Source: a bacterium (GTDB taxonomy: Bacteria; Patescibacteriota; Minisyncoccia; Phycocordibacterales; UBA12079). Taken from it: 64,000 bases of DNA. The notes beneath the pieces are model-generated. The model made no database searches, was not told the origin of the DNA, and worked only from the letters and a program-made list of their open reading frames with translations. Each line of letters starts with the position of its first letter. Positions within the stretch are counted from its first letter, which is position 1. The stretch spans positions 26,727 through 90,726 of the forward strand of contig JAGYLJ010000002.1 of assembly GCA_018401295.1 (NCBI GenBank). Direction: 5' to 3'. Of this stretch, positions 1-64,000 are shown piece by piece. The translations under genes and the position numbers were made by a program.

Positions 1-2
1 TT

Positions 3-530
3 CTTGAGAATAAAAACAAGGAAAAAGAGTTTGGTAATCGGATTACCAAATTAGTGGAGATTGTTTCTTATAGTTTAAATCCTAACCATTATCATTTTAT
101 TTTAAGTCCTTTGGTTGAGAATGGAATTGAAAAATTTATGCAGAAATTAGGTATTGGTTTTACAAGATATTTTAATGAAAAATACAAGAGATCAGGGGTT
201 TTATTTCAAGGTAAGTATAAATCTATACATATAAATACAGATAAATATTTAATGTATTTGAGTGCATATATAAATTTGAATAATAAGATACATTTTCTCT
301 CACATCCAGAATCTAAAGTAGATAAAGAAAAATTGTTTTATAAAAGTAGCTGGAAGGAATATTTGGGGGAAAACAAAGAAAATTTTTGTAATAAGAGTAT
401 TGTTTTAGGTAGATATAAAACAATTGATGATTATAGAGAATTCGCTGAAAGTGTGGCCGAGGGGATAATCGGAAGAAGAATTGATGAGGGAATACAACTA
501 GGGGAAGATTTGTTAATGGAAAAGTTTTGA
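3..530 (+). CDS. REP-associated tyrosine transposase (RAYT, IS200-like Y1/HUH family); 5' end lies upstream of window
   Basis: Frame open from base 3; HUH motif NHYHFIL; Tyr motif LFQGKYKS; REP-like palindromes inside and just downstream. Confidence 0.75.
   Translation, partial: LENKNKEKEFGNRITKLVEIVSYSLNPNHYHFILSPLVENGIEKFMQKLGIGFTRYFNEKYKRSGVLFQGKYKSIHINTDKYLMYLSAYINLNNKIHFLSHPESKVDKEKLFYKSSWKEYLGENKENFCNKSIVLGRYKTIDDYREFAESVAEGIIGRRIDEGIQLGEDLLMEKF
30..50. repeat. REP-like palindrome TTTGGTAATCGGATTACCAAA, inside the RAYT ORF (reads FGNRITK)
   Basis: Exact 21-bp palindrome shared with 5 other loci in the window. Confidence 0.9.
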
Positions 531-535
531 ATTAT

Positions 536-556
536 TTGGTAATCCGATTACCAAAC
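536..556. repeat. REP-like palindrome TTTGGTAATCCGATTACCAAA
   Basis: Exact copy 6 nt after the RAYT stop; central base orientation opposite to copy at 30. Confidence 0.9.
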
Positions 557-570
557 TGTAATACTCTTTC

Positions 571-591
571 TTTGGTAATCCGATTACCAAA
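571..591. repeat. REP-like palindrome TTTGGTAATCCGATTACCAAA
   Basis: Second tandem copy, 35 nt from the first. Confidence 0.9.
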
Positions 592-597
592 GAATAG

Positions 598-720
598 TTA
601 TCCACAGTTTTTTGGGTATTTATGGGGGATAAATTTAAATTGATAAGGTATAATAAAATTATTAATTTAGGGGAGGAATGGGTAAATAATGGAAGCAAGA
701 AGTGGATAAACTGTGGATAA
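598..720. promoter_or_regulatory. Cluster of DnaA-box-like 9-mers
   Basis: TTATCCACA at 598-606; AGTGGATAA at 701-709 (1 mismatch); TGTGGATAA at 712-720. Confidence 0.4.
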
Positions 721-729
721 CATATCGAA

Positions 730-879
730 ATGATAAATAAAATATCTTTAAAGTTTGTACTTGGTTTTTTTGGAATTTTGTTGCTAGCTATGATTGTTTT
801 GGTGGTAACTAGTTATTTTGATCAGAGTGGAGTTGATACAACTTCACCAGAAATTAATTTAGCAAATAATCAAATTTAA
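730..879 (+). CDS. Small (49 aa) membrane-anchored hypothetical protein
   Basis: ATG ORF below track cutoff, MINKISLKFVLGFFGILLLAMIVLVV..., one hydrophobic helix. Confidence 0.35.
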   Translation: MINKISLKFVLGFFGILLLAMIVLVVTSYFDQSGVDTTSPEINLANNQI

Positions 880-898
880 CTTACTTTAATAAAAAATT

Positions 899-1459
899 AT
901 GATTATAAGAAATATGAAGCCGAGAAAGAAGTATTTTATCGGTGGTTTTTTGGTGTTAGTGTTGGCGATTGGAGTGTTCCTAATGTTGCAAAACAGGGAA
1001 TTAGAAGTTAATTTTGATGAGAATGGAGTTCTAGTTGTGCCAGAGAAAGAATGGTTTGAGAGTCAGACACAATTTAATAAGAAGTTGGTTGATTTATTTG
1101 ATAGATTAGAAGAAATGAAAGCTCAAGATGATTTTGGTGGAGAAACTCCTCAGGAGACTTTTGATGCTTTTGTGGAAGCGTTGAAAGCGGGAGACACAGA
1201 TTTGGCTAGTCGGTATTTTGTGTTTAACAAACAAGAACAGATGGCGGAGGAGTTGGCCATTGGGAAGGAAAATGGGAACTTAGATTTGTTGATTGGTGAT
1301 TTGGAGAGAGTAATTGATGGGAGATTTTACTTTGGGAGAGATGATAAATATGAGTTTGTCGTAATAGGTAATAGTGGAGAATGGAATGGAATTGTAGAAT
1401 TTAGTTATAATCTGGTTAGGAATCCGGATACAAAAGTGTGGAAAATAGAAAGTTTGTAA
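899..1459 (+). CDS. Hypothetical protein with N-terminal membrane anchor
   Basis: ORF track; hydrophobic segment FIGGFLVLVLAIGVFLML; overlaps start of next gene. Confidence 0.6.
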   Translation: MIIRNMKPRKKYFIGGFLVLVLAIGVFLMLQNRELEVNFDENGVLVVPEKEWFESQTQFNKKLVDLFDRLEEMKAQDDFGGETPQETFDAFVEALKAGDTDLASRYFVFNKQEQMAEELAIGKENGNLDLLIGDLERVIDGRFYFGRDDKYEFVVIGNSGEWNGIVEFSYNLVRNPDTKVWKIESL

Positions 1460-4400
1460 AAATAATAATTGTTTTAATGGGGATGCTGAGCATCCCCATT
1501 TTTAGTAGTTTTGCTTACGATGATGAGATTACTCATCCTGCTTTGACTCAAGAAATAATTAAATTGTTTGAATCATATTATCCAGAATTTGGATTTAGTG
1601 AGAAAGAGATTAGCCGTATTGAATATGGGAGCCAAGCAGAAGATTCTCCTAATATAAGATGTTTGGCACATTTTTATGATCCTGTTTATGAAACTGGTTT
1701 GTTTGGAAATTTATCAGCCAAACAATGGGCTCTGTCCTCTGTGGCGCAAGGTCTTTTAGATGTTAAATATGATATATTTTTAGCTAATGTCTCTCAGAAT
1801 TTATTTGAATCTGAGACTGATTTTTCTTTTAATAGGGCAGTGTTTGAATATGTGCATGGGTATAAGCTGAGAGGTTTGGAAAGTTTGGGACACACCTTAC
1901 ATCTTCTTGAAGATATGGCCGTGCCTGATCATACAAGGAACGACGACCATGCTTTTGGTTCACCTTATGAGGAATATGCCAAGATGTGGAACAAAGATAA
2001 TATTGATATTGCTGACAACTTGATCGAAAACAGACAAAATCCTGTTGTTTATTCTAATTTAAATGATTATTTTTATAATTTGGCTTTGTTTAGTAATCAA
2101 AACTTTTTTAGCAAGGACACTATTTTTGATAAAAAATATGTAGAGCCGGTTATTGATTATGGAAAAGAAGAAATTTTGAGCGATGGTAGACACTATATCT
2201 TTGGTCATAAGAGGGTTAATAGTAACAAATTAATTAGAATAAAAAGAGAACGTGATATAAATAGCGGTGAGGTATATGAAAGATATTATCTTGATGATAT
2301 TGACAACCTAATCTTCACCGACTACTGGAACACTCTTTCTAAACAAGCTGTATTATACGGAGCAGGAGTTATCAAATTATTTTTTGATGCTGTAGAAGAA
2401 GAGAAGCAAACCCTAGCTTTGTATAAGAAAAATAGGAGTGGTTTTGATGTCGTTGTGGCCGGAGCCACTGATATAGCAAGAAGAATAGCTAAATTGACTT
2501 CAAGTTTGGCGGCGAATGTTAATAGGAGTTTGGGAGGTATCGATAGGCAAGATTTATTAGCAAATATTAGTTCTCAAGAAGAAGATGGTGTAAATGGAGA
2601 GGATTTAGGGGTGGAAATTGTAAGTGAAAGCTTGCAATTTCCACTCCTAAATCCTCCTAGTACCTCTGGTTTAAAACCCGAGGATCCAAATAGTCTTGAA
2701 CTGCAAAGACTCGCTTTAATTTTAAAAGAAGCACAAAAGTTAGTTAATCGCTTAGAAGAAAATATCGGCAATATTCGTGATCAAAACGTCGGAGGCGCTG
2801 GTGATGAAGACCTAATTACTGGTGAAAATGGTAATAATGGGAGTGAGGAAACAGGAAATAAAAATCACCCGGTAATCCAATTACCAAGTGATTTGGTGGG
2901 AAGTAATAATAATTATGGCGGGGGAGGAAGTGGTGGTGGCGGAGTCACCACCATCTCCTCGCCGTCAGTATCGGCAAGCACAGCAAGCGTCACGGTTGCC
3001 ACAACAACCCCCACAGAAACAGCCACCACCACTACCTCTACTGTGACAATTAACCCCCCTATTATAATTTCTCCTTTTAATTTCTCTAGATTTGCTACCA
3101 CTACAATAACTTTTTCGGGAACTGCTTCTTCAACTCAAATTATTTCAACAGATTTTTCCAGTGCCACCACAACTGTTGATCAAAATAACGATTGGGAATT
3201 AAATCTTTCTAATTTTTCACAAGGTACAACCACTTTGGCGTTTTTTGCTAATGACGGCCAAAATACTTCAAGTTCAACTGAAATTGAAATTTTTGTTAAC
3301 TCTACTGCCACAACAACTCCTCTTGTTACCATTGATGCTCCATCTTTAGAGATTAACCAGTGTGATAATTCAATTTCATCATCTTCTTGTTTAATTACTA
3401 CTACAACCCTAGATATCCAGTGGGCGACTAGTTCTCCCTGTACCGATTTTTCTCATTTTAATATTGAAAGTGATGGTGTTTTTTCAACCACCGTTGCCAC
3501 CAGCACTCGGATTACCAATTTAAACGACAATTCTAATTATACTTTTTCGGTGGCGGTGGTTGATATCAATGGAAACGCCTCTGCCACCACCACTCAAATG
3601 GCAATAGTAAGTATTTTACCAGTTGTTATTAATGAAATTGCTTGGGCGGGGACAGATGCTTCCAGTGCTGATGAATGGATTGAACTTTATAATCGTAGTA
3701 ATCGAGATATTGATCTAACAGATTGGGTTCTATATGCAGAAGATTTCTCCCCTGTGATTTCTTTTTCTGAAGCCTCAGACAAAATTATTGAAGCTAGGAG
3801 TTATTATTTGATTGAAAGAACTGATGATACGACCATCAGCGATATTTCTGCTGATTTTACAGCGCCTTTTAGTGGTTGGACAAGTAGTTCGGGCTTATCT
3901 AATAATGGTGAAAATCTTATTTTAGCTTATAAAAAAACTAATCAAGCCACCACGACAGTAGACGAAATCCTTTTTGGAAGTGGTTGGCCCACAGGAGATA
4001 ATTATAGGACATTAGAAAAGTACGATCCAGATTTACCGGGGTCAGAAACAGGGAATTGGGCTTTGTCTATTGGGAAATACATTTTGAATGGTCATGATAG
4101 TAGTGGGGTGACTACAATAAAAGGAACACCAAAAGCTAGAAATAGTATTAATTATAAAATTGCGAAGGAAGATTCTTTGGCTAAAGACAAAATAATTACA
4201 AAAACCAATTCGCCATATTTTGTTGGGATTGACGGGTTAACCATTCAAAGTGGAGTAGTTTTAACCATTGAAGAGGGAGTTATTATTAAATCTGTCCGAT
4301 ACAACAACGCGGATATAATAGTTAATGGTTCTATTCATGCGAACGGCTCAGATAGTGAACCAATTATTTTCACTGCTTTTTCTGATGACATAAATGGAGA

Positions 4401-5478
4401 TACCAACGGTGATGGTGTTTGCGTGTCTCCTTATTGTCCTGGCGAAGATAATTATTGGTCTCAGATAATTTTTTTACCTAATAGCCAAAATTCAGAATTT
4501 AATCATACAATTTTCCGATACGGTGGTCAGCGACTTAGTTCTACATATCCAACAGCGATGGTTATAATGGATGAGGCTACTGCTAATTTTAATGATAGTA
4601 TTTTTGAAAATTCTTATACCAGTGGTGCGTACTTTGAATCGGCCACTTCAACTATTTCAAACTGTACTTTTCAAAATAACAAAACACAGATTGCTTATAC
4701 TGATTATCATCCAACTTATTATAACCAATATTACGGATTGGTTGCTTTAGGTGGAGGAATCACGGTTCGAAATTCTAATTTTAATCATAATCAAGTGGGT
4801 TTGGGTTTATCTGATACATTCGGGGCTGTGGTTGATTCCAATATATTTGATAATAATAACAGTAATGAGGAATCTTTTCCTTTGGAACTTAGTGGTTCCT
4901 CTGGGTTTATCTTAACGAGTAATTCAGGTACAGGTAATGATAAAAATGGTATTTCTGTTTGGGGGAATGTCACAAAAGAAGGTATAAATACTGTTTTGGT
5001 GGAAAATTCTTTACCCTATATCTTAGAAAAAGGGTTATCTGTGGCAGGAAATTCCACTTTAGAAATTGGGCCTAAAACTGTTTTCAAGTTTGATGGAGGG
5101 GGTATAGGTGTTAGTGGATATTTAAATATAGACGGGGGTAATAATGAGGTAGATAAAATTTTATTCTCATCAATGTCTAATAGTATCGCTAGCCAAAGTG
5201 GAATAAGTTTTAGTTCGTCGACTTCAAGTATTAAAAACGCTGAGTTTAGTTATTTAGATAAAGCGTTAGCTTTTATAAACTGCAATCCAGTAGATCTAAA
5301 CCTAGAAAACGTGAGATTTAATAACAACACTTGGTCTATTTACGCCGATAATCAAAATGCTCAGGTGACTTTTGCCAATAAATTGTTATTTGCTACCACA
5401 ACATCACAGTCAATGAATGCTGCTGTTCAGACAGCTTTACAAAATGCTAAGGATAATGGGGCTGATATTGCCTGGTAG
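1438..5478 (+). CDS. Giant secreted/surface protein with four recognisable parts. They are a Zn-phospholipase C / S1-P1 nuclease-like N-terminus, a Thr-rich linker, a lamin-tail (LTD) domain and right-handed beta-helix-like repeats
   Basis: 1346-aa ORF; signal-like MGMLSIPIFSSFA; LHLLEDMAVPDHTRND; LTD-like VINEIAWAGT...EWIELYN; domain names are from memory. Confidence 0.8.
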   Translation: MENRKFVKIIIVLMGMLSIPIFSSFAYDDEITHPALTQEIIKLFESYYPEFGFSEKEISRIEYGSQAEDSPNIRCLAHFYDPVYETGLFGNLSAKQWALSSVAQGLLDVKYDIFLANVSQNLFESETDFSFNRAVFEYVHGYKLRGLESLGHTLHLLEDMAVPDHTRNDDHAFGSPYEEYAKMWNKDNIDIADNLIENRQNPVVYSNLNDYFYNLALFSNQNFFSKDTIFDKKYVEPVIDYGKEEILSDGRHYIFGHKRVNSNKLIRIKRERDINSGEVYERYYLDDIDNLIFTDYWNTLSKQAVLYGAGVIKLFFDAVEEEKQTLALYKKNRSGFDVVVAGATDIARRIAKLTSSLAANVNRSLGGIDRQDLLANISSQEEDGVNGEDLGVEIVSESLQFPLLNPPSTSGLKPEDPNSLELQRLALILKEAQKLVNRLEENIGNIRDQNVGGAGDEDLITGENGNNGSEETGNKNHPVIQLPSDLVGSNNNYGGGGSGGGGVTTISSPSVSASTASVTVATTTPTETATTTTSTVTINPPIIISPFNFSRFATTTITFSGTASSTQIISTDFSSATTTVDQNNDWELNLSNFSQGTTTLAFFANDGQNTSSSTEIEIFVNSTATTTPLVTIDAPSLEINQCDNSISSSSCLITTTTLDIQWATSSPCTDFSHFNIESDGVFSTTVATSTRITNLNDNSNYTFSVAVVDINGNASATTTQMAIVSILPVVINEIAWAGTDASSADEWIELYNRSNRDIDLTDWVLYAEDFSPVISFSEASDKIIEARSYYLIERTDDTTISDISADFTAPFSGWTSSSGLSNNGENLILAYKKTNQATTTVDEILFGSGWPTGDNYRTLEKYDPDLPGSETGNWALSIGKYILNGHDSSGVTTIKGTPKARNSINYKIAKEDSLAKDKIITKTNSPYFVGIDGLTIQSGVVLTIEEGVIIKSVRYNNADIIVNGSIHANGSDSEPIIFTAFSDDINGDTNGDGVCVSPYCPGEDNYWSQIIFLPNSQNSEFNHTIFRYGGQRLSSTYPTAMVIMDEATANFNDSIFENSYTSGAYFESATSTISNCTFQNNKTQIAYTDYHPTYYNQYYGLVALGGGITVRNSNFNHNQVGLGLSDTFGAVVDSNIFDNNNSNEESFPLELSGSSGFILTSNSGTGNDKNGISVWGNVTKEGINTVLVENSLPYILEKGLSVAGNSTLEIGPKTVFKFDGGGIGVSGYLNIDGGNNEVDKILFSSMSNSIASQSGISFSSSTSSIKNAEFSYLDKALAFINCNPVDLNLENVRFNNNTWSIYADNQNAQVTFANKLLFATTTSQSMNAAVQTALQNAKDNGADIAW
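2862..2894. repeat. Variant REP palindrome AAATCACCCGGTAATCCAATTACCAAGTGATTT inside the giant ORF
   Basis: 33-nt imperfect palindrome with GGTAATCCAATTACC core; translated HPVIQLPSD. Confidence 0.7.
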
Positions 5479-5591
5479 TTGACAATTTTGCTTGTTTTTC
5501 GTTATTTTAAGGACTTCGTTGACTTTTTTAGTGCCACAGCTATACTAACAGTATTAGTCGAGGTAATTATTAAATTTAATTCAAAGTAAAT

Positions 5592-5945
5592 ATGGATTCT
5601 TTTAAAGACGGGAAATATATTATAGGTTTTTTGATAGGAATTATTTGTTCTTTTTTGGTAATGGGTGGGATTAAAAATTATCTAGGCGTTGATGACGCAG
5701 ATTTGTCTGATACACAGGTACCAGGAGAAAGCCAAGTGATTGGTGAAAAAGAAGGTGAAGATTTAACTGTTGTTGATGAACAGTCTGAATCTGATGTTGT
5801 TAGCCAAACTACACCTGTTAATTCTGGAGTAACTAAACCTGAGGACCCACATAGTCCAGAATTACAGAGACTTGATTTAATTCTAAGAGAGGCTGGAAAG
5901 ATGGTAGATAGAATGTCTGCAGAGATAAATTCTGCCACAAAATAA
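5592..5945 (+). CDS. Membrane-anchored protein sharing a ~65-aa module with the giant protein
   Basis: KPEDPHSPELQRLDLILREAGKMV here versus KPEDPNSLELQRLALILKEAQKLV in ORF 1438..5478. Confidence 0.6.
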   Translation: MDSFKDGKYIIGFLIGIICSFLVMGGIKNYLGVDDADLSDTQVPGESQVIGEKEGEDLTVVDEQSESDVVSQTTPVNSGVTKPEDPHSPELQRLDLILREAGKMVDRMSAEINSATK

Positions 5946-6113
5946 TACTGAGGACTAAATCTAACTAAAAAAGTATAAAATGCTATTTTATTGCATATCT
6001 CTTTTATATATGCTTTAATAATACCAATAAAGATCAGAGAAAGTAGGCACCACTCCAATTTGGGGTATAAATTAAGCCCTACCGAGGTCGAAACATATAA
6101 GTGTTTTTCTCTG

Positions 6114-6142
6114 AATCTTATTAGAAATAATAAGATTTTTTT
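6114..6142 (+). terminator. Intrinsic terminator-like hairpin
   Basis: AATCTTATTA-GAAA-TAATAAGATT followed by a T-run. Confidence 0.5.
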
Positions 6143-6239
6143 AGTTCAGTAGTGGGCTAAATAAACCCTGTTAGAAACCGATTCGTATTTTTATTAGATT
6201 TCAGCGTTTTAGTTTTTGATGGGGTAAATAAAAATTAAT

Positions 6240-6731
6240 ATGGCAATTAAAAAAGGGAAGAAGGAAGAAATTTGTAAAAAAGTGAAAGACGTTGTAGATG
6301 ATTTTTCTACGGTTGTTTTTGTTAACTTTCACGGCCTTAATGTTATAGACACGACCCAACTTAAGTCTTCTTTAAGAGAAGATGATTCGTTTTATCTAGT
6401 TGCTAAAAAGTCTTTAGTTAAGAGGGTTTTGCAAGATTCTTCTATTAAAGGTGAAATCCCAGAGTTGGACGGTGAACTTGCGTTAGCTTATAGCAAGGAT
6501 CAAATTTCCCCAGCTCGAGGTGTTTTTGAATTTCAAAAGAAACATAAAGAAAAAATCTCTATTTTGGGGGGTATTTTTGAGGGGACCTATGTTGATAAAG
6601 ACAAAATGTCATCAATTGCACAAATTCCTTCACTATTGACGTTGAGAGCTCAATTTGTGAACCTCATTAATTCACCAATTCAAGGTTTAGTTATAGCTTT
6701 GAATCAAATAGCTGAGAAACAAGAAGTTTAA
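6240..6731 (+). CDS. rplJ: 50S ribosomal protein L10
   Basis: Translation typical of L10; followed by rplL. Confidence 0.9.
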   Translation: MAIKKGKKEEICKKVKDVVDDFSTVVFVNFHGLNVIDTTQLKSSLREDDSFYLVAKKSLVKRVLQDSSIKGEIPELDGELALAYSKDQISPARGVFEFQKKHKEKISILGGIFEGTYVDKDKMSSIAQIPSLLTLRAQFVNLINSPIQGLVIALNQIAEKQEV

Positions 6732-6747
6732 ATTATTAAAATAATTT

Positions 6748-6850
6748 AAAAGTCTATAAGGTCCATAAAGTTCATAAAGTCGGAAGTAAAATTTGCAAAA
6801 CAAATTTTATAGAATAGACTTTACGACTTTAAAGACTTTTGACTTTTGAC
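6748..6850. promoter_or_regulatory. Long imperfect palindrome of GACTTT-type units around the hairpin AAAATTTG-CAAAA-CAAATTTT (6788-6808)
   Basis: Left arm AAAGTC.. units mirror right arm TAGACTTTACGACTTTAAAGACTTTTGACTTTTGAC; lies between rplJ and rplL. Confidence 0.6.
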
Positions 6851-6860
6851 TAACAATATT

Positions 6861-7373
6861 ATGACTGAAGATAAAAAAGATGATGTAGTAGTTTCTGAAG
6901 ATGTTGTGGAAACTCCTGCCGTAGTAGAAGAAGTAAAAGCAGAAAAAGTTGAAGAAAAGAAAGAAGTAAAAGAGGAAGCTCAAGGAGCAGAAGTTGAAGT
7001 ACCAAAGAAATTTAAAGCAATTGTTGATGAAATTGATTCAATGTCAGTTTTAGATTTATATGAATTAGTAAAATTGCTTGAGAAGAAATTTGGTGTTTCT
7101 GCTGCAGCCGTTGCTGTTGCTGGGGGTGCATCAAATGGAGGAGGTGAAGAGTCAGAAGAAAAAAGTTCTTTTGATGTTGAACTTACATCTTCCGGAGCTC
7201 AAAAAATAGCGGTTATTAAGGTAGTTAAAGCTTCTCTAGGTTTAGGTCTAAAAGAAGCTAAAGAATTAGTTGATTCTGCTCCTGTAGCTCTAAAGAAAGG
7301 AATGAAGAAAGATGAAGCTGAAGCTTTAAAGAAAGAGATTGAAGACGCAGGTGGAACAGTAGAATTAAAATAA
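6861..7373 (+). CDS. rplL: 50S ribosomal protein L7/L12 with an acidic/Lys-rich N-terminal extension of ~48 aa
   Basis: C-terminal 120 aa canonical ([22 protein letters not shown]...[11 protein letters not shown]); first ATG at 6861. Confidence 0.9.
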
Positions 7374-7400
7374 AGGGTTAAATCTACGAATATAGGTATA

Positions 7401-7436
7401 AAAAAAGACGATTTGCTAAAGCAAATCGTCTTTTTT
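7401..7436 (+). terminator. Intrinsic terminator after rplL
   Basis: AAAAAAGACGATTTGC-TAAA-GCAAATCGTCTTTTTT. Confidence 0.8.
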
Positions 7437-7473
7437 GTTGCTGGTATAAAAGACAGGTGTTATAATATTTACC

Positions 7474-8088
7474 ATGGAAATATTAGCTAAATTATTTGGA
7501 AGTGTTGCGAGAGTTAAAATAATGAAGTTATTTTTACTTAACCCTGAACAAGCCTTTGAAAATAAAGAAATCTCTGAGAGAACAAAGATTACTGCAACGG
7601 CCTCAAGAACAGAATTGAATTTATTAAGTAAAATAGACTTTATTAAAAAAAAGACTTTTTTTAAGGAAAGTGTAAAAAAGTCTAACAGTGGCAAAATAAG
7701 TAAAAAAAAGGTTGAAGGTTGGATTTTAAATAAAGATTTTCGTTTTATAGCGCCTTTAGAAAATCTTTTGGTTGAGAGTGGAACTTTGAAATCAGAGGAA
7801 ATTATTGATAAGTTAAAAAGTGTTGGAAATTTGAAGTTATTGATAGTGGCAGGTGTCTTTATCCAAGATATGAATAGCCGAGCTGACATTTTGATAGTGG
7901 GGGATAATTTGAACGAAGTATTTCTGGAAAAATCAATGAGGGTCTTAGAATCTGAGGTTGGGAAGGAATTAAGATATGTAGTTTTTGAGACAGATGATTT
8001 CAAATATCGTTTGGGTATATACGATAAATTATTACGTGATATTCTTGATTACTCTCATAAGAAGATTATAAATAAAATTGGAGTTTAA
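7474..8088 (+). CDS. Hypothetical protein, possible winged-helix N-terminus
   Basis: ORF track; the antisense ORF 7416..8003 is judged a shadow. Confidence 0.55.
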   Translation: MEILAKLFGSVARVKIMKLFLLNPEQAFENKEISERTKITATASRTELNLLSKIDFIKKKTFFKESVKKSNSGKISKKKVEGWILNKDFRFIAPLENLLVESGTLKSEEIIDKLKSVGNLKLLIVAGVFIQDMNSRADILIVGDNLNEVFLEKSMRVLESEVGKELRYVVFETDDFKYRLGIYDKLLRDILDYSHKKIINKIGV

Positions 8089-8249
8089 TTTATCCACAGT
8101 TTTCTTCCTTTTATTCTTGTTTAAATGTTATTATGTAAGTTACAAATAGAAAAGAGGTCGTTAACCCATGGCAATTAATGTTATACATATTGTTGTGGTG
8201 ATGTTTATTAGCAATTATTATTAATTTTTTTAATCTTAAAATAAATAAC

Positions 8250-8933
8250 ATGATATCAACTTGGAGTGAGATATTAAATCAATCGTTTCAAAGTCTTTGG
8301 ATCGGTGTAGTAAGTTTTATGCCTAATTTGATTGTTGCCATTATTATTTTCATAATTGGTTGGATAATCAGCGCTCTTTTTGGCAGGATAGTGGCGCAAA
8401 TAATTCATTCTCTTAATATAGATAAAGTTCTTAGAAGAACTGGTGTAGAGAAAACTTTAAATAAAGCTGGTTTTCAACTAAATTCTGGTAAGTTTATCGG
8501 TTCTTTAGTTAAGTGGTTCATCATCATTGTATTTTTGGTGGCGGCCTTTGACGTATTGGGACTTGTTCAAGTTAACCAATTTCTACAGCAAGTAGTTCTG
8601 CTTTACCTTCCTAGGGTGATTGCTGCTGTATTAATTCTCTTAGTGGCAGCTGTTATTGCTGAAGTTGTTGAGGGGTTAGTAAAAGGATCAGCAAAAATGG
8701 CTGACGTTAAAGTTTCTCATTTTTTGGGAGTGATAGCTCGTTGGTCTATTTGGGTATTTGCAGTATTGATGGCACTTTACCAAATGGGGGTTGCTGCTAC
8801 TTTCATTCAGACTATTTTCACAGGGTTAGTCGTTGCTTTTTCTTTAGCAATTGGATTAGCTTTTGGTTTGGGTGGCAAGACTGCAGCCGGAGAAGCTATT
8901 GAAAAGTTCAAGAAAAATATTGGCAGTAAATAA
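8250..8933 (+). CDS. Polytopic membrane protein with conserved-TM-helix repeats (MscS-related-like)
   Basis: Several hydrophobic helices with repeated pattern; family assignment from memory. Confidence 0.6.
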   Translation: MISTWSEILNQSFQSLWIGVVSFMPNLIVAIIIFIIGWIISALFGRIVAQIIHSLNIDKVLRRTGVEKTLNKAGFQLNSGKFIGSLVKWFIIIVFLVAAFDVLGLVQVNQFLQQVVLLYLPRVIAAVLILLVAAVIAEVVEGLVKGSAKMADVKVSHFLGVIARWSIWVFAVLMALYQMGVAATFIQTIFTGLVVAFSLAIGLAFGLGGKTAAGEAIEKFKKNIGSK

Positions 8934-8951
8934 ATCAGATTGACCAGAAAG

Positions 8952-8990
8952 AAAAATCCACCTAATTTTTTTTGAATTAGGTGGATTTTT
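8952..8990 (+). terminator. Intrinsic terminator
   Basis: AAAAATCCACCTAATT...AATTAGGTGGATTTTT. Confidence 0.8.
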
Positions 8991-9000
8991 ATTATTTTTA

Positions 9001-9028
9001 TTGACATTATTGTAAATTTTGTTAAGAT
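9001..9028 (+). promoter_or_regulatory. Sigma70-like promoter for the rpsS operon
   Basis: TTGACA (9001-9006), 16-nt spacer, TAAGAT (9023-9028). Confidence 0.5.
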
Positions 9029-9077
9029 GTAGTTGTTAAATTGGACTCCCAATGAGGAGTTAGTTTTTTTAAATTAC

Positions 9078-9407
9078 ATGACAAGATCACTTAAAAAAGG
9101 TCCTTATGTGGACGAAAAACTTTTGAAGAAAATTGAAGGTAAAAAGCCAGCTGATATTGGTGTGATTAAGACGTGGGCGAGAGCCAGTCAAATATCACCA
9201 GAAATGGTTGGTTGGACTTTTGGAGTTCACAACGGAAAAGAACATAAGGAAGTTCTTGTAACTGAAGATATGGTAGGTCATCGTTTGGGTGAATTTTCTC
9301 CATCTAAGAAATTCATAAAACATGGAGGACGTATGCAGAAAGAATTAGATCAAAAGAAGAAAGAGGCAGAAATAGCTTCAGCGAAAGCAGCTAAAGCTTC
9401 AGTTTAA
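9078..9407 (+). CDS. rpsS: 30S ribosomal protein S19 (Lys/Ala-rich C-terminal tail)
   Basis: [12 protein letters not shown]... canonical S19 start; the track ORF begins earlier at 9033. Confidence 0.9.
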
Positions 9408-9412
9408 AAATC

Positions 9413-9808
9413 ATGACAATTATTAAAGCAAAATTAAGCGATTATAGAGAGTCACCAAGAAAAGTACGTTTGGTAGCTGATTTGGTTCGTGGTAAAAAAG
9501 TTGAGAGGGCGCTACAAGAACTTAGTTTTGTTAATAAAAAAGCTACGAGAGTAATAAAGAAACTTCTAGAGTCAGCAGTAGCTAATGCAAAACACAACGA
9601 AGGGATTGATAAAAAAGATTTGCTTTTACAGGAAATTAGAGTAGACAATGGACCAACAATGAAGAGATTCAGAGCTGGCGCGAGGGGACAGGCTTATCCC
9701 TTAAAAAGGAGAACAAGTCACATTTCAATTGCTCTTGAGACTGTTACACCGGTTGTTGAAAAGGAAGAAACCGTTAATAAGTTAAAAAAATCAGATTTAA
9801 AGAAATAA
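9413..9808 (+). CDS. rplV: 50S ribosomal protein L22
   Basis: Translation and operon position. Confidence 0.9.
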   Translation: MTIIKAKLSDYRESPRKVRLVADLVRGKKVERALQELSFVNKKATRVIKKLLESAVANAKHNEGIDKKDLLLQEIRVDNGPTMKRFRAGARGQAYPLKRRTSHISIALETVTPVVEKEETVNKLKKSDLKK

Positions 9809-9809
9809 T

Positions 9810-10469
9810 ATGACACACGTAGTACATCCATATGCGCAAAGACTAGGAATATTAAGAGATTGGAAATCTCGTTGGTTTGGTTCGCGTGAACAATATAGGG
9901 AATATTTAGAGACAGATATTTTAGTTAGGGAATTTTTAGAAAAAGAATTAAGAAAATTTTTTATTAGTTCTATAGAAATGGAAAGAAGCGAAAAGCTTTT
10001 TAGAATCGTTATCAAGACTTCTCGAGCAGGGATGTTAATTGGAAGAAGTGGAGAAGGAGCACAAAAAATAAAAAATGATGTTTTGTCTTTCTTGAACAAA
10101 CATAAATTGTCGCAATCAAAAGAATTAAAAATTGACATAGAAGAGATTAGGTATCCAGAAACAGATGCCGCTGTCGTCGGAATGATGGTAGCAGAAGGTT
10201 TGGAAAAAAGGCTTCCTTTTAGAAGGATTTTAAAGACCACTATAGACAAGGTATCAGCTAGTAGAGATGTCAAAGGTGTAAAGATTGCATTATCAGGACG
10301 TTTAGGGGGAGCAGAAATGGCCAGAAGAGAGAGTTTGAAAAAAGGGAGAATTCCTCTTCAAACATTGAGAGCTGATGTTGATTTTGCAAAAGAAAAAGCT
10401 TATATGTCATATGGGATTGTAGGAATTAAGGTTTGGATTTATAAGGGGGACATTTTTAATAAGAAATAG
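9810..10469 (+). CDS. rpsC: 30S ribosomal protein S3
   Basis: Translation (KH domain, [10 protein letters not shown]) and position. Confidence 0.92.
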
Positions 10470-10479
10470 ATTTAAAATT

Positions 10480-10905
10480 ATGTTATTTCCAAAAAAAGCA
10501 AAACATAGAAAATGGCAGACTGGGAGAGAAAATCCTGAGAAGGTTGGTGTTGCTACTCGTGGTAACAAGGTTTCTTTTGGTTCTTTTGGATTGAAAGCTT
10601 TGGCTGGAGCAAGAATTAAATCTAATCAAATTGAAGCAGCTAGAAGAGCTTCTAAAAGATATATTGGAAAAACAGGTATGATGTGGGTTAGAATTTTCCC
10701 AGATCGACCTTTCACATCAAAACCAGCTGAGGTAAAAATGGGTAAAGGAAAAGGAAATCCAGAGGGGTATTGTGTTCCAGTTAAACCAGGTAGAATTCTT
10801 TTTGAGGTAGACGGTGTTGATGAAAAAACAGCCAAAGAAGCGATGAGAAAAGCGGGTACCAAATTACCTGTTAAGACAAAGATCGTTGCTAGAAAAGATA
10901 TTTAA
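10480..10905 (+). CDS. rplP: 50S ribosomal protein L16
   Basis: Translation and position. Confidence 0.92.
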
Positions 10906-10923
10906 ATTTTTTATATAAAAATT

Positions 10924-11100
10924 ATGGATTTTAAAAAGAAAACAGATGAAGATTTGAATAAAACATTATCAGAAAAAAGATCTGATTTAAAGGATTTTCG
11001 TTTTGGTTTATCAGGAAGTAAAACAAAGAATGTTAAAAAAGGGAAAGAAATAAAAAGAGATATCGCGCGTGTTTTGACAGAAATGAATAGTCGTAAATAA
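10924..11100 (+). CDS. rpmC: 50S ribosomal protein L29 (58 aa, below the ORF-track cutoff)
   Basis: Hand translation MDFKKKTDEDLNKTLSEKRSDLKDFRFGLSGSKTKNVKKGKEIKRDIARVLTEMNSRK; lies between rplP and rpsQ. Confidence 0.85.
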   Translation: MDFKKKTDEDLNKTLSEKRSDLKDFRFGLSGSKTKNVKKGKEIKRDIARVLTEMNSRK

Positions 11101-11112
11101 TCAGTATTAATT

Positions 11113-11397
11113 ATGAAAAAAGAAACAGAAAACAAAAAAGAAGAAAAAATAGAAGCACCTAAAAGCAGAAAAAAAGTTTTAGGTGGTGTAGTTACTTCTA
11201 CAAAAATGCAAGATACTGTAGTTGTTTTAGTTAAGAGATTTGTAAAACATCCTAAATACGATAAATATATGACTATTTCAAAGAAATATAAGGCAGATAG
11301 TAAAGGAGGTGAATATCAGGTTGGAGATGAAGTTAAGATTGAAGAATGTAATCCAATATCAAAAGACAAAAGATTTAAAATAGCAGGTAGAGAGTAG
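11113..11397 (+). CDS. rpsQ: 30S ribosomal protein S17
   Basis: Translation and position. Confidence 0.9.
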   Translation: MKKETENKKEEKIEAPKSRKKVLGGVVTSTKMQDTVVVLVKRFVKHPKYDKYMTISKKYKADSKGGEYQVGDEVKIEECNPISKDKRFKIAGRE

Positions 11398-11479
11398 AAG
11401 GTGGAAAGTAGTAAAATTTTAGTAAAACAAAAATTTAAAAAACTACATTCTACATTCCACATCCTACATACCAAAAATT

Positions 11480-11851
11480 ATGATTCAACCACAAACAATA
11501 GTAAAAATAACAGATAATTCAGGAGGAAAAGTTGGCCGTGTTTTCAAAGTGCTCGGGGGTTCAAAAAGACGTTATGCTCGGATTGGTGATATTGTTGTGT
11601 TGTCTGTTCAGGTAGCTGAACCAAGGAAACAGGTTAAAAAGAAAGATGTTTTAAGAGCTGTGGTTGTAAGACAAAAAAAGGCTTTTAGAAGGAAAGATGG
11701 TTCATATATCAGTTTTGATGACAATGCTGTCGTCATAATTGACAAGGAAAAGAAAGAACCAAAGGCGGGAAGAATCTTCGGCCCTATTCCAAGAGAAATT
11801 GCTGATTTAGGTTACCAGAAGATAATTTCTTTAGCCCCTGAGGTTATTTAA
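11480..11851 (+). CDS. rplN: 50S ribosomal protein L14
   Basis: MIQPQTIVKITDNSGGK... Confidence 0.93.
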   Translation: MIQPQTIVKITDNSGGKVGRVFKVLGGSKRRYARIGDIVVLSVQVAEPRKQVKKKDVLRAVVVRQKKAFRRKDGSYISFDDNAVVIIDKEKKEPKAGRIFGPIPREIADLGYQKIISLAPEVI

Positions 11852-11860
11852 TATAAAATC

Positions 11861-12168
11861 ATGAAAATAAAAAAAGGAGACATTGTTAAAATAATTTCTG
11901 GTAAAGATAAGAATAAAACCGGTAAGGTCTTAAAGGCTTTTCCTGTAAAAGAACAGGTTGTCGTTGAGAATGTTAATTTAAAAAAGAAACATCAGAAAGC
12001 GAATAAAGGGGGACAGAAAGGTCAAATTATTGAGAAAACTTATCCTGTTCATGTTTCCAATGTGGCTTTTGTTGATTCAAAAACAAAAAAAGCACAAAGA
12101 TCGGGAAGAAGTTGGTAAATGGTAAATTTGTTAGAGTAAGCAAGAAAAGTGGTACAGTTTTAAATTAA
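11861..12168 (+). CDS. rplX: 50S ribosomal protein L24, interrupted by an apparent -1 frameshift near 12100
   Basis: Frame 0 stops at 12118; the conserved C-terminus IGKKLVNGKFVRVSKKSGTVLN is encoded in the -1 frame at 12100-12168. Confidence 0.8.
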
Positions 12169-12187
12169 GTCTGTTAATAACACTATT

Positions 12188-12751
12188 ATGAATATCAAGG
12201 AAAAACAAAAAAAATTTTTTGACGAAGCGAAAAAGGAATTTGCTTATAAAAATATTATGCAAGCGCCTTCATTGGATAAAGTTGTTTTGAATACTGGGGT
12301 TGGTAAAGCTTCTAAGGATAAAAAAAGATTGGATTTGATTAATGACCGTTTAATAAAAATATCAGGTCAAAAACCTGTTCCTAGAAAAGCGAAGAAATCC
12401 ATCGCTGCTTTTAAAGTTAGGGAGGGTGAAGTAGTTGGTTACCAAGTGACATTGAGAGGAAATAGGATGTTTGGTTTTTTGGATAAATTTGTTGATGTAA
12501 CCTTACCAAGAACTAAAGATTTTAGAGGACTACCTTTAAAATCAATTGATGAAATGGGTAATTGTACTATTGGGCTTAAGGAACATACTATTTTCCCAGA
12601 AACATCGGATGAAGAATTAAGGGATGTTTTTGGTTTATCTGTTACTATTGTGACTACCTCTGATAATAAGGAGGAGACAACTGCTTTTTTAAGGTATCTT
12701 GGTTTCCCTTTCAAAAAAGAGGAAGAAATAAAGAAAAAAGCAAGAAAATAA
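12188..12751 (+). CDS. rplE: 50S ribosomal protein L5
   Basis: Translation and position. Confidence 0.92.
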   Translation: MNIKEKQKKFFDEAKKEFAYKNIMQAPSLDKVVLNTGVGKASKDKKRLDLINDRLIKISGQKPVPRKAKKSIAAFKVREGEVVGYQVTLRGNRMFGFLDKFVDVTLPRTKDFRGLPLKSIDEMGNCTIGLKEHTIFPETSDEELRDVFGLSVTIVTTSDNKEETTAFLRYLGFPFKKEEEIKKKARK

Positions 12752-12774
12752 TTAAATTTAATATAAAAAAATAA

Positions 12775-12812
12775 AAAATAACACCCCAAGAAATTGAGGT
12801 GTTATTTTTTTT
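12775..12812 (+). terminator. Intrinsic terminator after rplE
   Basis: AAAATAACACC...GGTGTTATTTT plus T-run. Confidence 0.75.
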
Positions 12813-12838
12813 GGTTACTATAGACACTTCACTATAAT
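12811..12838 (+). promoter_or_regulatory. Candidate promoter of the inserted gene, overlapped by a 7-bp inverted repeat
   Basis: TTGGTT, 16 nt, TATAAT (12833-12838); inverted repeat CACTATA-n7-TATAGTG. Confidence 0.4.
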
Positions 12839-12917
12839 TAGTGTATAGTGTTGGACAGGTAGTTTAGGTTCGGGCTTTATTGAAATAAACATTTAAACGA
12901 AAAGAGGAGGATTTGAA

Positions 12918-13577
12918 ATGAAGAAATTGTTGGTCACACTGTTGGTTATGGGTATTTTTTTTGTGAGTTTACCTTTAGCAGATGCTTCTTTCTTTTTCAC
13001 TCGTTATCAAAATCAACAGGTGGAGGGGGGTGGAAGCATTGAGTGGACTTCCAGTATTATGGAGTTGGATTGGAAGGAGTGGAGTTTTGGGGCCGAGGTA
13101 GGAACTGGTCCTGATGGGTATATGTATACTGTTCCTTATTTTAATAGGAAACTTCCTTCTTTGGGAAAAGGTTGGGAAGTAGGGGCGAGACTTGAACAGG
13201 ACTCTCTTCAGAATACTTCGTTTGCTCCATCCATTCGTTATGCTGGGGTAACGGAGGTCTGGCCGAAAAATAAGTTTCTCTTTCTTCTTCAAGTAGATTA
13301 TTTTATTGGAGATCAAGAAAAGTTAGAAGTTTGGGGAAACGTAACATATCTTAGCTTCGGCCAGTGGCGTATTGGAGCAGAGGCATTTATTCGGGCCGAT
13401 CGTTTCGGTAATAGGAATTATCAGTTCCGCCCTCTTCGTCTTGGGTATAGATTCCCTGGTTTTGGTCCTTTTAAGGCGGTTACTCCTTTTACTATGTTTG
13501 AGTATCGCTGGGACAAATGGACGGAGGAGACCGTTGAAAGTAAATCGGGATTCCTCGGTGTTGTGTTTAATTGGTGA
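12918..13577 (+). CDS. Secreted protein with outer-membrane beta-barrel-like features, inserted between rplE and rpsN
   Basis: Signal peptide MKKLLVTLLVMGIFFVSLPLADA; strong RBS AGAGGAGG; aromatic/Gly-rich alternating strands; C-terminal ...GVVFNW; visibly GC-richer than its neighbours. Confidence 0.7.
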   Translation: MKKLLVTLLVMGIFFVSLPLADASFFFTRYQNQQVEGGGSIEWTSSIMELDWKEWSFGAEVGTGPDGYMYTVPYFNRKLPSLGKGWEVGARLEQDSLQNTSFAPSIRYAGVTEVWPKNKFLFLLQVDYFIGDQEKLEVWGNVTYLSFGQWRIGAEAFIRADRFGNRNYQFRPLRLGYRFPGFGPFKAVTPFTMFEYRWDKWTEETVESKSGFLGVVFNW

Positions 13578-13592
13578 AATTATGAATCTTTT

Positions 13593-13630
13593 GGGCTGGG
13601 AGGTAAGGTAAACCTCTCAGCCCTTTTTTT
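13593..13630 (+). terminator. Intrinsic terminator
   Basis: GGGCTGGGAGG...CCTCTCAGCCC then TTTTTTT. Confidence 0.8.
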
Positions 13631-13676
13631 ATAATTATATTTTAACAAAAGAAGGTTATTTTAATTCAATATTTTA

Positions 13677-13705
13677 TTGACTTTTGGGGCTTATCTTGAT
13701 AATAT
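13677..13705 (+). promoter_or_regulatory. Sigma70-like promoter restarting the spc operon
   Basis: TTGACT, 17 nt, TAATAT. Confidence 0.5.
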
Positions 13706-13750
13706 AAACCAGTATTCGCTGTATGCGAATTTTATTAAAATTAAAGGAAT

Positions 13751-13936
13751 ATGGCAAAAAAATCAGTAATTGCGAGAGCAAATAAAAAACCGAAGTTTTC
13801 TTCAAGAATCGTCAGAAGATGTTTTAAATGTGGACGAGGAAGAGCTTATATGAGTGAATTTGGTTTGTGTAGAATTTGTTTTAGAGAATTAGCTAACGAA
13901 GGTAAAATTCCGGGGATTAAGAAATCATCTTGGTAA
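13751..13936 (+). CDS. rpsN: 30S ribosomal protein S14, type Z (zinc-binding)
   Basis: 61 aa; CxxC...CxxC (CFKCGRG...CRIC). Confidence 0.9.
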
Positions 13937-13945
13937 AAAAATAAT

Positions 13946-14341
13946 ATGAGTAGAGATTCAATTTCAGAATTAATAATAGGTATAAAAAACGCAGGTAAAG
14001 CAGGAAAAGATTCTGTTAAGTTTCCTTACTCTAATTTTAAGATGGCAGTTGCAGAGGTCTTAAAAAAAGAAGGATATGTTAAGTCTGTTTCAAAAGTTGG
14101 AAAAATTCCAAAGAGAGTCTTGGAGGTTGGAATCGCTTACAAAGAAAGAGATGTTCCTAAGATAAAAGATGTTGTTAGAGTTTCAAAATTATCAAAGAGG
14201 ATTTATAGAGGAACAAAGGATATAAAACAGGTAAAGAATGGTTATGGTCTTTCAGTTATATCAACTTCAAATGGAATTATGACAGATAAAGAGGCTAATA
14301 AAGCAAAAGTGGGAGGAGAGGTTCTCTTTAAGATTTGGTAA
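13946..14341 (+). CDS. rpsH: 30S ribosomal protein S8
   Basis: Translation and position. Confidence 0.9.
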   Translation: MSRDSISELIIGIKNAGKAGKDSVKFPYSNFKMAVAEVLKKEGYVKSVSKVGKIPKRVLEVGIAYKERDVPKIKDVVRVSKLSKRIYRGTKDIKQVKNGYGLSVISTSNGIMTDKEANKAKVGGEVLFKIW

Positions 14342-14349
14342 ATATTTTT

Positions 14350-14886
14350 ATGAGTAGAATAGGAAAACAACAAATAGAAATTCCAGAAAAAACAGAAGTC
14401 ACTATTACCGGTGATGAACTTTTAGTTAGGGGTCCTTTGGGTGAATTAAAAAAGAATTTTAAACCAGAGGTTGTAAAGGTAGAAATTAAAGATAGGATAA
14501 TTTCATTAGCTCCTTTAGAAGAGACGCCTTTTAGTAAAGCTCTCTGGGGGACAACTGCTTCTCATATTATAAATATGATAAAAGGAGTTAATGAGGTTTA
14601 CCAGAAAAAATTGATTGTTGAAGGGGTTGGTTTTAAATCTGAAGTAAAAGGCGATAAGTTAGTAATGAGTTTAGGTTTTTCTCATTTGGTTGAGATTGAT
14701 ATCCCTAAAGAATTAACGGTTACAGCAGAAAAAAATAATATCACAGTATCAGGTATAAATAAGGAATTAGTGGGACAGTGGACAGCTATGGTAAGATCTA
14801 AAAAGAAACCAGAACCCTATAAAGGTAAGGGAATTAGATATAAAGATGAGGTGGTTCGTCGAAAACAAGGTAAGAAGAGCGTATAA
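14350..14886 (+). CDS. rplF: 50S ribosomal protein L6
   Basis: MSRIGKQQIEIP... canonical start; the track ORF starts at 14335. Confidence 0.9.
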   Translation: MSRIGKQQIEIPEKTEVTITGDELLVRGPLGELKKNFKPEVVKVEIKDRIISLAPLEETPFSKALWGTTASHIINMIKGVNEVYQKKLIVEGVGFKSEVKGDKLVMSLGFSHLVEIDIPKELTVTAEKNNITVSGINKELVGQWTAMVRSKKKPEPYKGKGIRYKDEVVRRKQGKKSV

Positions 14887-14895
14887 TATATTTTT

Positions 14896-15246
14896 ATGGA
14901 TAAAAGTAAAACAAAAATTGAAAAGAGATCAAGACGACGTTTAAGGACTCGGGCAAAAATATCAGGAACAGCTGATAGGCCTCGTTTGACTGTGTTTAAG
15001 TCAAATAAGTATATTTATGCTCAAATTATAGATGATGAGAAGAAACAAACAATTGCTTCAGCTTCTTCGATTAAAATGGGAGCTAATGATTTAGTAAAAA
15101 AGGCTAAGTTGGTGGGAAGTGAGTTGGCTGAAATAGCAAAGAAAAAGAAGATTAAAGAAGTAGTTTTTGATAAAGGGGGGTATTTATTTACTGGGAGAAT
15201 AAAGGCTTTGGCTGATGGTTCTCGTGAAGCTGGGTTGAAGTTTTAA
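14896..15246 (+). CDS. rplR: 50S ribosomal protein L18
   Basis: Translation and position. Confidence 0.9.
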   Translation: MDKSKTKIEKRSRRRLRTRAKISGTADRPRLTVFKSNKYIYAQIIDDEKKQTIASASSIKMGANDLVKKAKLVGSELAEIAKKKKIKEVVFDKGGYLFTGRIKALADGSREAGLKF

Positions 15247-15260
15247 TTTGATTTAAAAAA

Positions 15261-15899
15261 ATGACAGAAGAAAAAGAAAAAAATATAAATATTAATGAAA
15301 CTGAAGCAAAGAAAGACGAGAAAATCGTTCCTGACGTTACTGGTGATGATGAAATAAAAAAAACTCCTATAGTGCCGGCAACAGCTGGAACTACGAGACC
15401 AACAAGACCAGCAAGAGTTTTCAAGAAGAATTCCAGTTTCAGAAGAAAAAGAACAGAACGTCCTAGATCAGAATTTGATCAAAAAATTATTAAAATTAGA
15501 AGGGTTACTCGTGTGGTAAAGGGGGGAAGAAGATTCAGTTTCAGTGTGGCGATGGTTATCGGTAACAAGAAGGGATCTGTTGGAGTAGCTGTTGCAAAAG
15601 GAGCTGATGTAGCTTTAGCTATTGAAAAAGCGGTTAAAAAAGCTAAAAGAGATTTGGTTAAGTTAAAATTAACTTCTAATAAATCAATTATTCATGATGT
15701 TGAAAGTAAATACTGTTCTTCTGTTGTTAAGATTTCTCCGACTAAAGAAGGAAGGGGTTTAAGCGCTGGTAGTTCGGCAAAAAATGTTTTAGAATTAGCT
15801 GGAATTACAGATGTGGTATCCAAGATAACTTCAAGAAGTAGAAATAAATTAAACATCGCTATGGCGACGTTACAGGCTCTGAAGGAATTTAAAATATAA
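15261..15899 (+). CDS. rpsE: 30S ribosomal protein S5 with a ~60-aa N-terminal extension
   Basis: Core RVTRVVKGGRRFSF...; followed directly by rplO with no rpmD. Confidence 0.9.
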   Translation: MTEEKEKNININETEAKKDEKIVPDVTGDDEIKKTPIVPATAGTTRPTRPARVFKKNSSFRRKRTERPRSEFDQKIIKIRRVTRVVKGGRRFSFSVAMVIGNKKGSVGVAVAKGADVALAIEKAVKKAKRDLVKLKLTSNKSIIHDVESKYCSSVVKISPTKEGRGLSAGSSAKNVLELAGITDVVSKITSRSRNKLNIAMATLQALKEFKI

Positions 15900-15904
15900 T
15901 TATC

Positions 15905-16336
15905 ATGCAACTTCATCAAATAAAAAGAAAAAATCCAAATAAAAAGGCCGTTCAGATTGGGAGAGGAGGGAAGAGAGGAAAAACTTCTGGTAGAGGCCAT
16001 AAAGGTCAGAATGCTAGGGCGGGTACTAGTAAGAGACCAGAAATGAGGGATATTATTAAAAAATTACCTAAAAAAAGGGGTTATCGTTTTAAGAGTATCC
16101 AAGTAAGGCCAGTGAATGTTAATTTGATTTCTCTTGAGAAAAATTTTTCTGATGGGGATAAAATAACTCCAATCGTTCTATTTGAAAAATCTTTAATCAG
16201 TAAAAAAGGGGGTAGTTTACCTGTTATCAAGATTCTATCAGATGGTAAAATTACAAAAAAACTTGTTGTTTCAGGTTGCCTTTTTTCAAAGACAACAAAG
16301 GAAAAAATAGAAAAAGCTGGAGGTGAGATAGAATAA
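15905..16336 (+). CDS. rplO: 50S ribosomal protein L15
   Basis: Translation and position. Confidence 0.9.
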   Translation: MQLHQIKRKNPNKKAVQIGRGGKRGKTSGRGHKGQNARAGTSKRPEMRDIIKKLPKKRGYRFKSIQVRPVNVNLISLEKNFSDGDKITPIVLFEKSLISKKGGSLPVIKILSDGKITKKLVVSGCLFSKTTKEKIEKAGGEIE

Positions 16337-16342
16337 ATTGTT

Positions 16343-17611
16343 ATGAACTTTATACATAAATTTAAGTTAATTCTTCGAGATAAAAATTTAAGAAACAGGA
16401 TACTTTTTGTGTTAGGGGCTTTAGTGGTTTTTAGATTACTAGCTTCTATTCCTATTCCGGGTGTTAATATTGAACGACTTAATGATTTCTTTTCTAATAA
16501 TCAGTTTCTGGGCATGTTGAATATCTTTTCTGGTGGAGGTTTGTCTAATTTATCTATTGTGATGTTAGGTGTTTCTCCTTATATTACTGCATCTATTATT
16601 ATGCAGTTGGCAACCATGATGTTCCCTAGGTTAAAGCAGTTGTACCACGAAGAGGGTGAAGCAGGCAGAAAGAAATTTAGCCAGTATTCTCGTATGTTAA
16701 CTATACCATTGGCATTTATTCAAGGGTTTGGTTTCCTTAAATTATTACAAAGTCAGGGTATTGTTAATATCATGGGTAATTTTGAGTTATTTACTAATAT
16801 TGCTGTTATTATGGCAGGTTCTATATTCTTAGTTTGGATAGGAGAGCTTATTAGTGAATATGGAATCGGTAACGGTGTTTCCCTCTTGATTTTTGCTGGT
16901 ATAGTGGCCAGTTTACCGACGGCTATTTCACAATTATATCTTGGTTTTGAGGTTACACAAATTCCTCTTTTGCTTGGTTTCCTTGCGGTAGCAATTGCTA
17001 TTATATTAGGGATTGTTATTGTGACAGAGGCAGAGAGACCTATTCCAATTAATTATGCTAAAAGAGTTAGGGGTTCAAAAGTTTATGGTGGTATATCTAC
17101 TTACTTACCGCTGAGGGTAAATCAGGCAGGAGTGATTCCTATTATTTTTGCCATGTCAATAATGTTATTTCCTCAAATGATTTTAAATTTCTTTGCAGGG
17201 ACAACTAATGAGGTTCTGAAGGTTTTTGTTGATTTTACTTTAAGAATTCTAGAAAACGGTTGGTTTTATGCTATTTTTTACTTTGTTTTGGTCTTCTTAT
17301 TTACTTATTTTTATACAGCTGTTACGTTTGACCCAGAGGCAATTGCTACTAATTTGAAGAAGAGTGGGGCCTTTATTCCAGGAATACGACCAGGTCAATC
17401 TACTTCGGAGTATTTAGGAAAGGTTTTGACCAGGATAACTTTGGTGGGAGCATTATTCCTTGGTGTTGTGGCCGTTTTACCTCTAATTATGAAAGCAATA
17501 ACAGGGATAGCTACTTTAGCGATTGGAGGAACTGCGCTCTTAATTGTAGTTTCTGTTGTTCTTGATTTGATAAAGAAAATTGACGCCCAAATCTCTATGA
17601 GGGAATACTAA
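16343..17611 (+). CDS. secY: Preprotein translocase subunit SecY
   Basis: 422 aa polytopic protein in the canonical position. Confidence 0.93.
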   Translation: MNFIHKFKLILRDKNLRNRILFVLGALVVFRLLASIPIPGVNIERLNDFFSNNQFLGMLNIFSGGGLSNLSIVMLGVSPYITASIIMQLATMMFPRLKQLYHEEGEAGRKKFSQYSRMLTIPLAFIQGFGFLKLLQSQGIVNIMGNFELFTNIAVIMAGSIFLVWIGELISEYGIGNGVSLLIFAGIVASLPTAISQLYLGFEVTQIPLLLGFLAVAIAIILGIVIVTEAERPIPINYAKRVRGSKVYGGISTYLPLRVNQAGVIPIIFAMSIMLFPQMILNFFAGTTNEVLKVFVDFTLRILENGWFYAIFYFVLVFLFTYFYTAVTFDPEAIATNLKKSGAFIPGIRPGQSTSEYLGKVLTRITLVGALFLGVVAVLPLIMKAITGIATLAIGGTALLIVVSVVLDLIKKIDAQISMREY

Positions 17612-17612
17612 A

Positions 17613-17636
17613 AATTTGCAAAAAAGTTTGCAAATT
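17613..17636. terminator. AATTTGCAAA-n4-TTTGCAAATT hairpin (member of an intergenic hairpin family)
   Basis: Perfect 10-bp stem immediately after the secY stop. Confidence 0.6.
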
Positions 17637-17754
17637 AAATTTTTAATTTTTGAATTTTATAAATAATTTCTAATGTATAAATTTTCGTGTTTAAAAATTA
17701 AAAATTTAGATTTATTTAAAAATTATAAAATTATAAAATTATAAAATTTTTATT

Positions 17755-18339
17755 ATGGATAAACAAGCATATATTTTTATTGGCCGTTCTGGTTGTGGTA
17801 AAGGGACACAGGTTAAATTGTTGATTGAAGAATTGAAGAAACAAGGGAAAGAAGTTTTTAATTTAGAGATGGGAAATAAATTTAGGGAATTTATTAAGGG
17901 TGAATCCTATTCAAGCAAATTAGCTAAAGAAATCGGTGATAGGGGCGGTTTACAGCCTGAATTTTTGGCAGTGTCTATATGGGCTAAGACGATCACAGAT
18001 AATTTGAAAGGAGGCGATACTATGGTGTTAGATGGTGTTGCAAGAAAAATATTAGAAGCAAAATTATTAGATACAATTTTTGGTTTTTTGGGTTATAAGA
18101 GGCCAGTAGTAATTTTTATGAATGTTTCTAGAAAGTGGTCTGAAGATAGGATGTTAGGAAGAGGGAGATCTGATGATGACGCGCAAGAAATAAAAAGAAG
18201 ATTAGATTGGTACGAAACAGATGTAGAGCCAGTTATTGAGTGGTATAGGGGAAATCCTGAATATAATTTTCTGGATATAAATGGGGAACAGACAATTGAA
18301 GAAGTTCATCAGGAAATAATGGATAAGATTATTAATTAG
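17755..18339 (+). CDS. adk: Adenylate kinase-like nucleoside monophosphate kinase
   Basis: P-loop GRSGCGKGTQ; position after secY. Confidence 0.75.
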   Translation: MDKQAYIFIGRSGCGKGTQVKLLIEELKKQGKEVFNLEMGNKFREFIKGESYSSKLAKEIGDRGGLQPEFLAVSIWAKTITDNLKGGDTMVLDGVARKILEAKLLDTIFGFLGYKRPVVIFMNVSRKWSEDRMLGRGRSDDDAQEIKRRLDWYETDVEPVIEWYRGNPEYNFLDINGEQTIEEVHQEIMDKIIN

Positions 18340-18364
18340 GAAAAGAAAGTTGTTTTGTGTTCCT

Positions 18365-18395
18365 CTTTTGACTTTATGGACTTTCGACTTTAGAC
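18365..18395 (+). promoter_or_regulatory. GACTTT-repeat leader motif CTTTTGACTTTATGGACTTTCGACTTTAGAC
   Basis: Ends 8 nt upstream of the map ATG; the same 20-mer lies upstream of trxB. Confidence 0.6.
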
Positions 18396-18403
18396 TAATT
18401 ATT

Positions 18404-19174
18404 ATGTTACCTAATATTTATACAAAAGAAGAAATAGAAATTTTAAGAGAAGGAGGAAAAATCTTGAATAATATTTTGCGTGTTGTAGCACAAGAAGCAA
18501 AAGTAGGTGTTACTCTAGATACACTTAATTCTTTGGCTGAAAAATTGATTAAGGAAGGGGGGGGAAAGCCAGCTTTTTTAAATTATAAAACTAGTAAATT
18601 TGCTAGGCCCTATCCGTCCTCGTTATGCGCTTCCGTTAACGATGAAGTTGTTCATGGAGTAGCAAAAAATAATCATCGTAAACTAGAAGAAGGTGATATT
18701 GTTAATTTAGATTTAGGTTTTACTTATAAAGGTTTGATAACAGATAAGACCTTAATGGTTGGCATAGGAAAAATAAAATCAGAAGATATTAATCTAATTG
18801 AAACTACTAGATTAGCTCTTGAAGCTGGTATAAAGGCTGTTAAGAGTAACAAAACTACTAATGATATTGGTTGGGCTATTGAGGAGGTTACTAAAAAGAG
18901 GGGATTTGTTGTTGTTAGGGAATTAGGTGGTCACGGTGTAGGTAGAAATGTTCACGAAGAACCATTCATTCCTAATTTTAAAGAAGGGAAAAGTGGAATT
19001 CAATTGAAAGAAGGGATGGTAATAGCTTTGGAACCGATTGTTACTTCTGGCACGGCTGAGATATTTTTAGCTGACGATGGTCATACCTACAAGACGGTTG
19101 ATGGGACCAATTGTGCTCAGTGGGAAGATACGGTTTTAGTAACGGCTACAGGTTATGAAATCCTCACTAGATAA
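18404..19174 (+). CDS. map: Methionine aminopeptidase type I
   Basis: MLPNIYTKEEIEILREGGKIL...; the track ORF starts at 18350. Confidence 0.9.
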   Translation: MLPNIYTKEEIEILREGGKILNNILRVVAQEAKVGVTLDTLNSLAEKLIKEGGGKPAFLNYKTSKFARPYPSSLCASVNDEVVHGVAKNNHRKLEEGDIVNLDLGFTYKGLITDKTLMVGIGKIKSEDINLIETTRLALEAGIKAVKSNKTTNDIGWAIEEVTKKRGFVVVRELGGHGVGRNVHEEPFIPNFKEGKSGIQLKEGMVIALEPIVTSGTAEIFLADDGHTYKTVDGTNCAQWEDTVLVTATGYEILTR

Positions 19175-19296
19175 AATAAATCCAAATTTGACGCATTTCT
19201 TCGTTAGCTTTGGAAAAATTTTTTTCATCGTATGCTTGATACGATTCAAAAAATTTTTCCTCGCTTCCTCGAACTGTGTCAAATTTGGATTTATTT
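19174..19296. repeat. 123-bp nested foldback element
   Basis: Perfect 19-bp inverted repeat AAATAAATCCAAATTTGAC / GTCAAATTTGGATTTATTT. Inner inverted repeats are GGAAAAATTTTTT / AAAAAATTTTTCC and ATCGTAT / ATACGAT. Confidence 0.85.
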
Positions 19297-19329
19297 AATA
19301 AATTATTAAGAATTAATTATTTAAAAAAT

Positions 19330-19806
19330 ATGAGTCAGCAGCAAGAAGAAAAAACACTTATTATTATAAAACCAGATGCTATCCAAAGAAGTTTATTTGG
19401 TGAAATTTTAGGTAGATTTGAGAGAAAAGGTTTAAAAATAATTGGAATGAAGATGATGAGGATAGAGGACGTTGTTATTGAGGAACATTATGAACATTTA
19501 AAAGACAAACCCTTTTTTCAAACACTTAAAAATTATATGCAATCTTCGCCTGTAGTTGTTATGGCTCTATCAGGAGTAAACGCAATTTCAGCAACACGAC
19601 TTATCGTTGGGCCTACGAAGGGCTATGAAGCTGATGCGGGGAGTATTCGAGGGGATTTATCTTTAAGTGGACAATCAAATCTTGTTCATGCTTCAGACGG
19701 ACCAGAGACAGCAGAAAAAGAAATAAAAAGATTTTTTGAAGAGAAAGAATTGTTCGATTATAAAAAGCCCGACTATAAATTAGTTTATTCAGAAGATTAC
19801 TTCTAA
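19330..19806 (+). CDS. ndk: Nucleoside diphosphate kinase
   Basis: LIIIKPDAIQRSL...NLVHASDG; the track ORF starts at 19276 inside the foldback. Confidence 0.9.
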   Translation: MSQQQEEKTLIIIKPDAIQRSLFGEILGRFERKGLKIIGMKMMRIEDVVIEEHYEHLKDKPFFQTLKNYMQSSPVVVMALSGVNAISATRLIVGPTKGYEADAGSIRGDLSLSGQSNLVHASDGPETAEKEIKRFFEEKELFDYKKPDYKLVYSEDYF

Positions 19807-19851
19807 ACATTGTCAATCTTTACATCACTGGTAGTGGTGTATAATGAAAAG

Positions 19852-19981
19852 TGAGGATCGTCTGGGGAAATAACCTAGCTTTCAAAAAAAGAAGAGAGCG
19901 AATTGTTTTATTGCACCGTGGTGTAGTATCCATCGCACTCACCTAGAGATTTTCTAGGGTTATTTACATCAGATGGTTCTC
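19852..19981 (+). ncRNA. Candidate structured small RNA or cis-regulatory leader, class unknown
   Basis: TATAAT at 19840-19845. Long-range helix GAGGATCGTCTGGGGAAATAACCTAG / CTAGGGTTATTTACATCAGATGGTTCTC. Competing local hairpin CCTAGA-GATT-TCTAGG. A terminator follows. Confidence 0.45.
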
Positions 19982-19983
19982 AT

Positions 19984-20020
19984 AAAAAATTTCACATGAA
20001 AGTGTGAAATTTTTTATTTT
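19984..20020 (+). terminator. Intrinsic terminator
   Basis: AAAAAATTTCACA-TGAAA-GTGTGAAATTTTTT. Confidence 0.75.
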
Positions 20021-20123
20021 TAGTAGAAGTGAAATGAGATTTTTAAATATATCCTAAGTTTTTATACTTTAGTGGTTAATTTTAAAAATTGTAATAAGCC
20101 TTTATATTTGTTATATTTGAAAG

Positions 20124-22316
20124 ATGAAATTAGATAAAATACTAAGGTTTGTGTCTCTGAGCGCTGTCTTTTTGATACCTTTTGTCCCCCTAGTGGTTAT
20201 GAGTTCTCTTTTCTTTCCTTATATTGTGGGTAAGAATTTGCTATTTAGGGTTTTGGTGGAGGTAGCCTTTGGATCATGGGCTATCCTCGCGATAAGGGAT
20301 AGGAGATATCGTCCTAAACCGTCTTGGATTTTAGGTGGTATTTTGGTTTTTGTAGGTGTAATTTTTTTAGCTGACTTATTAGGTGAAAACCCATTGAAAA
20401 GCTTTTGGAGTAATTATGAAAGGATGGAAGGCTGGGTGACGCTTCTTCACTCATTTGGATATTTTATTGTTGTTGCTTCTCTCCTTAATTCAAAAAAATT
20501 GTGGAGGTTTTTTTTACATACAACCGTTTTTGTTAGTGTTTATGTTGCTCTATCTGGGGTAGTTAAGCTGTTGGGTCAACAAGGTGTTTCTAGATTAGAT
20601 TTGAGTTTCGGGAATGCTTCTTATTTGGCTGTCTATATGCTTGTTCATATCTTTATTATTTTGTTTCTGTGGAATTCTAGGAAAGAAGAACACAAAAGGA
20701 TTGGTTTTTGGAATTGGTTTTATGGCCTGACTATTTTTACTGAAATTATTATTCTTTACCACACAGCTACCCGTGGAGCTATTTTAGGTTTCATTGGCGC
20801 CATACTGTTGATGTCTCTTTTAATTGCCATTTTTGAAAAAGAAAAAAAGGTTTTAAGGAAAATAAGTTTTGGTATTTTAGTAGGGACTTTGGTTTTAATA
20901 GGTAGTTTCTTTTCTTTTAAAGATTCTGATTTTGTTAGAAGTAGTCATGTCTTGAGTCGTTTTTCTAGCATTTCTCTTCAGGAAACCACCACCAAATCAA
21001 GGTTTATGATTTGGAATATGGCATGGGAAGGGGTAAAAGAAAGGCCTCTATTAGGATGGGGTCAGGAAAATTTTAATTACGTATTTAACAAAAATTATGA
21101 TCCTAAAATGTATGGGCAGGAGTCGTGGTTTGACAGAACACATAATGTTTTCTTTGATTGGTTAATAGCCGGAGGGTTTCTTGGTCTACTGGCTTACTTA
21201 TCTTTGTTTGGAGCTGTTCTGTACTATCTTTGGAATGGGAAAAGAAGTGGTAATTTTTCTTTAGTGGAGAAAAGTATCTTTACGGGTTTGTTAGCTGGAT
21301 ATTTTGTTCATAACTTATTTGTTTTTGATAATATAACTAGCTATATCTTATTTTTTACAATTTTAGGTTTCGTTCATTGGCGGGCTAATAATTTAGAAGA
21401 ACAGGACAAGAGGAAAGGTTGGCTGGACGGGTTAGATGAAGATACTACCGCAAAAATTATTACTCCTGTTATTATTATTCTTACTATTTTCTCTGTTTAT
21501 TTTTTTAATGCTAAATGTATTTTAGCCAATCGTGCACTTCTTCAGGCTATTGCTCCACAACAAGAAGGGATAGATAAGAACTTAGAATTTTATAATAAGG
21601 CTTTGTCTTATAATTCATTCGCCAATCAAGAGATTAGAGAACAGTTGATGCAGTTTATGGTAAAAATAAAAGATTTAGATTTAGATTCTGATGTCAAAAA
21701 TGAACTGTTTAATTTAGCGGTCTCAGAAGCAAAAAAAGAAATTGAGAGAGACCCATTGAATGCCAGGACGGAAGTTTTTCTAGGTTCTTTATTAGGAATG
21801 TATGGACATATAGATGATGGTTTAGAGCATCTAAAGAAAAGTTTGGAAATTTCACCAAAAAAACAATCAATTAGGTTTGAGATTGGTTCAACTTATATAA
21901 TTCAAAATCAGTACGATAAGGCTTTTGATATTTTTAAAGAGACATATGAGTTAGAGCCAAATTATTATCAGGCCAAAAGTTTATATGTTTTGTCTGCGAT
22001 TTATGCAGGGAAGGAAAAAATTATAGAGGAATCCTTGGGTCCTATAGATGAAATAGGTGTTGTATTTGATATGAATTTTGTGAAAGCTTATAGTACCTTG
22101 GGGGACAATTTAAAGTCTATTGAAATTTTGGAGAAATTAGTTGAAGAAAACCCAGAAAATGTACAGTACCATATTTCTTTGGCGGCAGCTTATTTTGAGA
22201 ATAAACAAAATATAAAATCGATTGCTGAGTTAGAAAAAGCGATTGAATTAGATCCTAACTTTAAAGAACAGGGAGAGAGATTCATTGAAGAAATAAAGGC
22301 AGGGAAAAGACCTTAA
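20124..22316 (+). CDS. O-antigen ligase / Wzy_C-like polytopic membrane protein with C-terminal TPR repeats
   Basis: 730 aa; motif THNVFFDWLIAGGFLGLLAY; TPR-like C-terminus. Confidence 0.75.
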   Translation: MKLDKILRFVSLSAVFLIPFVPLVVMSSLFFPYIVGKNLLFRVLVEVAFGSWAILAIRDRRYRPKPSWILGGILVFVGVIFLADLLGENPLKSFWSNYERMEGWVTLLHSFGYFIVVASLLNSKKLWRFFLHTTVFVSVYVALSGVVKLLGQQGVSRLDLSFGNASYLAVYMLVHIFIILFLWNSRKEEHKRIGFWNWFYGLTIFTEIIILYHTATRGAILGFIGAILLMSLLIAIFEKEKKVLRKISFGILVGTLVLIGSFFSFKDSDFVRSSHVLSRFSSISLQETTTKSRFMIWNMAWEGVKERPLLGWGQENFNYVFNKNYDPKMYGQESWFDRTHNVFFDWLIAGGFLGLLAYLSLFGAVLYYLWNGKRSGNFSLVEKSIFTGLLAGYFVHNLFVFDNITSYILFFTILGFVHWRANNLEEQDKRKGWLDGLDEDTTAKIITPVIIILTIFSVYFFNAKCILANRALLQAIAPQQEGIDKNLEFYNKALSYNSFANQEIREQLMQFMVKIKDLDLDSDVKNELFNLAVSEAKKEIERDPLNARTEVFLGSLLGMYGHIDDGLEHLKKSLEISPKKQSIRFEIGSTYIIQNQYDKAFDIFKETYELEPNYYQAKSLYVLSAIYAGKEKIIEESLGPIDEIGVVFDMNFVKAYSTLGDNLKSIEILEKLVEENPENVQYHISLAAAYFENKQNIKSIAELEKAIELDPNFKEQGERFIEEIKAGKRP

Positions 22317-22330
22317 GTTTTTTAGAGCCT

Positions 22331-23341
22331 ATGAAGATTCAAGAAAATATTTCTTTAGCTAGATATACTACTTTTAAGATAGGTGGATTGGCTAAATATT
22401 TTGTGGTAGTAAAAACAGTTAGTGACCTAATAAAGGCAGTGAATTTTGCAAAGCAAAATTCACTGCCTTTATTTATTCTTGGTGGCGGTTCTAATTTACT
22501 TGTCTCAGATAATGGTTTTTTGGGTTTGGTTGTTAAAATGGAAATAAAAGGTATAGATTTTATAGAAAGAAAAAATGAAACTGACATAATAGCTGGAGCA
22601 GGAGAAGTCTGGGATAATTTAGTTAAAAAAACAGTTGAGAAAAATTTGATAGGTTTAGAGAATCTTTCTCTGATACCAGGAACCGTGGGAGCCAGCGTCG
22701 TACAAAATATTGGGGCCTTTGGAACTGAAATCAAAGATGTCGTTTTAGAGGTTGAAGCTCTTGATAAAAAATCTTTAACAATAAAAAAAATAAATAATTT
22801 GCAGTGTAATTTTGGTTATAGAGAAAGTTTATTCAAAAAAACTCAGGGAAAAAATTTAATTGTAACTAAAGTTATTTACAGATTAAAGAAAAATAATAAA
22901 TTAAATTATAATTATTATGAAATTGAGAATAAGTTAAAAGGAAAGAATATTACGGTTAAAAATGTTAGAAGTACTATTATTCAGATTAGGAAAGAGAGAT
23001 ATCCTTTTTCAAAAAAAATAGGATCAGCTGGATGTTTTTTTAAAAATCCCATTATTTCCCAGACAAAATTTAGAAAGGTTAAAAAGTTGTACCCTAAAAT
23101 GCCTTATTATATGGCCAATAACAACAATATAAAGATACCCATTGCTTGGTTTATTGAAGAATTTGGTTGGAAAGGATATTGTGAAAGTAACGTCGGCGTT
23201 TATAAAAAACATTCTTTGATTTTGGTAAATTATGGAAAAGGAACATCTAGAGAAATTAAAAAGATAGCTAATAAGATATCAAAAGATATTTTTTTAAAAA
23301 CAAATTTAAATATTTTACCTGAAGTTGTTTTTTTAGAATAA
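22331..23341 (+). CDS. murB: UDP-N-acetylenolpyruvoylglucosamine reductase
   Basis: LARYTTFKIGGLAKYF...LGGGSNLL. Confidence 0.88.
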   Translation: MKIQENISLARYTTFKIGGLAKYFVVVKTVSDLIKAVNFAKQNSLPLFILGGGSNLLVSDNGFLGLVVKMEIKGIDFIERKNETDIIAGAGEVWDNLVKKTVEKNLIGLENLSLIPGTVGASVVQNIGAFGTEIKDVVLEVEALDKKSLTIKKINNLQCNFGYRESLFKKTQGKNLIVTKVIYRLKKNNKLNYNYYEIENKLKGKNITVKNVRSTIIQIRKERYPFSKKIGSAGCFFKNPIISQTKFRKVKKLYPKMPYYMANNNNIKIPIAWFIEEFGWKGYCESNVGVYKKHSLILVNYGKGTSREIKKIANKISKDIFLKTNLNILPEVVFLE

Positions 23342-23511
23342 TTTTTTTAAAAATAAAAAATTTTTTTAAAAAAAAGTTATCCACTTTTTTTCTATTTTGA
23401 AATTGTTTTTGTTTTTTATTTGTAAGATAATTAAAGGTAAGAAGGAAGAAAGTTTATTAAAAAAATAACTTGTGGTCGGAAGTTATTATAGTTTTAAAAA
23501 AAATAAAAGAT

Positions 23512-23640
23512 ATGGCAGTAAAAAAGAAAGCAGCTAAAAAGAAAGTTGTAAAAAAAGCAGCTAAAAAGAAAGTTGTAAAGAAGAAAGTGGCTAAAAAGCC
23601 AGCAGCTAAAAAGAAAGTTGTTAGGAAGAAGAAAAAATAG
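23512..23640 (+). CDS. 42-aa lysine/alanine-rich basic protein (histone H1-like repeats)
   Basis: Hand translation MAVKKKAAKKKVVKKAAKKKVVKKKVAKKPAAKKKVVRKKKK; strong terminator follows; track ORF 23457..23657 (-) is its shadow. Confidence 0.6.
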   Translation: MAVKKKAAKKKVVKKAAKKKVVKKKVAKKPAAKKKVVRKKKK

Positions 23641-23649
23641 AGAGAAGAG

Positions 23650-23687
23650 AAAACCACCCCACATAATGTGGGGTGGTTTTATTTTTT
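23650..23687 (+). terminator. Intrinsic terminator
   Basis: AAAACCACCCCACA-TAA-TGTGGGGTGGTTTT plus T-run. Confidence 0.85.
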
Positions 23688-23732
23688 ATAAATCGTGCTT
23701 ATACCCTTATTTTATGATAATATGTTGTTTAT

Positions 23733-26207
23733 ATGATGAATTTAAAGAACGTTTTCGGAAATCAAAACGATAAAATATTAAAGAAATTTAATCCTCTTGT
23801 GCTTAAAATAAATAATTTAGAGGAGAGTTTTTCTGCTATGTCAGATAGTGAAATTCTTCAATATACCGGAATTCTTAAAAATAAATTAACAGAAGGTAAA
23901 ACACTTGAAGATATTTTACCAGAAGCTTTCGCTGTTGTTCGGGAGGCTTCAAAGAGAACTTTAAATCAAAGACACTACGATGTTCAGCTTGTGGGAGGAG
24001 CTATTTTACACCAAGGTAAAGTTACTGAGATGAGAACTGGTGAAGGAAAAACATTGGTGGCTACTCTTCCTGTTTATCTTAATGCTTTATTAAGAAAAGG
24101 TGTTCATGTTGTTACTGTTAACGATTATTTGTCTAGAAGAGATGCTGTCTGGATGGGACAAATTTATGCAGCATTGGGTTTAACCATAGGAGTGATAAAC
24201 CACGACTCGTCTTATTTATATGATCCTGGGCATAGAGAAGTTGATGAAGAAAGAGATGAATTAGGTTCTTTTAAAGTTGTTTATGAATTTTTAAAACCTT
24301 GTACAAGACAGGAGGCTTATTTAGCAGACATTACTTACGGAACCAATAGTGAATTCGGTTTTGATTATCTGAGGGATAATATTGAATATGATAAAAAAAA
24401 TCTGCGTCAGAGAGGTTATAATTTTGCCATTGTTGATGAAATTGATTCTATTTTAATAGATGAGGCGAGAACGCCACTGATTATTTCAATGCCAGATAAT
24501 GAATCTGAAGATTTGTATTCTAAATTTACACAGATAGTTAAAAATTTTGAAAAGGACATTGATTTTGAGATTGATGAAAAAAGAAAAGCTATTAGTTTGA
24601 AAGATAGCGGAATAGAAAAAGCAGAAAAGGCTTTAGGAGTTGATAATATTTATACAGATAAAGGAATTAAGTATGTTCATCATTTAGAAACTGCTATACG
24701 AGCTAAATCACTTTTCACATTGAATAAAAGTTACGTAGTTAAAGATGGTGCCATTGTCATTGTAGATGAATTTACAGGTAGGTTACAGCCGGGAAGAAGG
24801 TGGTCTGAAGGTTTACACCAAGCTATTGAGTCAAAAGAAGGATTGAAAGTTCAGAAAGAATCAAGAACTTTTGCTTCAATTACTTATCAAAATTATTTTA
24901 GGATGTATAAAAAATTAAGTGGAATGACAGGGACAGCCCAAACATCATCTGAAGAGTTTCAGAAAGTTTATAATTTGGAGACTTTGGTTTTGCCAACTAA
25001 TAAAGCTATTCAGAGAAACGATAAAAATGATTTAATTTTTCAAACTAAACAAGGTAAGTTTAAAGCCATTGCAAGAAAAGTAAAAGAATTAAATGAAAAG
25101 GGCCAACCAGTGTTGATAGGAACAGTCTCTATTGAAAATAATGAATTGTTGTCTAATTATTTAAAAACAGAGGGGGTTGAACATGAAATATTGAACGCAA
25201 AAAATCATGAGAGAGAAGGTGAAATAATTGCTGGGGCTGGTGAAAAAAGTAAGGTAACAGTCGCCACAAACATGGCAGGGAGGGGAGTCGATATTAAATT
25301 AGGAGGATTGCCTTTTGATGAAGAAAAATATGAGGATGTTAAAAAGCTTGGCGGTCTTTTTGTTTTAGGAACAGAGAGACATGAAGCGCGAAGAATTGAT
25401 AACCAGTTACGAGGTAGGTCTGGCCGACAGGGTGATCCCGGAGAAACCCAGTTCTTTGTTTCTCTGGAAGATAGTTTAATGAGGGTCTTTGCTTCTGATA
25501 CAGTTAAAAAGATGATGGGCCGTTTGGGAATTCCTGAAGATCAAGCTATAGAAAATAAGATGGTATCTCGATCTTTGGAGTCGGCGCAAACTAAGATTGA
25601 AGGATTCCATTTTGATTCACGTAAACATATTTTACAGTATGACGATGTTTTAAATCATCAAAGGAAAACAGTTTATAGTAGGAGGAGAGATGTTTTGGTG
25701 GGTGATGAATCTAAAATTGAAGAAAAATTAAATGAAATAATAGAAACCACATCTAATGATTCAATTAGGAATATCATTAAAGAAAAAGAAGAACAGCTTG
25801 GGAAGGTGGATTTTTTTAATGTCGTTCGTAGAATAATTCTTCAGACTATTGATATGTTTTGGGTGGATCATTTAGAGGCTATGGATTATCTTCGTTCTAG
25901 TGTAAACCTTAGAGCTTATGGTCAGAGAGATCCTTTGGTAGAGTATAGGAAAGAAGGTCTTAAGCTTTTCCAAGAGATGCAAGAGGCAATTGATGAACAG
26001 ATTTTGCGTTTAATCCCTAACATTGCGATTAATGCTTTTGTAAGAAATGAGAATGAAGAAAAAATGAAGGAAATTCAAAATCAAGCCAAAGTACTTACTC
26101 AAACCAATAGTGTTGTGAATTTAAAATCAGATAAGGTGGGTAGAAATGATCCATGTCCTTGTGGGAGTGGAAAAAAGTATAAAAAATGTTGTGGTGAAAA
26201 TAAGTAA
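23733..26207 (+). CDS. secA: Preprotein translocase ATPase SecA
   Basis: 824 aa; canonical motifs; C-terminal zinc finger CPCGSGKKYKKCCG. Confidence 0.95.
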   Translation: MMNLKNVFGNQNDKILKKFNPLVLKINNLEESFSAMSDSEILQYTGILKNKLTEGKTLEDILPEAFAVVREASKRTLNQRHYDVQLVGGAILHQGKVTEMRTGEGKTLVATLPVYLNALLRKGVHVVTVNDYLSRRDAVWMGQIYAALGLTIGVINHDSSYLYDPGHREVDEERDELGSFKVVYEFLKPCTRQEAYLADITYGTNSEFGFDYLRDNIEYDKKNLRQRGYNFAIVDEIDSILIDEARTPLIISMPDNESEDLYSKFTQIVKNFEKDIDFEIDEKRKAISLKDSGIEKAEKALGVDNIYTDKGIKYVHHLETAIRAKSLFTLNKSYVVKDGAIVIVDEFTGRLQPGRRWSEGLHQAIESKEGLKVQKESRTFASITYQNYFRMYKKLSGMTGTAQTSSEEFQKVYNLETLVLPTNKAIQRNDKNDLIFQTKQGKFKAIARKVKELNEKGQPVLIGTVSIENNELLSNYLKTEGVEHEILNAKNHEREGEIIAGAGEKSKVTVATNMAGRGVDIKLGGLPFDEEKYEDVKKLGGLFVLGTERHEARRIDNQLRGRSGRQGDPGETQFFVSLEDSLMRVFASDTVKKMMGRLGIPEDQAIENKMVSRSLESAQTKIEGFHFDSRKHILQYDDVLNHQRKTVYSRRRDVLVGDESKIEEKLNEIIETTSNDSIRNIIKEKEEQLGKVDFFNVVRRIILQTIDMFWVDHLEAMDYLRSSVNLRAYGQRDPLVEYRKEGLKLFQEMQEAIDEQILRLIPNIAINAFVRNENEEKMKEIQNQAKVLTQTNSVVNLKSDKVGRNDPCPCGSGKKYKKCCGENK

Positions 26208-26253
26208 TAAAATGATCATCTAAAGATGGTCATTTTTATTTTTTCCCACTTTC

Positions 26254-26286
26254 TTACCACTTGGAAACCCGGTTTCCAATTGGTAA
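26254..26286. repeat. 33-nt palindrome TTACCACTTGGAAACCCGGTTTCCAATTGGTAA (covarying REP variant)
   Basis: Core TTGGAAACCCGGTTTCCAA differs from TTGGTAATCCGATTACCAA by symmetric changes only. Confidence 0.7.
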
Positions 26287-26397
26287 AACTAAAAGTTTTC
26301 CCCATCCCCTCCATATATTTAACCTCAAATTAAGTTATACTGTTATAGTTAGGTATGTTTTAAAATACCAAGCGTTTTAAGTATAAAAACGTTTTTA

Positions 26398-28574
26398 ATG
26401 AAAATCTTTCTCAAAAAAACAATTCTCCTAATATCAGTGATATTAATCATTTTAATTAGTAATGTTACCCATGCAGCCTTCACCGAACCCACAACAGCCC
26501 CATCCTCTTCAGATCAAGACTTTCCCCAAAACATCCTAGGAGCTAACAATAACAACAATGACTTTGATTCTACCAATGTCACAGCTAATAACGATGGTAG
26601 TCTCATAGAAAGACTAGAATACATCATTACATCTCTCTCCTCCCTCTGGACAAAAGTAGGTAACTTACTCTATTACAACACAGGTAATGAGGTATAGGTA
26701 CCTCCACACCTTCTGCTCTCCTCGAAGTCTCAGGAGATGGACAATCAGCTCTCAAAGTCACAGATGTCACTAACTCTATTACCACAGGTATCTGGTCAGG
26801 TACTACTCAAGGCTCCATAGGAACTCTAACTAATACAGATCTTCGTTTCTTAACTAATGGAACTTCTAAGATGACTATTGATACAAGTGGGAATGTGGGG
26901 GTGGGGACGACGGGGCCAGAATATCTCATGGATGCTCAAACGGCTTCTGGAAATGCACAATTTAGAATTAAATCAGGGGGCGATTTAGCTCAAATGATAT
27001 TGGTATCAACAGATACCTCCATTTCTGGAACATCAGCAATTAATTTTGCTGATGCTGATGATATAAATATAGGCCAAATTAGTTATTATCATCCTAACGA
27101 TAGTTTAACGTTTAGAGTTAATGATGCTTCAAAAATGATAATAAATAGCAGTGGCAACGTCGGCATCGGGACGACAGGGCCGAGTGCTAAATTGCAAATT
27201 TATGATAACACAGCAGGTTCTAATGTAGATGGTTTATATATTTATAAAGCATCTGATGAGTCAAATTATGCCTTAAAGGTTAAGCATGACACAAGTGTAT
27301 CTAGTCGTGTAGTTGCAGATTTCCAAAATCAACTTGGTTCGGTGTTGTATATTCAAGGCGATGGCAACGTTGGCATTGGTACGACGGCTCCAGGTGCTAA
27401 ATTAGAGGTGAGCGGTGGTCGGTTACGGGTTACCTTGCGTAATTCTGGCACTATTGAACTATTGGACGATGGTACAGCTGCGGCTGGTTCGGTTAATCTT
27501 ATGGGAAGGGATTCCGGAGGCACTGCCACCACCTATGCCTTTATTCAAGGGTTGATTTCAGATACGACCGATACCTCGGAAGACGGCGCATTGGCTTTTT
27601 ACACGACATTAGCAGGTACCTCTGCTGAAAAAGTTAGGATAACAAACAGTGGCAACGTCGGCATCGGCACGACGGGGCCGAATGAATTATTAGAAATAGC
27701 AGGAGAGGCTGGACAAGGTACAACGCCACCAACATTACGAATTAACAATCTACAACATGATTATAGCAATTCTGCAACACTCAATGTTCCGCATGGGTCT
27801 ATCGAATTTTACGCAACAGAAAGTTCTGGAACATATCTTCCTGGAGTTACTACCTCTATTAAATCTATTAATGAAGGTTCGTATGCTACTGTATTTGGTT
27901 TAGGTTTCTTTACATATGATGACAGCGCTGAAAACGGTGAAGAGCGGATGAGAATCACAGGCACCGGCAACGTCGGCATTGGGGTGACGGGTCCAGGGGC
28001 AAAACTTACCGTAGTTAGTACTAGTGGTGAAGTTTTTAGAGCGGATGCAGTTTCGGGAGCCTATAGGATTATTGCAAATCAAAGTTATGTTTTACTTAAC
28101 GGCAACGTTGGCATCGGAATTACCAATCCAGGTTATAAACTAACAGTCGCCGGCACAGCTTGGGTAACCAGTGGAGCATGGAGTGGTTCAGATAGAAGAT
28201 GGAAGAAAGACATTGTTTCTTTAACTAATTCTCTAGATAAAATCAATCAATTACAGGGAGTATCATATAATTGGAGAACAGATGAATTTCCAGAAATGAA
28301 TTTTGGTACTAATACACAATTAGGCTTTATAGCTCAAGATGTAGAACCTATTATCCCAGAAGTCGTTACAACTAACTCTGATGGCTATAAAGGTATATCT
28401 TATGAGAAGTTGGTGCCTGTTTTGGTGGAGGGGATGAAGGAATTGAGGAGAGAAAAAGACACAGATATAGAGGAATTAAATATTAAATTAGGAGAAAAAG
28501 ATGAGGAGGTGAAGGAATTAAAAAATATTGTAGAGGAATTACAAAAAGAAGTAGAATCATTGAAAAACAAATAA
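26398..28574 (+). CDS. Tail-fibre-like surface protein, split by a -1 frameshift at ~26690. It has GNVGIGTTxP repeats and a C-terminal peptidase S74 / intramolecular chaperone-like domain
   Basis: ORF 26398..26697 carries a signal peptide. The frame of ORF 26871..28574 is open back to 26691 (GIGTSTPSALLEVSG...). C-terminal motif SDRRWKKDI...GVSYNW...GFIAQDVE. Confidence 0.75.
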
Positions 28575-28577
28575 ATT

Positions 28578-28608
28578 AAAAAACAACGTCGGAGTAACGT
28601 TGTTTTTT
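28578..28608. terminator. Bidirectional terminator hairpin
   Basis: AAAAAACAACGT-CGGAGTA-ACGTTGTTTTTT between convergent genes. Confidence 0.8.
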
Positions 28609-28615
28609 ATTTCAT

Positions 28616-28963
28616 TTATTTTTTAACTTCAGTTACAATTTTTTCAAATACTTCTGGATTATCGTTAGCTATTTCTGAAAGTACTTTACGGTTTAGAAGG
28701 ATATTTTTTTTATTGAGTAAATCTATAAATTTACTATAGGATAGATCAAATTCTCTAACTTTGGCATTTATCCTAACTGCCCACAATCTTCTAAAAACAC
28801 CTTTCTTTTTTCGACGGTCATTGAAGGCATGCATCGCGGCATGAGTAATAGCGGTGTTAGCTTGTCTTTCTTTAGTAGAAAGTCCATAACGATAACCCTT
28901 GGCCAATTTAAGAATTTTCCTTCGTCTCTTTAATGCAGTTGTCCCTCTTTTAACTCTGGTCAT
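28616..28963 (-). CDS. rplT: 50S ribosomal protein L20
   Basis: MTRVKRGTTALKRRRKILKLAKGYRY... Confidence 0.92.
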   Translation of the reverse strand: MTRVKRGTTALKRRRKILKLAKGYRYGLSTKERQANTAITHAAMHAFNDRRKKKGVFRRLWAVRINAKVREFDLSYSKFIDLLNKKNILLNRKVLSEIANDNPEVFEKIVTEVKK

Positions 28964-28997
28964 TTTATTAGATATTAGTTATTAGTAAATTGGGTTT

Positions 28998-29192
28998 TTA
29001 GTTAATTGATTGTCTTGGTAAGAATCTACGTGTTATTTTTGTTGATAAACTTAAAGCTGCCTTATTTTGCTTTGATCTTCTAACATCTCCTGATTCTTTG
29101 GCATTAAAATGACATTGGCCTGGTATTCTGGCTAGTATCTTACCATTCTTGGTTACCTTTAATCTTTTTGTGTATGATTTATTTGTTTTCAT
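28998..29192 (-). CDS. rpmI: 50S ribosomal protein L35
   Basis: Translation; position between infC and rplT. Confidence 0.88.
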   Translation of the reverse strand: MKTNKSYTKRLKVTKNGKILARIPGQCHFNAKESGDVRRSKQNKAALSLSTKITRRFLPRQSIN

Positions 29193-29712
29193 TTTTTTGT
29201 TTTTGTTGTTTTTCTAAAATTAGAGTTAAACCTTTAGGGCCTTTTTTAGGACCGTCAGCAATTTTATATTCCTCAGAAATGAGCTTAAGAATTCTTTCTA
29301 ATCTCTCTTTCAGAAAGCCGAACTCCATATATTTTGAACGCCCGATTAAAAATAAATCAAGCTTGACTCTATTTCCTTCTTTTAACCATTCAGAAATTCT
29401 TTTTGCTTTTAGGTTTAGATCGTGTTCTCCAGTTCCTATTTTAATCTGAATGACCTTTGTTTCTGTCTTATGAGCTTTTAGTTTAGAAGTATTAGCCTTT
29501 TTTTTCTGTTCGTACTGAAATTTACCATAATCTGTTATTTTCGCAATAGGCGGTTTGCTGGTAGAAGAAATTTCAATTAGGTCAAGGTCAACATCCTCCG
29601 CTTTTTTTATAGCGTCAGTCGTTAACATAACCCCTAAATTTTCACCATCCGGGCCAACAACCCTTACTTCTCGGCTTCTTATTTGATTGTTAATTCTTAC
29701 AAATATACTCAA
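29179..29712 (-). CDS. infC: Translation initiation factor IF-3 (TTG start)
   Basis: INNQIRSREVRVVGPDGENLGV...; overlaps the rpmI start. Confidence 0.9.
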   Translation of the reverse strand: MSIFVRINNQIRSREVRVVGPDGENLGVMLTTDAIKKAEDVDLDLIEISSTSKPPIAKITDYGKFQYEQKKKANTSKLKAHKTETKVIQIKIGTGEHDLNLKAKRISEWLKEGNRVKLDLFLIGRSKYMEFGFLKERLERILKLISEEYKIADGPKKGPKGLTLILEKQQKQKNENK

Positions 29713-29853
29713 ATTAAATTAAATATCGCTCCAATAATTCATTAAATATAACATCTTTATCATCTAAAAGCAATATTTTGTGGCCGTCTTGCTACTTTGT
29801 GGCTTTTATTTCCATAGGGATAAATTTAACATATTTTTTGCTATAATATATAA

Positions 29854-30495
29854 ATGAATAAGAAAATAGAAGAATTAGAGTTAAAAATATTTCCAACTGG
29901 AGGGTTAGGGACCAATGCCTATTTAGTTTTTAGTCAGAAGACTAAGGAGGCGTTTTTGGTGGATTGTCCTAGCCCGATAGGAGAATATAGCGATTTTATT
30001 AAAGATAACCATTTGGATTTAAAGTTTTTGATTATTACACATGGTCACTGTGACCATATTGATGGTTTGGAGGATTTTTTAAAAAAATTTCCGATTCCTT
30101 TTTATATTCAGGAAAATGACTTACCGATGTTAATAAACCCACTTAATAATGGTTCTTTGGCTTTTGGCTCAGTTATTTCTATAAAACAAGAACCGATTTT
30201 TTGTAAGGAAGGGGAAGATATCTTTTTAGGGGAACATAGACTTCAAATAATTGAAACTCCTGGTCATACTCCTGGTTCAATAGCTATTTTGGTTAGTGAT
30301 TGGTTATTTAGTGGGGATACTTTATTTTATCATTCTGTTGGGAGGACTGATTTTCCTTTCTCAAATTCAGAACACTTAATGAAATCGATAAAAAAGAAGA
30401 TATTTAATCTTAATCCTCAAATTGTTGTTTACCCTGGCCATGGCCGCCAGACTATCCTTGGAGAAGAAATAGAAAATAATCCTTTTATTAGATAA
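29854..30495 (+). CDS. MBL-fold metallo-hydrolase (glyoxalase II-like)
   Basis: THGHCDH motif. TATAAT at 29842-29847 puts the predicted transcription start on the ATG, so the mRNA may be leaderless. Confidence 0.8.
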   Translation: MNKKIEELELKIFPTGGLGTNAYLVFSQKTKEAFLVDCPSPIGEYSDFIKDNHLDLKFLIITHGHCDHIDGLEDFLKKFPIPFYIQENDLPMLINPLNNGSLAFGSVISIKQEPIFCKEGEDIFLGEHRLQIIETPGHTPGSIAILVSDWLFSGDTLFYHSVGRTDFPFSNSEHLMKSIKKKIFNLNPQIVVYPGHGRQTILGEEIENNPFIR

Positions 30496-30540
30496 TAGAA
30501 GCATGTTATACTTAGATTATTATAATTATCATTAATTAAA

Positions 30541-30685
30541 TTTACCCTGTTAAGTAAATTTATTTTCCAAAATAAATTTAAGATTTGACAAAAGCGGTAA
30601 ATAAAAAAGAATTAATTAAAAAATATTAGTAGTTATTAAATTTCCTAGTTAGATAATGTAGAGTCAAATCTTATTTAACAGGGTA
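30541..30685. repeat. ~145-bp foldback element related to the one at 19174
   Basis: TTTACCCTGTTAA / TTAACAGGGTAAA (13 bp) and AAGATTTGAC / GTCAAATCTT; the left arm carries an extra hairpin. Confidence 0.75.
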
Positions 30686-30694
30686 AACAATATT

Positions 30695-31456
30695 ATGATT
30701 TCATTTATTTTTTCTAATCCTATTTATATTATCCCGATTGTAATTGTTTTAGCAATTTTTTTGCTTAGACAAATCAATCAATATCAAAGAGGTGTGATGT
30801 TTACATTAGGTAAGTTTACGGGGATAAAAAATCCTGGTTGGAGGTTGGTAATTCCAATTTTTCAATCAATGCGAAAGATTGATATTAGAACTAAAGCTGT
30901 GGACGTACCCGATCAAGAAGTTATTACTAAGGATAATATTCCTGTAAAAATTAATGCAGTTGTTTATTATAAAATCGTTGACTCGTCTAAAGCTGTCTTG
31001 GCGGTAGAAGACTATTATTATGCTACGTCTCAAGTTGCTCAAACTACTATGAGGAACGCAGTGGGCGAAAGAACCTTGGATGAACTTTTACAAAAGAGGG
31101 CTCAAGTGGCTGAACAGATCAAGTTAAGAGTAGATTCTTTGACTGATCCGTGGGGTATTGATGTTGAGTCTGTGGAATTAAAAGATGTAATTATCCCAGA
31201 GGATCTAAAAAGAACTATTTCCAAAGAGGCGGAAGCAGAAAGGGAAAAAAGAGCAGTTATTATTAACGCGGAGGGAGATATGATTGCTGCTGATAATTTA
31301 GCTTTAGCTGCTAGAAAACTGAACGACGTTCCCGGGGCTTTACACTTGAGGACGTTACAAACGATTAACGATTTAAGCTCTGATCAGTCAAATACAACTG
31401 TTTGGATGATCCCAATGGAAATTTTGAAGGCGTTGGAAGGATTTGGAAAGAAATAA
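30695..31456 (+). CDS. SPFH / band-7 (stomatin-like) membrane protein
   Basis: Translation typical of the SPFH domain with an N-terminal TM helix. Confidence 0.85.
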   Translation: MISFIFSNPIYIIPIVIVLAIFLLRQINQYQRGVMFTLGKFTGIKNPGWRLVIPIFQSMRKIDIRTKAVDVPDQEVITKDNIPVKINAVVYYKIVDSSKAVLAVEDYYYATSQVAQTTMRNAVGERTLDELLQKRAQVAEQIKLRVDSLTDPWGIDVESVELKDVIIPEDLKRTISKEAEAEREKRAVIINAEGDMIAADNLALAARKLNDVPGALHLRTLQTINDLSSDQSNTTVWMIPMEILKALEGFGKK

Positions 31457-31480
31457 TAAACAATAAATCTATATTTTTTT

Positions 31481-32335
31481 GTGACTATCTCTCAAAATAA
31501 AATAAAAGGATTATTTTTAGGTTTTTTTCTTTGTCTTACATTATTTATCTGGTCAGTTGTTTTGGGTCAGGAAAGAAATGGTTTGTTAACAGTTGCTTTT
31601 TTAGATGTGGGACAAGGTGATTCTATTTTTATTGAGACACCAGAAGGGAAGCAAATCTTAGTTGATGCTGGGCCTAATAAAAAAGTTCTTAGGGAGCTAA
31701 CCGAACAGATGCCTTTCTATGATAGAAACATTGATGTACTAATTGCTTCTCATCCGGACTCTGATCACATCGGTGGTTTTCCTGCGATCTTTGATGCCTA
31801 TAAGATTGGAAAGTATTTTAATTCAGGAGTGGTTTGTGAGACAGCTTTGTGTTCTGAGTTGAATATTGATATAGAAGAAGAGGGAATCCAAAAAGAAATT
31901 TTAACTCGAGGACAAATTATTGATTTAGGTGACGGGGTTTATTTGGAGGTTTTATTCCCTGATAGGGATGCGACTAATTTTGAAACTAATTTATCTTCAT
32001 TGGTGTTAAAATTAACCTATGGGGATAGTTCATTTTTATTGACAGGGGATTCTCCTCAAGAGATAGAAGAGTATCTAGTCTCTTTAGATTCGTTTAATTT
32101 AGATGTAGACGTGTTAAAATTAGGTCACCATGGTTCGAAAACGTCCTCCTCCAAGCTTCTTGTTGGTTATACGAGTCCTGAGTTTGCTATTATCTCAGTA
32201 GGGAAAGATAACCGTTATGGCCATCCTCATAAAGAGGTTCTTGATATTTTAAATGAGTTTGAGATTGAGGTTTTAAGAACAGATGAAGATGGAACCATTG
32301 TAATAAAAAGTGATGGTAAAAATTTATTTTATTAA
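31481..32335 (+). CDS. Membrane-anchored MBL-fold hydrolase resembling the ComEC/Rec2 C-terminal domain
   Basis: DVGQGDS and HPDSDHIGG motifs; GTG start. Confidence 0.75.
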   Translation: MTISQNKIKGLFLGFFLCLTLFIWSVVLGQERNGLLTVAFLDVGQGDSIFIETPEGKQILVDAGPNKKVLRELTEQMPFYDRNIDVLIASHPDSDHIGGFPAIFDAYKIGKYFNSGVVCETALCSELNIDIEEEGIQKEILTRGQIIDLGDGVYLEVLFPDRDATNFETNLSSLVLKLTYGDSSFLLTGDSPQEIEEYLVSLDSFNLDVDVLKLGHHGSKTSSSKLLVGYTSPEFAIISVGKDNRYGHPHKEVLDILNEFEIEVLRTDEDGTIVIKSDGKNLFY

Positions 32336-32357
32336 TTTTAAATTGAAGAATGTATAA

Positions 32358-32432
32358 ACAAAATTAAGAAACGAACTTTTCTACAGGGAGATAAACATTT
32401 AAACCCTTAGAAAAGTTGTTTCTTAATTTTGT
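32358..32432. terminator. Long hairpin with a 25-bp stem
   Basis: ACAAAATTAAGAAACGAACTTTTCTA / TAGAAAAGTTGTTTCTTAATTTTGT (one indel). Confidence 0.5.
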
Positions 32433-32462
32433 GGGGTGTTAACATTGGGTATTAAGTTAATT

Positions 32463-32885
32463 ATGGACAAAATTCTAGAAAATAAAATTGGAATAAAATC
32501 ACCTGTAATAAGGCAGTTTATTATTTATGGTTTTGTGGCTTTAATACCAACTGTCGTCGATTTTTCTTTGTTTTATATTTTAATTGAGTTTGCTGGTTTT
32601 TATTATATGGCTTCGTTGGTCTTCGCTTTTATGATAGGGATTCTTGTAAGTTATATTTCGCAAAAAAATCTGACTTTTAAAAATAGCAGTAAAAAATATG
32701 CACCTCAATTTTCTATTTTTTGTTTAATTAGTTTAGTTGGTTTATTGATAAGTGCAGTGGTTGTGTTTGGGACTGTAGAGTATTTTGGTTTGTGGTATAT
32801 CTTCGGGAAAGTTATTGCGACGATTGGAACTTATTTTTGGAACTTTTTTGCACATAGATATGTAACATTTAAAAAATTTCAGTGA
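32463..32885 (+). CDS. GtrA family membrane protein
   Basis: Four TM helices; ...FWNFFAHRYVTFK C-terminal motif. Confidence 0.75.
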   Translation: MDKILENKIGIKSPVIRQFIIYGFVALIPTVVDFSLFYILIEFAGFYYMASLVFAFMIGILVSYISQKNLTFKNSSKKYAPQFSIFCLISLVGLLISAVVVFGTVEYFGLWYIFGKVIATIGTYFWNFFAHRYVTFKKFQ

Positions 32886-32925
32886 GATACTGAAATTTTT
32901 AGGTTTTTTTGTAGTTTTTTTTGTG

Positions 32926-33168
32926 TTAGATTAAGTTGGCTTTTTTTAGAGTTTGGTAAGCGCCGTTCTTATTGATAGTTTTTATAGCTTTTGTTGAAAT
33001 ATTTAGTGTCACAGATTCTCCTAGCTCAGGAACATAGATTTTCTTTTTCTGTATGTTAGCGTGCCTTCGGACATTACCTGTTGGATTAAATTTGGTAGCA
33101 CGAACACGGTTACTGTATCGGCCAGCCATTTTAGAACTTTTATTAGTTATTGGGCATATTTTAGACAT
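32926..33168 (-). CDS. rpmB: 50S ribosomal protein L28
   Basis: MSKICPITNKSSKMAGRYSNRVRATKF... Confidence 0.88.
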   Translation of the reverse strand: MSKICPITNKSSKMAGRYSNRVRATKFNPTGNVRRHANIQKKKIYVPELGESVTLNISTKAIKTINKNGAYQTLKKANLI

Positions 33169-33214
33169 ATATTTATTCCTCTTATTACGAGTTTTATGGT
33201 ATCATAAAGAGTGT

Positions 33215-33238
33215 AATTTGCAAAGGGGTTTGCAAATT
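33215..33238. repeat. AATTTGCAAA-GGGG-TTTGCAAATT hairpin (same arms as the one at 17613)
   Basis: Perfect 10-bp stem in the divergent intergenic region. Confidence 0.7.
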
Positions 33239-33252
33239 GAATTTTTAAAATC

Positions 33253-33867
33253 ATGGATATTAATTTTTTATTTACAATTATCATATTAATAATGTCAGTG
33301 GTCATTCATGAGGTTTCTCATGGTTATTCAGCTTACTTGATGGGCGATTCAACTGCGAAAAATGCTGGACGATTAACCTTGAATCCTTTGGCTCATTTGG
33401 ATTTTATGGGATCACTAGTTGTTCCTGTTTTGGCCTATCTAAGTGCTGGTTTTATGTTTGGTTGGGCAAAACCTGTTCCTTATAATCCTTATAACCTAAA
33501 AAATCAAAAACACGGTGATGCTATTGTGGCTTTGGCTGGACCAGCTTCAAATCTATTGGTGGCATTAATTTTTGGATTATTAATTCGTTTTGATGTTTTT
33601 GTGGATGTTGTTAATTTAACAAGTGCAATTCAGATGATAGTCATAATTAATCTGGTTTTGGCCATTTTTAATTTAATTCCTATTCCACCTCTTGATGGTT
33701 CAAAGGTTTTATTTTCATTTTTACCTTATAAATATATGGAATTAAGGCAAAATTTAGAGAGATATTCCTTATTTCTTATGCTATTCGTTATTTTCTTTTT
33801 ATGGAAGTTATTATTTCCTTTATTGGCTTTTCTCTTTGTGGTCATTACGGGGGTTAATTTAATTTAA
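33253..33867 (+). CDS. Site-2 protease family (M50) membrane metalloprotease
   Basis: HEVSHG and NLIPIPPLDGSK motifs. Confidence 0.85.
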   Translation: MDINFLFTIIILIMSVVIHEVSHGYSAYLMGDSTAKNAGRLTLNPLAHLDFMGSLVVPVLAYLSAGFMFGWAKPVPYNPYNLKNQKHGDAIVALAGPASNLLVALIFGLLIRFDVFVDVVNLTSAIQMIVIINLVLAIFNLIPIPPLDGSKVLFSFLPYKYMELRQNLERYSLFLMLFVIFFLWKLLFPLLAFLFVVITGVNLI

Positions 33868-34002
33868 AGAAATATTTTCCCTCACTTTTGGACTAAGGTG
33901 AGGGACCTTGTTATCTAAGCGTTTTTCGTAACGAAAAACACTTAGTTGACTTGCTTTTTGCCTTCAAATATAGTAAATTTAGAGAATTAAGTTAAAAGAA
34001 AT

Positions 34003-34413
34003 ATGTCGACAGTTAACCAATTATTAAAGAAAAAAAGGAAGAAATTAATTAAAAAACCTAAAGCGGTTGCTTTGGGGAGAGGTTTTAATAGTCAACAGAA
34101 TAGGCCGACTTCTTATAATTCTCCTTTTAAAAGGGGTGTTTGTATAAAGGTTACTACGAAGAATCCTAAGAAACCAAACTCAGCTGTTAGGAAGATTGCT
34201 AGAGTTCGATTGACTAATGGTATGGAGGTAACAGCTTATATTCCAGGTATGGGTCATAAATTACAAGAGCACTCAGTTGTCTTATTGAGAGGAGGGAAGG
34301 TAAAGGATATTGGAGTTCGATATACTATTGTTAGAGGTAAATTGGACGCTGAAGGGGTGGAAAAGAGAAAACAGAGCCGAAGTCGTTATGGTACTAAAAG
34401 AGCTAAAAAATAA
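34003..34413 (+). CDS. rpsL: 30S ribosomal protein S12
   Basis: Translation. Confidence 0.93.
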
Positions 34414-34471
34414 TTTTTGTTAAAAATTATTTTAAATTATAAATTGAAAATTTTAAATTAAAGATGAATGA

Positions 34472-34498
34472 AGAAAAATTTGCAAAGCAAATTTTTCT
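34472..34498. repeat. GAAAAATTTGC-AAA-GCAAATTTTTC hairpin between rpsL and rpsG
   Basis: Member of the AAATTTGC hairpin family. Confidence 0.7.
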
Positions 34499-34537
34499 CC
34501 CAAACAACTGACACCTAAATAACTAATCAAATAAACT

Positions 34538-35008
34538 ATGAGAAGAAAATTAAAAGCAAAAAAAGAATTAGTTCCTGATAGAGTTTATAACTCAGCAAAA
34601 GTTTCGAAGTTTATAAATTATATTATGATTGGTGGTGAAAAGAGTGTTGCTAGAAAGATTGTTTATAAGTCTTTTGACCTAATTAAGGATAAAGAAAAAG
34701 GCAATAACCCTCTTGAGGTGTTTGAAGGAGCTCTTAAAAATGCTGGACCAACTATGGAAGTAAGATCAAGAAGAGTTGGGGGTGCTAATTATCAAATTCC
34801 TAGGGAAGTAGCTTCTGATCGAAGATTGGCTTTAGCTATGAGATGGATAATTGGTGCAGCTCAATCAAAAAAAGGACAAGCTATGTATAAAAGATTGGCT
34901 GACGAATTATTGTTAGCTAATAAAAATGAAGGTGAAGCAGTAAAGAAAAAAGAGAATGTTCACAAAATGGCTGAAGCTAACAAAGCCTTCGCACATTTTA
35001 GCTGGTAA
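34538..35008 (+). CDS. rpsG: 30S ribosomal protein S7
   Basis: Translation. Confidence 0.93.
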
Positions 35009-35228
35009 ACTAATAAAAGTTTGAGTTGAAAAAATGGCCACAATTTTGTGGTTGTTTTTTAATTGATTTGTCTAAAATTTTTAATTTTGTAATTTTGTAA
35101 TTTTTAAATAAATTCTAATATCTAATTTTTAAAAATTTAAAATTAAAAATTATTTATAAAATTAAGAATTAACAATTTAAAAATTCGGTATACTGGATTC
35201 TAAACATAGAATTCAGTATACTGTTCTT

Positions 35229-36212
35229 ATGTTTGTAGATGAATTAAAAATACATGCTGAAGCTGGAGATGGAGGAAATGGCGTAGTTAGATGGCTACAT
35301 TTAAGAGGAAAGGAATTTTCTGGCCCCTCTGGCGGAAATGGTGGAAATGGCGGGGATGTCTTCGTTAGGGCCATTCGTGATTTAAGTGTTTTACAAAACT
35401 ATCAACATAAAAAGGACTTTGATGCTGAAGATGGTGAGATGGGGATGAAAAATAGTAAGTATGGGAAGAATGGAGAAGACCTTTTTATTGATTTACCTAT
35501 TGGTTCGGTTGTTACAAATCTGTCCACAAAAAAACAGTTTCAGCTTTTAAAAGAGGGGGAAGAGGTTTTGATTTTAAAAGGGGGAAAAGGAGGGCTAGGG
35601 AATGAATCATTTAAAAGCTCTCGTAATACTACTCCTTTGGAATGTACTGCTGGGACTGCTGGAGAAAAAGGTAATTTTTTTATAGAACTAGAAATAATCG
35701 CTGACGCTGGTTTTATTGGTTTCCCTAATATAGGTAAATCTACTTTATTAAATGAGATTACTCACGCAAGAGCTAAAGTTAAGAACTATCCTTTTACAAC
35801 ACTAGAACCAAATTTGGGAGATTTTTATGGGTATATTTTGGCTGACATTCCTGGTTTGATAAAAGGAGCTGCTGAGGGTAAGGGTTTAGGTCATAAATTT
35901 TTGAGACATATAAGAAGGACTAGATTTTTAATTCATTGTATATCTTTGGAATCTGAGAATTCTCCTAAAGAAATGTTGGAGAAATATGAAATTATTCGAG
36001 ATGAGTTAAGACAATACCATGAAGAGTTAATTATTAAACCAGAAATAATTGTTTTAACAAAATCTGATTTAATTGAGGAAAAAGAAATAAAAAAAATAAT
36101 TACAGCTTTAAAAGAGAAAAATAAAGAGATAGTTGTTACTTCAGCTTATGATGATGGTACTCTCAAAGTTTTTTCTGAATTTTTATCTAAGAAATTAGAA
36201 ACAACTGTTTAA
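35229..36212 (+). CDS. obg: GTPase Obg
   Basis: Gly-rich Obg fold GDGGNGVV...GGNGGNGGDV; G motifs GFPNIGKST and DIPG. Confidence 0.9.
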   Translation: MFVDELKIHAEAGDGGNGVVRWLHLRGKEFSGPSGGNGGNGGDVFVRAIRDLSVLQNYQHKKDFDAEDGEMGMKNSKYGKNGEDLFIDLPIGSVVTNLSTKKQFQLLKEGEEVLILKGGKGGLGNESFKSSRNTTPLECTAGTAGEKGNFFIELEIIADAGFIGFPNIGKSTLLNEITHARAKVKNYPFTTLEPNLGDFYGYILADIPGLIKGAAEGKGLGHKFLRHIRRTRFLIHCISLESENSPKEMLEKYEIIRDELRQYHEELIIKPEIIVLTKSDLIEEKEIKKIITALKEKNKEIVVTSAYDDGTLKVFSEFLSKKLETTV

Positions 36213-36230
36213 TTTTGGTATAATCTAACT

Positions 36231-37649
36231 ATGGGAGAATATAAAACAACTATCGGTTTAGAAATTCATGCTGAATTGAGAACTAAGACTAAAATGTTCT
36301 GTAATTCTAAGAACGATTCTGATGAAATAAGGCCAAATGTCAATATCTGTCCAGTTTGTACAGCTCAACCGGGAACATTACCTGTTATCAATAAAGAGGC
36401 AGTAAAAAGTGTTTTAAAAGTGGGGTTAGCTTTAAATGGTCATCTGGCTGATTTTACAGAATTTGACAGAAAAAATTACTTTTATCCTGATATACCTAAA
36501 GGCTATCAGATTTCTCAGTATAAATATCCGCTTGTTTCTGGTGGGCAATTAAATGGAATTGAGATCACAAGAATACACTTGGAGGAAGACACAGCCAGAT
36601 CTAGCCATAAAGGCAATTATTCATTGGTTGATTTTAATAGGGCAGGAGTTCCTTTGATGGAGTTAGTGACAGAACCTGTTATTGAGACAGCTAGACAAGC
36701 GGGGAATTTTGCTCGTGAACTGCAACTTTTATTACGTTATTTGGGCGTATCTGATGCAAATATGGAAAAAGGTGAAATGCGGGTGGAAGCAAATATTTCA
36801 GTTAGTTTAGATGATAATTTTGGCACTAAAGTTGAAGTCAAGAACCTGAATTCTTTTCGTGTAGTTGAAAAAGCGATTGCCTATGAGGTAGATAGACAGA
36901 AAGCAGTTTTGGAGGATGGAGGAATTATTGTTCAAGAAACTAGAGGGTGGGATGAAAATTCTCAGAAAACTTTTTCCCAAAGAATTAAAGAGGGTTCAGC
37001 CGATTATCGTTATTTCCCTGATCCTGATTTACCAAAATTGAAAATAAGTGAAATACCTGAATTTCAAGAGGAAGAATTAAGAAAGGAAATTCCTGAATTA
37101 CCCAATGAGAAAAGGGAGAGGTATAGGAATAACTTTGGTATTAAGGAAGAAGATATTGAAGTTTATATTTTAAATAAAGATTTAGCTGAATTATTTGAAG
37201 CAGTTGGAAATAATTTTTCAGAAGATAAAGATATTATTAAATTGGCTTCTAATTATCTTACTTCTGATTTGGTTGGTTTAATTAAAGGGAAAAATCAAGT
37301 GGAAGGTTTAGGGAAAATAGAAGTGGACAACTTTGTGAATTTGATTAAATTAGTTAAGGAGGAAAAAATTTCTTCTCGTGGAGCTAAGGATATTTTGGCT
37401 CTAATGTATTTAGAAGGAGGAAACCCAGAAAAAATAGCTGAGGAAAAAGGGCTTTTCCAGATGACTGATAACGGTGAATTGCAAAAAATTATTGAACAGG
37501 TTATTTTAGAAAATCCTATTGTTATAGAAGAATATAGGGGAGGAAAAGAAGCTTCTTTGCAATATCTAGTAGGGCAAGGAATGAAAATTAGCAAAGGATC
37601 AGCTAATCCAGCTAGAATTAGCGAATTATTAAAAGAGAATCTCTCATAA
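36231..37649 (+). CDS. gatB: Asp/Glu-tRNA amidotransferase subunit B
   Basis: GLEIHAEL...CPVCTAQPGTLPV... Confidence 0.92.
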   Translation: MGEYKTTIGLEIHAELRTKTKMFCNSKNDSDEIRPNVNICPVCTAQPGTLPVINKEAVKSVLKVGLALNGHLADFTEFDRKNYFYPDIPKGYQISQYKYPLVSGGQLNGIEITRIHLEEDTARSSHKGNYSLVDFNRAGVPLMELVTEPVIETARQAGNFARELQLLLRYLGVSDANMEKGEMRVEANISVSLDDNFGTKVEVKNLNSFRVVEKAIAYEVDRQKAVLEDGGIIVQETRGWDENSQKTFSQRIKEGSADYRYFPDPDLPKLKISEIPEFQEEELRKEIPELPNEKRERYRNNFGIKEEDIEVYILNKDLAELFEAVGNNFSEDKDIIKLASNYLTSDLVGLIKGKNQVEGLGKIEVDNFVNLIKLVKEEKISSRGAKDILALMYLEGGNPEKIAEEKGLFQMTDNGELQKIIEQVILENPIVIEEYRGGKEASLQYLVGQGMKISKGSANPARISELLKENLS

Positions 37650-37712
37650 CTCAAGACAAATTAAAAACACTCTACCTTCAGTAGAGTGTTTTTAATTTGT
37701 CTTGGAATATAT

Positions 37713-37994
37713 TTATTGGAATACTTCAGATGGAAATGTCGGGGGTGTTACTCCAAAAGAATTCAAAGCAATCAAAATTATTCCCCAAGCACTTACCATA
37801 ATAAAGATTCCAACTATTCCCCAAATCATATGATCTTTACCGGCTTTTCTAGCAACTTCATTTTCAGCTCCGCGGATAAAATCTACTACCCCCCAAAAAA
37901 AGACAACCAAAGATAGAACAAATAAAAGCAATATTATAGGAGCAATTATTTGGGTATTTAAATTATCTATCAGATTTTGGGTTCCAGTGGACAT
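37713..37994 (-). CDS. VirB2/TrbC-like pilin-family small membrane protein (paralog 1)
   Basis: Two hydrophobic helices separated by a charged loop; shared motif KDHMIWGIVGIFIMVSAWG. Confidence 0.7.
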   Translation of the reverse strand: MSTGTQNLIDNLNTQIIAPIILLLFVLSLVVFFWGVVDFIRGAENEVARKAGKDHMIWGIVGIFIMVSAWGIILIALNSFGVTPPTFPSEVFQ

Positions 37995-38000
37995 TTGATA

Positions 38001-38330
38001 TTACGGTGTTAGAGTTGGTGTTGGAATATTGGCATTAGAAACGCCAAATGTCTCACCTAGCACAGCAACTAATCCCCACATAGCGACTATTGAGAAAAGA
38101 ATAACTATTCCCCAAATCATTTGAGTCTTAGCTTTAGCTTTCTCTTCCCCTTCTCGTAGAAGGAACATAAGCAGAGAAATAATAAAGAAAAGAACAGCCA
38201 ATGTGATAGCAATAGGAACAGCTGCTGTAAATAGAGCTCCAACTGTTGTTAGCATCGTACCAAGTGTTGCTGCAAAAGTTAAAAGAGGCATTAATGCCAT
38301 AATTGAACCTAGAACAATATATTTTTTCAT
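38001..38330 (-). CDS. VirB2/TrbC-like pilin-family small membrane protein (paralog 2)
   Basis: Signal peptide plus two helices; motif TQMIWGIVILFSIVAMWG. Confidence 0.7.
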   Translation of the reverse strand: MKKYIVLGSIMALMPLLTFAATLGTMLTTVGALFTAAVPIAITLAVLFFIISLLMFLLREGEEKAKAKTQMIWGIVILFSIVAMWGLVAVLGETFGVSNANIPTPTLTP

Positions 38331-38474
38331 ATAATTTTTAATTTATTGGCTCTATTAAATAATTATTTTTAATAAAGCAGGTTAATAATACTAATAATGT
38401 TAACGACCTTGATTTTTAAATCATAACAGATTCTCATCTCTATAAGAAGAAGCCCTGTGGATAATTTATCTTTC

Positions 38475-38783
38475 TTAAAGTAGGAAGGTGTTTTCTAGAA
38501 TAGCCACTAATCCCCAAATTGAGATCATCACAAAGAGAATAACTATTCCCCAAATCATATGACCCTTAGCTTCATTTTTGGCGTCTCCTTCTTTTAGAAT
38601 ATATTGTGATGTGGACCAGATAAAATAGATAACTGCTAAGGAAAATATTAGTGGAACGACAGCTGAAAGAATTCCTTGAATCGTACTGATGAGACCAAGG
38701 ACATTATCAGCTGCGAAAACAAAGGATAATGATGTTGCCCAAAGAAGTAAAGATAAAGTAAAATATTTTGTGTGTTTTTTCAT
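38475..38783 (-). CDS. VirB2/TrbC-like pilin-family small membrane protein (paralog 3)
   Basis: Start MKKHTKYF at 38783; motif GHMIWGIVILFVMISIWG. Confidence 0.7.
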   Translation of the reverse strand: MKKHTKYFTLSLLLWATSLSFVFAADNVLGLISTIQGILSAVVPLIFSLAVIYFIWSTSQYILKEGDAKNEAKGHMIWGIVILFVMISIWGLVAILENTFLL

Positions 38784-38815
38784 TTTTTTATATAAAAGAA
38801 TTATTAATGTATAAA

Positions 38816-39220
38816 TTACTGTGGATTTTCTGTATCTGTACCAGACCAATCAGTTGATATAATATCAGATATCGGTGGTGTGTGGGTTCCAGTTAATGGC
38901 ACAAATGTATTTGTTAAAATTGTTATAAATCCCCAAACAGAAACCATCACAAAAAGAGCAATTATTCCATTGACCATAACTGTTTTTGCTTCTTCTTTTT
39001 TACCCTCATCTGCTTTGATATATTGAGTAATTCCCCAAAGAAAATAAATGACAGCTAGAGAAACTATAACTGGTAAAACAGCCGTTAGAATACCTACTAC
39101 GACTGTTATAACCCCTTTGAAATTGGTTGGTGTTGCGACAGCTAGTGTTATAAGTGGGGAAAACAAAAATAAAGTTATTCCTGCTAAAAAAATATAATTA
39201 TTTGACAATCTTTTCTTCAT
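38816..39220 (-). CDS. VirB2/TrbC-like pilin-family small membrane protein (paralog 4)
   Basis: Start MKKRLSNNY at 39220; motif TVMVNGIIALFVMVSVWG. Confidence 0.7.
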   Translation of the reverse strand: MKKRLSNNYIFLAGITLFLFSPLITLAVATPTNFKGVITVVVGILTAVLPVIVSLAVIYFLWGITQYIKADEGKKEEAKTVMVNGIIALFVMVSVWGFITILTNTFVPLTGTHTPPISDIISTDWSGTDTENPQ

Positions 39221-39444
39221 TAAAATACATTTTAACAAAGAAATCTTAATTTAACTACAACCCTGCTGTGAATAAACTATTAGTAGTTTAAGTGTTAATT
39301 ATTTTAGTAAAGTGTTAAAAAAATTAAAAAAAGGGCGGAGGATAAAATCCTCTCGCCCCCATGACTATAAAAAATGAACAAGTATCCGACTTAGAAGCTC
39401 GGCTTCTAAGTCGTTGGTATCACCTCCTTTCTTTTGTTGAATTA

Positions 39445-39729
39445 CTAACGGTAGTAGCCACCGTACCTACCGTATCCGTAGCCACTGCCATAATCTTGCC
39501 ATTGGTATGGCCGGTCTGTTTTTTCTTCTTCATTCCACTCATCAGTTGTAATGACTTCACCGACGACTTCGCCCTTTACCTTTGTAGCAACGGTGTGGGT
39601 CTTCACACCTTTTTTTGTTTTGGTTTCGATATATCTGTCCGGTAAATTAGAAATCCGGATCCCGCGACATCCACTGATCATGACGATCATGATAGTTACC
39701 AGCAAAAGGGATAAAAAAAATTTTTTCAT
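39445..39729 (-). CDS. Small lipoprotein with a Gly/Tyr-rich C-terminus
   Basis: Lipobox MISGC; GC-richer than surroundings; terminator at 39330-39362. Confidence 0.65.
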   Translation of the reverse strand: MKKFFLSLLLVTIMIVMISGCRGIRISNLPDRYIETKTKKGVKTHTVATKVKGEVVGEVITTDEWNEEEKTDRPYQWQDYGSGYGYGRYGGYYR

Positions 39730-39911
39730 CTCGTTCCTCCTTTCAGCTCATAGGTTGAGCTCCACGAGTGGCTAAACTTGTTTTGATAATATCTATCATT
39801 GTTGGATATTATAGGGAAAGGGTTAAGGATTAGAATTTCTCCCTTAACTCCACACCCACCTAGACAGATGAGGGTTACGATTGCTAGTAGAATAAACCAA
39901 AAGAATTTCAT
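39726..39911 (-). CDS. Small lipoprotein
   Basis: MKFFWFILLAIVTLICLGGC lipobox; RBS GGAGGA; stop overlaps the downstream start. Confidence 0.6.
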   Translation of the reverse strand: MKFFWFILLAIVTLICLGGCGVKGEILILNPFPIISNNDRYYQNKFSHSWSSTYELKGGTR

Positions 39912-40085
39912 TTTTTCTCCTCCTTGCCCGACCATCTTTTTGATGGTTTAGGGCTTTTCAGCGCTTGGAGCGCTGAATTTTGATTTTTTAATTTTCAAAG
40001 GGTTTCCTCTGTGTTCAATAAAAGAAGACCCAAACCATTAACCTATATATATTATATAACAGAACTACTTATTTTGTCAATAGTG

Positions 40086-40171
40086 GAAAAAGAGGTCTGA
40101 CCTCGGTAGTGATAGGACAAAATTTAGTGAATAGAGATAACAGTTATCTTATACAAGAGATCGGACCTCGA
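40086..40171. repeat. ~85-nt conserved hairpin element, copy 1
   Basis: Gap-free alignment to 42595-42680, about 70% identical by eye, including AGTGATA and ACAGTTATCTTA blocks. Confidence 0.75.
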
Positions 40172-40174
40172 TTA

Positions 40175-40324
40175 TTAGAGTATTTCTACCATTGTTTCTA
40201 TAAAAAGGAAGAGTCCTTTTAGAAATAAACCAGCCAGCATTGAAAGTATTATAGTTCCAGATGGTCCATCGTACCATCTTTTTTTTCTTGCTAGATTTTT
40301 TAACTTAGCAATCTTTTTTCTCAT
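40175..40324 (-). CDS. Possible 49-aa tail-anchored membrane peptide
   Basis: Hand translation MRKKIAKLKNLARKKRWYDGPSGTIILSMLAGLFLKGLFLFIETMVEIL. Confidence 0.3.
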   Translation of the reverse strand: MRKKIAKLKNLARKKRWYDGPSGTIILSMLAGLFLKGLFLFIETMVEIL

Positions 40325-40377
40325 GATCTTATTATATCATTTTGTAGGAGATTGGTAATTTTGGTTGTGGATATTTG

Positions 40378-40448
40378 TTGCCAGACTAGGATTCGAACCT
40401 AGATACCATCCTCCAGAGGGATGTGTCCTACCATTAGACGATCTGGCA
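40378..40448 (-). tRNA. tRNA-Gln (CUG)
   Basis: Hand-folded cloverleaf: acceptor TGCCAGA/TCTGGCA (U1-A72), anticodon loop CTCTGGA, T-arm CTAGGTTCGAATCCTAG; CCA not encoded. Confidence 0.9.
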
Positions 40449-40454
40449 ATGTAA

Positions 40455-40694
40455 TTATTTTATTTTACTTTTCAATATCTTTTTACCTTTTGCTGATTTA
40501 TAAAGTCTTTCGGCTTTGTATGCTTCATATTTATTATCATAGTTTTCAGAATAAATAAGTTTTATTGGCAATCTTCCTTTTGTTGAAAAAACTTTCCCTT
40601 GATTGTGATATTTTAATCTTTTATCTAAATTAGAAGTGCAACCAATATACAAATTATTATCTTTTAAGCTTTTTAATACATATATTTTATACAT
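40455..40694 (-). CDS. GIY-YIG nuclease family protein (79 aa)
   Basis: MYKIYVLKS...LYIGCTSNLDKRLKYHNQG; the track ORF extends to 40754 through a tRNA fragment. Confidence 0.8.
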   Translation of the reverse strand: MYKIYVLKSLKDNNLYIGCTSNLDKRLKYHNQGKVFSTKGRLPIKLIYSENYDNKYEAYKAERLYKSAKGKKILKSKIK

Positions 40695-40702
40695 GGAAAT
40701 TT

Positions 40703-40753
40703 CTACCATTAGCCTCGCCCGTGGCCGGTCTACGGCCGAGGGACGATCCGGCA
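40703..40753 (-). repeat. Duplicated 5' fragment of tRNA-Gln interrupted by a 29-nt GC-rich hairpin
   Basis: TGCCGGATCGTC-[CCTCGGCCGTAGACCGGCCACGGGCGAGG]-CTAATGGTAG compared with TGCCAGATCGTCTAATGGTAG in the real tRNA. Confidence 0.75.
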
Positions 40754-40817
40754 ATTGGTAGATTTGGTTTTTATCTATGTTATAATATTACTTATTATTA
40801 AAGAAAAAACAAATAAT

Positions 40818-41204
40818 ATGAGTTATAAAAAAATATTACTTTTATTTATTATTATAATTTTAGTTGGAGTAGGCATCAATTTCTTTTTAAAGGAAAAGAC
40901 AGTGGAAGCCCCTATAACTCCTGAATCTCCTTTACTTGGTGGTGATCGTGACGAACATGGTTGTATTGGTTCGGCTGGTTATTCATGGTGTGAGGCTAAA
41001 GCTGAGTGTTTAAGGCCGTGGGAAGAACAATGGGATGATTCATGTGGAGTTGTAGGAGGTGATCCCGTTGGGGTTGTGCCTCCACTTGGAGGGGAACCTA
41101 TTAACCCTTGTACGGAGGAAGCTAAGATATGCTCAGATGGTTCTGCTGTTGGAAGATCAGGACCTAATTGTGAGTTTGAAAAATGTCCTGATGAAGAAAT
41201 TTAG
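40818..41204 (+). CDS. Secreted Cys-rich small protein
   Basis: N-terminal TM/signal sequence and 8 Cys; start MSYKK at 40818. Confidence 0.6.
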   Translation: MSYKKILLLFIIIILVGVGINFFLKEKTVEAPITPESPLLGGDRDEHGCIGSAGYSWCEAKAECLRPWEEQWDDSCGVVGGDPVGVVPPLGGEPINPCTEEAKICSDGSAVGRSGPNCEFEKCPDEEI

Positions 41205-41257
41205 TTTGGATGTTTATTATTTGAAAAAGGCGACTTTTTAGTCGCCTTTTTGATATA

Positions 41258-42565
41258 ATGGTTTATATGAAATTACCAATAATAAAAAATATAAAACAAT
41301 TAGCAATAAATTCTCTGAGACAGGACGCCCTAGATATTCTGGAGGTTGGTTATGAATCAGTATTAACTGAAAAAGTAATGGTGGAAAATATCACTTTAAA
41401 AGGTCAGGTTCTTAAAATTAAGAATAAAAAATACGATCTAAAAAAGTATAAGAGAGTTTTTGTTGTTGCTATTGGTAAATGTGCTAATCAATCAGCAAAA
41501 GTTTTAGAGGAAATTTTAGGTGATAAAATTTTTAATGGTGTGGTCCTAGATATTGCTCCTGGTCAGTTTAAAAAATTAAGGTCAGAAGTTGGAACTCATC
41601 CATTTCCATCAGAACAGAATATATTAGCGACTAAATCTATTTTACAAGTATTAAAAGAAGCTAAAGAAAACGATTTGGTTATAACTATTATTTCTGGTGG
41701 GGGCTCTTCTCTCCTATGTAATCCTGTTGATGGAATTGAGAGTGAGGTTTTAAAAGATATTACACAATTATTAATGAAGAAGGGGGCGACTATTGAAGAA
41801 ATGAATATTGTTAGAAAACATTTATCTAAGATTAAAGGGGGTCAATTAGCTGAATTAATTTATCCAGCTAAGTTGGTCTCTTTAATTTTTTCAGATGTCC
41901 CCAAGGACGATCTATCTTTGGTAGCTTCTGGTCCGACAGTTAAAGATGAGTCAACCAAAGAAGATGCTCAGCTTATACTGGAGTCTTACTTAGGCGATGG
42001 AATGTTAGATGAAAATGATAACTACGTTTCTTTTTTGAAAGAAACTCCTAAAGATAAAAAATATTTTGAAAAAGTTGATAACATCTTGGTGGTTAGTAAT
42101 AAAATTGCTTTGAAAGCGATGCAAAAAAAAGCGGAAGAATTTGGTTATGAGGTAAATGTAGATTCTGATGAATTAGAAGGTGAAGCTAGAGAGCTAGGAA
42201 GAAGTTTAGTAAAACAAGAATTTCCTTCAAAATCTTGTCAAATTTGGGGAGGCGAAACAACAGTTCACATTAGAGGGGATGGACAAGGAGGAAGAAATCA
42301 GGAATTTGTTTTAGGCGCCTTAAATGGTTTGGAAGATGATATTCTTGTCATGGCTGTGGCTTCTGATGGACGGGATAATACTGATGTGGCGGGAGCTTTG
42401 GCTGATGGGGAGTTGTTGAAAAATATCCAAAAAGATGGAATTGATGTTGATGAGTATCTAGAAAATAATGATTCCTATAATTTTTTTAAGAAAGTGGAAA
42501 CTCAAATTAAAACTGGTCAAACAAGTATCAACGTCGCTGATTTTTATTTGATTTTGAAAAAATAG
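41258..42565 (+). CDS. Glycerate kinase (MOFRL family, glycerate 2-kinase-like)
   Basis: 435 aa; ...ISGGGSSLL...GGETTV...GGRNQEF pattern. Confidence 0.8.
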   Translation: MVYMKLPIIKNIKQLAINSLRQDALDILEVGYESVLTEKVMVENITLKGQVLKIKNKKYDLKKYKRVFVVAIGKCANQSAKVLEEILGDKIFNGVVLDIAPGQFKKLRSEVGTHPFPSEQNILATKSILQVLKEAKENDLVITIISGGGSSLLCNPVDGIESEVLKDITQLLMKKGATIEEMNIVRKHLSKIKGGQLAELIYPAKLVSLIFSDVPKDDLSLVASGPTVKDESTKEDAQLILESYLGDGMLDENDNYVSFLKETPKDKKYFEKVDNILVVSNKIALKAMQKKAEEFGYEVNVDSDELEGEARELGRSLVKQEFPSKSCQIWGGETTVHIRGDGQGGRNQEFVLGALNGLEDDILVMAVASDGRDNTDVAGALADGELLKNIQKDGIDVDEYLENNDSYNFFKKVETQIKTGQTSINVADFYLILKK

Positions 42566-42594
42566 AGTGTGTTTTAAACACTCCACAAACTTCC

Positions 42595-42680
42595 GAAAAG
42601 ACGTCCGACCTCAGCAGTGATAAAATGACACGAAGTGGCTAAAGGTTACAGTTATCTTAGTTAAGAGGTCGGACGTCGTC
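42595..42680. repeat. ~85-nt conserved hairpin element, copy 2
   Basis: Perfect 13-bp closing stem GACGTCCGACCTC / GAGGTCGGACGTC; homologous to 40086-40171. Confidence 0.75.
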
Positions 42681-42837
42681 TAAATTTCTCTGTCCTAACG
42701 GGCAGTAAAGAAATTTGTGCTCTTTCTTACAGAAACTGTCCACTCATTGGCTCTTTTGTTTCGCTCCAAGCTCACCAAAGAGCTCAATGAGTCTTGCGAA
42801 GCTCCAAGTATTCGCTTCTCACTCGTCCTTGCTCAAT

Positions 42838-42905
42838 GATGTTGATTTTTAAAATGGTAAATAGTGCAGTTAACTGCACTATTTACCATTTTAAAAATCA
42901 ACATC
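42838..42905. repeat. Perfect 68-bp palindrome
   Basis: GATGTTGATTTTTAAAATGGTAAATAGTGCAGTT | AACTGCACTATTTACCATTTTAAAAATCAACATC, checked base by base. Confidence 0.9.
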
Positions 42906-43026
42906 TCTATCTTCGCTCAGACTGTGCAAGTTTTTTGAAAAGAAATTTGTTTTGTGTTTATAACCTTCTTATAAGAAACTATGGTATAATAATTTTTAAT
43001 TTAATAGATAAGATTTTAATAAAAAA

Positions 43027-45492
43027 ATGTCAAAAAAAGAAGAAAAAAATGTATTGTTTTTTAACCAATTAGAAAAAGGAGACGTTGGAATTGTGGGGGG
43101 AAAGAATTCTTCTTTAGGAGAAATGTATCAAAAATTGACTCAACATGGTGTTTTGATTCCTAATGGTTTTGCAACAACGGCAAAAGCTTATCATGTTTTT
43201 ATGGCTGAATCCGGTCTAAAAGAAAAAATACAGGAAATCTTCAAAGATTTAGATACAGGCAATATTGAAAATTTGATGGAAAGAGGGAAAAAAGCACGAG
43301 AGTTGATTGTAGAGGCAAATTTTTCTGATGAATTAAAGGAAGATATTTTAGAAGCTTACAAAAGATTATCTGAAGAAGGTGGAGTAGAAAATATGAGCGT
43401 GGCTGTTCGTTCATCAGCAACGGCTGAAGATTTACCCGATGCTTCTTTCGCTGGGCAACAGGAAACTTTTTTAAATGTTCAAGGTTCAGAAAATTTGTTG
43501 TTAGCCGTTAAAAAATGTGTGGCCTCTTTGTTTACTAACAGAGCAATTTCTTATCGTGTAGACAAAGGTTTTGATCACTTTTCCATAGCTTTATCTGTGG
43601 GAGTGCAAAAGATGGTGAGATCTGATAAAGGTAGTTCTGGTGTAATGTTTACTATTGATACTGAATCTGGTTTTGAAGACGTAGTTTTGATTAACTCCCT
43701 TTATGGTTTGGGAGAGAATATTGTTCAAGGGAAAGTTAATCCTGATGAATTTTATGTATTTAAGCCAACTCGGGCAATTATTTCTCGTTCTATAGGGGAG
43801 AAAAAAATTAAAATGATTTATAACACCGATGAAGGAGCTGAACGACCAGTTAAAGATGTTTCTGTAAATGGTGAAGATCAAAAAAAACAATCGATTACTG
43901 ATGAACAAGTTTTACAGTTGGCTGATTGGGGGGTAGTGATTGAAAAACATTATGGGAGGCCCATGGACATGGAATGGGCTTTAGACGGCGAAGATGGAAA
44001 ATTATATATCGTGCAGGCTCGACCGGAAACTGTGCAAAGTCAGAAAAATATGACTGTGATAGAAGAATACAAAATGAAAGACCCTAATCCTACGGATGGG
44101 CAAGAAAAGCGTGAAGTCCTGGTTGAAGGTCAAAGTGTTGGTTGGAAGATTGGAGCAGGTCAGGTTAATAAGATTTTAGATGTTCAACAAATTAGTGAGT
44201 TTAAAAAGGGAGAAGTTTTGGTGACTACTATGACCGATCCGGATTGGGAACCGATTATGAAAATTGCTTCGGCTATTGTTACAGATAAAGGAGGAAAGAC
44301 TTGTCACGCTGCAATTGTGTCTCGTGAGTTAGGGATTCCCTGTATTGTGGGAAGTAATGACGCAACTGAGAAGTTAAATTCTGGTGATCAAGTAACAGTA
44401 TCTTGTAGCGAAGGGGAAAGAGGGAAGGTTTATAAGGGTATTTTAGAATTTGAAGTTAAAACTACAAAAATTGATAATTTACCAAAACCAAAAACTAAAG
44501 TAATGATGCACATTGGTGATCCATCTTTAGCTTTTGCTTCTTCTTTTATTCCTAATGAAGGGGTGGGATTGGCACGCCTAGAATTTATTATAAACAATTC
44601 TATTAAGATTCATCCATTGGCTTTGATTAATTATGATAAACAGGAGGGCGAAGTGAAGAGTAAAATTGATGAGTTGACGGTTGGTTATGATGATAAGAAA
44701 AAATTTTTTATAAATAAATTAGCTGAAGGAGTGGGAACTATTGCGGCCGCTTTTTACCCTAAAGATGTGATTGTGAGATTGTCGGATTTTAAGACTAATG
44801 AATATGCTAACCTAATCGGAGGAACTCAGTATGAGCCGATTGAAGCAAACCCAATGATGGGATGGCGTGGGGCCAGTCGTTATTATTCAGAGGCCTTTCT
44901 GCCTGCTTTTGAAATGGAATGTGCTGCTTTGAAAAAAGTGCGAGATGATATGGGATTGAAAAATTTAAAGGTGATGATTCCAATTTGTAGAACCGTGGAA
45001 GAGGGGGAAAAAGTTTTGGGGATTATGGCGGAGAATGGTTTAAAGAGAGGTGAAAACCCTAATCCTGCGGACGGGCAAGGTGGACTGGAAGTTTATGTGA
45101 TGGCAGAAGTTCCTTCTAATATAATTTTAGCTGAGAAATTTGCTGAAATTTTTGACGGATTCTCTATTGGTTCAAATGATTTAACTCAATTTACTTTAGC
45201 TATTGATAGAGACTCCAGCGCTAATTTTGATGTGGAGGGAGTATCCAATGAAAATAATGAAGCAGTCAAAATTTTGTTAAAAGATTTAATTACGAAGGCG
45301 AAAAAATCAAAAACAAAAGTTGGTATTTGTGGACAAGCACCGAGTGACTATCCAGAAATGGTTGAATTTTTGGTAGAATGTGGAATTGATAGTATTTCTT
45401 TGACGCCTGATACTGTGATTAAAAGTACTGAGGTTGTTTATCAAACTGAACAAAAATTAAAGAAGGGTTTATTCAAGTTCGGTAAAAAATAA
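43027..45492 (+). CDS. ppsA: Phosphoenolpyruvate synthase
   Basis: 821 aa; TDPDWEP, GGKTCHAAIVSRELGIP, GFSIGSNDLTQ motifs. Confidence 0.93.
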   Translation: MSKKEEKNVLFFNQLEKGDVGIVGGKNSSLGEMYQKLTQHGVLIPNGFATTAKAYHVFMAESGLKEKIQEIFKDLDTGNIENLMERGKKARELIVEANFSDELKEDILEAYKRLSEEGGVENMSVAVRSSATAEDLPDASFAGQQETFLNVQGSENLLLAVKKCVASLFTNRAISYRVDKGFDHFSIALSVGVQKMVRSDKGSSGVMFTIDTESGFEDVVLINSLYGLGENIVQGKVNPDEFYVFKPTRAIISRSIGEKKIKMIYNTDEGAERPVKDVSVNGEDQKKQSITDEQVLQLADWGVVIEKHYGRPMDMEWALDGEDGKLYIVQARPETVQSQKNMTVIEEYKMKDPNPTDGQEKREVLVEGQSVGWKIGAGQVNKILDVQQISEFKKGEVLVTTMTDPDWEPIMKIASAIVTDKGGKTCHAAIVSRELGIPCIVGSNDATEKLNSGDQVTVSCSEGERGKVYKGILEFEVKTTKIDNLPKPKTKVMMHIGDPSLAFASSFIPNEGVGLARLEFIINNSIKIHPLALINYDKQEGEVKSKIDELTVGYDDKKKFFINKLAEGVGTIAAAFYPKDVIVRLSDFKTNEYANLIGGTQYEPIEANPMMGWRGASRYYSEAFLPAFEMECAALKKVRDDMGLKNLKVMIPICRTVEEGEKVLGIMAENGLKRGENPNPADGQGGLEVYVMAEVPSNIILAEKFAEIFDGFSIGSNDLTQFTLAIDRDSSANFDVEGVSNENNEAVKILLKDLITKAKKSKTKVGICGQAPSDYPEMVEFLVECGIDSISLTPDTVIKSTEVVYQTEQKLKKGLFKFGKK

Positions 45493-45496
45493 TTTT

Positions 45497-46693
45497 ATGG
45501 AAGTTACTAGCTGTCATGCTTATAAAATAAATGATTCTCGTGGAGATGAGACTTTAGAAGTGGAGATGTTCGCTGGTGAATTTTCTGCGAAAGCGTCTGT
45601 TCCTTCTGGAAAATCAACTGGATCAAGGGAAGCTGTGGCTTTATCAGCTGATGAAGCGATAAAAAATGTTAATGAGGTTGTTGCTCCACAATTGGTTGGT
45701 AGGGAGGTCAATTTTTCTGAAATTGATAAGTTCCTTTTGGAGTTAGACGGGACAGAAAATAAATCAGAATTAGGGGCTAACGCTATTTTAGGATTGAGTA
45801 TCGCTGTTTTAAAATTGGAGGCAAAAATTGAAGGACAACCACTTTGGCAATATATTCAATCACTTGGATGTTCAACCTCCAAGGATTCTGGGGATAATTC
45901 AATTAGGTTTCCGAGACTGTTTGCTAATGTTTTAAATGGAGGGACTCATGCTGATTTTCGATTACCTTTTCAAGAATATATGTTTGTGTTGGGGAATGGT
46001 TTAAATGTGGCTGGACCAGTAGAACAGTTGAAAGTTTTGTTTGAACAATTAGGAAAGAAATTAAAAAAGAATGGTAAGGAGATTAAAATGGGGGACGAGG
46101 GAGGTTTTTCTTTTAAGTCTGATAATATCGAAGAACCATTTGATATTTTATCAGAGTTGCATAATAAACTTGCACTTGATGTGGCGGGAGGGGAATTTTT
46201 TGAGAACGGTAAGTATCGTATTTTTGATAAGGAGTACTCATCTGGGGAATTATTGGAAATTTATGAGAATTTAGTCAAAAAATTCCCTATAGTCAGTATT
46301 GAGGATCCTTTCTCAGAAAATGATTTTAATGGTTTTAAACAAGTGATGGAAAAGACAGGCGAGATTGTTTTAATTGTGGGGGATGATTTGACAACGACTA
46401 ATGTAAAGATGATTGAGAAAACGATTGAGGAAAAAATGATAAATGCAGTTTTAATTAAACCTAATCAAATTGGAACAGTCACAGAAACTTTGGAGGCTAT
46501 TCAGATGACTCATAAAGCTGGATTGAAAACAATTATTTCCCATCGTTCTGGCGAGACTGAGGATTCTTTCATTGCTGATTTAGCCGTAGGGGTAGGAGCC
46601 TACGGAATTAAGGCTGGAGCTATTAGTCAACTAGAAAGGATGACTAAGTATGATAGATTGATAGAGATTGAAAAAGAGGTAGGTAAATGTTAA
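45497..46693 (+). CDS. eno: Enolase (short form)
   Basis: SRGDETLEVE...SVPSGKSTGSREA...SHRSGETED. Confidence 0.9.
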   Translation: MEVTSCHAYKINDSRGDETLEVEMFAGEFSAKASVPSGKSTGSREAVALSADEAIKNVNEVVAPQLVGREVNFSEIDKFLLELDGTENKSELGANAILGLSIAVLKLEAKIEGQPLWQYIQSLGCSTSKDSGDNSIRFPRLFANVLNGGTHADFRLPFQEYMFVLGNGLNVAGPVEQLKVLFEQLGKKLKKNGKEIKMGDEGGFSFKSDNIEEPFDILSELHNKLALDVAGGEFFENGKYRIFDKEYSSGELLEIYENLVKKFPIVSIEDPFSENDFNGFKQVMEKTGEIVLIVGDDLTTTNVKMIEKTIEEKMINAVLIKPNQIGTVTETLEAIQMTHKAGLKTIISHRSGETEDSFIADLAVGVGAYGIKAGAISQLERMTKYDRLIEIEKEVGKC

Positions 46694-46702
46694 CTTAGGG
46701 TG

Positions 46703-47332
46703 ATGATATTTCATATTATTACAATCTTCCCAGAGTCGTTTGATTCGTATTTAAACGAGTCGATTTTGGCGCGGGCAGTTAAAAATAAAAAAATTCAGGT
46801 TAAATTCTATAACCCGAGAGATTATGTAAAAGAAGGGCGAGTAGATTATAAGCCTTATGGAGGAGGTCCTGGAATGGTTATGAAAGTGGAGCCAGTCGTA
46901 AAAGCTATCCAAAAAGCTGTTGGTAGGAAAAAAGGATTGAAAATTATTTTTTTGTCACCATCTGGAAAACTATTTGATAACACCTTTGCTAAGAAACTTT
47001 CTAAAAGTCATAAAGAGGTTGTTATCATCTGTGGCAACTATGAAGGGATTGATGCAAGAGTTAAAAAGATTTTTAGGGCTCAAGAAATTTCTATTGGAGA
47101 TTATGTGTTGACGGGTGGGGCATTGCCAGCGATGATTTTGATTGACGTAATTTCTCGCCAAGTAGAGGGAGTGTTAAATAAAATGGAATCATTGGAAGAA
47201 AACCGTGTGTCCAGTTCGGAGGTTTATACTCGCCCAGAAGTATTTAAATACAAAAATAAAAATTATAAAGTGCCCAAGATTCTTCTTTCTGGCCACCACA
47301 AAAAAATTGAAGAGTGGAAACAGAGAAAATAG
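46703..47332 (+). CDS. trmD: tRNA (guanine37-N1)-methyltransferase
   Basis: MIFHIITIFPESFDSYL...; GGPGMVM; YEGIDAR. Confidence 0.9.
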   Translation: MIFHIITIFPESFDSYLNESILARAVKNKKIQVKFYNPRDYVKEGRVDYKPYGGGPGMVMKVEPVVKAIQKAVGRKKGLKIIFLSPSGKLFDNTFAKKLSKSHKEVVIICGNYEGIDARVKKIFRAQEISIGDYVLTGGALPAMILIDVISRQVEGVLNKMESLEENRVSSSEVYTRPEVFKYKNKNYKVPKILLSGHHKKIEEWKQRK

Positions 47333-47466
47333 GGAATTGTTAGATAATTGGTTGTTAAAAAACTGTTCAGACTACTAATTGTGTTTTTTATTAATTTATT
47401 TTCTTAGGACTTTTTTATACATGAGGTATTTCTTTATTAGAGCTTTTTATAGTAAAATATAATCTA

Positions 47467-48723
47467 ATGATAGAAAGTTTCATTACTTCTTTACCGGTAT
47501 CTTTTCAATGGTTGTTTTCATCTGTTTTAAATAATTTATATTTATTTTTGCCGCTTTGGTTGCCTTTTGTTTTGTTATATATTCTTTGGCACGTTTGGAT
47601 TAATTATATAAAAATGAAGTTTGTGGTTGACCAGGAATATGTACTTATTGAAGTAAAATTACCTAATGAGATTAAGAAAACACCGTTGGCCATGGAGTTA
47701 TTTTTAAATGCTTTAAATCAAACAATCGGAGAAAGTACTTTTATTCACAGATATATAAAAGGTTCAGAAAGACCAACTTTTTCTTTGGAGTTGGTTTCAT
47801 TAGAAGGGGATGTAAAGTTTTTTATTTGGACTAGGAAATTTTGGAAGAATTTGGTTGAAGCTCAAATTTATGCTCAATACCCTGATATAGAAGTAATGGA
47901 AGTTGTTGATTACACAAAGCTTGTTAAATACAGTCCTGAAAATTTATCTATGTGGGGATGTGAGTATAAATTAAAAAAAGATGATTTTTATCCAATTAAA
48001 ACATATATAGATTACCGTTTAGAAACTGAGGGAATTAAGGAAGAAGAAAAAACAGATCCTTTGAGCCCTATTTTGGAATTTCTAGGGGCTGTTGGTTCTG
48101 GTCAGCAGGTCTGGATGCAGATCCTAGTTAAGGCTCATAAGGCTGAGAGACATAAAAGTTTAAAATGGAAAGAAAGGATTAAAAAGATGGAATTTTCTGG
48201 TAAGGAAGACTGGAGAGATCAGGGGCAAAAAGAAGTTCAAAATTTGGTGAAAAAGGTTTTAGTTGATGAAAAAGATCCAACTAAGGGTTATCGAATAATG
48301 ACCAAAGGTGAGTTAAATGTTGTTTCAGCTTTAGAAAGAAGTATTTCTAAATTAAGTTTTGACTGCAATATTAAGGCTATTTATTTAGCTGAAAAAGATA
48401 AGTTTGATGCTATAAATATTATGGGTTTGTTAGGAGCATTTAAACAATTTAATTCACTTGATTTAAATCAATTCGGGGTTAAGTCATCGACGAGTTTTGA
48501 TTATCCTTGGCAAGATTATAAAGGTATGAGAGCTAATCGACTCAAGAGACTTCTTTTTAATTCTTTTAAGAGGAGATCTTTTTCAGCAGAATATCGGCCT
48601 TTTGTTTTAAATACAGAGGAGCTAGCCACCATTTATCATTTCCCTGGAGGTGTTATTCAAACCCCTACTTTTTCTCGTCTGGTATCAAAAAAGGAAGAGG
48701 CTCCTTCGAATTTACCGATTTAA
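47467..48723 (+). CDS. Conserved hypothetical membrane-anchored protein
   Basis: N-terminal TM helices; C-terminal motif TEELATIYHFPGG. Confidence 0.65.
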   Translation: MIESFITSLPVSFQWLFSSVLNNLYLFLPLWLPFVLLYILWHVWINYIKMKFVVDQEYVLIEVKLPNEIKKTPLAMELFLNALNQTIGESTFIHRYIKGSERPTFSLELVSLEGDVKFFIWTRKFWKNLVEAQIYAQYPDIEVMEVVDYTKLVKYSPENLSMWGCEYKLKKDDFYPIKTYIDYRLETEGIKEEEKTDPLSPILEFLGAVGSGQQVWMQILVKAHKAERHKSLKWKERIKKMEFSGKEDWRDQGQKEVQNLVKKVLVDEKDPTKGYRIMTKGELNVVSALERSISKLSFDCNIKAIYLAEKDKFDAINIMGLLGAFKQFNSLDLNQFGVKSSTSFDYPWQDYKGMRANRLKRLLFNSFKRRSFSAEYRPFVLNTEELATIYHFPGGVIQTPTFSRLVSKKEEAPSNLPI

Positions 48724-48726
48724 TTT

Positions 48727-49800
48727 ATGTTCAACTTAAATAATTATAATCCAAGGAATATTAAGATTCTTTTGAAAAAAATTTTAGTTAATTGTTACCA
48801 CTGGGTAATTATGGTTATTGATTGTGTTAAAATTTCCATCTTACAAAAATCACCAAAAATAAGATTAAGGGTTAATTTAATAGCTTTCAGTTTAATAGCA
48901 TTGTCTTTTTTATATTTTTCTCTAATTTCTTCTCCAAGTGATTTTCCTGTTGGGGCAATTATTAGGATAGAGAAGGGCATGACATTAAATCAAGTTTCCG
49001 ACATGTTGAAGGAAAGGAACGTGATTAAATCATCTGTGGCATTTAGCAATTTAGTAAAGATATTTATGGATGATCGTCCTGTGATAGCCGGGGATTATTT
49101 TTTTGAAGAAAAATGTTCTCTGGCTAAAGTCCTACATAGAATGACTCTCGGTATTTATGGTATTTCTCCAACTAAAATAATGTTCGTAGAGGGACTGACT
49201 ATCTATGATATGGCGAATCTTCTTAACAAGAAATTCCCGGGGTTTAATAAGGAAGAGTTCATTGAGTTGGCTCAAGATGAGGAAGGCTTTCTATTCCCTG
49301 ATACATATTATTTTTTACCAACTGTAACACCGAGAGCTGTAATTTCTACAATGAAAGATAACTTTTATGAAAGAATTAAAGAGATATCTGAACAGATAGA
49401 TAAATTTGGTAAGGAGTTAAAAGAAGTGGTTATAATGGCTTCAATCTTAGAGAAAGAAGCAAGAACTTTAAAATCAAAACAGATGATTGCTGGAATTTTA
49501 TGGAAAAGAATCGAAATTAATATGCCCCTTCAGGTAGATGCTGTTTTTCCTTATATTATTGGTAAAAATACCTATCAGTTGAGCTTAGAGGATCTAAAAG
49601 TTGATTCTCCTTATAATACTTATACAAATAAAGGGCTGCCAATAGGCCCGATTGCTAATCCGAGTTTATGGTCTCTTTTAGCTGCTGTTACTCCGGTCAG
49701 TTCTGATTACCTTTTCTATTTGTCAGATGATTATGGAAATATGCATTATGCCGTCGATTTTGAACAACATAAAAACAACAAGCGTTTGTATTTATACTAA
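48727..49800 (+). CDS. mltG: Endolytic murein transglycosylase MltG (YceG-like)
   Basis: ASILEKEA...SPYNTYTNKGLPIGPIANP. Confidence 0.85.
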   Translation: MFNLNNYNPRNIKILLKKILVNCYHWVIMVIDCVKISILQKSPKIRLRVNLIAFSLIALSFLYFSLISSPSDFPVGAIIRIEKGMTLNQVSDMLKERNVIKSSVAFSNLVKIFMDDRPVIAGDYFFEEKCSLAKVLHRMTLGIYGISPTKIMFVEGLTIYDMANLLNKKFPGFNKEEFIELAQDEEGFLFPDTYYFLPTVTPRAVISTMKDNFYERIKEISEQIDKFGKELKEVVIMASILEKEARTLKSKQMIAGILWKRIEINMPLQVDAVFPYIIGKNTYQLSLEDLKVDSPYNTYTNKGLPIGPIANPSLWSLLAAVTPVSSDYLFYLSDDYGNMHYAVDFEQHKNNKRLYLY

Positions 49801-49891
49801 GTGGGTTAGATTTAATGGGAATTAAAATGAAAACAACCACCTTTTAAAAGATGGTTGTTTTTAGATATTATTTAAAAATAATTTGGAGGTA

Positions 49892-50341
49892 TTAGTTTTT
49901 TACTCTTAATTGAGTTCTCCTTTCTTTATCTATCTTAGGTAACGTCAGTATTAAGAGGCCATATTTTTCTGTGGCGTTAGACTCTTCAATATCGATTTCT
50001 GCTGGTAACATAATTGTTCTTGAAAAAGAACCCCAATATAATTCCTGATGATAGTAATTATCTTTGGTAATTTCTTGTTCTTCTAGGCGTGTTCCTTTTA
50101 TAGTTACCATATCTCTGGTAATAGATATATCTAAATCTTCAGGTCTAACTCCTGCTACCATAGTTTTAACTATTATCCTATCTTTATCATCGTAAACGTC
50201 AACAGATAATTCACCGTCACTTTCTTCCCAAGAAGAACTTTCAGATTGCTGGTTTTCATCATCTATACTGAGACTTACAAAATCCTCTGTCTCATCTTCT
50301 CTACCAGCTGTTCCAGTTAATTTATCAAAAAATGATTTCAT
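49892..50341 (-). CDS. Hsp20 / alpha-crystallin small heat-shock protein
   Basis: ACD-like core ...FSRTIMLPAEID...GLLILTLPK. Confidence 0.85.
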   Translation of the reverse strand: MKSFFDKLTGTAGREDETEDFVSLSIDDENQQSESSSWEESDGELSVDVYDDKDRIIVKTMVAGVRPEDLDISITRDMVTIKGTRLEEQEITKDNYYHQELYWGSFSRTIMLPAEIDIEESNATEKYGLLILTLPKIDKERRTQLRVKN

Positions 50342-50388
50342 CTTTTATTAAACTTAATTATATTATTTTTTTAAGTTTATTTTAGTTA

Positions 50389-51102
50389 TTAATTTCTTTT
50401 TTTTATTTTTTTAACTATCTCAAATAAAAATATTAATAGAATTGCCACCGCCCAAATCATTATAAACATGAAGAACATTTCGCTACCTTTTGTTTTAATT
50501 ATAAAAAAATTAAAAAAACTATGCAATAGGACGGAGAGGGTAATTCCAATAAGCAGGTACCACATTTTTAAAACCTTATTTTTGTAGAAAGATAGTGCAA
50601 TAAATAAACCGATGACACCAGATGAAATTGTGTGAAGTAGTGTAGCCCCGATAAATCGCATATTTCCTACTAGTAGCGCTTGGGTTAAGTTACCACCAGT
50701 TGTTTTTACTGAGTGAAGTAAAAATAAAGTGTTTTCTAAAGCTGCAAATCCAAGAGCAATAACGATCATATATATGATTGCATCGATGGGTTCGTCCATA
50801 TATCTTTTTCTTAAGGAACTGAAATAAGCTCCAAAATACTTAAATATTTCTTCGGCGAAAGAGAAAACGACAATGGGTATAATACCAGCTACAGGAAGAA
50901 ACTTTGCGAGGAATTCTTCTACTGGAAGGACTAGCATTGCTGATATAGCTCCGAAAATAAAAGCCAGAAGAATATATTTGCGTGGTTCAGGGTGGAGTTT
51001 ATCTTCTCTTAACCAAAACCACAACCAAATAAGGATTGGAAGTATCCCCCCTAGAATTGTGTAAAAGATAGTTGTTTGGCTCAAAGTGACTTGTTCTAAC
51101 AT
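50389..51102 (-). CDS. PrsW-family intramembrane protease
   Basis: Polytopic; AEEIFKY and HTISSG motifs. Confidence 0.75.
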   Translation of the reverse strand: MLEQVTLSQTTIFYTILGGILPILIWLWFWLREDKLHPEPRKYILLAFIFGAISAMLVLPVEEFLAKFLPVAGIIPIVVFSFAEEIFKYFGAYFSSLRKRYMDEPIDAIIYMIVIALGFAALENTLFLLHSVKTTGGNLTQALLVGNMRFIGATLLHTISSGVIGLFIALSFYKNKVLKMWYLLIGITLSVLLHSFFNFFIIKTKGSEMFFMFIMIWAVAILLIFLFEIVKKIKKRN

Positions 51103-51107
51103 AGGAG

Positions 51108-53321
51108 TTAATTGGAATTAGGCCAGTTTTCAATCATTAAAAGTTTTTTATTTTTGATTGGTAATTCAGACCAAATTTCTTCTGTGATGAAAGGCATAAA
51201 GGGATGTAGGATTTTTAAAATATTTTGTAATATATATAACAGTATCAACTGAGTTTCTTTTCTTTGCCCGTCTGAAAGATTAGGGTCTGATAGCTTACTT
51301 TTACTTTCTTCTATTATTTTATCAGCAAACTCATGCCAAGTATAGTGATATATTTTTTCACTAGCTAGATAGAAACGATAGTTTTCCATATCACTTGTTA
51401 TATCAGAGATAATTTTTTCTAATTCCTCAATTTGTAGATTGGAACTTCTAATTTTTCTTAATTCTTCTGAATCGAAATCTATCTCTCCTAGAGCTTGGGT
51501 GTTATCTAAAATAAATCGGGTAATGTTCCAAAGTTTATTTGAGAATTTTTTGTAGGCTTTTACTTTATCTTCACTGAATTTGACATCTTGTCCCGGTGCA
51601 ACAGCGACTAATAAAGACATACGTAGGGCATCAGTTCCGTATTTTTCGATTATATCTAACGGGTCGATAGCATTACCTAGAGATTTGGAAAATTTTCTAT
51701 TTTTATCATCCCTAACTAGCCCATGGATGTAAACTGTTTTAAAAGGAATTTCACCAATTAAATATGTACTCATAAGAATCATTCTGGCTACCCAAAAGAA
51801 CAATATGTCATGGGCTGTTTCTAGTAGATCAGTGGGGTGATATAGTTCTAGATCATTAGTTTTATTAGGCCATCCTAGGGTTGAAAATGTCCACAAACCA
51901 GAAGAAAACCAGGTATCTAGGGTATCTGGGTCTTGTTCCCAACTATTTTCCTGAGGAGCTTCTATTCCTACATGGACTTCTTCGTCAGACTTATCCTTAT
52001 TTTTATACCAAACAGGGATCTGATGTCCATACCAGATTTGTCTTGAAATGCACCAGTCTTGTAGTTTATCTATCCAGTTGAAATAAGTTTTATTAAAACG
52101 GTCTGGTAAAATTTTAACTTCTTTTGTTTCAACAACTTTTTTCATCAGGTCTTTTAGACAGACTTCTTCTGAAGTTTTTATTCCTTCAATTTTGGAATGA
52201 GGGAGTTTAAATTTTTTATTAACGTCAATAAACCATTGTAATTTTGGTAGTGGTTCAATAACTGCACTTGTTCTTTCCGCGGTGGAAACATTGTGTTCTA
52301 TTTCTTTTTCCTCCATCATCAAGTTATTCTCTTTGAGCCATCCAATAACTATCTCTCTGGCTTCTTTTACTTTTTTACCATTGAGATTTTCACCTACATT
52401 TTTCATGCAAGCATACTCGCTAATGATCTCTTTAGAAGGTAAATTATTATCTAATGCCATTTTTTCATCTACCTTTGAATGGGCAGGAGTTACACCTAGA
52501 GCACCAGTTCCAAATTCTGGATCGACTTCTCGATCAGAGATAATTTTAATAGAAAGCTTAACTCCACAAAAATCTTCAATTTCAAAAGTTTTTCCAACAA
52601 ATTCTTTGTATCTTTTGTCGTTAGGGTTTACAGCCACAGCAGTATCACCGACTTTTGTTTCTGGACGTGTAGTTGAGATAGCAATAGGGAAATCTTTTGA
52701 ATATTTAAATGTATATAAGGTTGTTTTTCTTTCTTCGTAAACAATCTCGTCATCAGAAATAACGGTTTGACCTTTAGGATCCCAGTTAATAACTTTATTT
52801 TTTCTATAAATTAACCCATCTTCGTACATTCTTTGAAAAGCTGTTTTAACTGCTAAGTTTCTTTGTTCATCAAGTGTGAAAGCTAGACGAGACCAATCCA
52901 AAGAAGACCCCATTCTTTTGGTCTGAGATATAATAGTTTTTTGAGAATCCATTGCAAACTCATTAACTTTATCTAAAAATTTTTCTCTACCTAGGTCGTG
53001 TTTTTTAATCCCTTCTTTTGCTAGGAGTTTTTCTACTTTGGTTTGGGTGGCAATAGCAGCGTGATCTGTTCCGGGTAACCATAGAGTTTTTTTCCCTTGC
53101 ATTCTTTGAAAACGGATAGCTGTATCTTCAATGGCTAACATGTCAGCATGTCCTAAATGAAGAATTCCTGTGACGTTGGGAGGAGGTAAAACCATAGAAT
53201 ATGGTTTTTGGTGTCTCTCTGGTAGATTGTCAGGATTAAAATAACCGCTATCTTCCCAAATTTTATAGATTTTTTCCTCTGTTTCTTGAGGGTTATAGGG
53301 TTTTAAGAATTTCTCGTGCAT
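51108..53321 (-). CDS. valS: Valyl-tRNA synthetase (short, 737 aa)
   Basis: PPPNVTGILHLGH (HIGH) and KFSKSLGN (KMSKS). Confidence 0.92.
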   Translation of the reverse strand: MHEKFLKPYNPQETEEKIYKIWEDSGYFNPDNLPERHQKPYSMVLPPPNVTGILHLGHADMLAIEDTAIRFQRMQGKKTLWLPGTDHAAIATQTKVEKLLAKEGIKKHDLGREKFLDKVNEFAMDSQKTIISQTKRMGSSLDWSRLAFTLDEQRNLAVKTAFQRMYEDGLIYRKNKVINWDPKGQTVISDDEIVYEERKTTLYTFKYSKDFPIAISTTRPETKVGDTAVAVNPNDKRYKEFVGKTFEIEDFCGVKLSIKIISDREVDPEFGTGALGVTPAHSKVDEKMALDNNLPSKEIISEYACMKNVGENLNGKKVKEAREIVIGWLKENNLMMEEKEIEHNVSTAERTSAVIEPLPKLQWFIDVNKKFKLPHSKIEGIKTSEEVCLKDLMKKVVETKEVKILPDRFNKTYFNWIDKLQDWCISRQIWYGHQIPVWYKNKDKSDEEVHVGIEAPQENSWEQDPDTLDTWFSSGLWTFSTLGWPNKTNDLELYHPTDLLETAHDILFFWVARMILMSTYLIGEIPFKTVYIHGLVRDDKNRKFSKSLGNAIDPLDIIEKYGTDALRMSLLVAVAPGQDVKFSEDKVKAYKKFSNKLWNITRFILDNTQALGEIDFDSEELRKIRSSNLQIEELEKIISDITSDMENYRFYLASEKIYHYTWHEFADKIIEESKSKLSDPNLSDGQRKETQLILLYILQNILKILHPFMPFITEEIWSELPIKNKKLLMIENWPNSN

Positions 53322-53382
53322 TTAAATATAGTATCATAAATAAAGAGTCTTTTCCAAAACCTTGTTTTGTATAAGTATAGTT

Positions 53383-54633
53383 TTAGAGATTTAAATTTCC
53401 ATCGGCTTTTAGGCCAACGAGGTCGGTTGCAGTTTGCAACTGACCTTTTTCTTTTAGTTTTAAATATTGGAAATAACCAGCGATACCTATCATAATGGCG
53501 TTATCGGTGGAGAATTCTCTTTCTGGCATTAAAACCTTTAGTTTGGTAATCGGATTACCAAGTGATCGAAAAGCTTGGCGAATTTGAGAGTTGGCTACAA
53601 CGCCACCACCTAAGATTAAGGTTTTTGCGTTAAATTTTTCAAGGGCTTTTTGGGATTTTTTCAAAAGGACTTCTACGACAGCATCTTCAAATTCTTGAGA
53701 GATGGTTTGTTTGGTTTCAAGTGGAATTTCTTTCCAATGATTGGCTTCTTTTAAATTTTTGACCAAATACAAAACAGCGGTTTTGAGACCAGAAAAAGAA
53801 AAATTAAAATCATCGGTATGTATCATCGGTCGTGGTAATTTAATTTCTTGGTTTAATAATTCAGCGCTCGGAGCGCCGAATTTTTCTTCTCGGGCGGTTT
53901 GGGCCAATTTAGATATTTCTGGACCGCCAGGGTAGGGAAGATTCAACATTCGAGCGACTTTATCAAAGGCCTCACCGACAGCATCGTCTAAAGTTTGCCC
54001 AATTTTTTCATACTTCATCCATCCTTTCATTAAAATAAGTTCTGTATGACCACCTGAAATAAGCAATCCAATCATCGGAAATTGAAAATTGGAAATTGAA
54101 AATTCCTTTCCGCTTGCAAAAGATGAAAGGAGATGCCCTTCCATATGATTAACTGGGATGAGTGGTTTTCCCCAAACTAAACTGAGAGTTTTAGCAAAAT
54201 TAATTCCTACCCATAAAGCTGGTTCCAATCCTGGTCCTTGAGTGACTGCAATAGCATCAATTTTAGGAATTTCAATAGTCGGAATATATTCAAGAAATAA
54301 TTTAAGTAATTCAGGCTCTCTCTCTAATATCTTTTCAACTTCAGTCCATTTGGTAATCCGATTACCAAGTGGATTTGATTTGGTAATCGGATTACCAATT
54401 TTTGCCTCGGTGAGAGTTTTGGCGAGAAGGGGTATGAGGTTTTTGGAATGCTCTCGTTTAGCTAAAGCAGGGAAGACACCGCCATATTCTTCGTGAATAT
54501 CAATTTGGGAGATTAAATTATTGGCCAAAATTTTGAATTTAGGCGGATTATTTTCATCACCAAAAGTACCCTCAGCTTCTAAGACACTGATAGCGGTTTC
54601 ATCACAGCTGGTTTCGATAGAAAGGATTTTCAT
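53383..54633 (-). CDS. tsaD: tRNA N6-adenosine threonylcarbamoyltransferase TsaD carrying three in-frame REP insertions
   Basis: GIETSCDET...NHMEGH...SGGHTE...GGGVVAN; peptides GNPITK / GNRITK are encoded by REP copies. Confidence 0.92.
   Translation of the reverse strand: MKILSIETSCDETAISVLEAEGTFGDENNPPKFKILANNLISQIDIHEEYGGVFPALAKREHSKNLIPLLAKTLTEAKIGNPITKSNPLGNRITKWTEVEKILEREPELLKLFLEYIPTIEIPKIDAIAVTQGPGLEPALWVGINFAKTLSLVWGKPLIPVNHMEGHLLSSFASGKEFSISNFQFPMIGLLISGGHTELILMKGWMKYEKIGQTLDDAVGEAFDKVARMLNLPYPGGPEISKLAQTAREEKFGAPSAELLNQEIKLPRPMIHTDDFNFSFSGLKTAVLYLVKNLKEANHWKEIPLETKQTISQEFEDAVVEVLLKKSQKALEKFNAKTLILGGGVVANSQIRQAFRSLGNPITKLKVLMPEREFSTDNAIMIGIAGYFQYLKLKEKGQLQTATDLVGLKADGNLNL
53542..53562. 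repeat. REP-like palindrome inside tsaD (reads LGNPITKL)
   Basis: Exact TTTGGTAATCGGATTACCAAG. Confidence 0.9.
54349..54369. repeat. REP-like palindrome inside tsaD (reads GNRITK)
   Basis: Exact TTTGGTAATCCGATTACCAAG. Confidence 0.9.
54379..54398. repeat. REP-like palindrome inside tsaD (reads GNPITK)
   Basis: Exact TTTGGTAATCGGATTACCAA, 9 nt from the previous copy. Confidence 0.9.
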
Positions 54634-54636
54634 GGG

Positions 54637-55449
54637 TTAAAATGGACTTTTAATTTTCTTAATGGCTGGATTCATAGCATGAGTATAAATTTGGGTTGTT
54701 CTGATGTTAGCATGTCCTAATAATTCTTGCACATATCTAACATCAACTCCGTTTTCTAATAAATGGGTAGCAAAACTGTGTCGCAAAGAATGAAATGTTG
54801 CGTCTTTTTTTATTCCTGATTTTCGTAAGGCATTTTTAAAAACTTTTTGAGCGGTTCGTTCGGTTAATTTTCCACCTCGCTCACTAGTAAAAAAATAATC
54901 ATTGGAATTTTTATTAGCTATTGATTTTTCAACATCTATTATTAACTTTTCCGGAAAAACCGTAATTCTATCTTTATTTCCTTTAGCTCCTTTAATATGA
55001 ATAATTAGTTCCGCTAAATTTATATCTTTAATTTTCAAATTGATAATTTCACTCACGCGCAAACCTCCAGAATATGCTAAAACTATCATTAATTTATGTT
55101 TCTCATTGGAAATCTCCGACAATATTTTCTGAATTTCATCTCGAGACAAAATAATCGGCAATTTATTAGGAGTTTTCGCAAAATGAATATCAATTTTTCC
55201 TTTATATTTCAAAACATTCCAACAAAAAAAATTTATCGCTTGCAAATTTTGATTAGTAGTTTGTGATGACTTCCCTGCATTAATTTTAGAAAGTATATAT
55301 TGCTTAATAAAATTAACATCCACAATTTCAAAATTACTTCTTTTAGCTTTCAGATAATTTTCAACACAAACTGTATATGCTTTTATGGTTTTAGGGCTGT
55401 ATTTTCTCAACTTTAATTCATCTTCTAATTTTTTCAAATAGACGTCCAT
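54637..55449 (-). CDS. Tyrosine recombinase / integrase (XerC/D-like with SAM-like N-domain)
   Basis: R (GLRVSE), HSLRHSFATH, LLGHANIRTTQIYTH; C-terminal ...KIKSPF. Confidence 0.88.
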   Translation of the reverse strand: MDVYLKKLEDELKLRKYSPKTIKAYTVCVENYLKAKRSNFEIVDVNFIKQYILSKINAGKSSQTTNQNLQAINFFCWNVLKYKGKIDIHFAKTPNKLPIILSRDEIQKILSEISNEKHKLMIVLAYSGGLRVSEIINLKIKDINLAELIIHIKGAKGNKDRITVFPEKLIIDVEKSIANKNSNDYFFTSERGGKLTERTAQKVFKNALRKSGIKKDATFHSLRHSFATHLLENGVDVRYVQELLGHANIRTTQIYTHAMNPAIKKIKSPF

Positions 55450-55521
55450 TTATTTTTATGATACAATTAAATTATAATAAAATTATACATAATATTCGTA
55501 AACTTAGCAATATTAAGTATA

Positions 55522-55544
55522 ATATACGAAAACACTTCGTATAT
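55522..55544. promoter_or_regulatory. 23-bp palindrome ATATACGAA-AACAC-TTCGTATAT upstream of the recombinase gene
   Basis: 9-bp arms with a 5-nt spacer; a third related half-site AATATTCGTA lies at 55491-55500. Confidence 0.5.
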
Positions 55545-55621
55545 AAAAGAGTTAGGCGAAATTTTATTCAAAAATATTTTTTAATTTTTATTGAGCCCTT
55601 TTGAAACTTTTTTAGAAAAAG

Positions 55622-55668
55622 AAAAAAGCCCCGTGCGAACTGTTCATTTGAACATTTTAACACGGGGC
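55622..55668 (-). terminator. GC-rich terminator of the cassette gene
   Basis: GCCCCGTG...CACGGGGC followed by a T-run on the minus strand. Confidence 0.7.
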
Positions 55669-55687
55669 GCTGGTGCAGGCGTGGCCT

Positions 55688-56140
55688 CTACTTGTCGACG
55701 GCAATGAGTTCGGCCGGAACAAAAGACCATGTTCCAAGATCTATATACGCATCAACAAGAACAATTTTCTTGCCCTCCCATTCGTATATCTTGCCGATAT
55801 CGTTACACTCACTTGCCGATTTCAAGCAATCAGGGATTGGCTGGCATGAGCTATCATAGCCATCACTGAATGTAAGAATCGGCCAATGAGATGGGATAGC
55901 ACCATATTCGACTAGGTGCCAATCTCCCGGTCCGAATTGATTGTTGTAAGATTCCGCTTCCTGCGCTTTCTTTATCAAAACTGATAACGGAATCGGCCCC
56001 GCCTGCTGTTCGTTTGAAAAGTACTCAGGAAACCGCTCGACTACCATTCGACCAAGGTCAGTGGCAAGGTTAAGCAGTGCCAGCGCCCACATAAAATGGG
56101 TGTCCGTAATCTGGCAAATCGCCTTCCAGTTCTTGTACAT
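55688..56140 (-). CDS. Orphan 150-aa protein of foreign-looking composition
   Basis: ORF track. RBS AAAGGAGG; upstream TTGACA-17-TTAAAT. Much higher G+C by eye than all neighbouring genes. Confidence 0.7.
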   Translation of the reverse strand: MYKNWKAICQITDTHFMWALALLNLATDLGRMVVERFPEYFSNEQQAGPIPLSVLIKKAQEAESYNNQFGPGDWHLVEYGAIPSHWPILTFSDGYDSSCQPIPDCLKSASECNDIGKIYEWEGKKIVLVDAYIDLGTWSFVPAELIAVDK

Positions 56141-56261
56141 ATCTATTCCTCCTTTGTTTGGGTTGATTTTGTCCGAAACTGGTCAGACATAGTATTTAAG
56201 CATATTAGTAAGTTACTGTCAAGCAAACAAAAAAAATTCAAAAGGGCTCTTTTAATAAGGA

Positions 56262-56520
56262 ATATATTTTTGAACAAAACTCAAGCCACGCTGCGCTCTC
56301 GCCCTGCCTCTTTTTTAAAATATAATAAGGAGGGCAGGGCTCGGGTCGTTTAACAAAGAATAAAAGGAGAATGCCTCGGCTCGGCATTTTCCCAAATCCC
56401 ACGCCTTAGTTCTGTGATATAATAGAGCCAGTGCCATTTAACAAGCCTTGAGGATAGTAAAAGTTTTACGTTTTTAGTCGGCGCGGGACTTCTTTTATTC
56501 TTAAACGTTATACGCAATTC
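56262..56520. repeat. Non-coding element X1 (attC-like imperfect palindrome 56347-56507)
   Basis: Block homology to 58128-58320; arms CGTTTAAcaAGAATAAAAG / CTTTTATTCTTAAACG. Confidence 0.6.
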
Positions 56521-56669
56521 AAAAAATATTTTTCTAACGGAGGGTAAGGAATGATAGGCTTTCAAAGGGGAATAAATTTGATTTTTTCTAAAAAGAGGAA
56601 AGGATAATATGGTGTTTTTTCCGCTCCGAAAACGATTTATTTATAAACTTATATTAACTTTATTCGAAT

Positions 56670-58097
56670 ATGAACAAAAAAATCCTAATTTCAATCATTA
56701 TAATTTTAATCCTTACTGCAGGTATTGGTGTATTTTTTGTTTTTCAAAAATCTGTTTTTATTGAAGAAAGTGGTATAACTCCACCAGTAGTTGATTATGA
56801 TGATTCTCCTTTTGGTATAATGGCTGCATTTGACTCTACTACATTGGTTCATATTAATACTCCAAATAAGCTTCAGTGGGCTGGTGAACAGTTTCAAAAT
56901 TTAGGGGCAAAGTTTACAAGAGGTGGTGCCATTAATTTAATCTGGGATGACATTGAACCTGTTCTGGGTCAAGGTTATTATTGGGCTTCTTCTGATGAAT
57001 ACTTAAAATCAATTTATCAATATGGTGGAGATAATGTTGATTATATTCCAGTTATTACTTCATGTAGAGGTAAACAGGTTTCGTGTGATTTGAGTAAGGA
57101 AAATGAGACTTATTTTAGGAACTATGTTAATGCTTTAGTTGAAAGATATGATGGTGATGGGATTGATGATTATAGTCCAATTATAAAAGTCAAATACTGG
57201 CAAGCATATAATGAACCATTTCCCCGAAATTGGGTTGATAGGAGAGGAGGGACAATAAAGGGTTTTGCTAGATTTGTTGAAATTTTATCTAATGCCGTTA
57301 GAGGGGCAGACAATGAGGCTAAAATTATTCTTGGTGCATGTGGGTTAGAAGAAAAGGAATATGTAAAAGAGTTTGATAAAGTAATCACAGAGATGAAAGG
57401 AAAAAATCTTTTTGATTATGTAGATACTCATTATTGGAATCAAGAAAACTATAAAATTAGTAATGTAGATCTTGCAAGAAATATTTTGGATAAGAATGGT
57501 TATTCTAATGCAAAGTTTGTTTCATTGGAATTTGCTTCTTGGAGAGGGCATAGGAATACTGAATATAATGTGGCCAAATATTTAATTAAGGGGTATTTAT
57601 ATAATATTGCCAATGGTTTTTCTTTTATAAACTGGAATAACCTTGTTGAATGGGAGAATTTTGGGGGATATGAAAATAGTCTTTATAATTCAATGGGATT
57701 AATCGCTGATGGAATTAATGATGATGATATTTCAGCCGGGACTTTATTATTGCCATATTATTCTTACAAACTAATGGTTGAAAAACTTGAAGGCTCTGAT
57801 TGGGATAACATCCAAACAATTCAAGAATCAAATGATGTTTATATTTACAAATTTACAAATAAAGAAACTGGAAAATCAACGTGGGTTGCTTGGAATGATA
57901 ATGCGAATTTACAAACAATTACTTTAAACGTCAGAGATATTAAGTCTGTAAAACTCATCGAAGCGGTTCCGAAATATGAAACCGGAAAAGAAATATTAGA
58001 TTACAGTACAGCTTTCAATATAGAAACTAAAAATGTAAACAATAATCAAGTTTCTATAACTTTGGAAGATGTACCAATATTTGTGTTAGGAGATTAA
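56670..58097 (+). CDS. Membrane-anchored glycoside hydrolase, clan GH-A TIM-barrel-like
   Basis: 475 aa; N-terminal TM helix; YWQAYNEP (NEP acid/base motif). Confidence 0.75.
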   Translation: MNKKILISIIIILILTAGIGVFFVFQKSVFIEESGITPPVVDYDDSPFGIMAAFDSTTLVHINTPNKLQWAGEQFQNLGAKFTRGGAINLIWDDIEPVLGQGYYWASSDEYLKSIYQYGGDNVDYIPVITSCRGKQVSCDLSKENETYFRNYVNALVERYDGDGIDDYSPIIKVKYWQAYNEPFPRNWVDRRGGTIKGFARFVEILSNAVRGADNEAKIILGACGLEEKEYVKEFDKVITEMKGKNLFDYVDTHYWNQENYKISNVDLARNILDKNGYSNAKFVSLEFASWRGHRNTEYNVAKYLIKGYLYNIANGFSFINWNNLVEWENFGGYENSLYNSMGLIADGINDDDISAGTLLLPYYSYKLMVEKLEGSDWDNIQTIQESNDVYIYKFTNKETGKSTWVAWNDNANLQTITLNVRDIKSVKLIEAVPKYETGKEILDYSTAFNIETKNVNNNQVSITLEDVPIFVLGD

Positions 58098-58127
58098 TAT
58101 TTTTTTTGAAAAATGAAATTGAATAAA

Positions 58128-58320
58128 AAATATTTTTTGAACTCACTCCACTATGCTCCGTGCCACGCTGTGCTCTCATCCTTTCAGTCGTCGGGGCGTA
58201 TAACAAGGGATATATGGTTCAACCCTCGGCTCGGGCTTCACCCAAATTTTTATTCCACTTCGTTCCAGAAAAACTTCTGATATCCCTAACGTTATGCAAA
58301 ATTTCGCTTCCCGCCAGAGG
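58128..58320. repeat. Non-coding element X2 (attC-like imperfect palindrome 58196-58297)
   Basis: Blocks GCCACGCTGTGCTCTC, GTATAACAAGGGATAT, CCTCGGCTCGG, CCCAAAT and AACGTTATGC are shared with X1. Confidence 0.6.
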
Positions 58321-58518
58321 CGGACAGGCGCTCCATTTTGCATAATGTCCACGCTTAGCAGCGCTGTTCTGCTCAGCAAAGCTTCGCATAACAGCTGCTT
58401 ATCCTAAATTTCTATCGAAAAGAAATCTTTTCTCCAGAAACTTCGGATCAAGCGCGGACATTACATTCAATTGACTCGCCTAAGAAAAATTTATACAAAT
58501 TATACAATTAATAAAAAT

Positions 58519-58941
58519 ATGAATTGGAAAGAATTTTTAAAGCCAAATTTACAAAAATTAAAAGAGACAATCTTATTTGTTTTTCTATTTTATATTTTGA
58601 TTAGTATATTTTTTTTCTTAGGTTCTGGTGTTATAGATGGGGATTGGGCTGTAGACAAATTCTATGTTGAACATCTTTCTCAACTTACAACGTCAGAAGC
58701 AGATTGTGAACGATTACCATCCGGTGTTACTTGGGACTGTCCAGGAGGTGAATTTGACTTCCAAATTATTTTAACTTGGATACTAATATTATTAACAGCT
58801 TATATTGTGAGTTGTTATAAAACACTTTTATTAGTTCAAATACCCAATAGCAAGAAAAAAATTATTTATCGTCTATTAGGAATTTGTATAGGTATTGGAT
58901 TTGTTCTCTTCTTGATAGTAATTTGGGCTATAAATAATTAA
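58519..58941 (+). CDS. Hypothetical membrane protein
   Basis: Start MNWKEF at 58519 (track ORF from 58471); 3 hydrophobic helices. Confidence 0.55.
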   Translation: MNWKEFLKPNLQKLKETILFVFLFYILISIFFFLGSGVIDGDWAVDKFYVEHLSQLTTSEADCERLPSGVTWDCPGGEFDFQIILTWILILLTAYIVSCYKTLLLVQIPNSKKKIIYRLLGICIGIGFVLFLIVIWAINN

Positions 58942-59106
58942 AACTGATTCTTTTTCTTGATATGCAAAAACCTAAACCAAACCTTGCGTCATACTGTCGG
59001 TTGCTTTATAGGATTGCCACATAACAGTGATTATTTGTGATTTTCCTGCCGAAAATTCCCGAACTCTGCTACACAGAACTTCAGATAATTCCGATGTTAA
59101 AAAGTG

Positions 59107-59190
59107 CGGTGGATACAGGACTCGAACCTGTAAGGGCTTTCACCCGACGCATTTCGAATGCGCTGCCTTACCAATTCGGCGCAATCCACC
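59107..59190 (-). tRNA. tRNA-Ser (CGA)
   Basis: Hand-folded: acceptor GGTGGAT/ATCCACC, discriminator G, anticodon loop TTCGAAA, long variable arm GGGTGAAAGCCC, T-arm ACAGGTTCGAGTCCTGT. Confidence 0.88.
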
Positions 59191-59260
59191 GTTTCATGTC
59201 TATAAATCTACCATTTTTTTGCTTTTTTGACAAAAATTGATATAATTTTTGCAGTGTTAT

Positions 59261-59332
59261 GGCCCTATCGTCTAACGGTTAGGACATCGGCTTTTCAAGC
59301 CGGCAATCCGGGTTCGATTCCCGGTAGGGTCA
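59261..59332 (+). tRNA. tRNA-Glu (UUC)
   Basis: GGCCCTATCGTCTAACGGTTAGGAC...; anticodon loop TTTTCAA; T-arm CCGGGTTCGATTCCCGG. Confidence 0.9.
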
Positions 59333-59436
59333 CAAAACGTTAAGAAAAAGTAAACCGCTTTACTTTTTTGGTTTTGTGGAGGCGGAGCGATGTTTTTGCT
59401 TCCACCCAGAAGCAAAAACCGCGAGCCGTGGATAAA

Positions 59437-59520
59437 AAACAAACTGCTTTGTTTTTTATCCGGTTTTTGCACAGCAAAAAATTTCCTTTATTGAGCAAAG
59501 CGAAATAGGAAATAGGCGGG
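59437..59520 (+). repeat. Three-hairpin module, copy A (105 nt downstream of tRNA-Glu)
   Basis: About 80% identical by eye to 60519-60612, with compensatory stem changes. Confidence 0.75.
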
Positions 59521-59671
59521 TCGACAAGTACTTAGACTTTTAGAATTCGTAAGAATTTTAAAAGACTTAGTAACTTGTGACCACGTAAAATCTGCGTGCG
59601 TAGCATTCCATATAACTTAACCAAAAAACCAAAGCATTAGTTTTGGTTTTTTATATTTTAGTAAAGGAACT

Positions 59672-60271
59672 ATGGATAAAAAAACTATAGATACTTACAA
59701 CAAAATGGCTAAAGAATATGACGAGGAAACAATCGGTTTTTGGAAAGAATTTCCTGATACCATTATTACTAAATTTTGCGAGAAAATGGAGGGAGATAAA
59801 AAAGTGTTAGACATTGGAAGTGGTCCTGGCCGAGATGGACTTTTATTGAAAGAAAGGGGATTAGATGTTGTTTGTTTAGATGCTTCATCAGAAATGGTAA
59901 AATTATGTGAGAACAAGGGGTTGGATTCAATTGAAGGAGATTTTTTGGATTTGCCTTTTGAAGATAGTACTTTTGATGGGGTTTGGTCATACACTTCTCT
60001 TTTACATGTACAGAAAAAGGAGATGAACAAAGCTTTATCTGAAGTTAGAAGGGTTTTAAAAAAAGACGGTATTTTTGGTTTAGGTTTAATAGAAGGGAAT
60101 AAGGAACTTTATCGTGAAAGTTCTGGGGTTGGAGAATTGAGATGGTTCGCTTTTTATCTCAGAGAAGAAATAGAAAAGTTATTAGAAGATCAGGGCTTTG
60201 TTGTTGAATATTTTGAAGATTTTACACCTAGTTCAAAAAAATATTTGAATTATATTTTGAGAAAAATTTAA
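59672..60271 (+). CDS. Class I SAM-dependent methyltransferase
   Basis: VLDIGSGPGRD motif I. Confidence 0.85.
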   Translation: MDKKTIDTYNKMAKEYDEETIGFWKEFPDTIITKFCEKMEGDKKVLDIGSGPGRDGLLLKERGLDVVCLDASSEMVKLCENKGLDSIEGDFLDLPFEDSTFDGVWSYTSLLHVQKKEMNKALSEVRRVLKKDGIFGLGLIEGNKELYRESSGVGELRWFAFYLREEIEKLLEDQGFVVEYFEDFTPSSKKYLNYILRKI

Positions 60272-60334
60272 AAATAAAGATAAAATATTGTTTGGAATTG
60301 GAGGATAAGATGGGTTATAATTAAATTAAATAAG

Positions 60335-60407
60335 GGGCGGTTAGCTCAGTTGGTAGAGCGCTACATTGACGTTGTAGATGTCACAGGTTCGAATCCTGTA
60401 TCGCCCA
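60335..60407 (+). tRNA. tRNA-Val (GAC)
   Basis: GGGCGGTTAGCTCAGTTGGTAGAGC...; anticodon loop TTGACGT; T-arm ACAGGTTCGAATCCTGT. Confidence 0.9.
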
Positions 60408-60427
60408 CAAATTTGAGACGAAGTGAA

Positions 60428-60900
60428 AAATTGGTGGGCGATAAGTAAGCCAATTGCTTGGCTTACGTCAGGATTCGAAAGTCGGAATATATTGCGAGCG
60501 ATAGCGAGTAATAATGAGACGGGGATAAAAAACAAACTACTTTGTTTTTTATCCGATTTTTCTGAAAGAGAAAATTTCTTATATCGAGCGAAGCGAGATA
60601 GGAAATAGGAGGACGCGAACACTTAATAGATTTCGAGCGAAGCGAAGAAATCTATTTAGTGATTTGTGATCGAATCCTGACTGGTTTATATTTGCCCACA
60701 AAATCTTAAGTCCTAAAGCGTTAGCTTTGAGACTTTTGATTTTGTCGTGACGATACAGGGTTCGAACCGAGCGAATATATTTTTCTGTAGCGAAGCGAAA
60801 GAAAAATTTGAGAGAGCGGAGGTCAAGGGATTGAGATATTTTTGGAGCGAAGCGAACAAAAATATCCATGAGAGTGACCGAATCCTATTTCCACCCCACC
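60428..60900. repeat. Array of degenerate tRNA-Val 3'-end copies in alternating orientation, interleaved with GAGCGAAGCGA-loop hairpins
   Basis: Inverted copies at 60428-60478 and 60738-60770; direct copies at 60661-60700 and 60868-60900. Hairpins at 60574-60606, 60625-60656, 60779-60807 and 60835-60866. Confidence 0.7.
60519..60612 (+). repeat. Three-hairpin module, copy B (112 nt downstream of tRNA-Val)
   Basis: GGATAAAAAACAAACTACTTTGTTTTTTATCC plus two further hairpins, homologous to copy A. Confidence 0.75.
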
Positions 60901-60939
60901 TATTTGCGCAGTTTTCAAGATAAGTTATAATATCTTTAT

Positions 60940-61647
60940 ATGAGATTATTTTTATTCAATAGTATTGGAGAGGAAGAAAAAGCTCAGGCAATTGAGAAAT
61001 TAATAACTCAAAGTACGCCAAGTCAGGATTTCTTTTTCATGATGGCTTTGTCCGTATTAACAGCTGTTTTTGGTATTTTATTAGAAAGTGTAGCTGTTGT
61101 AATTGGAAGTATGTTAATTGCTCCTCTTCTTTCTCCTATTTTAAGTTTATCATTAGGTATAACTATGGCTGATTCCAAATTGATAAGAAGATCGTCCCAA
61201 ACGATTCTTAAATCTGTAATTGTTGGGATTGGAGTCTCAGCAGTAGCAACTCTTCTTTTTGGAGCGGGAAAAATTCCAGAGGTTTTCGTTATTAACCCTA
61301 GTCCAAATTTATTGTCAGTGGCGGTGGCTGTTATAGCTGGTTTTGCTGCAACCTTTGCTTTAGTTAAACACAAGATGAACGAAACTTTGCCAGGGGTGGC
61401 TATTGCTGTGGCTTTAATTCCTCCCATTGCACTTATTGGTATTGGTTTAGCTGAAATGAGTTGGGTTATGATGACAGACGCCCTCATTTTATTTGGATTG
61501 AATATCGTCGGTATTATTTTCGCAGGAATGGTGACATTTTCTTTAATGAATTTTTATACAAAGAAAAAAGTAGCAGAGATTATCGTTATGAAAGAAGATA
61601 AAAAACTAGAAGAAGAGGAACCTAAAGAATTAAAAGAAAATATTTAA
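60940..61647 (+). CDS. DUF389-like polytopic membrane protein
   Basis: VIGSMLIAPLLSPIL motif; family name from memory. Confidence 0.6.
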   Translation: MRLFLFNSIGEEEKAQAIEKLITQSTPSQDFFFMMALSVLTAVFGILLESVAVVIGSMLIAPLLSPILSLSLGITMADSKLIRRSSQTILKSVIVGIGVSAVATLLFGAGKIPEVFVINPSPNLLSVAVAVIAGFAATFALVKHKMNETLPGVAIAVALIPPIALIGIGLAEMSWVMMTDALILFGLNIVGIIFAGMVTFSLMNFYTKKKVAEIIVMKEDKKLEEEEPKELKENI

Positions 61648-62657
61648 TTTGTTTCTAAATTAAACATACAATTATCATCCAAAACAATACCCTGGGTCAA
61701 GGATAAACATTCTGAAGTTGCTTCTTCGTAGGAGAGTAATTCTGGTTTGAAGTTTTTTACGGTCATAGGAAAAAGGTGGAAATATATTCTGCTTTTTTCT
61801 ATATTCATTCTTACTCCCAATTCTTTCTTGGTGATAGGGTCTAACTGGTCAAAAATGAAATTACCTAGAGAGTAAAAGATGATACCACCTTTGTATTTTT
61901 CTACCGGTTGGGTAGTGTGAGGATGATGCCCTAAGATTACAGTAGCCCCAGAATCTATCAATTTATGTCCTATCTCTATTTGATTTTTTGAAGGAAGGGA
62001 GTTGTATTCTTCTCCCCAATGAACAGAGACAATTATGAGATCAACTTTATTTTTTGTGTCCTCAACCATTTTATAATAAGGTTTTATGTCTCCCCAAAGA
62101 GCATTGATACCGAAGAAAGCTAATTTAAGACCATTTTTTTCTATTATAAGTGGTTGATTTTGAATACCAAAATGTTCTATTCCATACTCGTCTAAATATT
62201 TAATAGTATCGTCTAACCCTTGTTGTAAATAATCTTCTGTATGATTATTGGCTAAGGAAACTAAATTTATTCCGTTCTCTTGAAGGAGATAGGTATTACT
62301 TGGATCCATTTTTAGGGTTATATCTTTTTCTAAAGAGACTTCACTTCTAGTTATTGGACTTTCTAGGTTAGTTAAAATGTAATCCATTCCTTTAAAAAAA
62401 TTTCCTTCAGTCCCTCTAATATTTTCAAACATGTTTTCTCCACGAAAAATCAAAGTTTCAACATATCTCCCCAACATTAAATCACCGAATGCTAATATTG
62501 AAATATTTTTTGGGGCATTATCTTTAATATTTTTTTCTTGGCTTTTTGAAGACAGGGAATTAAACAAAATATTTGGAGTCTCGTTTTTTTGCAAATAATT
62601 TATAAACAAAAAAACAATCAATAAGGATATAAAGATTGTTGTTTTTTGATATTTCAT
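61644..62657 (-). CDS. CapA-family metallophosphoesterase (poly-gamma-glutamate synthesis-like)
   Basis: FGDLMLGR, SVHWGEEY, GHHPH motifs. Confidence 0.8.
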   Translation of the reverse strand: MKYQKTTIFISLLIVFLFINYLQKNETPNILFNSLSSKSQEKNIKDNAPKNISILAFGDLMLGRYVETLIFRGENMFENIRGTEGNFFKGMDYILTNLESPITRSEVSLEKDITLKMDPSNTYLLQENGINLVSLANNHTEDYLQQGLDDTIKYLDEYGIEHFGIQNQPLIIEKNGLKLAFFGINALWGDIKPYYKMVEDTKNKVDLIIVSVHWGEEYNSLPSKNQIEIGHKLIDSGATVILGHHPHTTQPVEKYKGGIIFYSLGNFIFDQLDPITKKELGVRMNIEKSRIYFHLFPMTVKNFKPELLSYEEATSECLSLTQGIVLDDNCMFNLETN

Positions 62658-62667
62658 ATTAGATGAA

Positions 62668-63585
62668 TTATTGATTTTGTAGCCAAGAATAGATGTTTTC
62701 TAAGGCTTTAGCTGCATCTCCTACAGCAATACAATTTTGGTGGTATAGCCCGTGAGTACAGTCTCCTGCAGCCCAAATTCCTTCTGTAGAGGTCTTTTGG
62801 GTTAGGGGATCTACAATGATAGCTTCATGTTCATTTTTATCAACAAAATCAATAAATTGAGTGGTGGGGGTAGAACCAACTTCTACAAATACTCCTTCAA
62901 CTGGAATTTCTGTTTCTTCTCCGTTTTCAGTATTTTTATAGATAATTGATTTAATAAAATTATCCCCTTTTATTTCTGTAATTTTAGAATTTAGGATGAT
63001 TTTAAAGTTTTCAATCTTAGACATATTCTGGGTTGTGATTTTGTCGGCTCTTAATTTATTGGAACGATTAAGTAAAGTAACGCTTTTGGCGTAAGCTAAC
63101 AGTTGAGAAGCTGATTCAAAAGCTGAATTTCCACCTCCGACTACTACGACATCTTTCCCTGTAAAAAGAGGACCGTCACAGGTAGCGCAATAAACCAATC
63201 CTTTACCTTCATATTTTTCAGCACCTAGACAGTCTAATTTTTTTCTAGAACTACCTGTGGCTATTAGAACCGTTTTGACTGTATATTCTTGTAAATTAGT
63301 TTTTATTTTAAATAGATTAGGGGATTGTTGTTCAACCTTTTCTACTTTTTCCTTTTTTATGTCAACCATATCTGCAGAATATGCTCGAAGATGAGCTTCC
63401 AGATTTTTTGCCAATTCTTGTCCTGAAATAGCAATGGTGCCAATCCAGTTTTCAATTTTTGTTGAATCAACACTTTGTCCGCCAAAGCTTTCAGCAAATA
63501 AAATAGTTTTTATTTTTTTTCTTGAAGCATAGACACCAGCGGTTACTCCAGCTGGTCCACCTCCTATGATAGCTAAATCATACAT
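62668..63585 (-). CDS. trxB: Thioredoxin-disulfide reductase
   Basis: IIGGGPAG, CATCDG, GGGNSA motifs. Confidence 0.92.
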   Translation of the reverse strand: MYDLAIIGGGPAGVTAGVYASRKKIKTILFAESFGGQSVDSTKIENWIGTIAISGQELAKNLEAHLRAYSADMVDIKKEKVEKVEQQSPNLFKIKTNLQEYTVKTVLIATGSSRKKLDCLGAEKYEGKGLVYCATCDGPLFTGKDVVVVGGGNSAFESASQLLAYAKSVTLLNRSNKLRADKITTQNMSKIENFKIILNSKITEIKGDNFIKSIIYKNTENGEETEIPVEGVFVEVGSTPTTQFIDFVDKNEHEAIIVDPLTQKTSTEGIWAAGDCTHGLYHQNCIAVGDAAKALENIYSWLQNQ

Positions 63586-63593
63586 AAATAAGT

Positions 63594-63628
63594 AAGTCGA
63601 AAGTTTATAAAGTCCATAAAGTCAAAAG
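63594..63628 (-). promoter_or_regulatory. GACTTT-repeat leader motif upstream of trxB
   Basis: Minus strand reads CTTTTGACTTTATGGACTTTATAAACTTTCGACTT; its first 20 nt are identical to 18365-18384. Confidence 0.6.
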
Positions 63629-63632
63629 TTAG

Positions 63633-63659
63633 AAATAAATTTGCAGGGCAAATTTATTT
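63633..63659. terminator. AAATAAATTTGC-AGG-GCAAATTTATTT hairpin overlapping the ftsZ stop
   Basis: Perfect 12-bp stem; member of the AAATTTGC hairpin family. Confidence 0.6.
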
Positions 63660-64000
63660 TTTTGATCTTTTTAGAAAGGAAGGAATAGCATCCCAAGTGT
63701 CTTCGTCATCCTCTTCTGGGATTATAATACTTGGTTTTTCTGGTAGAGGTTCTTCTTTCTTTTCTTCCTCTTTTTCTTTTTTGTTTAAGGAACCACCGAA
63801 AATACCACCTTTGTTTTCTTTCTTTGGCTCATCTTCCTTCTCTTCTCTAATAGTCTTTTGGAAAAGTCCATGTCCATTTCCCATAGAATCTTTAAAACCG
63901 GTAGCTATGACTGTAACTTTTATTTCATCTTTCTTTAGCTTATCAGTTCTCGATGTTCCAAATATGACTTTGGCATCTGGATCGATTGATTCTGTGACAA
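63654..64000 (-). CDS. ftsZ: Cell division protein FtsZ, C-terminal part (continues beyond window)
   Basis: Frame open to the window end: ...DPDAKVIFGTS...IKVTVIATGF...; C-terminal peptide WDAIPSFLKR. Confidence 0.85.
   Translation of the reverse strand, partial: VTESIDPDAKVIFGTSRTDKLKKDEIKVTVIATGFKDSMGNGHGLFQKTIREEKEDEPKKENKGGIFGGSLNKKEKEEEKKEEPLPEKPSIIIPEEDDEDTWDAIPSFLKRSKK

Follow-up and report, generated by a model that had tools for sequence, protein, structure and literature searches.

The 90-nt module that occurs twice in the window (the whole stretch of 64,000 nucleotides analyzed here) is probably a non-autonomous insertion element of ~90 bp, non-coding, that spreads by copy-and-paste in a site-specific and orientation-specific manner. 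Its boundaries as a unit are defined, filled and empty versions of its site exist, it has been copied recently within the genome, and its target is of the D-loop type. It is restricted to redundant tRNA-derived DNA, and it folds on the sense strand. New here are the recognition that the module is a unit in its own right, the identification of the D-loop as its target, its occurrence nested within larger insertions, the family-wide census and the covariation; a literature search turned up no description of hairpin modules linked to tRNAs in Patescibacteria.

Both window copies lie on the plus strand, downstream of an intact tRNA gene. A repeat search identifies a 97-nt direct repeat at 59423-59519 and 60516-60612 with 82% identity, close to the ~80% estimated by eye in the sequence-only reading, and the covariance model delimits the unit to 90 nt, at 59430..59519 for copy 1 (model R1, 109 bits; alignments A2 and A3) and 60523..60612 for copy 2 (model R1, 105 bits; delimited also by an 89-nt indel against the element behind tRNA-Arg(CCU)). 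The blocks first marked were the right ones, with 5′ ends off by 4-7 nt. The three hairpins described then are present. In copy 1 they span 59430-59461 (hairpin 1), 59464-59480 (hairpin 2) and 59482-59512 (hairpin 3, with the GAGCAAAGCGA cap), and are followed by the tail TAGGCGG. Hairpin 1 has 14 bp and is perfect in both window copies (I11, I12). The arms of hairpin 2 differ between the copies and are complementary within each, as had been noticed, and the cap motif of hairpin 3, GAGC[A/G]AAGCGA, is found four times in the window against 0.02 expected.

Each of these modules is part of a longer structured element, some 250-270 nt in length, located 3′ of the tRNA. Read 5′ to 3′, the element starts with a trailer hairpin and an inverted copy of the tRNA 3′ end. 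Next comes the module, set between an arm B on its 5′ side and an arm C that terminates in TTAGTGAYTTGTG, and last a direct copy of the T-loop and 3′ strand of the same tRNA. The inverted part corresponds to the acceptor 3′ strand plus the T-stem and T-loop, and is split in some elements by a small hairpin A. The inverted and direct tRNA copies pair with each other, closing the whole element, with RNA fold z-scores of -7.7 and -10.6.

At the second locus the host is tRNA-Val(GAC) (60335..60408; ARAGORN, and 70.6 bits with the Rfam tRNA model). The inverted copy of its 3′ end occupies 60428..60479 (inverted repeat I9; fold), made up of the complement of the acceptor 3′ strand plus trailer (60428-60443), the inserted hairpin A (60445-60466) and the complement of the T-stem and T-loop (60467-60479). 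Arm B (60480..60522) is a capped hairpin with terminus ...GAGACGG that is ~90% identical to the module-free element after tRNA-Arg(CCU) (alignment A5). Beyond the module, arm C (60613..60669; fold, alignment A5 and inverted-repeat search) is a further capped hairpin (I14) that terminates in TTAGTGATTTGTGA, and by sequence and fold the element ends at 60670..60700 (TCGAATCCTGAC ... GCCCACA), where the T-loop and 3′ strand of tRNA-Val are copied in part and in direct orientation. This copy pairs with 60428-60479, so that the Val-locus element is closed (fold z = -10.6). Behind it lies a second tRNA-end insertion, free of the module (60751..60900; I6, D2, D3), with an inverted T-arm copy at 60751-60768 and two capped hairpins. 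The window also holds tRNA-Ser(CGA) on the minus strand (ARAGORN).

The first locus follows the same plan. The host tRNA-Glu(UUC) (59261..59333; ARAGORN, and 64.4 bits with the Rfam tRNA model) is followed at 59344..59378 (sequence; fold) by the trailer hairpin (59344-59369) and then GGTTTTGTG, which is an inverted copy of the tRNA-Glu end plus trailer, CACAAAAC (59331-59338). Arm B of this T-loop-type insertion (59379..59429; fold) ends in ...CGAGCCGT right before the module, and homologous arms are present in G004 (L024) and G003 (L051). Arm C (59520..59582; fold) is a long hairpin with terminus ...TAGTAACTTGTGACC, assigned on the basis of the motif TAGTRAYTTGTG that is common to 10 elements of the genome; the distal copy of the tRNA-Glu 3′ end is decayed in this region. 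The inverted copies of the tRNA trailer that had been noticed in the spacers are therefore real, as the CACAAAAC/GGTTTTGTG pair for Glu and as I9 (16 nt at 94%) for Val.

About ten tRNA-end elements exist in the genome, behind different tRNAs, with ends that match each neighbouring tRNA, and several of them are module-free. In the metagenome contig of a relative, 60403 is joined to 60895 through 11 shared letters, showing a relative that lacks both tRNA-end elements behind tRNA-Val. The junction in this contig is consistent with insertions that duplicate the tRNA 3′ end. The window modules are nested inside such a larger insertion in the tRNA 3′ end, and it is the nesting that explains the parallel architecture of the two loci. 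The distance from tRNA end to module start is 96 nt for Glu and 114 nt for Val, so that of the equal spacing originally claimed a similarity of offset survives, and the offsets are similar because the two elements are homologous and have the module at the same B/C junction. The module resembles the tRNA-end insertions and the tRNA-nested GIY-YIG cassettes in its occurrence in the same genomes, its capped-hairpin blocks and the intact tRNA that is left, but it is a separate unit, inserting into the tRNA-end elements and into D-loops.

A direct copy of a tRNA 3′ end flanks the tRNA-end elements just as it does at island att sites, and the loci might on that account be relics of integrase-mediated islands, that is att-site scars at tRNA genes. 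We regard this as extremely improbable. A single core recurs at many different tRNAs, its ends fitted in each case to the tRNA in question; the elements, of 150-300 bp, lack an integrase; and the module is found in D-loops, which are not a known att position. Assignment to the class of tRNA-island att scars was rejected on like grounds (at least 14 host tRNA species; elements <300 bp without integrase; module at the D-loop).

That the module is itself a discrete unit is seen from filled and empty sites. Within this genome the Val(GAC) and Arg(CCU) elements differ by a clean 89-nt indel between flanks that are ~90% identical (A5). The ortholog of the Glu(UUC) element in the congener G003 has no module, and there ...CGAGCCGT runs directly into GTCC.... 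In a groundwater contig ~93% identical to the tRNA-Val locus, 60524 is joined to 60614 by a single T; the empty site is thus ...GG-T-CGCGAA..., the T being exchanged for the module in the filled one. Between them, this genome, a congener and a metagenome contig provide both filled and empty forms of the site. Four copies in the genome (Val, Arg-UCU, Ser-UGA and one beside tRNA-Phe) are mutually 93-98% identical. Of these the Phe copy is in a D-loop and the other three are in tRNA-end elements; identity between the Phe flanks and those of the rest is only 42-51%, the level of chance. Near-identity within unrelated flanks points to recent copying of a unit with sharp ends. It had been suggested that the module was the conserved end of an element targeting tRNA genes; the targeting was close to the truth, but the module is a self-contained 90-nt insert rather than an end. 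The copies L085 and L088 are chimeric, revealing recombination at the level of individual hairpins.

The module is short (90 nt), non-coding and multicopy (nine copies in the genome), as is a MITE, but terminal inverted repeats are absent and its ends, GGATAAAA... and ...AATAGGNGG, are not complementary (A3), and we have rejected that assignment. There is a GG on both sides that might suggest a target-site duplication, but the GG may belong to the module, and the base after the target GG is replaced.

How widespread is the module, and where does it insert? A BLAST search of the 619-kb genome, which comes from a salt-lake metagenome, finds nine copies, every one within or beside tRNA-derived DNA, and the link to tRNA suspected from two loci is borne out. 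Six are in tRNA-end elements, downstream of a tRNA and in the same orientation. The other three are joined directly to the 5′-terminal 19-30 nt of a tRNA, which comprise the acceptor 5′ strand and the D-arm as far as the D-loop GG, and they lie 70-130 nt upstream of an intact gene for the same tRNA (Phe, Ser-GCU and Glu-CUC). Our census comprises 58 distinct full-length copies, nine from this genome, 43 from 18 relatives and six from metagenomes, all of them in the tRNA sense orientation. Forty occupy the D-loop of a tRNA copy that is incomplete or dead and has an intact gene beside it, an arrangement that predominates in the relatives; 17 are at the B/C junction of a tRNA-end element, a D-loop-like site, and one abuts a tRNA 3′ end. 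None of the 58 copies read is located elsewhere. At least 14 tRNA species carry the module at one locus or another; the hosts include Gly, His, Ile, Phe, Val, Tyr, Arg, Lys, three Leu, three Thr, two Glu and four Ser species, and they vary among genomes.

D-loop copies read ...RGTTGG, then the module ending ...AGGNGG-R, then AGAGC.... The entry point is right after G18-G19, and the next base is replaced. At the look-alike site, between the two arms of the tRNA-end insertions, ...GAGNCGGGG precedes the module and TCGMGA... follows it; the look-alike form of the target is GAGNCGGGGTCGMGAA. The B/C junctions, GAGTTGGGGTCGAGAGTAC or GAGACGGGGTCGAAAGTAC, resemble D-arms such as GCTGAGTGGTCGAAAGC of tRNA-Ser and GCTCAGTTGGTAGAGC of tRNA-Phe, and given this D-loop-like character the two classes of site are probably one target. 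Some left junctions vary, with GGTTATTG joined to GAAT in the Glu copies and GGAGAGGT joined to GG in one Ser copy. Such variation would be expected of imprecise repair more than of an exact transposase, and it makes site-specific insertion a less secure claim.

Among the 58 copies none lies in a tRNA copy that could potentially work. The host copies are without the 5′ acceptor strand, or end in the anticodon arm or lack the 3′ half, and an intact gene is adjacent. A tRNA intron, whether group I or bulge-helix-bulge, was rejected for these reasons, every host copy being incomplete with an intact gene alongside, and there is no Rfam intron match. A scan of 58500-61500 against Rfam 15 at permissive thresholds placed only three tRNAs above threshold.

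These positions bear on the other proposal made from the sequence, that of a signal for tRNA 3′ processing, or of a functional ncRNA co-transcribed with tRNAs and set at a constant distance behind them. The structure is indeed conserved, and the six genome copies downstream of a tRNA have the placement and orientation expected of either. However, 40 of the 58 family copies are upstream of a tRNA or within dead copies, most of the ~40 tRNA genes of this genome are without a module, different genomes have it at different tRNAs, orthologous loci occur with and without the module, and no Rfam family matches. We consider the proposal very improbable, and the module is not a general tRNA processing signal.

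Of 19 genomes in one Campbellbacteria-like family of ultra-small bacteria, 18 have matches to the covariance model, 1 to ~19 in each, and BLAST detects the module in five of 22 other families of the order. Named records that contain the exact conserved 24-mer are Candidatus Campbellbacteria and Paceibacterota MAGs, and viral contigs contain no exact match to it.

The covariation hinted at by hairpin 2 of the two window copies is evident throughout the family. In an alignment of 30 copies made without a structure reference, 95.5% of cells are paired and 17 of the 32 pairs have changes on both sides; in all 58 copies, aligned to the covariance model and hence leaning towards it, 95.0% of cells are paired with changes on both sides in 28 of the 32 pairs. 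None of 500 shuffles reached the observed pairing and compensation, and slid controls are 42-61% paired; like the placement of all nine genome copies in or beside tRNA-derived DNA, this goes far beyond chance. There are 52 G-T wobbles against eight A-C mismatches, plus 19 A-C at one lineage-specific position that is readable as a bulge. The sense strand is better folded than its complement in 53-54 of the 58 copies, using either RNA or DNA parameters, although the copies are related, so that both this strand count and the compensatory counts overstate independence. The fold belongs to the sense strand. In a divergent lineage (L066, L069, L030) the three-hairpin plan is kept with stems that are quite different, and the junction motifs GGAT.AAAAG, CCGG and ATAGGAGG are retained. 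Compensatory changes in hairpins can also arise without selection, through the established mechanism of template switching in quasi-palindromes.

A sense-strand fold would equally be expected of an RNA insulator selected by the host, in which a putative transcript of the module would terminate or isolate read-through from the orphaned tRNA fragment, so keeping the fragment from mispairing with the neighbouring real tRNA precursor. Copies do lie between an orphaned 5′ tRNA fragment, with its old promoter region, and a real tRNA with a -10-like box, and hairpin 1 with its T-run scores terminator-like in both window copies. Moreover the module upstream of tRNA-Glu(CUC) is common to five genomes in two genera (g1 and g5), where the module has a mean pairwise identity of 74%, above that of the adjacent spacer (62%) and the upstream flank (56%) and below that of the tRNA (91%); the persistence of this copy could mean a host function, not selfish persistence. 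But many copies have no T-run after hairpin 1 (GGTTCTGAGC-type variants), and in the tRNA-end elements a separate terminator hairpin is already present 5′ of the module. Insulation would leave unexplained both the near-identical copies at unrelated sites and the exclusive use of the D-loop position, and we think it unlikely. The simpler assignment as an intrinsic (Rho-independent) terminator was rejected, the T-run being replaced by TTCTGAGC-type sequence in many copies.

We return to the insertion element. The retention of three hairpins suggests that it works as a folded single strand of sense polarity, for which we favour single-stranded DNA recognized in cis by its mover, with RNA as a second possibility. 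The engine would act in trans. In the version that we prefer, a nuclease specific for tRNA genes would nick or break the conserved D-loop sequence, and repair, templated at another locus, would then bring in a copy of the module; this would also cover the partial duplications and the fold-back (inverted) tRNA segments that are found at the copies. A nuclease is favoured because six genes for GIY-YIG proteins of 80-110 aa are present in the genome, several of them nested inside tRNA genes, and because the loci bear scars of repair. The main alternative for the engine is a dedicated single-strand transposase.

The scars are of several kinds. Fragments of Glu and Tyr tRNAs reach the anticodon loop and are then followed by the reverse complement of the preceding 7-13 nt (L009, L026, L035, L067, L078). 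This makes the anticodon arm a perfect palindrome, conserved across genera at 84% identity, and is a fold-back or template-switch signature. Downstream tRNA duplicates start with an inverted D-arm, and tandem arrays of fragment plus module occur at L066, L078 and L032. Fold-backs, inverted D-arms and tandem arrays are all signatures of break repair or template switching.

The loci acquire other inserts too. In the closed genome G009 a dead tRNA-Thr copy has a module in its D-loop and a GIY-YIG minigene in its T-loop (L023, G009:C1, 1626-1932), the latter an 82-aa gene within 16-bp inverted repeats (CCCAGCACTCAATTT...). The ortholog in G013 (L046) has the module and an intact T-loop, and together the two appear to be a clean filled and empty pair for the nuclease minigene. 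At L050 (G002:C8), between tRNA-Ser(CGA) and tRNA-Val(GAC), there are dead 5′ fragments of both tRNAs, with hairpin 1 alone inserted at one D-loop position and a 37-nt GC-rich hairpin at the other; the site thus takes several kinds of hairpin insert. In G001 (L052) a GC-rich palindrome is nested in the hairpin 1 loop of a module. This ~20-nt sequence (CCTGCCTGCCGGCAGGCAGG and variants) is present also at L061, L062 and L063 of G009, its sites being dead tRNA fragments, arm B of a tRNA-end element and the module hairpin 1 loop, and it is probably a REP-type palindrome of G009 and G001.

The GIY-YIG genes are found in every genome of the order, whether the module is present or absent. Just one of ~58 modules has such a gene closer than 100 nt, and the two are thus not generally linked; no module flanks any of the six GIY-YIG genes of this genome. 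The GIY-YIG protein encoded in the window gave sub-threshold matches only in an NCBIfam scan, and matches UPF0213-type structures in a PDB search.

A dedicated transposase would make the module a PATE-like single-strand transposon, a miniature derivative of the IS200/IS605 type moved by a HUH (Y1) transposase, in which folded single-stranded DNA is excised and inserted 3′ of TGG or GGG without target duplication. IS608-type ends have subterminal hairpins. Several properties of the module accord with this: hairpins at both ends, strict orientation with a TGG or GGG left flank, no terminal inverted repeats or clear duplication, and a fold specific to the sense strand. The hairpin 3 cap contains GCGAAGC, which is described as an extraordinarily stable DNA mini-hairpin (PMC13037366). 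A reading frame at window 3-530 (plus strand, open at its 5′ end) has the HUH-like motif NHYHFIL, with its HYH, and matches Pfam Y1_Tnp at 31.7 bits; it is predicted to encode a REP-associated or IS200-type transposase homologue, and such a Y1-type single-strand transposase is a possible mover of the module. Yet the left hairpin of the module begins at the junction itself, which makes it terminal and not subterminal; the base that follows the target GG is replaced instead of being retained; and junctions vary in some lineages. No full-length element with the module ends was seen. We therefore hold this mode of movement to be a minority possibility, somewhat ahead of insulation.

Like PATEs, then, the module has hairpin ends, no inverted termini, oriented insertion by a short word and a one-strand fold; it differs in that no cognate autonomous element was found, and the replaced base and variable left junctions fit poorly. 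There are other families with which it may be compared. Rickettsia palindromic elements, Neisseria Correia elements and REP/BIME are small structured repeats that insert into genes. The module is similarly short, non-coding and hairpin-forming, with many copies per small genome, presence or absence that varies among relatives, and nested insertions. In contrast to them it has no terminal inverted repeats, forms three hairpins in place of one palindrome, and targets a universally conserved piece of the tRNA gene where it is tolerated only in redundant tRNA copies. Mitochondrial GC clusters and double-hairpin elements are likewise mobile hairpin modules, families that invade compact genomes, RNA genes included; these are organellar, are not strictly targeted to D-loops and show no sequence relationship to the module. 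The repetitive hairpin-forming elements of sponge mitochondria (PMC2800124) belong in the same comparison.

A further comparison is with the NTS/SRM hairpin repeats that are cut by Ssn, single-domain GIY-YIG nucleases acting on single-stranded DNA (Chenal et al. 2025, PMC11893778). These too are hairpin repeats with a tip of the GCG-xAx-GC type. Ssn acts strand-specifically on single-stranded DNA, and the genomes with the module also encode nucleases of ~90 aa consisting of a GIY-YIG domain only. By this analogy the module may work in the manner of the hairpin repeats served by Ssn (PMC11893778). On the other hand the NTS consensus CGTCATTCCCGCG... (PMC11893778) is absent from the module, the window GIY-YIG protein matches UPF0213-type structures, and there is no spatial association of module and GIY-YIG gene save at one locus. 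As a member of the Ssn-related NTS/SRM class the module was rejected, the consensus being absent and modules not being clustered at GIY-YIG genes. A more speculative idea, to which we give about as little credence as to the PATE-like mode, is that of a guild of tiny selfish elements, hosted by the tRNA genes of these ultra-small bacteria, that would recognize the universally conserved coding sequences of the D-loop and T-loop. The module would then be the non-autonomous partner of a D-loop-specific nuclease or recombinase, perhaps one of the single-domain GIY-YIG proteins of 80-110 aa, that reads folded single-stranded DNA; such a pair of hairpin and enzyme would be new, and its target would exist in the genome of every cell.

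Two further ideas were set aside. A primer-binding site is rejected because in the Phe and Ser elements the inverted copy complements the trailer of the gene itself, not the mature CCA. Immunity of the target site against a homing nuclease is unlikely because the adjacent intact tRNA keeps the same D-loop.

tRNA genes are usually regarded only as docking sites for integrases, and the present family indicates that they can be invaded at the D-loop by a non-coding unit of 90 nt. Even at 0.6-0.9 Mb, these strongly reduced genomes harbour a family of structured insertions that is still active. In practical terms the modules leave Patescibacteria assemblies with dead tRNA copies, fragments in tandem and spurious tRNA calls, and they break contigs at tRNA loci. 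Should the moving enzyme be found, it would be one that recognizes a folded single strand together with a 10-15-nt sequence common to most cellular tRNA genes, and would be of interest to those studying mobile DNA and site-specific single-strand nucleases.

Some other features of the neighbouring DNA may be recorded. Between tRNA-Glu and tRNA-Val in the window there is an open reading frame for a 199-aa class I SAM-dependent methyltransferase (59672-60271, plus strand), of which the best NCBIfam match is the DVU_1556 family, below cut-off. In the congeners G002 and G003 tRNA-Glu and tRNA-Val are 150-300 nt apart with no gene between them, and in a freshwater contig 59336 is joined to 60335, so that the methyltransferase gene looks like inserted cargo. 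Outside the window, at G000:C1:2214-2643, tRNA-Thr(UGU) is followed by four tandem 89-nt units that end in the tRNA-Thr T-arm and acceptor 3′ strand, and ARAGORN miscalls these as tRNA-Ser(ACU). Also outside the window, on the minus strand at ~2800-3280 of G000:C1, a reading frame downstream of tRNA-Leu(CAA) has a LAGLIDADG-like start (...GVALGDGNLS...), and may encode a homing endonuclease beside another tRNA.

Follow-up and report, generated by a model that had tools for sequence, protein, structure and literature searches.

Behind tRNA, tmRNA and ftsZ genes lies a family of short non-coding units, each with a conserved multi-hairpin core that is preceded by an inverted copy, and followed by a direct copy, of the 3' end of the gene immediately upstream. 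Three such units occur in the window (the 64-kb stretch of DNA analysed here): V1 (60409-60703) and V2 (60698-60900), in tandem behind tRNA-Val, and a third (59334-59620) behind tRNA-Glu. On balance we lean towards reading them as small non-coding, non-autonomous insertion modules that duplicate the host 3' end in att-like fashion and fold by means of the inverted copy.

On the strand of the tRNA gene a full unit reads: spacer hairpin, inverted copy X' (often split by a conserved hairpin, H0), a core made of P2 and P3, and direct copy X2, which starts from T-loop position C56. The tRNA 3' end, the spacer hairpin and X' together make a single long palindrome, with the loop of that hairpin at its centre. 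The core consensus is AGNCGGAG..CGAGN'CGG for P2 and GGTCGAGAGTACTTAG..GNA-capped loop..CTTAGTAACTCGTGACC for P3. The copied sequence, X1, is for tRNA-Val the 3' segment 60388-60414, from T54 (60388) past C56 (60390) through the trailer. In V1 and V2 the inverted arm lies upstream of the core and the direct arm downstream, both from the adjacent upstream gene; the tRNA-Glu unit has the short-arm form only. The features are as follows, CM R1 being the covariance model described below.

59261..59333, + strand: tRNA-Glu(TTC), host gene of the third unit (ARAGORN; Rfam)
59344..59369, + strand: terminator-like spacer hairpin of the tRNA-Glu unit, between TCACAAAAC and GTTTTGTG; short-arm (type B) palindrome
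59380..59431, + strand: P2 module of the tRNA-Glu unit (CM R1)
59430..59513, + strand: three inserted hairpins of the tRNA-Glu unit, paralogous to 60523-60606
59519..59582, + strand: P3 core hairpin GGTCGACAAGTACTTAG..CTTAGTAACTTGTGACC of the tRNA-Glu unit (CM R1); motif used to find relatives
59623..59652, + strand: terminator-like hairpin after the tRNA-Glu unit
60335..60408, + strand: tRNA-Val(GAC), host gene (ARAGORN; Rfam 70.6 bits)
60415..60427, + strand: apical loop GAGACGAAGTGAA of the palindrome of tRNA-Val 3' end and copy (i) (inverted repeat)
60428..60444, + strand: copy (i), acceptor part of X'; complements ATCGCCCACAAATTT (14 nt, 1 mismatch)
60445..60466, + strand: H0 hairpin GTAAGCCAA-TTGC-TTGGCTTAC, splitting X' at the acceptor/T-stem junction
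60467..60479, + strand: copy (i), T-arm part of X' (GTCAGGATTCGAA; 11/11 exact), in a 12-bp helix with 60670-60681
60480..60524, + strand: P2 module of V1 (AGTCGGAA..hairpin..GAGACGGGG) (CM R1; covarying pairs)
60523..60606, + strand: three extra hairpins between P2 and P3 of V1, within a 97-nt repeat
60611..60671, + strand: P3 hairpin of V1 (GGAC..CACTTAATAG..loop GAGCGAAGCGA..CTATTTAGTG..GTGATC) (CM R1)
60671..60703, + strand: copy (ii), direct copy X2 of V1, from the C56 equivalent; 3' strand of P1
60698..60745, + strand: spacer hairpin between V1 and V2 (inverted repeat)
60738..60768, + strand: copy (iii), inverted copy X' of V2 (inverted repeat)
60779..60807, + strand: hairpin with loop TAGCGAAGCGA, in the P2 position of V2
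60821..60879, + strand: P3-variant hairpin of V2 (GGTCAAGGGATTGAGAT..GAGCGAAGCGA..ATCCATGAGAGTGACC) (CM R1)
60879..60900, + strand: copy (iv), direct copy X2 of V2, decayed (direct repeat)

An earlier note on this DNA had claimed four copies of the tRNA-Val 3' end in strict alternation of orientation. All four exist, with slightly refined coordinates. The acceptor part of copy (i) reads AAATTGGTGGGCGAT at 60428-60442, and its T-arm part is the 5' strand of P1, the closing helix of V1. Copy (ii) matches over 60670-60679 (TCGAATCCTG, 10/10) and 60694-60702 (GCCCACAAA, 9/9); 17 of the 18 positions of copy (iii) at 60751-60768 are complementary to tRNA-Val 60386-60403; and copy (iv), with 15/20 matches and an 8-nt exact core (60879-60898), is weak on its own. 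The alternation is present too, and it is fully explained by the tandem two-armed units, since each inverted copy is the built-in 5' arm of one of them. The weaker repeat pair reported after tRNA-Glu is also real (TCACAAAAC at 59330-59338, GTTTTGTG at 59371-59378, around hairpin 59344-59369).

Chance likeness to the near-palindromic, ubiquitous T-loop sequence GGTTCGAATCC is refuted as an account of these copies. It is true that TTCGAA is its own reverse complement, that copy (iv) carries little weight by itself, and that the 11-mer TTCGAATCCTG, with two mismatches allowed, is not enriched window-wide (18 matches, 17.6 expected); the signal therefore lies in local clustering and length, not in T-loop likeness. 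Against chance, the two best inverted scores were reached in 0/500 dinucleotide shuffles of 60413-60935, and the two best direct scores in 2/500 and 1/500. The copies run on through the acceptor strand and trailer, and the same layout recurs, with each tRNA's own sequence, in 62 units.

Copy (i) can pair with the tRNA's own 3' end, as the earlier note had suggested (-32.8 kcal/mol), and pairs more strongly with copy (ii), in a helix of 12 perfect base pairs plus GUGGGC/GCCCAC (-40.9 kcal/mol by in-silico folding). Copy (iii) gives -35.9 kcal/mol with the tRNA-Val end and -13.6 kcal/mol with copy (iv). In V1, the partner with which X' covaries is X2, not the tRNA (GTCAGG/CCTGAC versus CCTGTA in the tRNA), and the first 7-8 bp of P1 are retained even where the remainder of X2 decays; together these indicate selection on the fold. 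Also considered, and rejected, were a retroviral-type primer-binding site, because X' pairs with the trailer and not with CCA; an IS110 bridge RNA, in which the two guides are directed at adjacent halves and lack mutual complementarity; and hammerhead or hairpin ribozyme cores, whose conserved catalytic strings are absent.

CM R1 matches in the window are confined to the two tRNA spacers and to the + strand: 59478-59604 (53.5 bits, E 5e-13), 60454-60576 (41.5 bits, E 9e-10), 60577-60693 (35.7 bits, E 3e-8), 60774-60901 (20.6 bits, E 4e-4) and 59355-59455 (16.5 bits). Apart from the reverse strand of one matched hairpin, nothing else in the 64 kb falls below E 0.1. All five GAGCGAAGCGA-capped hairpins of the window are likewise on one strand. 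The 97-nt repeat of V1 (60516-60612) matches 59423-59519 of the tRNA-Glu unit at 82%, with compensatory changes, and the V2-type P3 variant is found in two further loci (L139 and L143). Over 60409-60939 the only open reading frames of at least 60 aa are 60423-60608 (+), 60341-60622 (-) and 60579-60869 (-), and these overlap the structured units; CM R1 accounts for almost all of this interval. Rfam 15 has no matching family: at the gathering threshold the window yields only tRNAs and tmRNA, and searches at E<=10 over 58900-61100 and at E<=1 in 32 related loci gave nothing plausible on the element.

Relatives were sought by the pattern GTACTTAG..CTTAGTAAC..TGACC. It matched in at least 120 metagenome contigs, of groundwater type, and in a Candidatus Yonathbacteria (candidate phyla radiation, CPR) genome (L064). 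The core hairpin follows tRNAs of 17 isotypes, tmRNA or ftsZ at a distance of 80-300 nt. Among the matches listed, the 122 non-identical ones fall after a tRNA (79, of 17 isotypes), tmRNA (6) or ftsZ (5), at a contig edge (17) or elsewhere (15). A unit lies within 300 nt downstream of 74 of the 133 tRNAs in the collected loci, which are a biased sample. Units are always co-oriented with the host gene, and most sit behind a terminator-like hairpin. The comparative sample was chosen by exact match to one hairpin, so the invariance of that hairpin is overstated. Behind different tRNAs, P3 hairpins belonging to one subtype share 88-98% identity; this does not decide the matter, since P3 was the search key and the core was often captured as P3 only.

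The covariance model CM R1 was built from 82 units. In these, 96.9% of cells are paired, compared with 81.6% in shuffles, and the covariation score is 0.383, compared with 0.101 (each 0/500); slid controls are 28-40% paired. One pair varies as CG (29), GC (23), AU (14) and UA (9). The core also has conserved unpaired nucleotides and an invariant G-U pair, and G-U pairs outnumber A-C pairs on the host-gene strand. The core helices of this conserved family do covary. The earlier note had named, as something that would refute its claim, relatives in which the region is a single conserved structured RNA. This holds in part: the element is indeed conserved and structured, but it is a dispersed family, not one RNA at this locus.

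In viral contigs the strict core pattern and the V2-variant string each gave 0 matches, and the 10 matches to a loose pattern were chance, without CM match and without tRNA. The loop-pair pattern GAGCGAAGCGA N{25,55} GAGCGAAGCGA returned 120 loci from species-representative genomes, nearly all of them unrelated high-GC tandem repeats; only the Yonathbacteria locus was informative. The element was not found described in the literature on CPR/Patescibacteria tRNA flanks, on MITEs at tRNA or tmRNA genes, or under the motif strings. A paper on group I introns in Patescibacteria tRNAs concerns introns in the anticodon loop.

The arms are copied from whichever gene end lies upstream, be it a tRNA of any of the 17 isotypes, tmRNA or ftsZ. 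In 62 units behind tRNAs both arms derive from the adjacent tRNA's own end; the inverted arm has a median length of 12 nt and a maximum of 26 nt, the direct arm, which extends into the trailer, a median of 14.5 nt and a maximum of 27 nt. In ftsZ units the arms copy the end of the coding sequence, and at one such locus (L144) the direct copy is ~39 nt and includes the stop codon. In long-arm units the direct copy begins exactly at C56, beside GTGACC, and the H0 module (..AAACTGCTTT..) splits X' in many relatives too. Where X1 and X2 differ, X' agrees with X1 36 times and with X2 10 times, which indicates that X2 decays.

Arms of this kind might be mutational by-products, formed when intra-strand template switching in replication extends and homogenises stems in a pair of strong neighbouring hairpins, terminator and core, the tRNA end being copied inverted (X') and then copied back direct (X2). 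That RNA hairpins can be created by template switching, and maintained by it, is documented (PMC8794818). The single palindrome on the spacer hairpin loop speaks for it, as do the closeness of X' to X1 and the length of the arms, which varies continuously between 5 and 27 nt. We nevertheless find it improbable, as it does not account for the same core behind dozens of different genes, for H0 inside X', for the exact C56 start or for the stop codon in the displaced ftsZ end.

The earlier note had proposed comparing the tRNA-Val locus among related genomes, and relatives do differ there. One syntenic Ser-Glu-Val locus (L137) has no units; a second syntenic locus (L239) bears 4-5 units behind Glu and, behind Val, two units whose core is of another type. 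Across syntenic loci, tRNA genes of one kind may have a unit, lack it or have one of different core type. They occur in heterogeneous tandem arrays (that of L064 has unlike cores) in which the downstream X2 decays. In L131 two copies are near-identical at aligned positions over ~330 nt, each with a tRNA-like 3' fragment, at sites without detectable tRNA. Decayed and truncated copies exist (L151, L200), and breaks in the Logan assembly of the same sample fall within the spacers that carry the units.

This turnover bears on the main rival explanation, in which the units are host-encoded, cis-acting structured RNA that trails tRNA, tmRNA and ftsZ transcripts at their 3' ends. X' would pair either with the 3' end of the upstream gene or with X2, as a three-element switch; the X':X2 helix would be an acceptor/T-stem-like minihelix on which RNase P, RNase Z and the CCA-adding enzyme act, so that the core RNA is set free or made more stable. 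Its role might alternatively be control of 3'-end formation or of the decay of read-through transcripts. The covariation, conserved loops, invariant G-U pair, excess of G-U over A-C pairs, constant orientation and high occupancy of tRNA genes all support a trailer RNA. So do features of the window: the fold is more stable on the + strand (-178 versus -138.8 kcal/mol; z-scores -9.5 and -8.7), V1 keeps P1 through compensatory change relative to the tRNA, and no terminator lies between tRNA-Val and V1. Against it stand the absence or replacement of units at the same tRNA genes in syntenic loci, the decayed and truncated copies, and the frequent decay of X2 beyond 7-8 nt. The terminator-like hairpin ahead of most units should limit transcription; mimicry of tRNA cannot be what governs the family at large, given that neither short-arm nor ftsZ units resemble a tRNA; and arms of 18-27 nt arising anew at each gene are not plausible by point mutation. 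We regard a trailer RNA as rather unlikely.

The earlier note had itself read the copies as scars of integrase action, and had proposed testing whether the recombinase encoded at 54637 binds them. On that reading, ordinary prophages or islands would have been inserted at and excised from tRNA-Val in succession, with this recombinase as the enzyme. The 3' ends of tRNA, tmRNA and protein genes are classic types of integration site. Part of that reading stands. The direct copies resemble att-type duplications in that they begin in the T-loop at C56, often extend past the tRNA end, are serial in tandem, are found at tmRNA and ftsZ 3' ends as well, and tend to decay downstream; copies (ii) and (iv) bracket inserts as direct repeats do in classical att scars, and a tyrosine recombinase gene does lie within the window.

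The remainder does not stand. No integrase, island cargo or remnants occur between or beside the tRNA-Val repeats. Every interval between copies, roughly 200-290 nt in length, is a conserved, covarying non-coding unit of the family, not an island remnant, and the inverted copies, for which scars do not account, are built-in arms and not traces of separate events. The recombinase (54637-55449) is of XerA/XerC/D type (NF040815, 221.8 bits) and unlinked, 5 kb from the copies with other genes and two other tRNAs between. It scores 213 bits against an integron-integrase model, below the 265-bit cut-off, and aligns to IntI profiles in two separate stretches, which suggests that it lacks the middle segment specific to IntI. 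An island bounded by the recombinase would be marked by a second tRNA-Ser 3' end; such a copy was sought, and none was found. The same architecture occurs without integrases in 120 loci (among the matches listed), where clustering of open reading frames gave no recurrent integrase, transposase, reverse transcriptase or HUH gene near the units and no RAYT-like cluster; recurring neighbours are housekeeping families only. We consider the integrase-scar account largely refuted and very improbable.

Integrative elements at the 3' ends of tRNA, tmRNA and protein genes reportedly duplicate att in Campbell fashion, with one class sublocated to the T-loop (Reiter 1989; Williams 2002). Like them, the units repeat the host 3' end directly from the T-loop past the gene end, leave the gene intact through a replacement copy while the displaced copy decays, use the same types of site and form tandem arrays. 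Unlike them, the insert is a mere 150-290 nt or so and contains neither integrase nor cargo, many att-like sequences go with a single conserved core, and each unit has an extra, inverted copy of the att-like segment. The inverted repeat of CTX phage attP(+), like that of integron attC, folds into a stem that mimics a duplex recombination site. A foldable stem of this sort is predicted here in silico, and an integrated circle X-spacer-X'-loop would give the linear order X, X', X seen here. As with attC and CTX, structure is conserved more than stem sequence, and integron cassettes also form tandem arrays. The stems of those systems, however, carry fixed recombinase-binding sequences (dif, R/L boxes), whereas here the stem copies the local host gene.

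CIMEs and the site-specific accretion of integrated elements have been reviewed (PMC5704250). CIMEs are also non-autonomous and att-flanked, depend on an enzyme in trans and form tandem arrays at gene 3' ends by accretion; they differ in being kilobase-sized deletion derivatives of ICEs or IMEs with one att specificity and no conserved folded core. The small structured repeats and MITE-like elements Correia, ERIC, BOX, RUP and RPE (reviewed in PMC2229807) and REP/BIME elements are, like the units, short, non-coding, hairpin-forming, dispersed, co-transcribed and modular. Their terminal repeats are family-constant and their target duplications short and fixed, as MITEs require, whereas arms here are host-derived, 5-27 nt or longer, and vary with the host gene, the duplicated segment measuring about 5 to 27 nt or more. 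BIMEs share the alternation of orientation, but there whole palindromes alternate in association with RAYT; here units share one orientation, with hairpins and CM matches on one strand, only the arms alternate, and no RAYT or transposase is seen. ROOL, GOLLD, mascRNA and the tRNA-like domain of tmRNA are large or tRNA-like structured RNAs that neighbour tRNA genes or are substrates of tRNA-processing enzymes, and they resemble the units in lying beside tRNA genes and in an acceptor/T-stem-like closing helix that could recruit RNase P or RNase Z. They differ in that the units have no Rfam match and their helix copies the neighbouring gene, and is not tRNA-like in ftsZ and short-arm units.

For the insertion module that we favour, we infer the following mechanism. 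The module would enter by recombination within the 3' end of the host gene, from a form already carrying a replacement 3' end. Entry would be of Campbell type, as for tRNA-targeting integrative elements, leaving the gene intact and the displaced end as X2. Re-insertion at the regenerated site would build arrays in the order direct, inverted, direct, inverted, direct. X' would let a single strand (RNA or ssDNA) fold, the X':X stem mimicking the duplex target and closing the core, by analogy with CTX phage att sites and integron attC. The enzyme would have to act in trans.

Several observations weigh against an insertion module. No recurrent enzyme gene and no free or excised form was seen, the re-templating of X' and X for a new host gene is without an account, and units at about half of the tRNAs would be a high load if they were parasites of a reduced genome. 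It is difficult to see how a sequence-specific recombinase could serve one conserved core with more than 20 different arms, and a selected RNA fits the covariation, conserved unpaired nucleotides, invariant G-U pair and strict co-orientation equally well. A bolder version of the insertion module, which we offer only tentatively, is a previously undescribed class of CPR element whose conserved folded core spreads to highly expressed genes (tRNA, tmRNA, ftsZ), lands at their 3' ends and copies the host end in both orientations to make its attachment or closing helix. Such a self-retargeting insertion module may encode no sequence-specific recombinase of its own and move via a small single-stranded intermediate (X-spacer-X'-core), either a dumbbell or a circle.

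If modules sit behind about half of the tRNA genes of CPR, a major bacterial radiation, then CPR genomes contain a large feature that annotation has missed, one that breaks short-read assemblies and confuses the annotation of tRNA flanks and genomic islands. Whichever reading is true, existing metagenomes and metatranscriptomes can be used to test it directly, by means of the covariance model and the arm rule. As host RNAs, the units would represent a new kind of 3'-end device, common to tRNA, tmRNA and ftsZ transcripts in organisms with stripped-down RNA processing. If they are mobile, a tiny non-coding element gains new target specificity by copying its host, which would bear on the evolution of integration sites and on the design of programmable insertion.

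Four tRNA genes are the sole Rfam matches across the 64-kb window, and between 58900 and 61100 nothing beyond tRNAs gave a plausible Rfam match even at E<=10. The two genes concerned here, and the copies of the tRNA-Val 3′ end (inverted or direct relative to it), are:

59261-59333, tRNA-Glu(TTC)
60335-60408, tRNA-Val(GAC)
60428-60479, copy (i), inverted, interrupted by a hairpin at 60445-60466
60670-60702, copy (ii), direct
60751-60768, copy (iii), inverted, 17/18
60879-60898, copy (iv), direct, 15/20

All four copies claimed in the earlier note are present: of 500 dinucleotide shuffles of the 523 nt downstream of tRNA-Val, none attained either of the two best inverted scores, and 2 and 1 attained the two best direct ones. 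The bare T-loop 11-mer showed no window-wide enrichment, so the signal is one of local, long, clustered copies.

Two further features touch tRNA-Val. Its acceptor pair 6:67 (60340, 60401) is a G6-U67 wobble (5′ GGGCGGT, 3′ ATCGCCC) and is fully Watson-Crick in related loci L137 (GGGCGGT/ACCGCCC) and L239 (GGGCGAT/ATCGCCC); a replaced 3′ end could account for this difference, though it concerns a single position. A 28-nt direct repeat (71%, AAGATRRGTTATAAT.., holding a -10-like TATAAT found by promoter scan) lies directly 5′ of the gene (60307-60334) and again at 60917-60944, right after the second unit behind it and ahead of a DUF389 gene; the repeat is possibly a promoter duplication, or else just local promoter consensus.

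Both tRNA spacers have predicted plus-strand folds far beyond those of shuffles (60409-60935, -178 kcal/mol, z -9.5; 59334-59668, -116 kcal/mol, z -9.3), and the minus strand of 60409-60935 folds more weakly (-138.8 kcal/mol). In the predicted fold, copies (i) and (ii) form a perfect 12-bp helix (60467-60478 with 60670-60681), and (iii) pairs with (iv) or alternatively with tRNA-Val's own 3′ end over 17 bp. Duplex energies are -40.9 kcal/mol for (i):(ii), -35.9 for tRNA:(iii), -13.6 for (iii):(iv) and -32.8 for tRNA:(i), the last agreeing with the proposal that copy (i) could pair with the tRNA-Val 3′ end. A 97-nt repeat occurs once in each spacer (59423-59519 and 60516-60612, 82% identity, with compensatory changes), and the GAGCGAAGCGA hairpin cap occurs five times in the window against 0.16 expected, all on the plus strand and only in these spacers. 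From this pairing and these shared repeats, the alternating pieces are the 5′ and 3′ arms of the closing stems of repeated units: V1 (60409-60703) and V2 (60698-60900) behind tRNA-Val, and a third behind tRNA-Glu (59334-59620).

Short dispersed or tandem repeats elsewhere (L027, L034, L042, L045, L102, L107, L109, L119) carry GAGCGAAGCGA-capped hairpins with other covarying stems, such as gtcattgc-GAGCGAAGCGA-agcaatc, gtcatcct-..-aggatc and cttttgc-..-gcaaaag. Their carriers are Syntrophobacterales, Omnitrophota, Lachnospiraceae, Syntrophorhabdus, Defluviitaleaceae and a Micrarchaeia archaeon, and the cap may be a much wider motif (a GNA mini-hairpin).

On a Candidatus Yonathbacteria contig (L064), tRNA-Gly is followed by a spacer hairpin, an inverted tRNA-Gly end, a hairpin core and a direct copy, the whole set occurring twice; the core has GTACTTAG..CTTAGTAAC..TGACC in common with the window tRNA-Glu unit. 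At least 120 metagenome contigs hold this pattern, many from groundwater and 0.1-µm-filter sets, and viral contigs gave 0 matches; attribution of the family to the CPR is based on the one named genome (L064) and these sample types. In this comparative set, which is skewed by the search pattern, 79 of the 122 non-identical matches listed have a tRNA (17 isotypes) on the same strand 80-700 nt upstream, the remaining contexts being tmRNA (6), ftsZ (5), contig edge (17) and other (15). The element had no Rfam match in 32 related loci, and a literature search found no mention of its motif strings.

The arms are host-derived, one inverted and one direct. Among 62 non-redundant tRNA-linked units, the inverted arm (X′) copies the unit's own tRNA 3′ end over a median of 12 nt ungapped (up to 26), and the downstream direct arm (X2) copies it into the trailer over a median of 14.5 nt (up to 27). 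A long-arm form has an inverted copy extending to T54 and a direct copy beginning at C56 right behind GTGACC; in a short-arm form, to which the window tRNA-Glu unit belongs, the copies are limited to the last few tRNA nucleotides plus trailer. A hairpin with apex ..AAACTGCTTT.. often divides X′ at the acceptor/T-stem junction, that at 60445-60466 being the window example. Units linked to ftsZ (L144, L184, L229, L235, and L187 by covariance model) lie 89-180 nt past its stop codon, and their arms repeat the tail of the coding sequence, once inverted (12-15 nt) and once direct; the direct copy in L144 is ~39 nt long, includes the stop codon, and is diverged and out of frame. Arms thus copy whichever gene end is upstream, and the family is not confined to tRNA genes.

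At least two further core types occur in the same inverted/direct arm frame (L064 700-880, minus strand; L174; L239 2700-2850 and 4110-4380; L147; L166; L192), one reading GGGGTCGGGGAAC..GTTCCCCGTGGAGGAAA.. and another ..GGTGTACAGAATCTGTAAGATTCGA.., joined to the direct copy at T54.

In the RNAalifold consensus of 82 aligned units (24 pairs), pairing is kept in 96.9% of cells; shuffling the partners gives 81.6% (0/500 reach 96.9%) and sliding them 28-40%. Covariation scores 0.383, compared with 0.101 shuffled (0/500). Single pairs use all four Watson-Crick types (e.g. CG 29, GC 23, AU 14, UA 9); the exact-match search accounts for part of the invariance seen in core hairpin P3. The structure is under selection, and an invariant G-U pair, with G-U exceeding A-C pairs, places it on the host-gene strand. 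When the whole window was scanned, filters off, with a covariance model built on this alignment (its E-values are rough), matches fell only in the two tRNA spacers and only on the plus strand:

59355-59455, plus, covariance-model match, 16.5 bits
59478-59604, plus, covariance-model match, 53.5 bits
60454-60576, plus, covariance-model match, 41.5 bits
60577-60693, plus, covariance-model match, 35.7 bits
60774-60901, plus, covariance-model match, 20.6 bits, E 4e-4 (rough)

The region behind tRNA-Val therefore comprises two members, V1 and V2, of a conserved, covarying, strand-specific family. V1 carries three additional inserted hairpins; V2 represents a CCATGAGAG variant that L139 and L143 also contain.

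Covariation favors the main alternative, a cis-acting trailer RNA of the host in which X′ pairs alternately with the host gene's 3′ end and with X2, long-arm units forming an acceptor/T-stem-like helix. The maintained proximal part of the closing helix (X′:X2) also favors it, as does a compensatory change in V1, where GTCAGG pairs with CCTGAC and the tRNA has CCTGTA; however, ftsZ and short-arm units are not tRNA-like, and units turn over and leave remnants.

This turnover affects both the presence of units and their core type. The covariance model revealed many more units in the related loci, where 74 of the 133 tRNAs with enough sequence behind them have one (a biased sample), as do two of the four window tRNAs. 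L137, with the Ser(CGA)/Glu/Val(GAC) order of the window, has zero units, tsaD lying 40 nt past tRNA-Val. L239, arranged as in the window, has 4-5 tandem units behind tRNA-Glu and, behind tRNA-Val, two with a different kind of core (GGTGTACAG..CTGTAAGA), both of which carry an inverted copy GGCGATAGAGGAC of their own; relatives thus do not share one conserved RNA at the tRNA-Val locus, a possibility the earlier note had raised. Tandem arrays are heterogeneous: in L064 the left 64 nt are identical and the cores unrelated. L131 has two copies of a ~330-nt block, agreeing at nearly all aligned positions and both including a tRNA-like 3′ fragment, at sites without detectable tRNA, and L151 and L200 hold truncated remnants. 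Where tRNA and X2 differ (positions 56-66, 31 units), X′ agrees with the tRNA 36 times, with X2 10 times and with neither 5 times, so it is the downstream copy that decays; its first 7-8 nt are usually retained despite this.

On the reverse strand of L200 (3700-4150), the arms of two tandem units copy a tRNA-Glu 3′ end perfectly (CGATTCCCCGTAGGGTCAC); upstream, neither ARAGORN nor Rfam finds a tRNA-Glu gene, and nothing is present except a promoter-like TGATATAAT and a remnant of 40 nt. L239 (3830-4036) has a partial 5′-end copy of tRNA-Val, GGGCGATTAGCTCGAGTTGG, ~170 nt upstream of the real gene, then hairpin modules with homology to 60523-60612 of the window (GGATGAAACAGAAAGCAGTTTCTGTTTCATCC .. 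GAGTGAAGCGA .. GGAAGTAGGAGG), which suggests that the same modules can also enter on the tRNA 5′ side, duplicating the 5′ end. In the Logan assembly of the sample that the window comes from (SRR14300308; contigs L001 and L002, mapping to 59433-60408 and from 60622 onward), breaks occur at 59433, 60408 and 60622, contig ends falling exactly at the tRNA-Val 3′ end and within repeated hairpin modules; the elements therefore fragment short-read assemblies.

The earlier note read the copies as integrase scars. The direct copies do resemble att duplications, but the inverted copies and the conserved core are left unexplained, and the recombinase it named (54637-55449, 270 aa, XerA/XerC/D-like, NF040815, 221.8 bits) is unlinked, lying 5 kb from the copies. 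This protein scores under the integron integrase threshold, and its gene adjoins tsaD. With three ORFs lacking Pfam or NCBIfam matches (55688-56140, 56670-58097, 58471-58941) it occupies 54637-58941, between tsaD and the 3′ side of tRNA-Ser(CGA), which could be a small island; no tRNA-Ser end copy marks one there. When every ORF of 90 aa or longer in the 120 loci was clustered, the recurring neighbors were housekeeping genes only: FtsZ, and others assigned provisionally, on N-terminal sequence alone, as MiaA, thioredoxin reductase, ClpB, IF-2 and FtsA. No protein of the transposase, integrase, reverse transcriptase or HUH kind recurred.

We infer that the units are non-autonomous insertion elements, entering by recombination within the 3′ end of a host gene and supplying a replacement end, following the Campbell logic of integrative elements targeting tRNA, tmRNA or other gene 3′ ends, which do likewise. 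A circle of X-spacer-X′-core integrating via X, the host gene end, would yield exactly the observed order X, X′, X, and accretion after insertion would build the arrays. The X′:X stem of such a circle would mimic a duplex target, resembling the stems of CTX phage attP(+) and integron attC, which do so. The unit loop caps GAA, GTA and GCA closed by C-G match d(GCGNAGC), a DNA mini-hairpin motif of great stability, so a single-stranded DNA form is possible. One core is combined with >20 different arm sets, and template switching at hairpins (PMC8794818) may contribute to arm acquisition. As a non-autonomous element that duplicates a host gene 3′ end, it would belong to a general kind already known; that it is categorically new, an element that retargets itself, we consider rather unlikely.

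Follow-up and report, generated by a model that had tools for sequence, protein, structure and literature searches.

The closest described counterpart of the hairpin tips considered here is the DNA mini-hairpin d(GCGNAGC) / d(GCGNNAGC), described by Hirao and co-workers and reviewed in PMC13037366. Its thermal and nuclease stability is exceptional, and r(GCGAAAGC) melts at 39 °C, versus 76.5 °C for the DNA version (PMC13037366). Natural mini-hairpins have been reported at the single-strand replication start sites of phages G4, St-1, and α3, at ssiA, and in N4 hairpin promoters. For the DNA surrounding the tips, the nearest comparisons are integrative elements of tRNA genes, with their decayed derivatives (CIMEs) and tandem accretion (PMC5704250), and phage Ms6, whose attB lies in the T-loop (PMC1762012). 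Short hairpin units are further known as repetitive hairpin elements, REPs, and MITE-like palindromic repeats, such as the RHEs of sponge mitochondria (PMC2800124).

We analyzed a window of 64,000 nt of patescibacterial DNA together with related loci, designated L and a number. A preliminary description of the window had reported five hairpins with one shared 11-nt loop, and all five are present on the + strand. A sixth, at 60491-60512, is missing from that description and has a GAGCGAAGCGA-type tip like the other five.

59481..59513, + strand: hairpin H0, tip GAGCAAAGCGA, a degenerate cap with an AAA triloop on an imperfect stem
59597..59605, + strand: mini-hairpin TGC-GTA-GCA, with orthologs GC-AAA-GC (L132) and GC-GAA-GC (L124)
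60491..60512, + strand: sixth capped hairpin (P2), ATTGC-GAGCGATAGCGA-GTAAT
60574..60606, + strand: hairpin H1, cap GAGCGAAGCGA on an imperfect stem (one G·T pair, 2-nt bulge)
60625..60656, + strand: hairpin H2, perfect 10-bp stem, 14 pairs with one mismatch when extended
60779..60807, + strand: hairpin H3, 8 bp, tip GTAGCGAAGCGAA, cap (GT)AGCGAAGCGAA
60835..60866, + strand: hairpin H4, perfect 10-bp stem plus cap

The shared 11-mer had been taken for an open, displayed loop of invariant sequence. It is instead a closed, self-folding cap, GA-GC-GNA-GC-GA, in which two tandem G·A pairs clamp a GCGNAGC mini-hairpin made of two G-C pairs and a GNA triloop. Nor is it invariant: orthologous hairpins in L130 bear other tips, and the variants obey the GNA rule. 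Four of the five hairpins carry GC-GAA-GC, and the GC-GATA-GC at 60498-60505 corresponds to GCGATAGC, a listed DNA mini-hairpin (PMC13037366, Table 1); the GC-AAA-GC of H0 is non-conforming. Cap variants among paralogs differ only in the middle base of the triloop (GCA, GGA, and GTA only). At orthologous sites the inner cap pairs covary, as GC/GC versus CT/AG at P2 (tips GA-CT-GAA-AG-AA in L124 and GA-CT-GAA-AG-GA in L136) and as AC-GAA-GT at 58257-63 of the window versus GC-GTA-GC in L132. Such AC-GAA-GT caps, with other closing pairs, lie at 60415-60426 and, on the minus strand, at 58257-63. The caps sit on the G-rich strand.

The same rule governs tips far from this locus. On viral contigs, flanks complementary over at least 4 bp accompanied 79 of 351 sites with a GAA triloop (23%) and 22 of 168 with GCA (13%), versus 0 of 43 with AGA and 0 of 65 with AAG; the cap thus occurs on unrelated stems across viral contigs only with a GNA triloop. 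This pattern agrees with the published rule that only GNA triloops make the DNA mini-hairpin (PMC13037366). A local enrichment test for GNA among all 3-bp triloop hairpins (15.5% versus 10.7%) was too noisy for use. In our control scans the tip signature is widespread and rule abiding, and capped tips on unrelated stems were found in many phyla, archaea, and viruses, so the motif has relatives outside the window. The claim that GCGAAGC forms a very stable DNA mini-hairpin is consistent with the literature; nearest-neighbor folding does not model this stability, which for the cap considered here rests on PMC13037366. The 11-mer itself appears in the literature only in primers and unrelated uses. 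The cap thus shares its core GCGAAGC with the known mini-hairpin, as well as a triloop that varies only in its middle base and whose non-GNA versions were never tips on the viral contigs. It differs in being extended by a tandem G·A clamp on long variable stems, in forming arrays inside chromosomal insertions, and in including one copy with a non-GNA triloop.

The exact 11-mer occurs three times in the window, all inside 270 nt, and one-mismatch versions occur only at the remaining two of the five hairpins. GCGAAGC is found six times, versus 1.62 expected, a count reached in 0 of 100 shuffles. Among the heptamers reported as isolated, the copy at 58381-87 stands, and the + strand copy is present but at 42796-42802, not 42797-42803, where it belongs to a stem and not a tip. 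The statement that every stem differs applies to H2, whose stem is unrelated to the rest, but not to two pairs of paralogs: H0 and H1 belong to a 97-nt repeat (82% identity), and H3 and H4 are 81% alike across 27 nt. Part of the sharing of tips is explained by this paralogy.

The hairpins lie in lineage-specific, ORF-less insertions of about 200 to 290 bp at tRNA-Val and tRNA-Glu. The tRNA-Val locus has the following layout.

60335..60408, + strand: tRNA-Val(gac), intact (ARAGORN, Rfam), target and left boundary of the insertions
60409..60699, + strand: element 1, about 290 bp without a conserved ORF, missing from all relatives examined
60434..60479, + strand: inverted copy of the tRNA-Val 3' end, GTGGGCGATA ... 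CAGGATTCGAA, matching Val 65-74 and 54-64 in reverse and interrupted by a 25-nt hairpin at 60445-60466
60516..60612, + strand: 97-nt two-hairpin unit, copy 2, holding a terminator-like hairpin (60523-60554) and H1
60604..60675, + strand: P3 module of element 1 (model R1, 67.3 bits), with H2 as its variable apical part
60670..60699, + strand: tRNA-Val 3' end repeated in direct orientation, starting at the T-loop: TCGAATCCTGAC, an 11-nt insert, then GCCCACA; the displaced tRNA end at the junction of elements 1 and 2
60698..60745, + strand: spacer hairpin in element 2, showing compensatory changes versus L130
60700..60899, + strand: element 2; its roughly 200 bp are homologous to L130 5755-5950 (alignment A1)
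60751..60768, + strand: tRNA-Val T-arm and acceptor 3' strand in inverted orientation (94%; E = 0.013)
60879..60899, + strand: decayed copy of the tRNA-Val 3' end, the original gene end, adjoining the ancestral downstream flank (alignment A4)

Synteny via the DUF389 gene found orthologous loci, which have the same three tRNAs as the window upstream of the matching DUF389 gene; a metagenome scan with DUF389 gave ten loci only, and synteny via the methyltransferase gene was not conserved. tRNA-Val and the DUF389 gene lie 531 nt apart in the window and 246 nt apart in L130, and only 41 to 47 nt separate them in L128, L132, and L134 to L136, with L140 likewise. As judged from these alignments, and compared with close relatives, the window carries inserted DNA between tRNA-Val and the gene that follows. 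The insert is built of two units in tandem, and each closes with a repeat of the tRNA 3' end beginning in the T-loop; of these repeats the outermost is the former gene end, and on the left a complete tRNA has been restored. Positions 60879-60899 and their flank align with the tRNA-Val 3' end and flank of four relatives, and the junction, read from the sequence, is CGA|ATCC in the T-loop. Each unit also holds an inverted copy of the tRNA segment, and tRNA-Val fragments in the two orientations lie at 60670-79, 60879-86, 60434-43, 60469-79, and 60751-68. ORFs of at least 40 aa inside the insertions are not conserved, and one 58-aa frame corresponds to a 4-codon frame in L130. At the position of H3, L130 shows GCGAAGC and GAAGCAAAGCGAAG as well, together with an unrelated stem, and it keeps the stem of H4 with a different tip (GACCCACATTGGGTGGGGA).

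A related arrangement follows tRNA-Glu, and a further related stretch lies on the - strand.

58098..58470, - strand: hairpin-rich non-coding stretch, homologous to the L132 DNA after its tRNA-Glu element, holding GCGAAGC (58381-87) and AC-GAA-GT (58257-63)
59261..59333, + strand: tRNA-Glu(ttc), anchor of the first non-coding stretch (ARAGORN, Rfam)
59345..59368, + strand: terminator-like spacer hairpin just after tRNA-Glu, with a recurrent loop AAACCGCTTT, present also in L132; it sits in a palindrome, CACAAAAC...GTTTTGTG, that includes the last tRNA bases
59423..59519, + strand: copy 1 of the 97-nt two-hairpin unit, 82% identical to copy 2
59513..59586, + strand: conserved P3 module, ..GGCGGGTCGACAAGTACTTAG-variable hairpin-CTTAGTAACTTGTGACC (model R1, 70.2 bits)

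Copy 1 of the 97-nt unit is absent at the orthologous position in L132 and is therefore a nested insertion. Among other Patescibacteria, the same insertion design follows tRNA-Glu in L124 and L132, tRNA-Glu and tRNA-Ser in L136/L137, and, in two tandem copies, tRNA-Gly in Yonathbacteria L063; in L063 and L136, too, the gene is restored and its 3' segment directly repeated around the insert. Each copy of the element matches its own tRNA, the junction falls in the T-loop every time, and the duplicated segment, 18 to 30 nt long, is always a tRNA gene end. All elements and caps are oriented like the adjacent tRNA. The association of hairpins with tRNA genes and recombination scars holds locally, but outside the lineage a tRNA gene accompanied the motif at only 4 of the 120 genome loci and none of the 120 viral loci, which shows no general link. 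Partial copies of tRNA 5' ends lie upstream of tRNAs in L132, L136, L137, and L124; such copies are unusual for tRNA-targeting integrases and were counted against a mobile element, as was the inverted tRNA copy, which has no role in classical double-stranded att sites.

The tRNA-Val locus resembles a CIME in several respects. The insert sits between an intact tRNA and a displaced partial 3' end, the junction is in the T-loop, and the units are in tandem with the older copies more decayed. The flanking tRNA repeats accompany a restored gene, relatives have the empty site, and integration and transfer genes are absent. CIMEs differ in that the units here are just 200 to 290 bp, yet are conserved in several lineages, and in the inverted target copy, the covarying hairpin modules, the versions with 5'-end duplication, and a larger parent, which was not found. 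No larger relative or autonomous parent element was found among the loci compared and the viral contigs, and the small size is conserved; neither an element-linked integrase nor a circular or excised form was found.

We consider it somewhat better than an even bet (about 0.55) that the hairpins belong, as modules, to miniature non-coding elements, about 200 to 290 bp long, inserted in tRNA gene ends of a patescibacterial tRNA-Ser/Glu/Val cluster, and that a folded single strand of these would use the cap as a folding nucleator. Site-specific recombination at the T-loop would have brought the units in, and they would have accumulated as the restored site was used again and again; because they encode nothing, they were presumably moved in trans. 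The hairpins would act as a single strand, with DNA judged more likely than RNA, and the cap would supply a very stable folding nucleus for AT-rich stems. Stems may have been kept complementary by compensatory change or by template switching within the hairpin, and the cap may have been kept or swapped as a cassette. If this is true, the combination of same tip and different stems is explained by known nucleic acid chemistry and not by an unknown reader protein, and a family of tiny tRNA-end insertions, missed by annotation pipelines and Rfam, has been shaping tRNA clusters in genome-reduced Patescibacteria. GA-GC-GNA-GC-GA at hairpin tips would then be a signature for finding folded single-strand sites (origins, hairpin promoters, and recombination sites) in genomes and viruses, and our control scans could be extended to a genome-wide census of it.

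The internal modules bear directly on this reading. In alignment they are conserved across lineages, and their covariation is that of a folded strand running in the direction of the tRNA. In the P3 module, compared across few sequences (6 to 7 copies), 92.6% of cells are paired and 10 of 16 pairs have changed on both sides, a result equaled in 0 of 500 shuffles; 8 cells are G·U and none are A·C. The preliminary description had suggested a structure-specific recognition element of RNA or single-stranded DNA, and the covariation supports selection on the hairpins to fold in single-stranded form. The RNA fold of 60409-60930 has a z score of -10.45, with the + strand folding 40 kcal/mol better than the - strand and exceeding its shuffles by 59 versus 44 kcal/mol. 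An asymmetry limited to G·U and a + strand that folds more strongly are compatible with RNA and single-stranded DNA alike.

These last properties are also what structured non-coding RNA genes, made with or next to the tRNAs, would show. The inverted and direct tRNA-end copies would pair as a terminal helix that mimics the acceptor/T-arm minihelix and is trimmed by tRNA-processing enzymes, and the GA-clamped caps would make protein or tertiary contacts, like a K-loop. In a K-turn or K-loop, tandem sheared G·A pairs adjoin a helix next to a 3-nt bulge or loop and are bound by an L7Ae-type protein; the cap presumably resembles it in allowing tandem G·A pairs, but the 3-nt bulge is absent. The predicted fold indeed pairs 60467-78 with 60672-83 and GGUGGG with CCCACC, one orthologous tip in L132 is a GNRA tetraloop (C-GCAA-G), and the orientation shared with the adjacent tRNA would follow, but directional integration would produce that orientation as well. 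Against RNA genes, the spacer hairpin just 3' of each tRNA looks terminator-like, and a promoter of the elements' own is not convincing. RNA-type caps (GNRA and UNCG) are not the rule, and the outermost tRNA-end copy is an ancestral gene end and not a designed RNA terminus. In Rfam 15, only the tRNAs reach the gathering score, with no match at E <= 10 in 59334-59670 or 60409-60930. The cap, moreover, obeys the DNA mini-hairpin rule, and RNA versions are far less stable (PMC13037366). We regard RNA genes as unlikely, although they are the alternative that best survives.

It is likewise improbable that the insertion reading extends to an undescribed family of ORF-less mobile elements in Patescibacteria that targets tRNA T-loops, in which the target is carried in direct and in inverted form, the two folding within one DNA strand into a recombination substrate, as for CTX phage or integron cassettes, and in which the universal GA-clamped GNA cap is both the folding nucleus and a general, uncatalogued signature of single-stranded-DNA sites in bacteria, archaea, and viruses. 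The candidate trans-acting enzyme is a single gene.

54637..55449, - strand: 270-aa Xer-type tyrosine recombinase, the sole candidate trans-acting enzyme in the window

An ordinary enzyme of the Xer type, it is next to tsaD, 5 kb from the elements, and its best model is XerA; its TIGR02249 score is 213 bits versus a cut-off of 265, and it lacks the size of IntI. Its distance from the elements was counted against a mobile element, as were the AAA triloop at 59495 and the failure to find the P3 module on viral contigs, where searches gave 0 matches and then 7 chance matches in coding DNA. N4-type hairpin promoters were rejected as an account of the viral capped hairpins; L205 showed no N4-like similarity.

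A more doubtful proposal, raised in part in the preliminary description, is that the constant 11-mer on variable stems is a recognition element for a protein (the nearby recombinase, a nuclease, or an RNA-processing enzyme), with the direct and inverted tRNA copies forming a folded single-strand site for recombination, as integron attC and the XerCD-dependent CTX phage attP do. In those systems, as here, target-like sequence and its inverted copy lie tens of nt apart and can fold duplex-like, and units form tandem arrays. Here the tRNA end, spacer, and inverted copy can make long hairpins (perfect over 20 nt in L130 and a perfect palindrome in L136), the recombinase belongs to the XerA / integron-integrase group, and the cap is kept at some orthologous positions. 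Against this, other orthologous hairpins bear unrelated tips, and the cap is constrained at structural positions only; since the stems that bear it in many phyla, archaea, and viruses are unrelated, no lineage-specific protein explains it. The R'/R'' core motifs of attC (RYYYAAC / GTTRRRY) and a dif-like target are absent on reading the sequence, the target being a tRNA T-loop, not attI or dif, with a duplicated segment of 18 to 30 nt. The recombinase falls below the integron-integrase cut-off and differs in size, and the window shows no adjacent integron integrase.

Least probable of all is that the locus holds neither element nor function and is a site prone to recombination, with tRNA genes that underwent partial duplication, inversion, and decay, with palindromes that template switching during replication enlarged and kept perfect, and with a cap that recurs only via local hairpin copying; the many tRNA fragments in both orientations, the H0/H1 and H3/H4 paralogy, a tandem 185-bp duplication in L137, a Ser-Glu segment inverted between relatives, and perfect palindromes that take in non-tRNA flank in L136 would suit it, but modules with compensatory changes are kept across distant lineages and different tRNAs (the window, L124, L132, L136, and Yonathbacteria L063), and each copy fits its own tRNA with the junction always in the T-loop.

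Among other known repeats, REPs and MITE-like units share with the miniature tRNA-end insertions a short non-coding hairpin format, nested insertion (the 97-nt unit), and presence or absence between relatives; those repeats share their stems, whereas here the stems differ and the tip is shared, short target duplications are lacking, and the tie to tRNA ends is specific. A MITE of a DDE transposon was rejected, the ends being inverted copies of the tRNA segment and the duplication 18 to 30 nt, not 2 to 10 bp. A CRISPR array was rejected as well; only the 11-mer is shared, at spacings of 49, 153, and 57 nt, without repeat-spacer structure. Intrinsic terminators do not account for the capped hairpins, none of which was called or has a T tail (only the GGAT..ATCC hairpins of the 97-nt unit were called); elsewhere, T-rich tails followed 2 of 33 long-stem capped hairpins. 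A tRNA with an intron or a split T-loop was rejected, since neither a D arm nor an anticodon arm is present, and the cores of hammerhead and K-turn did not fit when read by eye. Finally, a tmRNA or tRNA-like RNA at 60432-60899 was rejected, with nothing from ARAGORN or Rfam, no G3·U pair, and no plausible tag; its tmRNA-like start, GGTGGGCGAU..GGAUUCGA, is due to the inverted copy of the tRNA-Val 3' end.

The window is AT-rich (33.6% G+C), with proteins whose homologues are labelled Patescibacteria or Parcubacteria, and its source is a Patescibacteria-type genome. All five hairpins of the preliminary description are present at their positions, and the observation as a whole is real and above chance. 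Three exact copies of the 11-mer GAGCGAAGCGA exist, on the + strand and all inside 60586-60855, and its two one-mismatch versions are the remaining two hairpins of the five. GCGAAGC was observed 6 times versus 1.62 expected, a count reached in 0 of 100 shuffles. Two pairs are paralogues: 59481-59513 and 60574-60606 lie inside a 97-nt repeat of 82% identity, and 60779-60807 and 60835-60866 are 81% alike across 27 nt. Further caps, as we call the shared hairpin tip, were found in the window.

Additional caps
60491-60512, sixth capped hairpin (P2), ATTGC-GAGCGATAGCGA-GTAAT
60415-60426, related cap with other closing pairs, AC-GAA-GT
58257-63, minus strand, related cap with other closing pairs, AC-GAA-GT

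Parsed as GA-GC-GAA-GC-GA, the 11-mer is able to fold back and close: a GAA triloop is capped by two G-C pairs, and a 5'-GA/3'-AG tandem mismatch connects these to the stem. The inner pairs are drawn by the folding program. At its core stands GCGAAGC, the "mini-hairpin" described by Hirao and co-workers, whose review gives melting temperatures of 76.5 °C for d(GCGAAGC), 71 °C for the likewise stable GCGATAGC and just 39 °C for the RNA version r(GCGAAAGC), and reports that GNA alone among all 64 triloops forms the structure (PMC13037366). In nature, mini-hairpins occur at single-strand replication start sites and in hairpin promoters (PMC13037366).

The cap had been described as invariant, yet orthologous hairpins in a relative (L130) carry other tips. 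There, 60835-60866 retains its stem under the tip GACCCACATTGGGTGGGGA, and at the site of 60779-60807 the stem is unrelated and bears GCGAAGC and GAAGCAAAGCGAAG. Other orthologous sites retain the cap with covarying inner pairs: the P2 cap GA-GC-GATA-GC-GA corresponds to GA-CT-GAA-AG-AA/GA, and in region C, a related minus-strand non-coding stretch (58098-58470), AC-GAA-GT of the window is GC-GTA-GC in L132. Because tips are swapped and inner pairs covary, the constraint is on cap structure, and caps are exchangeable cassettes.

To place the cap outside this lineage, we scanned reference genomes and, separately, viral contigs for two caps 25-55 nt apart. At least 120 such stretches were found in the genomes, across many bacterial phyla and archaea, and at least 120 in the viral contigs. 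Perfectly complementary flanks of at least 4 bp accompany 17% of the genome occurrences (28/120 loci among the matches listed) and 23% of the viral ones (42/120 loci among the matches listed); the chance rate is estimated at under 1%. Several viral contigs have neighbouring hairpins with the same cap and different perfect stems of 10-15 bp. Control triloops had the base composition of the GAA cap, with tips counted where flanks of at least 4 bp are complementary.

Two-cap stretches and tips by triloop
GAA, at least 120 stretches, tips 79/351 among the matches listed
GCA, 49 stretches, tips 22/168
AGA, 17 stretches, tips 0/43
AAG, 28 stretches, tips 0/65

Variation among paralogous caps is confined to the middle triloop base. 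Controls and paralogues together follow precisely the rule of the DNA mini-hairpin. No general link between the cap and tRNA genes was seen (4/120 genome and 0/120 viral loci among the matches listed). T-rich tails in just 2 of 33 viral capped hairpins rule these out as terminators.

A short repeat, GTCA-YYSY-GAGCGAAGCGA(A)-RSRR-TC, was noted in several groups, among them Chloroflexota, Planctomycetota, Acidobacteriota and Firmicutes (L008, L019, L020, L026, L037, L038, L041, L100-L102, L108 and L118), with stems such as ATTGC/GCAAT, ATCCT/AGGAT and ATTCT/AGAAT. Tandem arrays of it are frequent, one of which (L038) stops 51 nt upstream of a tRNA; no Rfam family covering it was found. Viral L191, L193, L205, L213 and L220 contain paired hairpins with cap GAGCGAAGCGA(A) and differing perfect 10-15 bp stems; the L220 pair has 10 of 15 positions in common, with fully compensated changes.

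In the window, the non-coding DNA bearing the hairpins adjoins two tRNA genes and folds far better than shuffles (z = -9.75 for 59334-59670, z = -10.45 for 60409-60930). Neither stretch matches an Rfam family, even at E <= 10. Relatives with DUF389 proteins 79-85% identical have the same downstream gene order and three tRNAs. The distance from tRNA-Val to the DUF389 gene is 41-47 nt in L128, L132, L134-136 and L140, 246 nt in L130 and 531 nt in the window; since the gap is much shorter in relatives, 60409-60899 is inserted DNA. Short-match comparison with tRNA-Val, combined with alignments, divides the insertion into two tandem units.

tRNA genes and elements
59261-59333, tRNA-Glu, adjoining hairpin-bearing non-coding DNA
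60335-60408, tRNA-Val, adjoining hairpin-bearing non-coding DNA
60409-60699, element 1, in the window alone among the loci compared
60434-60479, inverted tRNA copy of element 1, interrupted by a 25-nt hairpin
60700-60899, element 2, homologous to L130 5755-5950
60751-60768, inverted tRNA copy of element 2

At the end of element 2 lies a decayed tRNA 3' end copy that begins in the T-loop (CGAATCCTATTTCCACCCCACC). This copy is the original gene end, because the flank beyond it is that found downstream of the intact tRNA in relatives. Element 1 ends in a further copy (TCGAATCCTGAC..GCCCACA), restoring the junction GCCCACAAAATC seen in L130, and both elements contain this tRNA segment once more in inverted orientation. 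The same design follows tRNA-Gly, as two tandem units, in a Yonathbacteria genome (L063), tRNA-Glu in L136/L137, where a 25-nt hairpin again interrupts the inverted copy, and tRNA-Ser in L136; a reduced form follows tRNA-Glu in L124 and L132. In every case the copies match their own adjacent tRNA, and on the right the junction is always ..GTGAYCGA/T-loop.

This four-part pattern of intact gene, insert, displaced 3' end and tandem units with older outer copies is the signature of site-specific tRNA-gene integration and of renewed integration events at the site once rebuilt. Phage Ms6 is known to have a T-loop attB (PMC1762012), and the window elements also join in the T-loop. Decayed elements that retain att sites alone are described as CIMEs, as is tandem accretion (PMC5704250). 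The window's sole recombinase (54637-55449) is Xer-type, scoring just over the XerA cut-off and under that for integron integrases.

Partial tRNA 5' end copies (11-21 nt) also occur upstream of intact tRNAs, bracketing hairpin-rich inserts.

Inserts with partial tRNA 5' end copies
L132 4590-4735, with 19-nt terminal inverted repeats
L130 5570-5680
L136 718-905
L137 1066-1435, the unit tandemly duplicated (185 bp)

A conserved folded module of ~75 nt (P3; ..GGCGGGGTCGAGAGTACTTAG-hairpin-CTTAGTAACTCGTGACCGA) is common to several of these loci.

P3 module copies
Window 59513-59586
Window 60604-60675
L124, L132, L136 (two copies) and L063

Across six aligned sequences, 92.6% of cells are paired and 10 of 16 pairs show both-side changes, matched by no shuffle. 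There are eight G·U and zero A·C cells; the folding strand is therefore that with tRNA polarity. Hairpin 60625-60656 is the variable top of this module, and its counterparts in other copies have different tips. The 97-nt unit holding hairpins 59481-59513 and 60574-60606 is missing from the equivalent positions in L132, L124 and L063 and present in another setting in L136/L137, and is thus a nested insert.

The preliminary description was partly right to expect a single-stranded element, specific in structure and close to scars of recombination. A better explanation of what it took for an invariant loop, read by a protein, is a known hyperstable cap carried by modules of small tRNA-end insertions. 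We propose that the units would be non-autonomous integrative elements, moved in trans and acting in folded single-strand form. The cap could provide a fast, very stable nucleus that enables AT-rich stems to fold, and stem complementarity might be maintained by compensatory change or by template switching within the hairpin. Orientation, the G·U asymmetry and the fact that the + strand folds better would suit hairpins acting as RNA equally well. DNA is nonetheless favoured as the acting strand, because the cap follows the DNA rule and its RNA form is weak, the hairpin right behind each tRNA looks terminator-like, and the strand on which caps sit is the G-rich one, which presumably serves as lagging-strand template. 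The chemistry of the cap is known. The family of tRNA-end elements and how widely caps are used are apparently undescribed in the literature and Rfam, as far as searched.

Several minor observations concern the tRNA region. The segment tRNA-Ser/shared promoter block/tRNA-Glu (59106-59333) is inverted between two groups, the window with L130, L136 and L137 versus L128, L132 and L140. The tRNA-Ser(cga) of the window (59106-59190, minus strand) is quite unlike that of relatives, and in the T-arm and the 3' strand of the acceptor it shares 95% identity with tRNA-Val; it may be chimeric, its gene end supplied by recombination. An arrangement of tRNA-Glu, then a structured element, then a class I SAM methyltransferase is shared by the window (59334-60271) and L124 (4730-5606) and not present in closer relatives. 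The methyltransferases are only 66% identical, and the gene may be cargo of an insertion at tRNA-Glu. Independent Logan assemblies of SRR14300308 (L122, L001) break at ~59433, 60408 and 60622, consistent with palindromes or repeats disturbing assembly. A second recurrent tip, (C)AAACTGCTTTG / CCAACTGCTTGG, occurs on different stems, including spacer hairpins right after tRNAs.

Second recurrent tip
Window 59345-59368, 59430-59461 and 60523-60554
L124 4520-4555 and 4745-4790
L132 4300-4335

Elsewhere in the window, two similar long intergenic hairpins, 40094-40170 and 42597-42676 (..CCGACCTC..AGTGATA..ACAGTTATCTTA..GAGGTCGG..), have no Rfam match at gathering score and may represent a conserved motif. 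A structured intergenic region of 450 nt contains a palindrome of 32 bp, perfect and centred on TTAA (42838-42905), and GCGAAGC inside a stem (42796-42802). The palindrome TTTGGTAATC(C/G)GATTACCAAA has several copies (30-50, 535-594, 54350-54398), some in the tsaD gene region.
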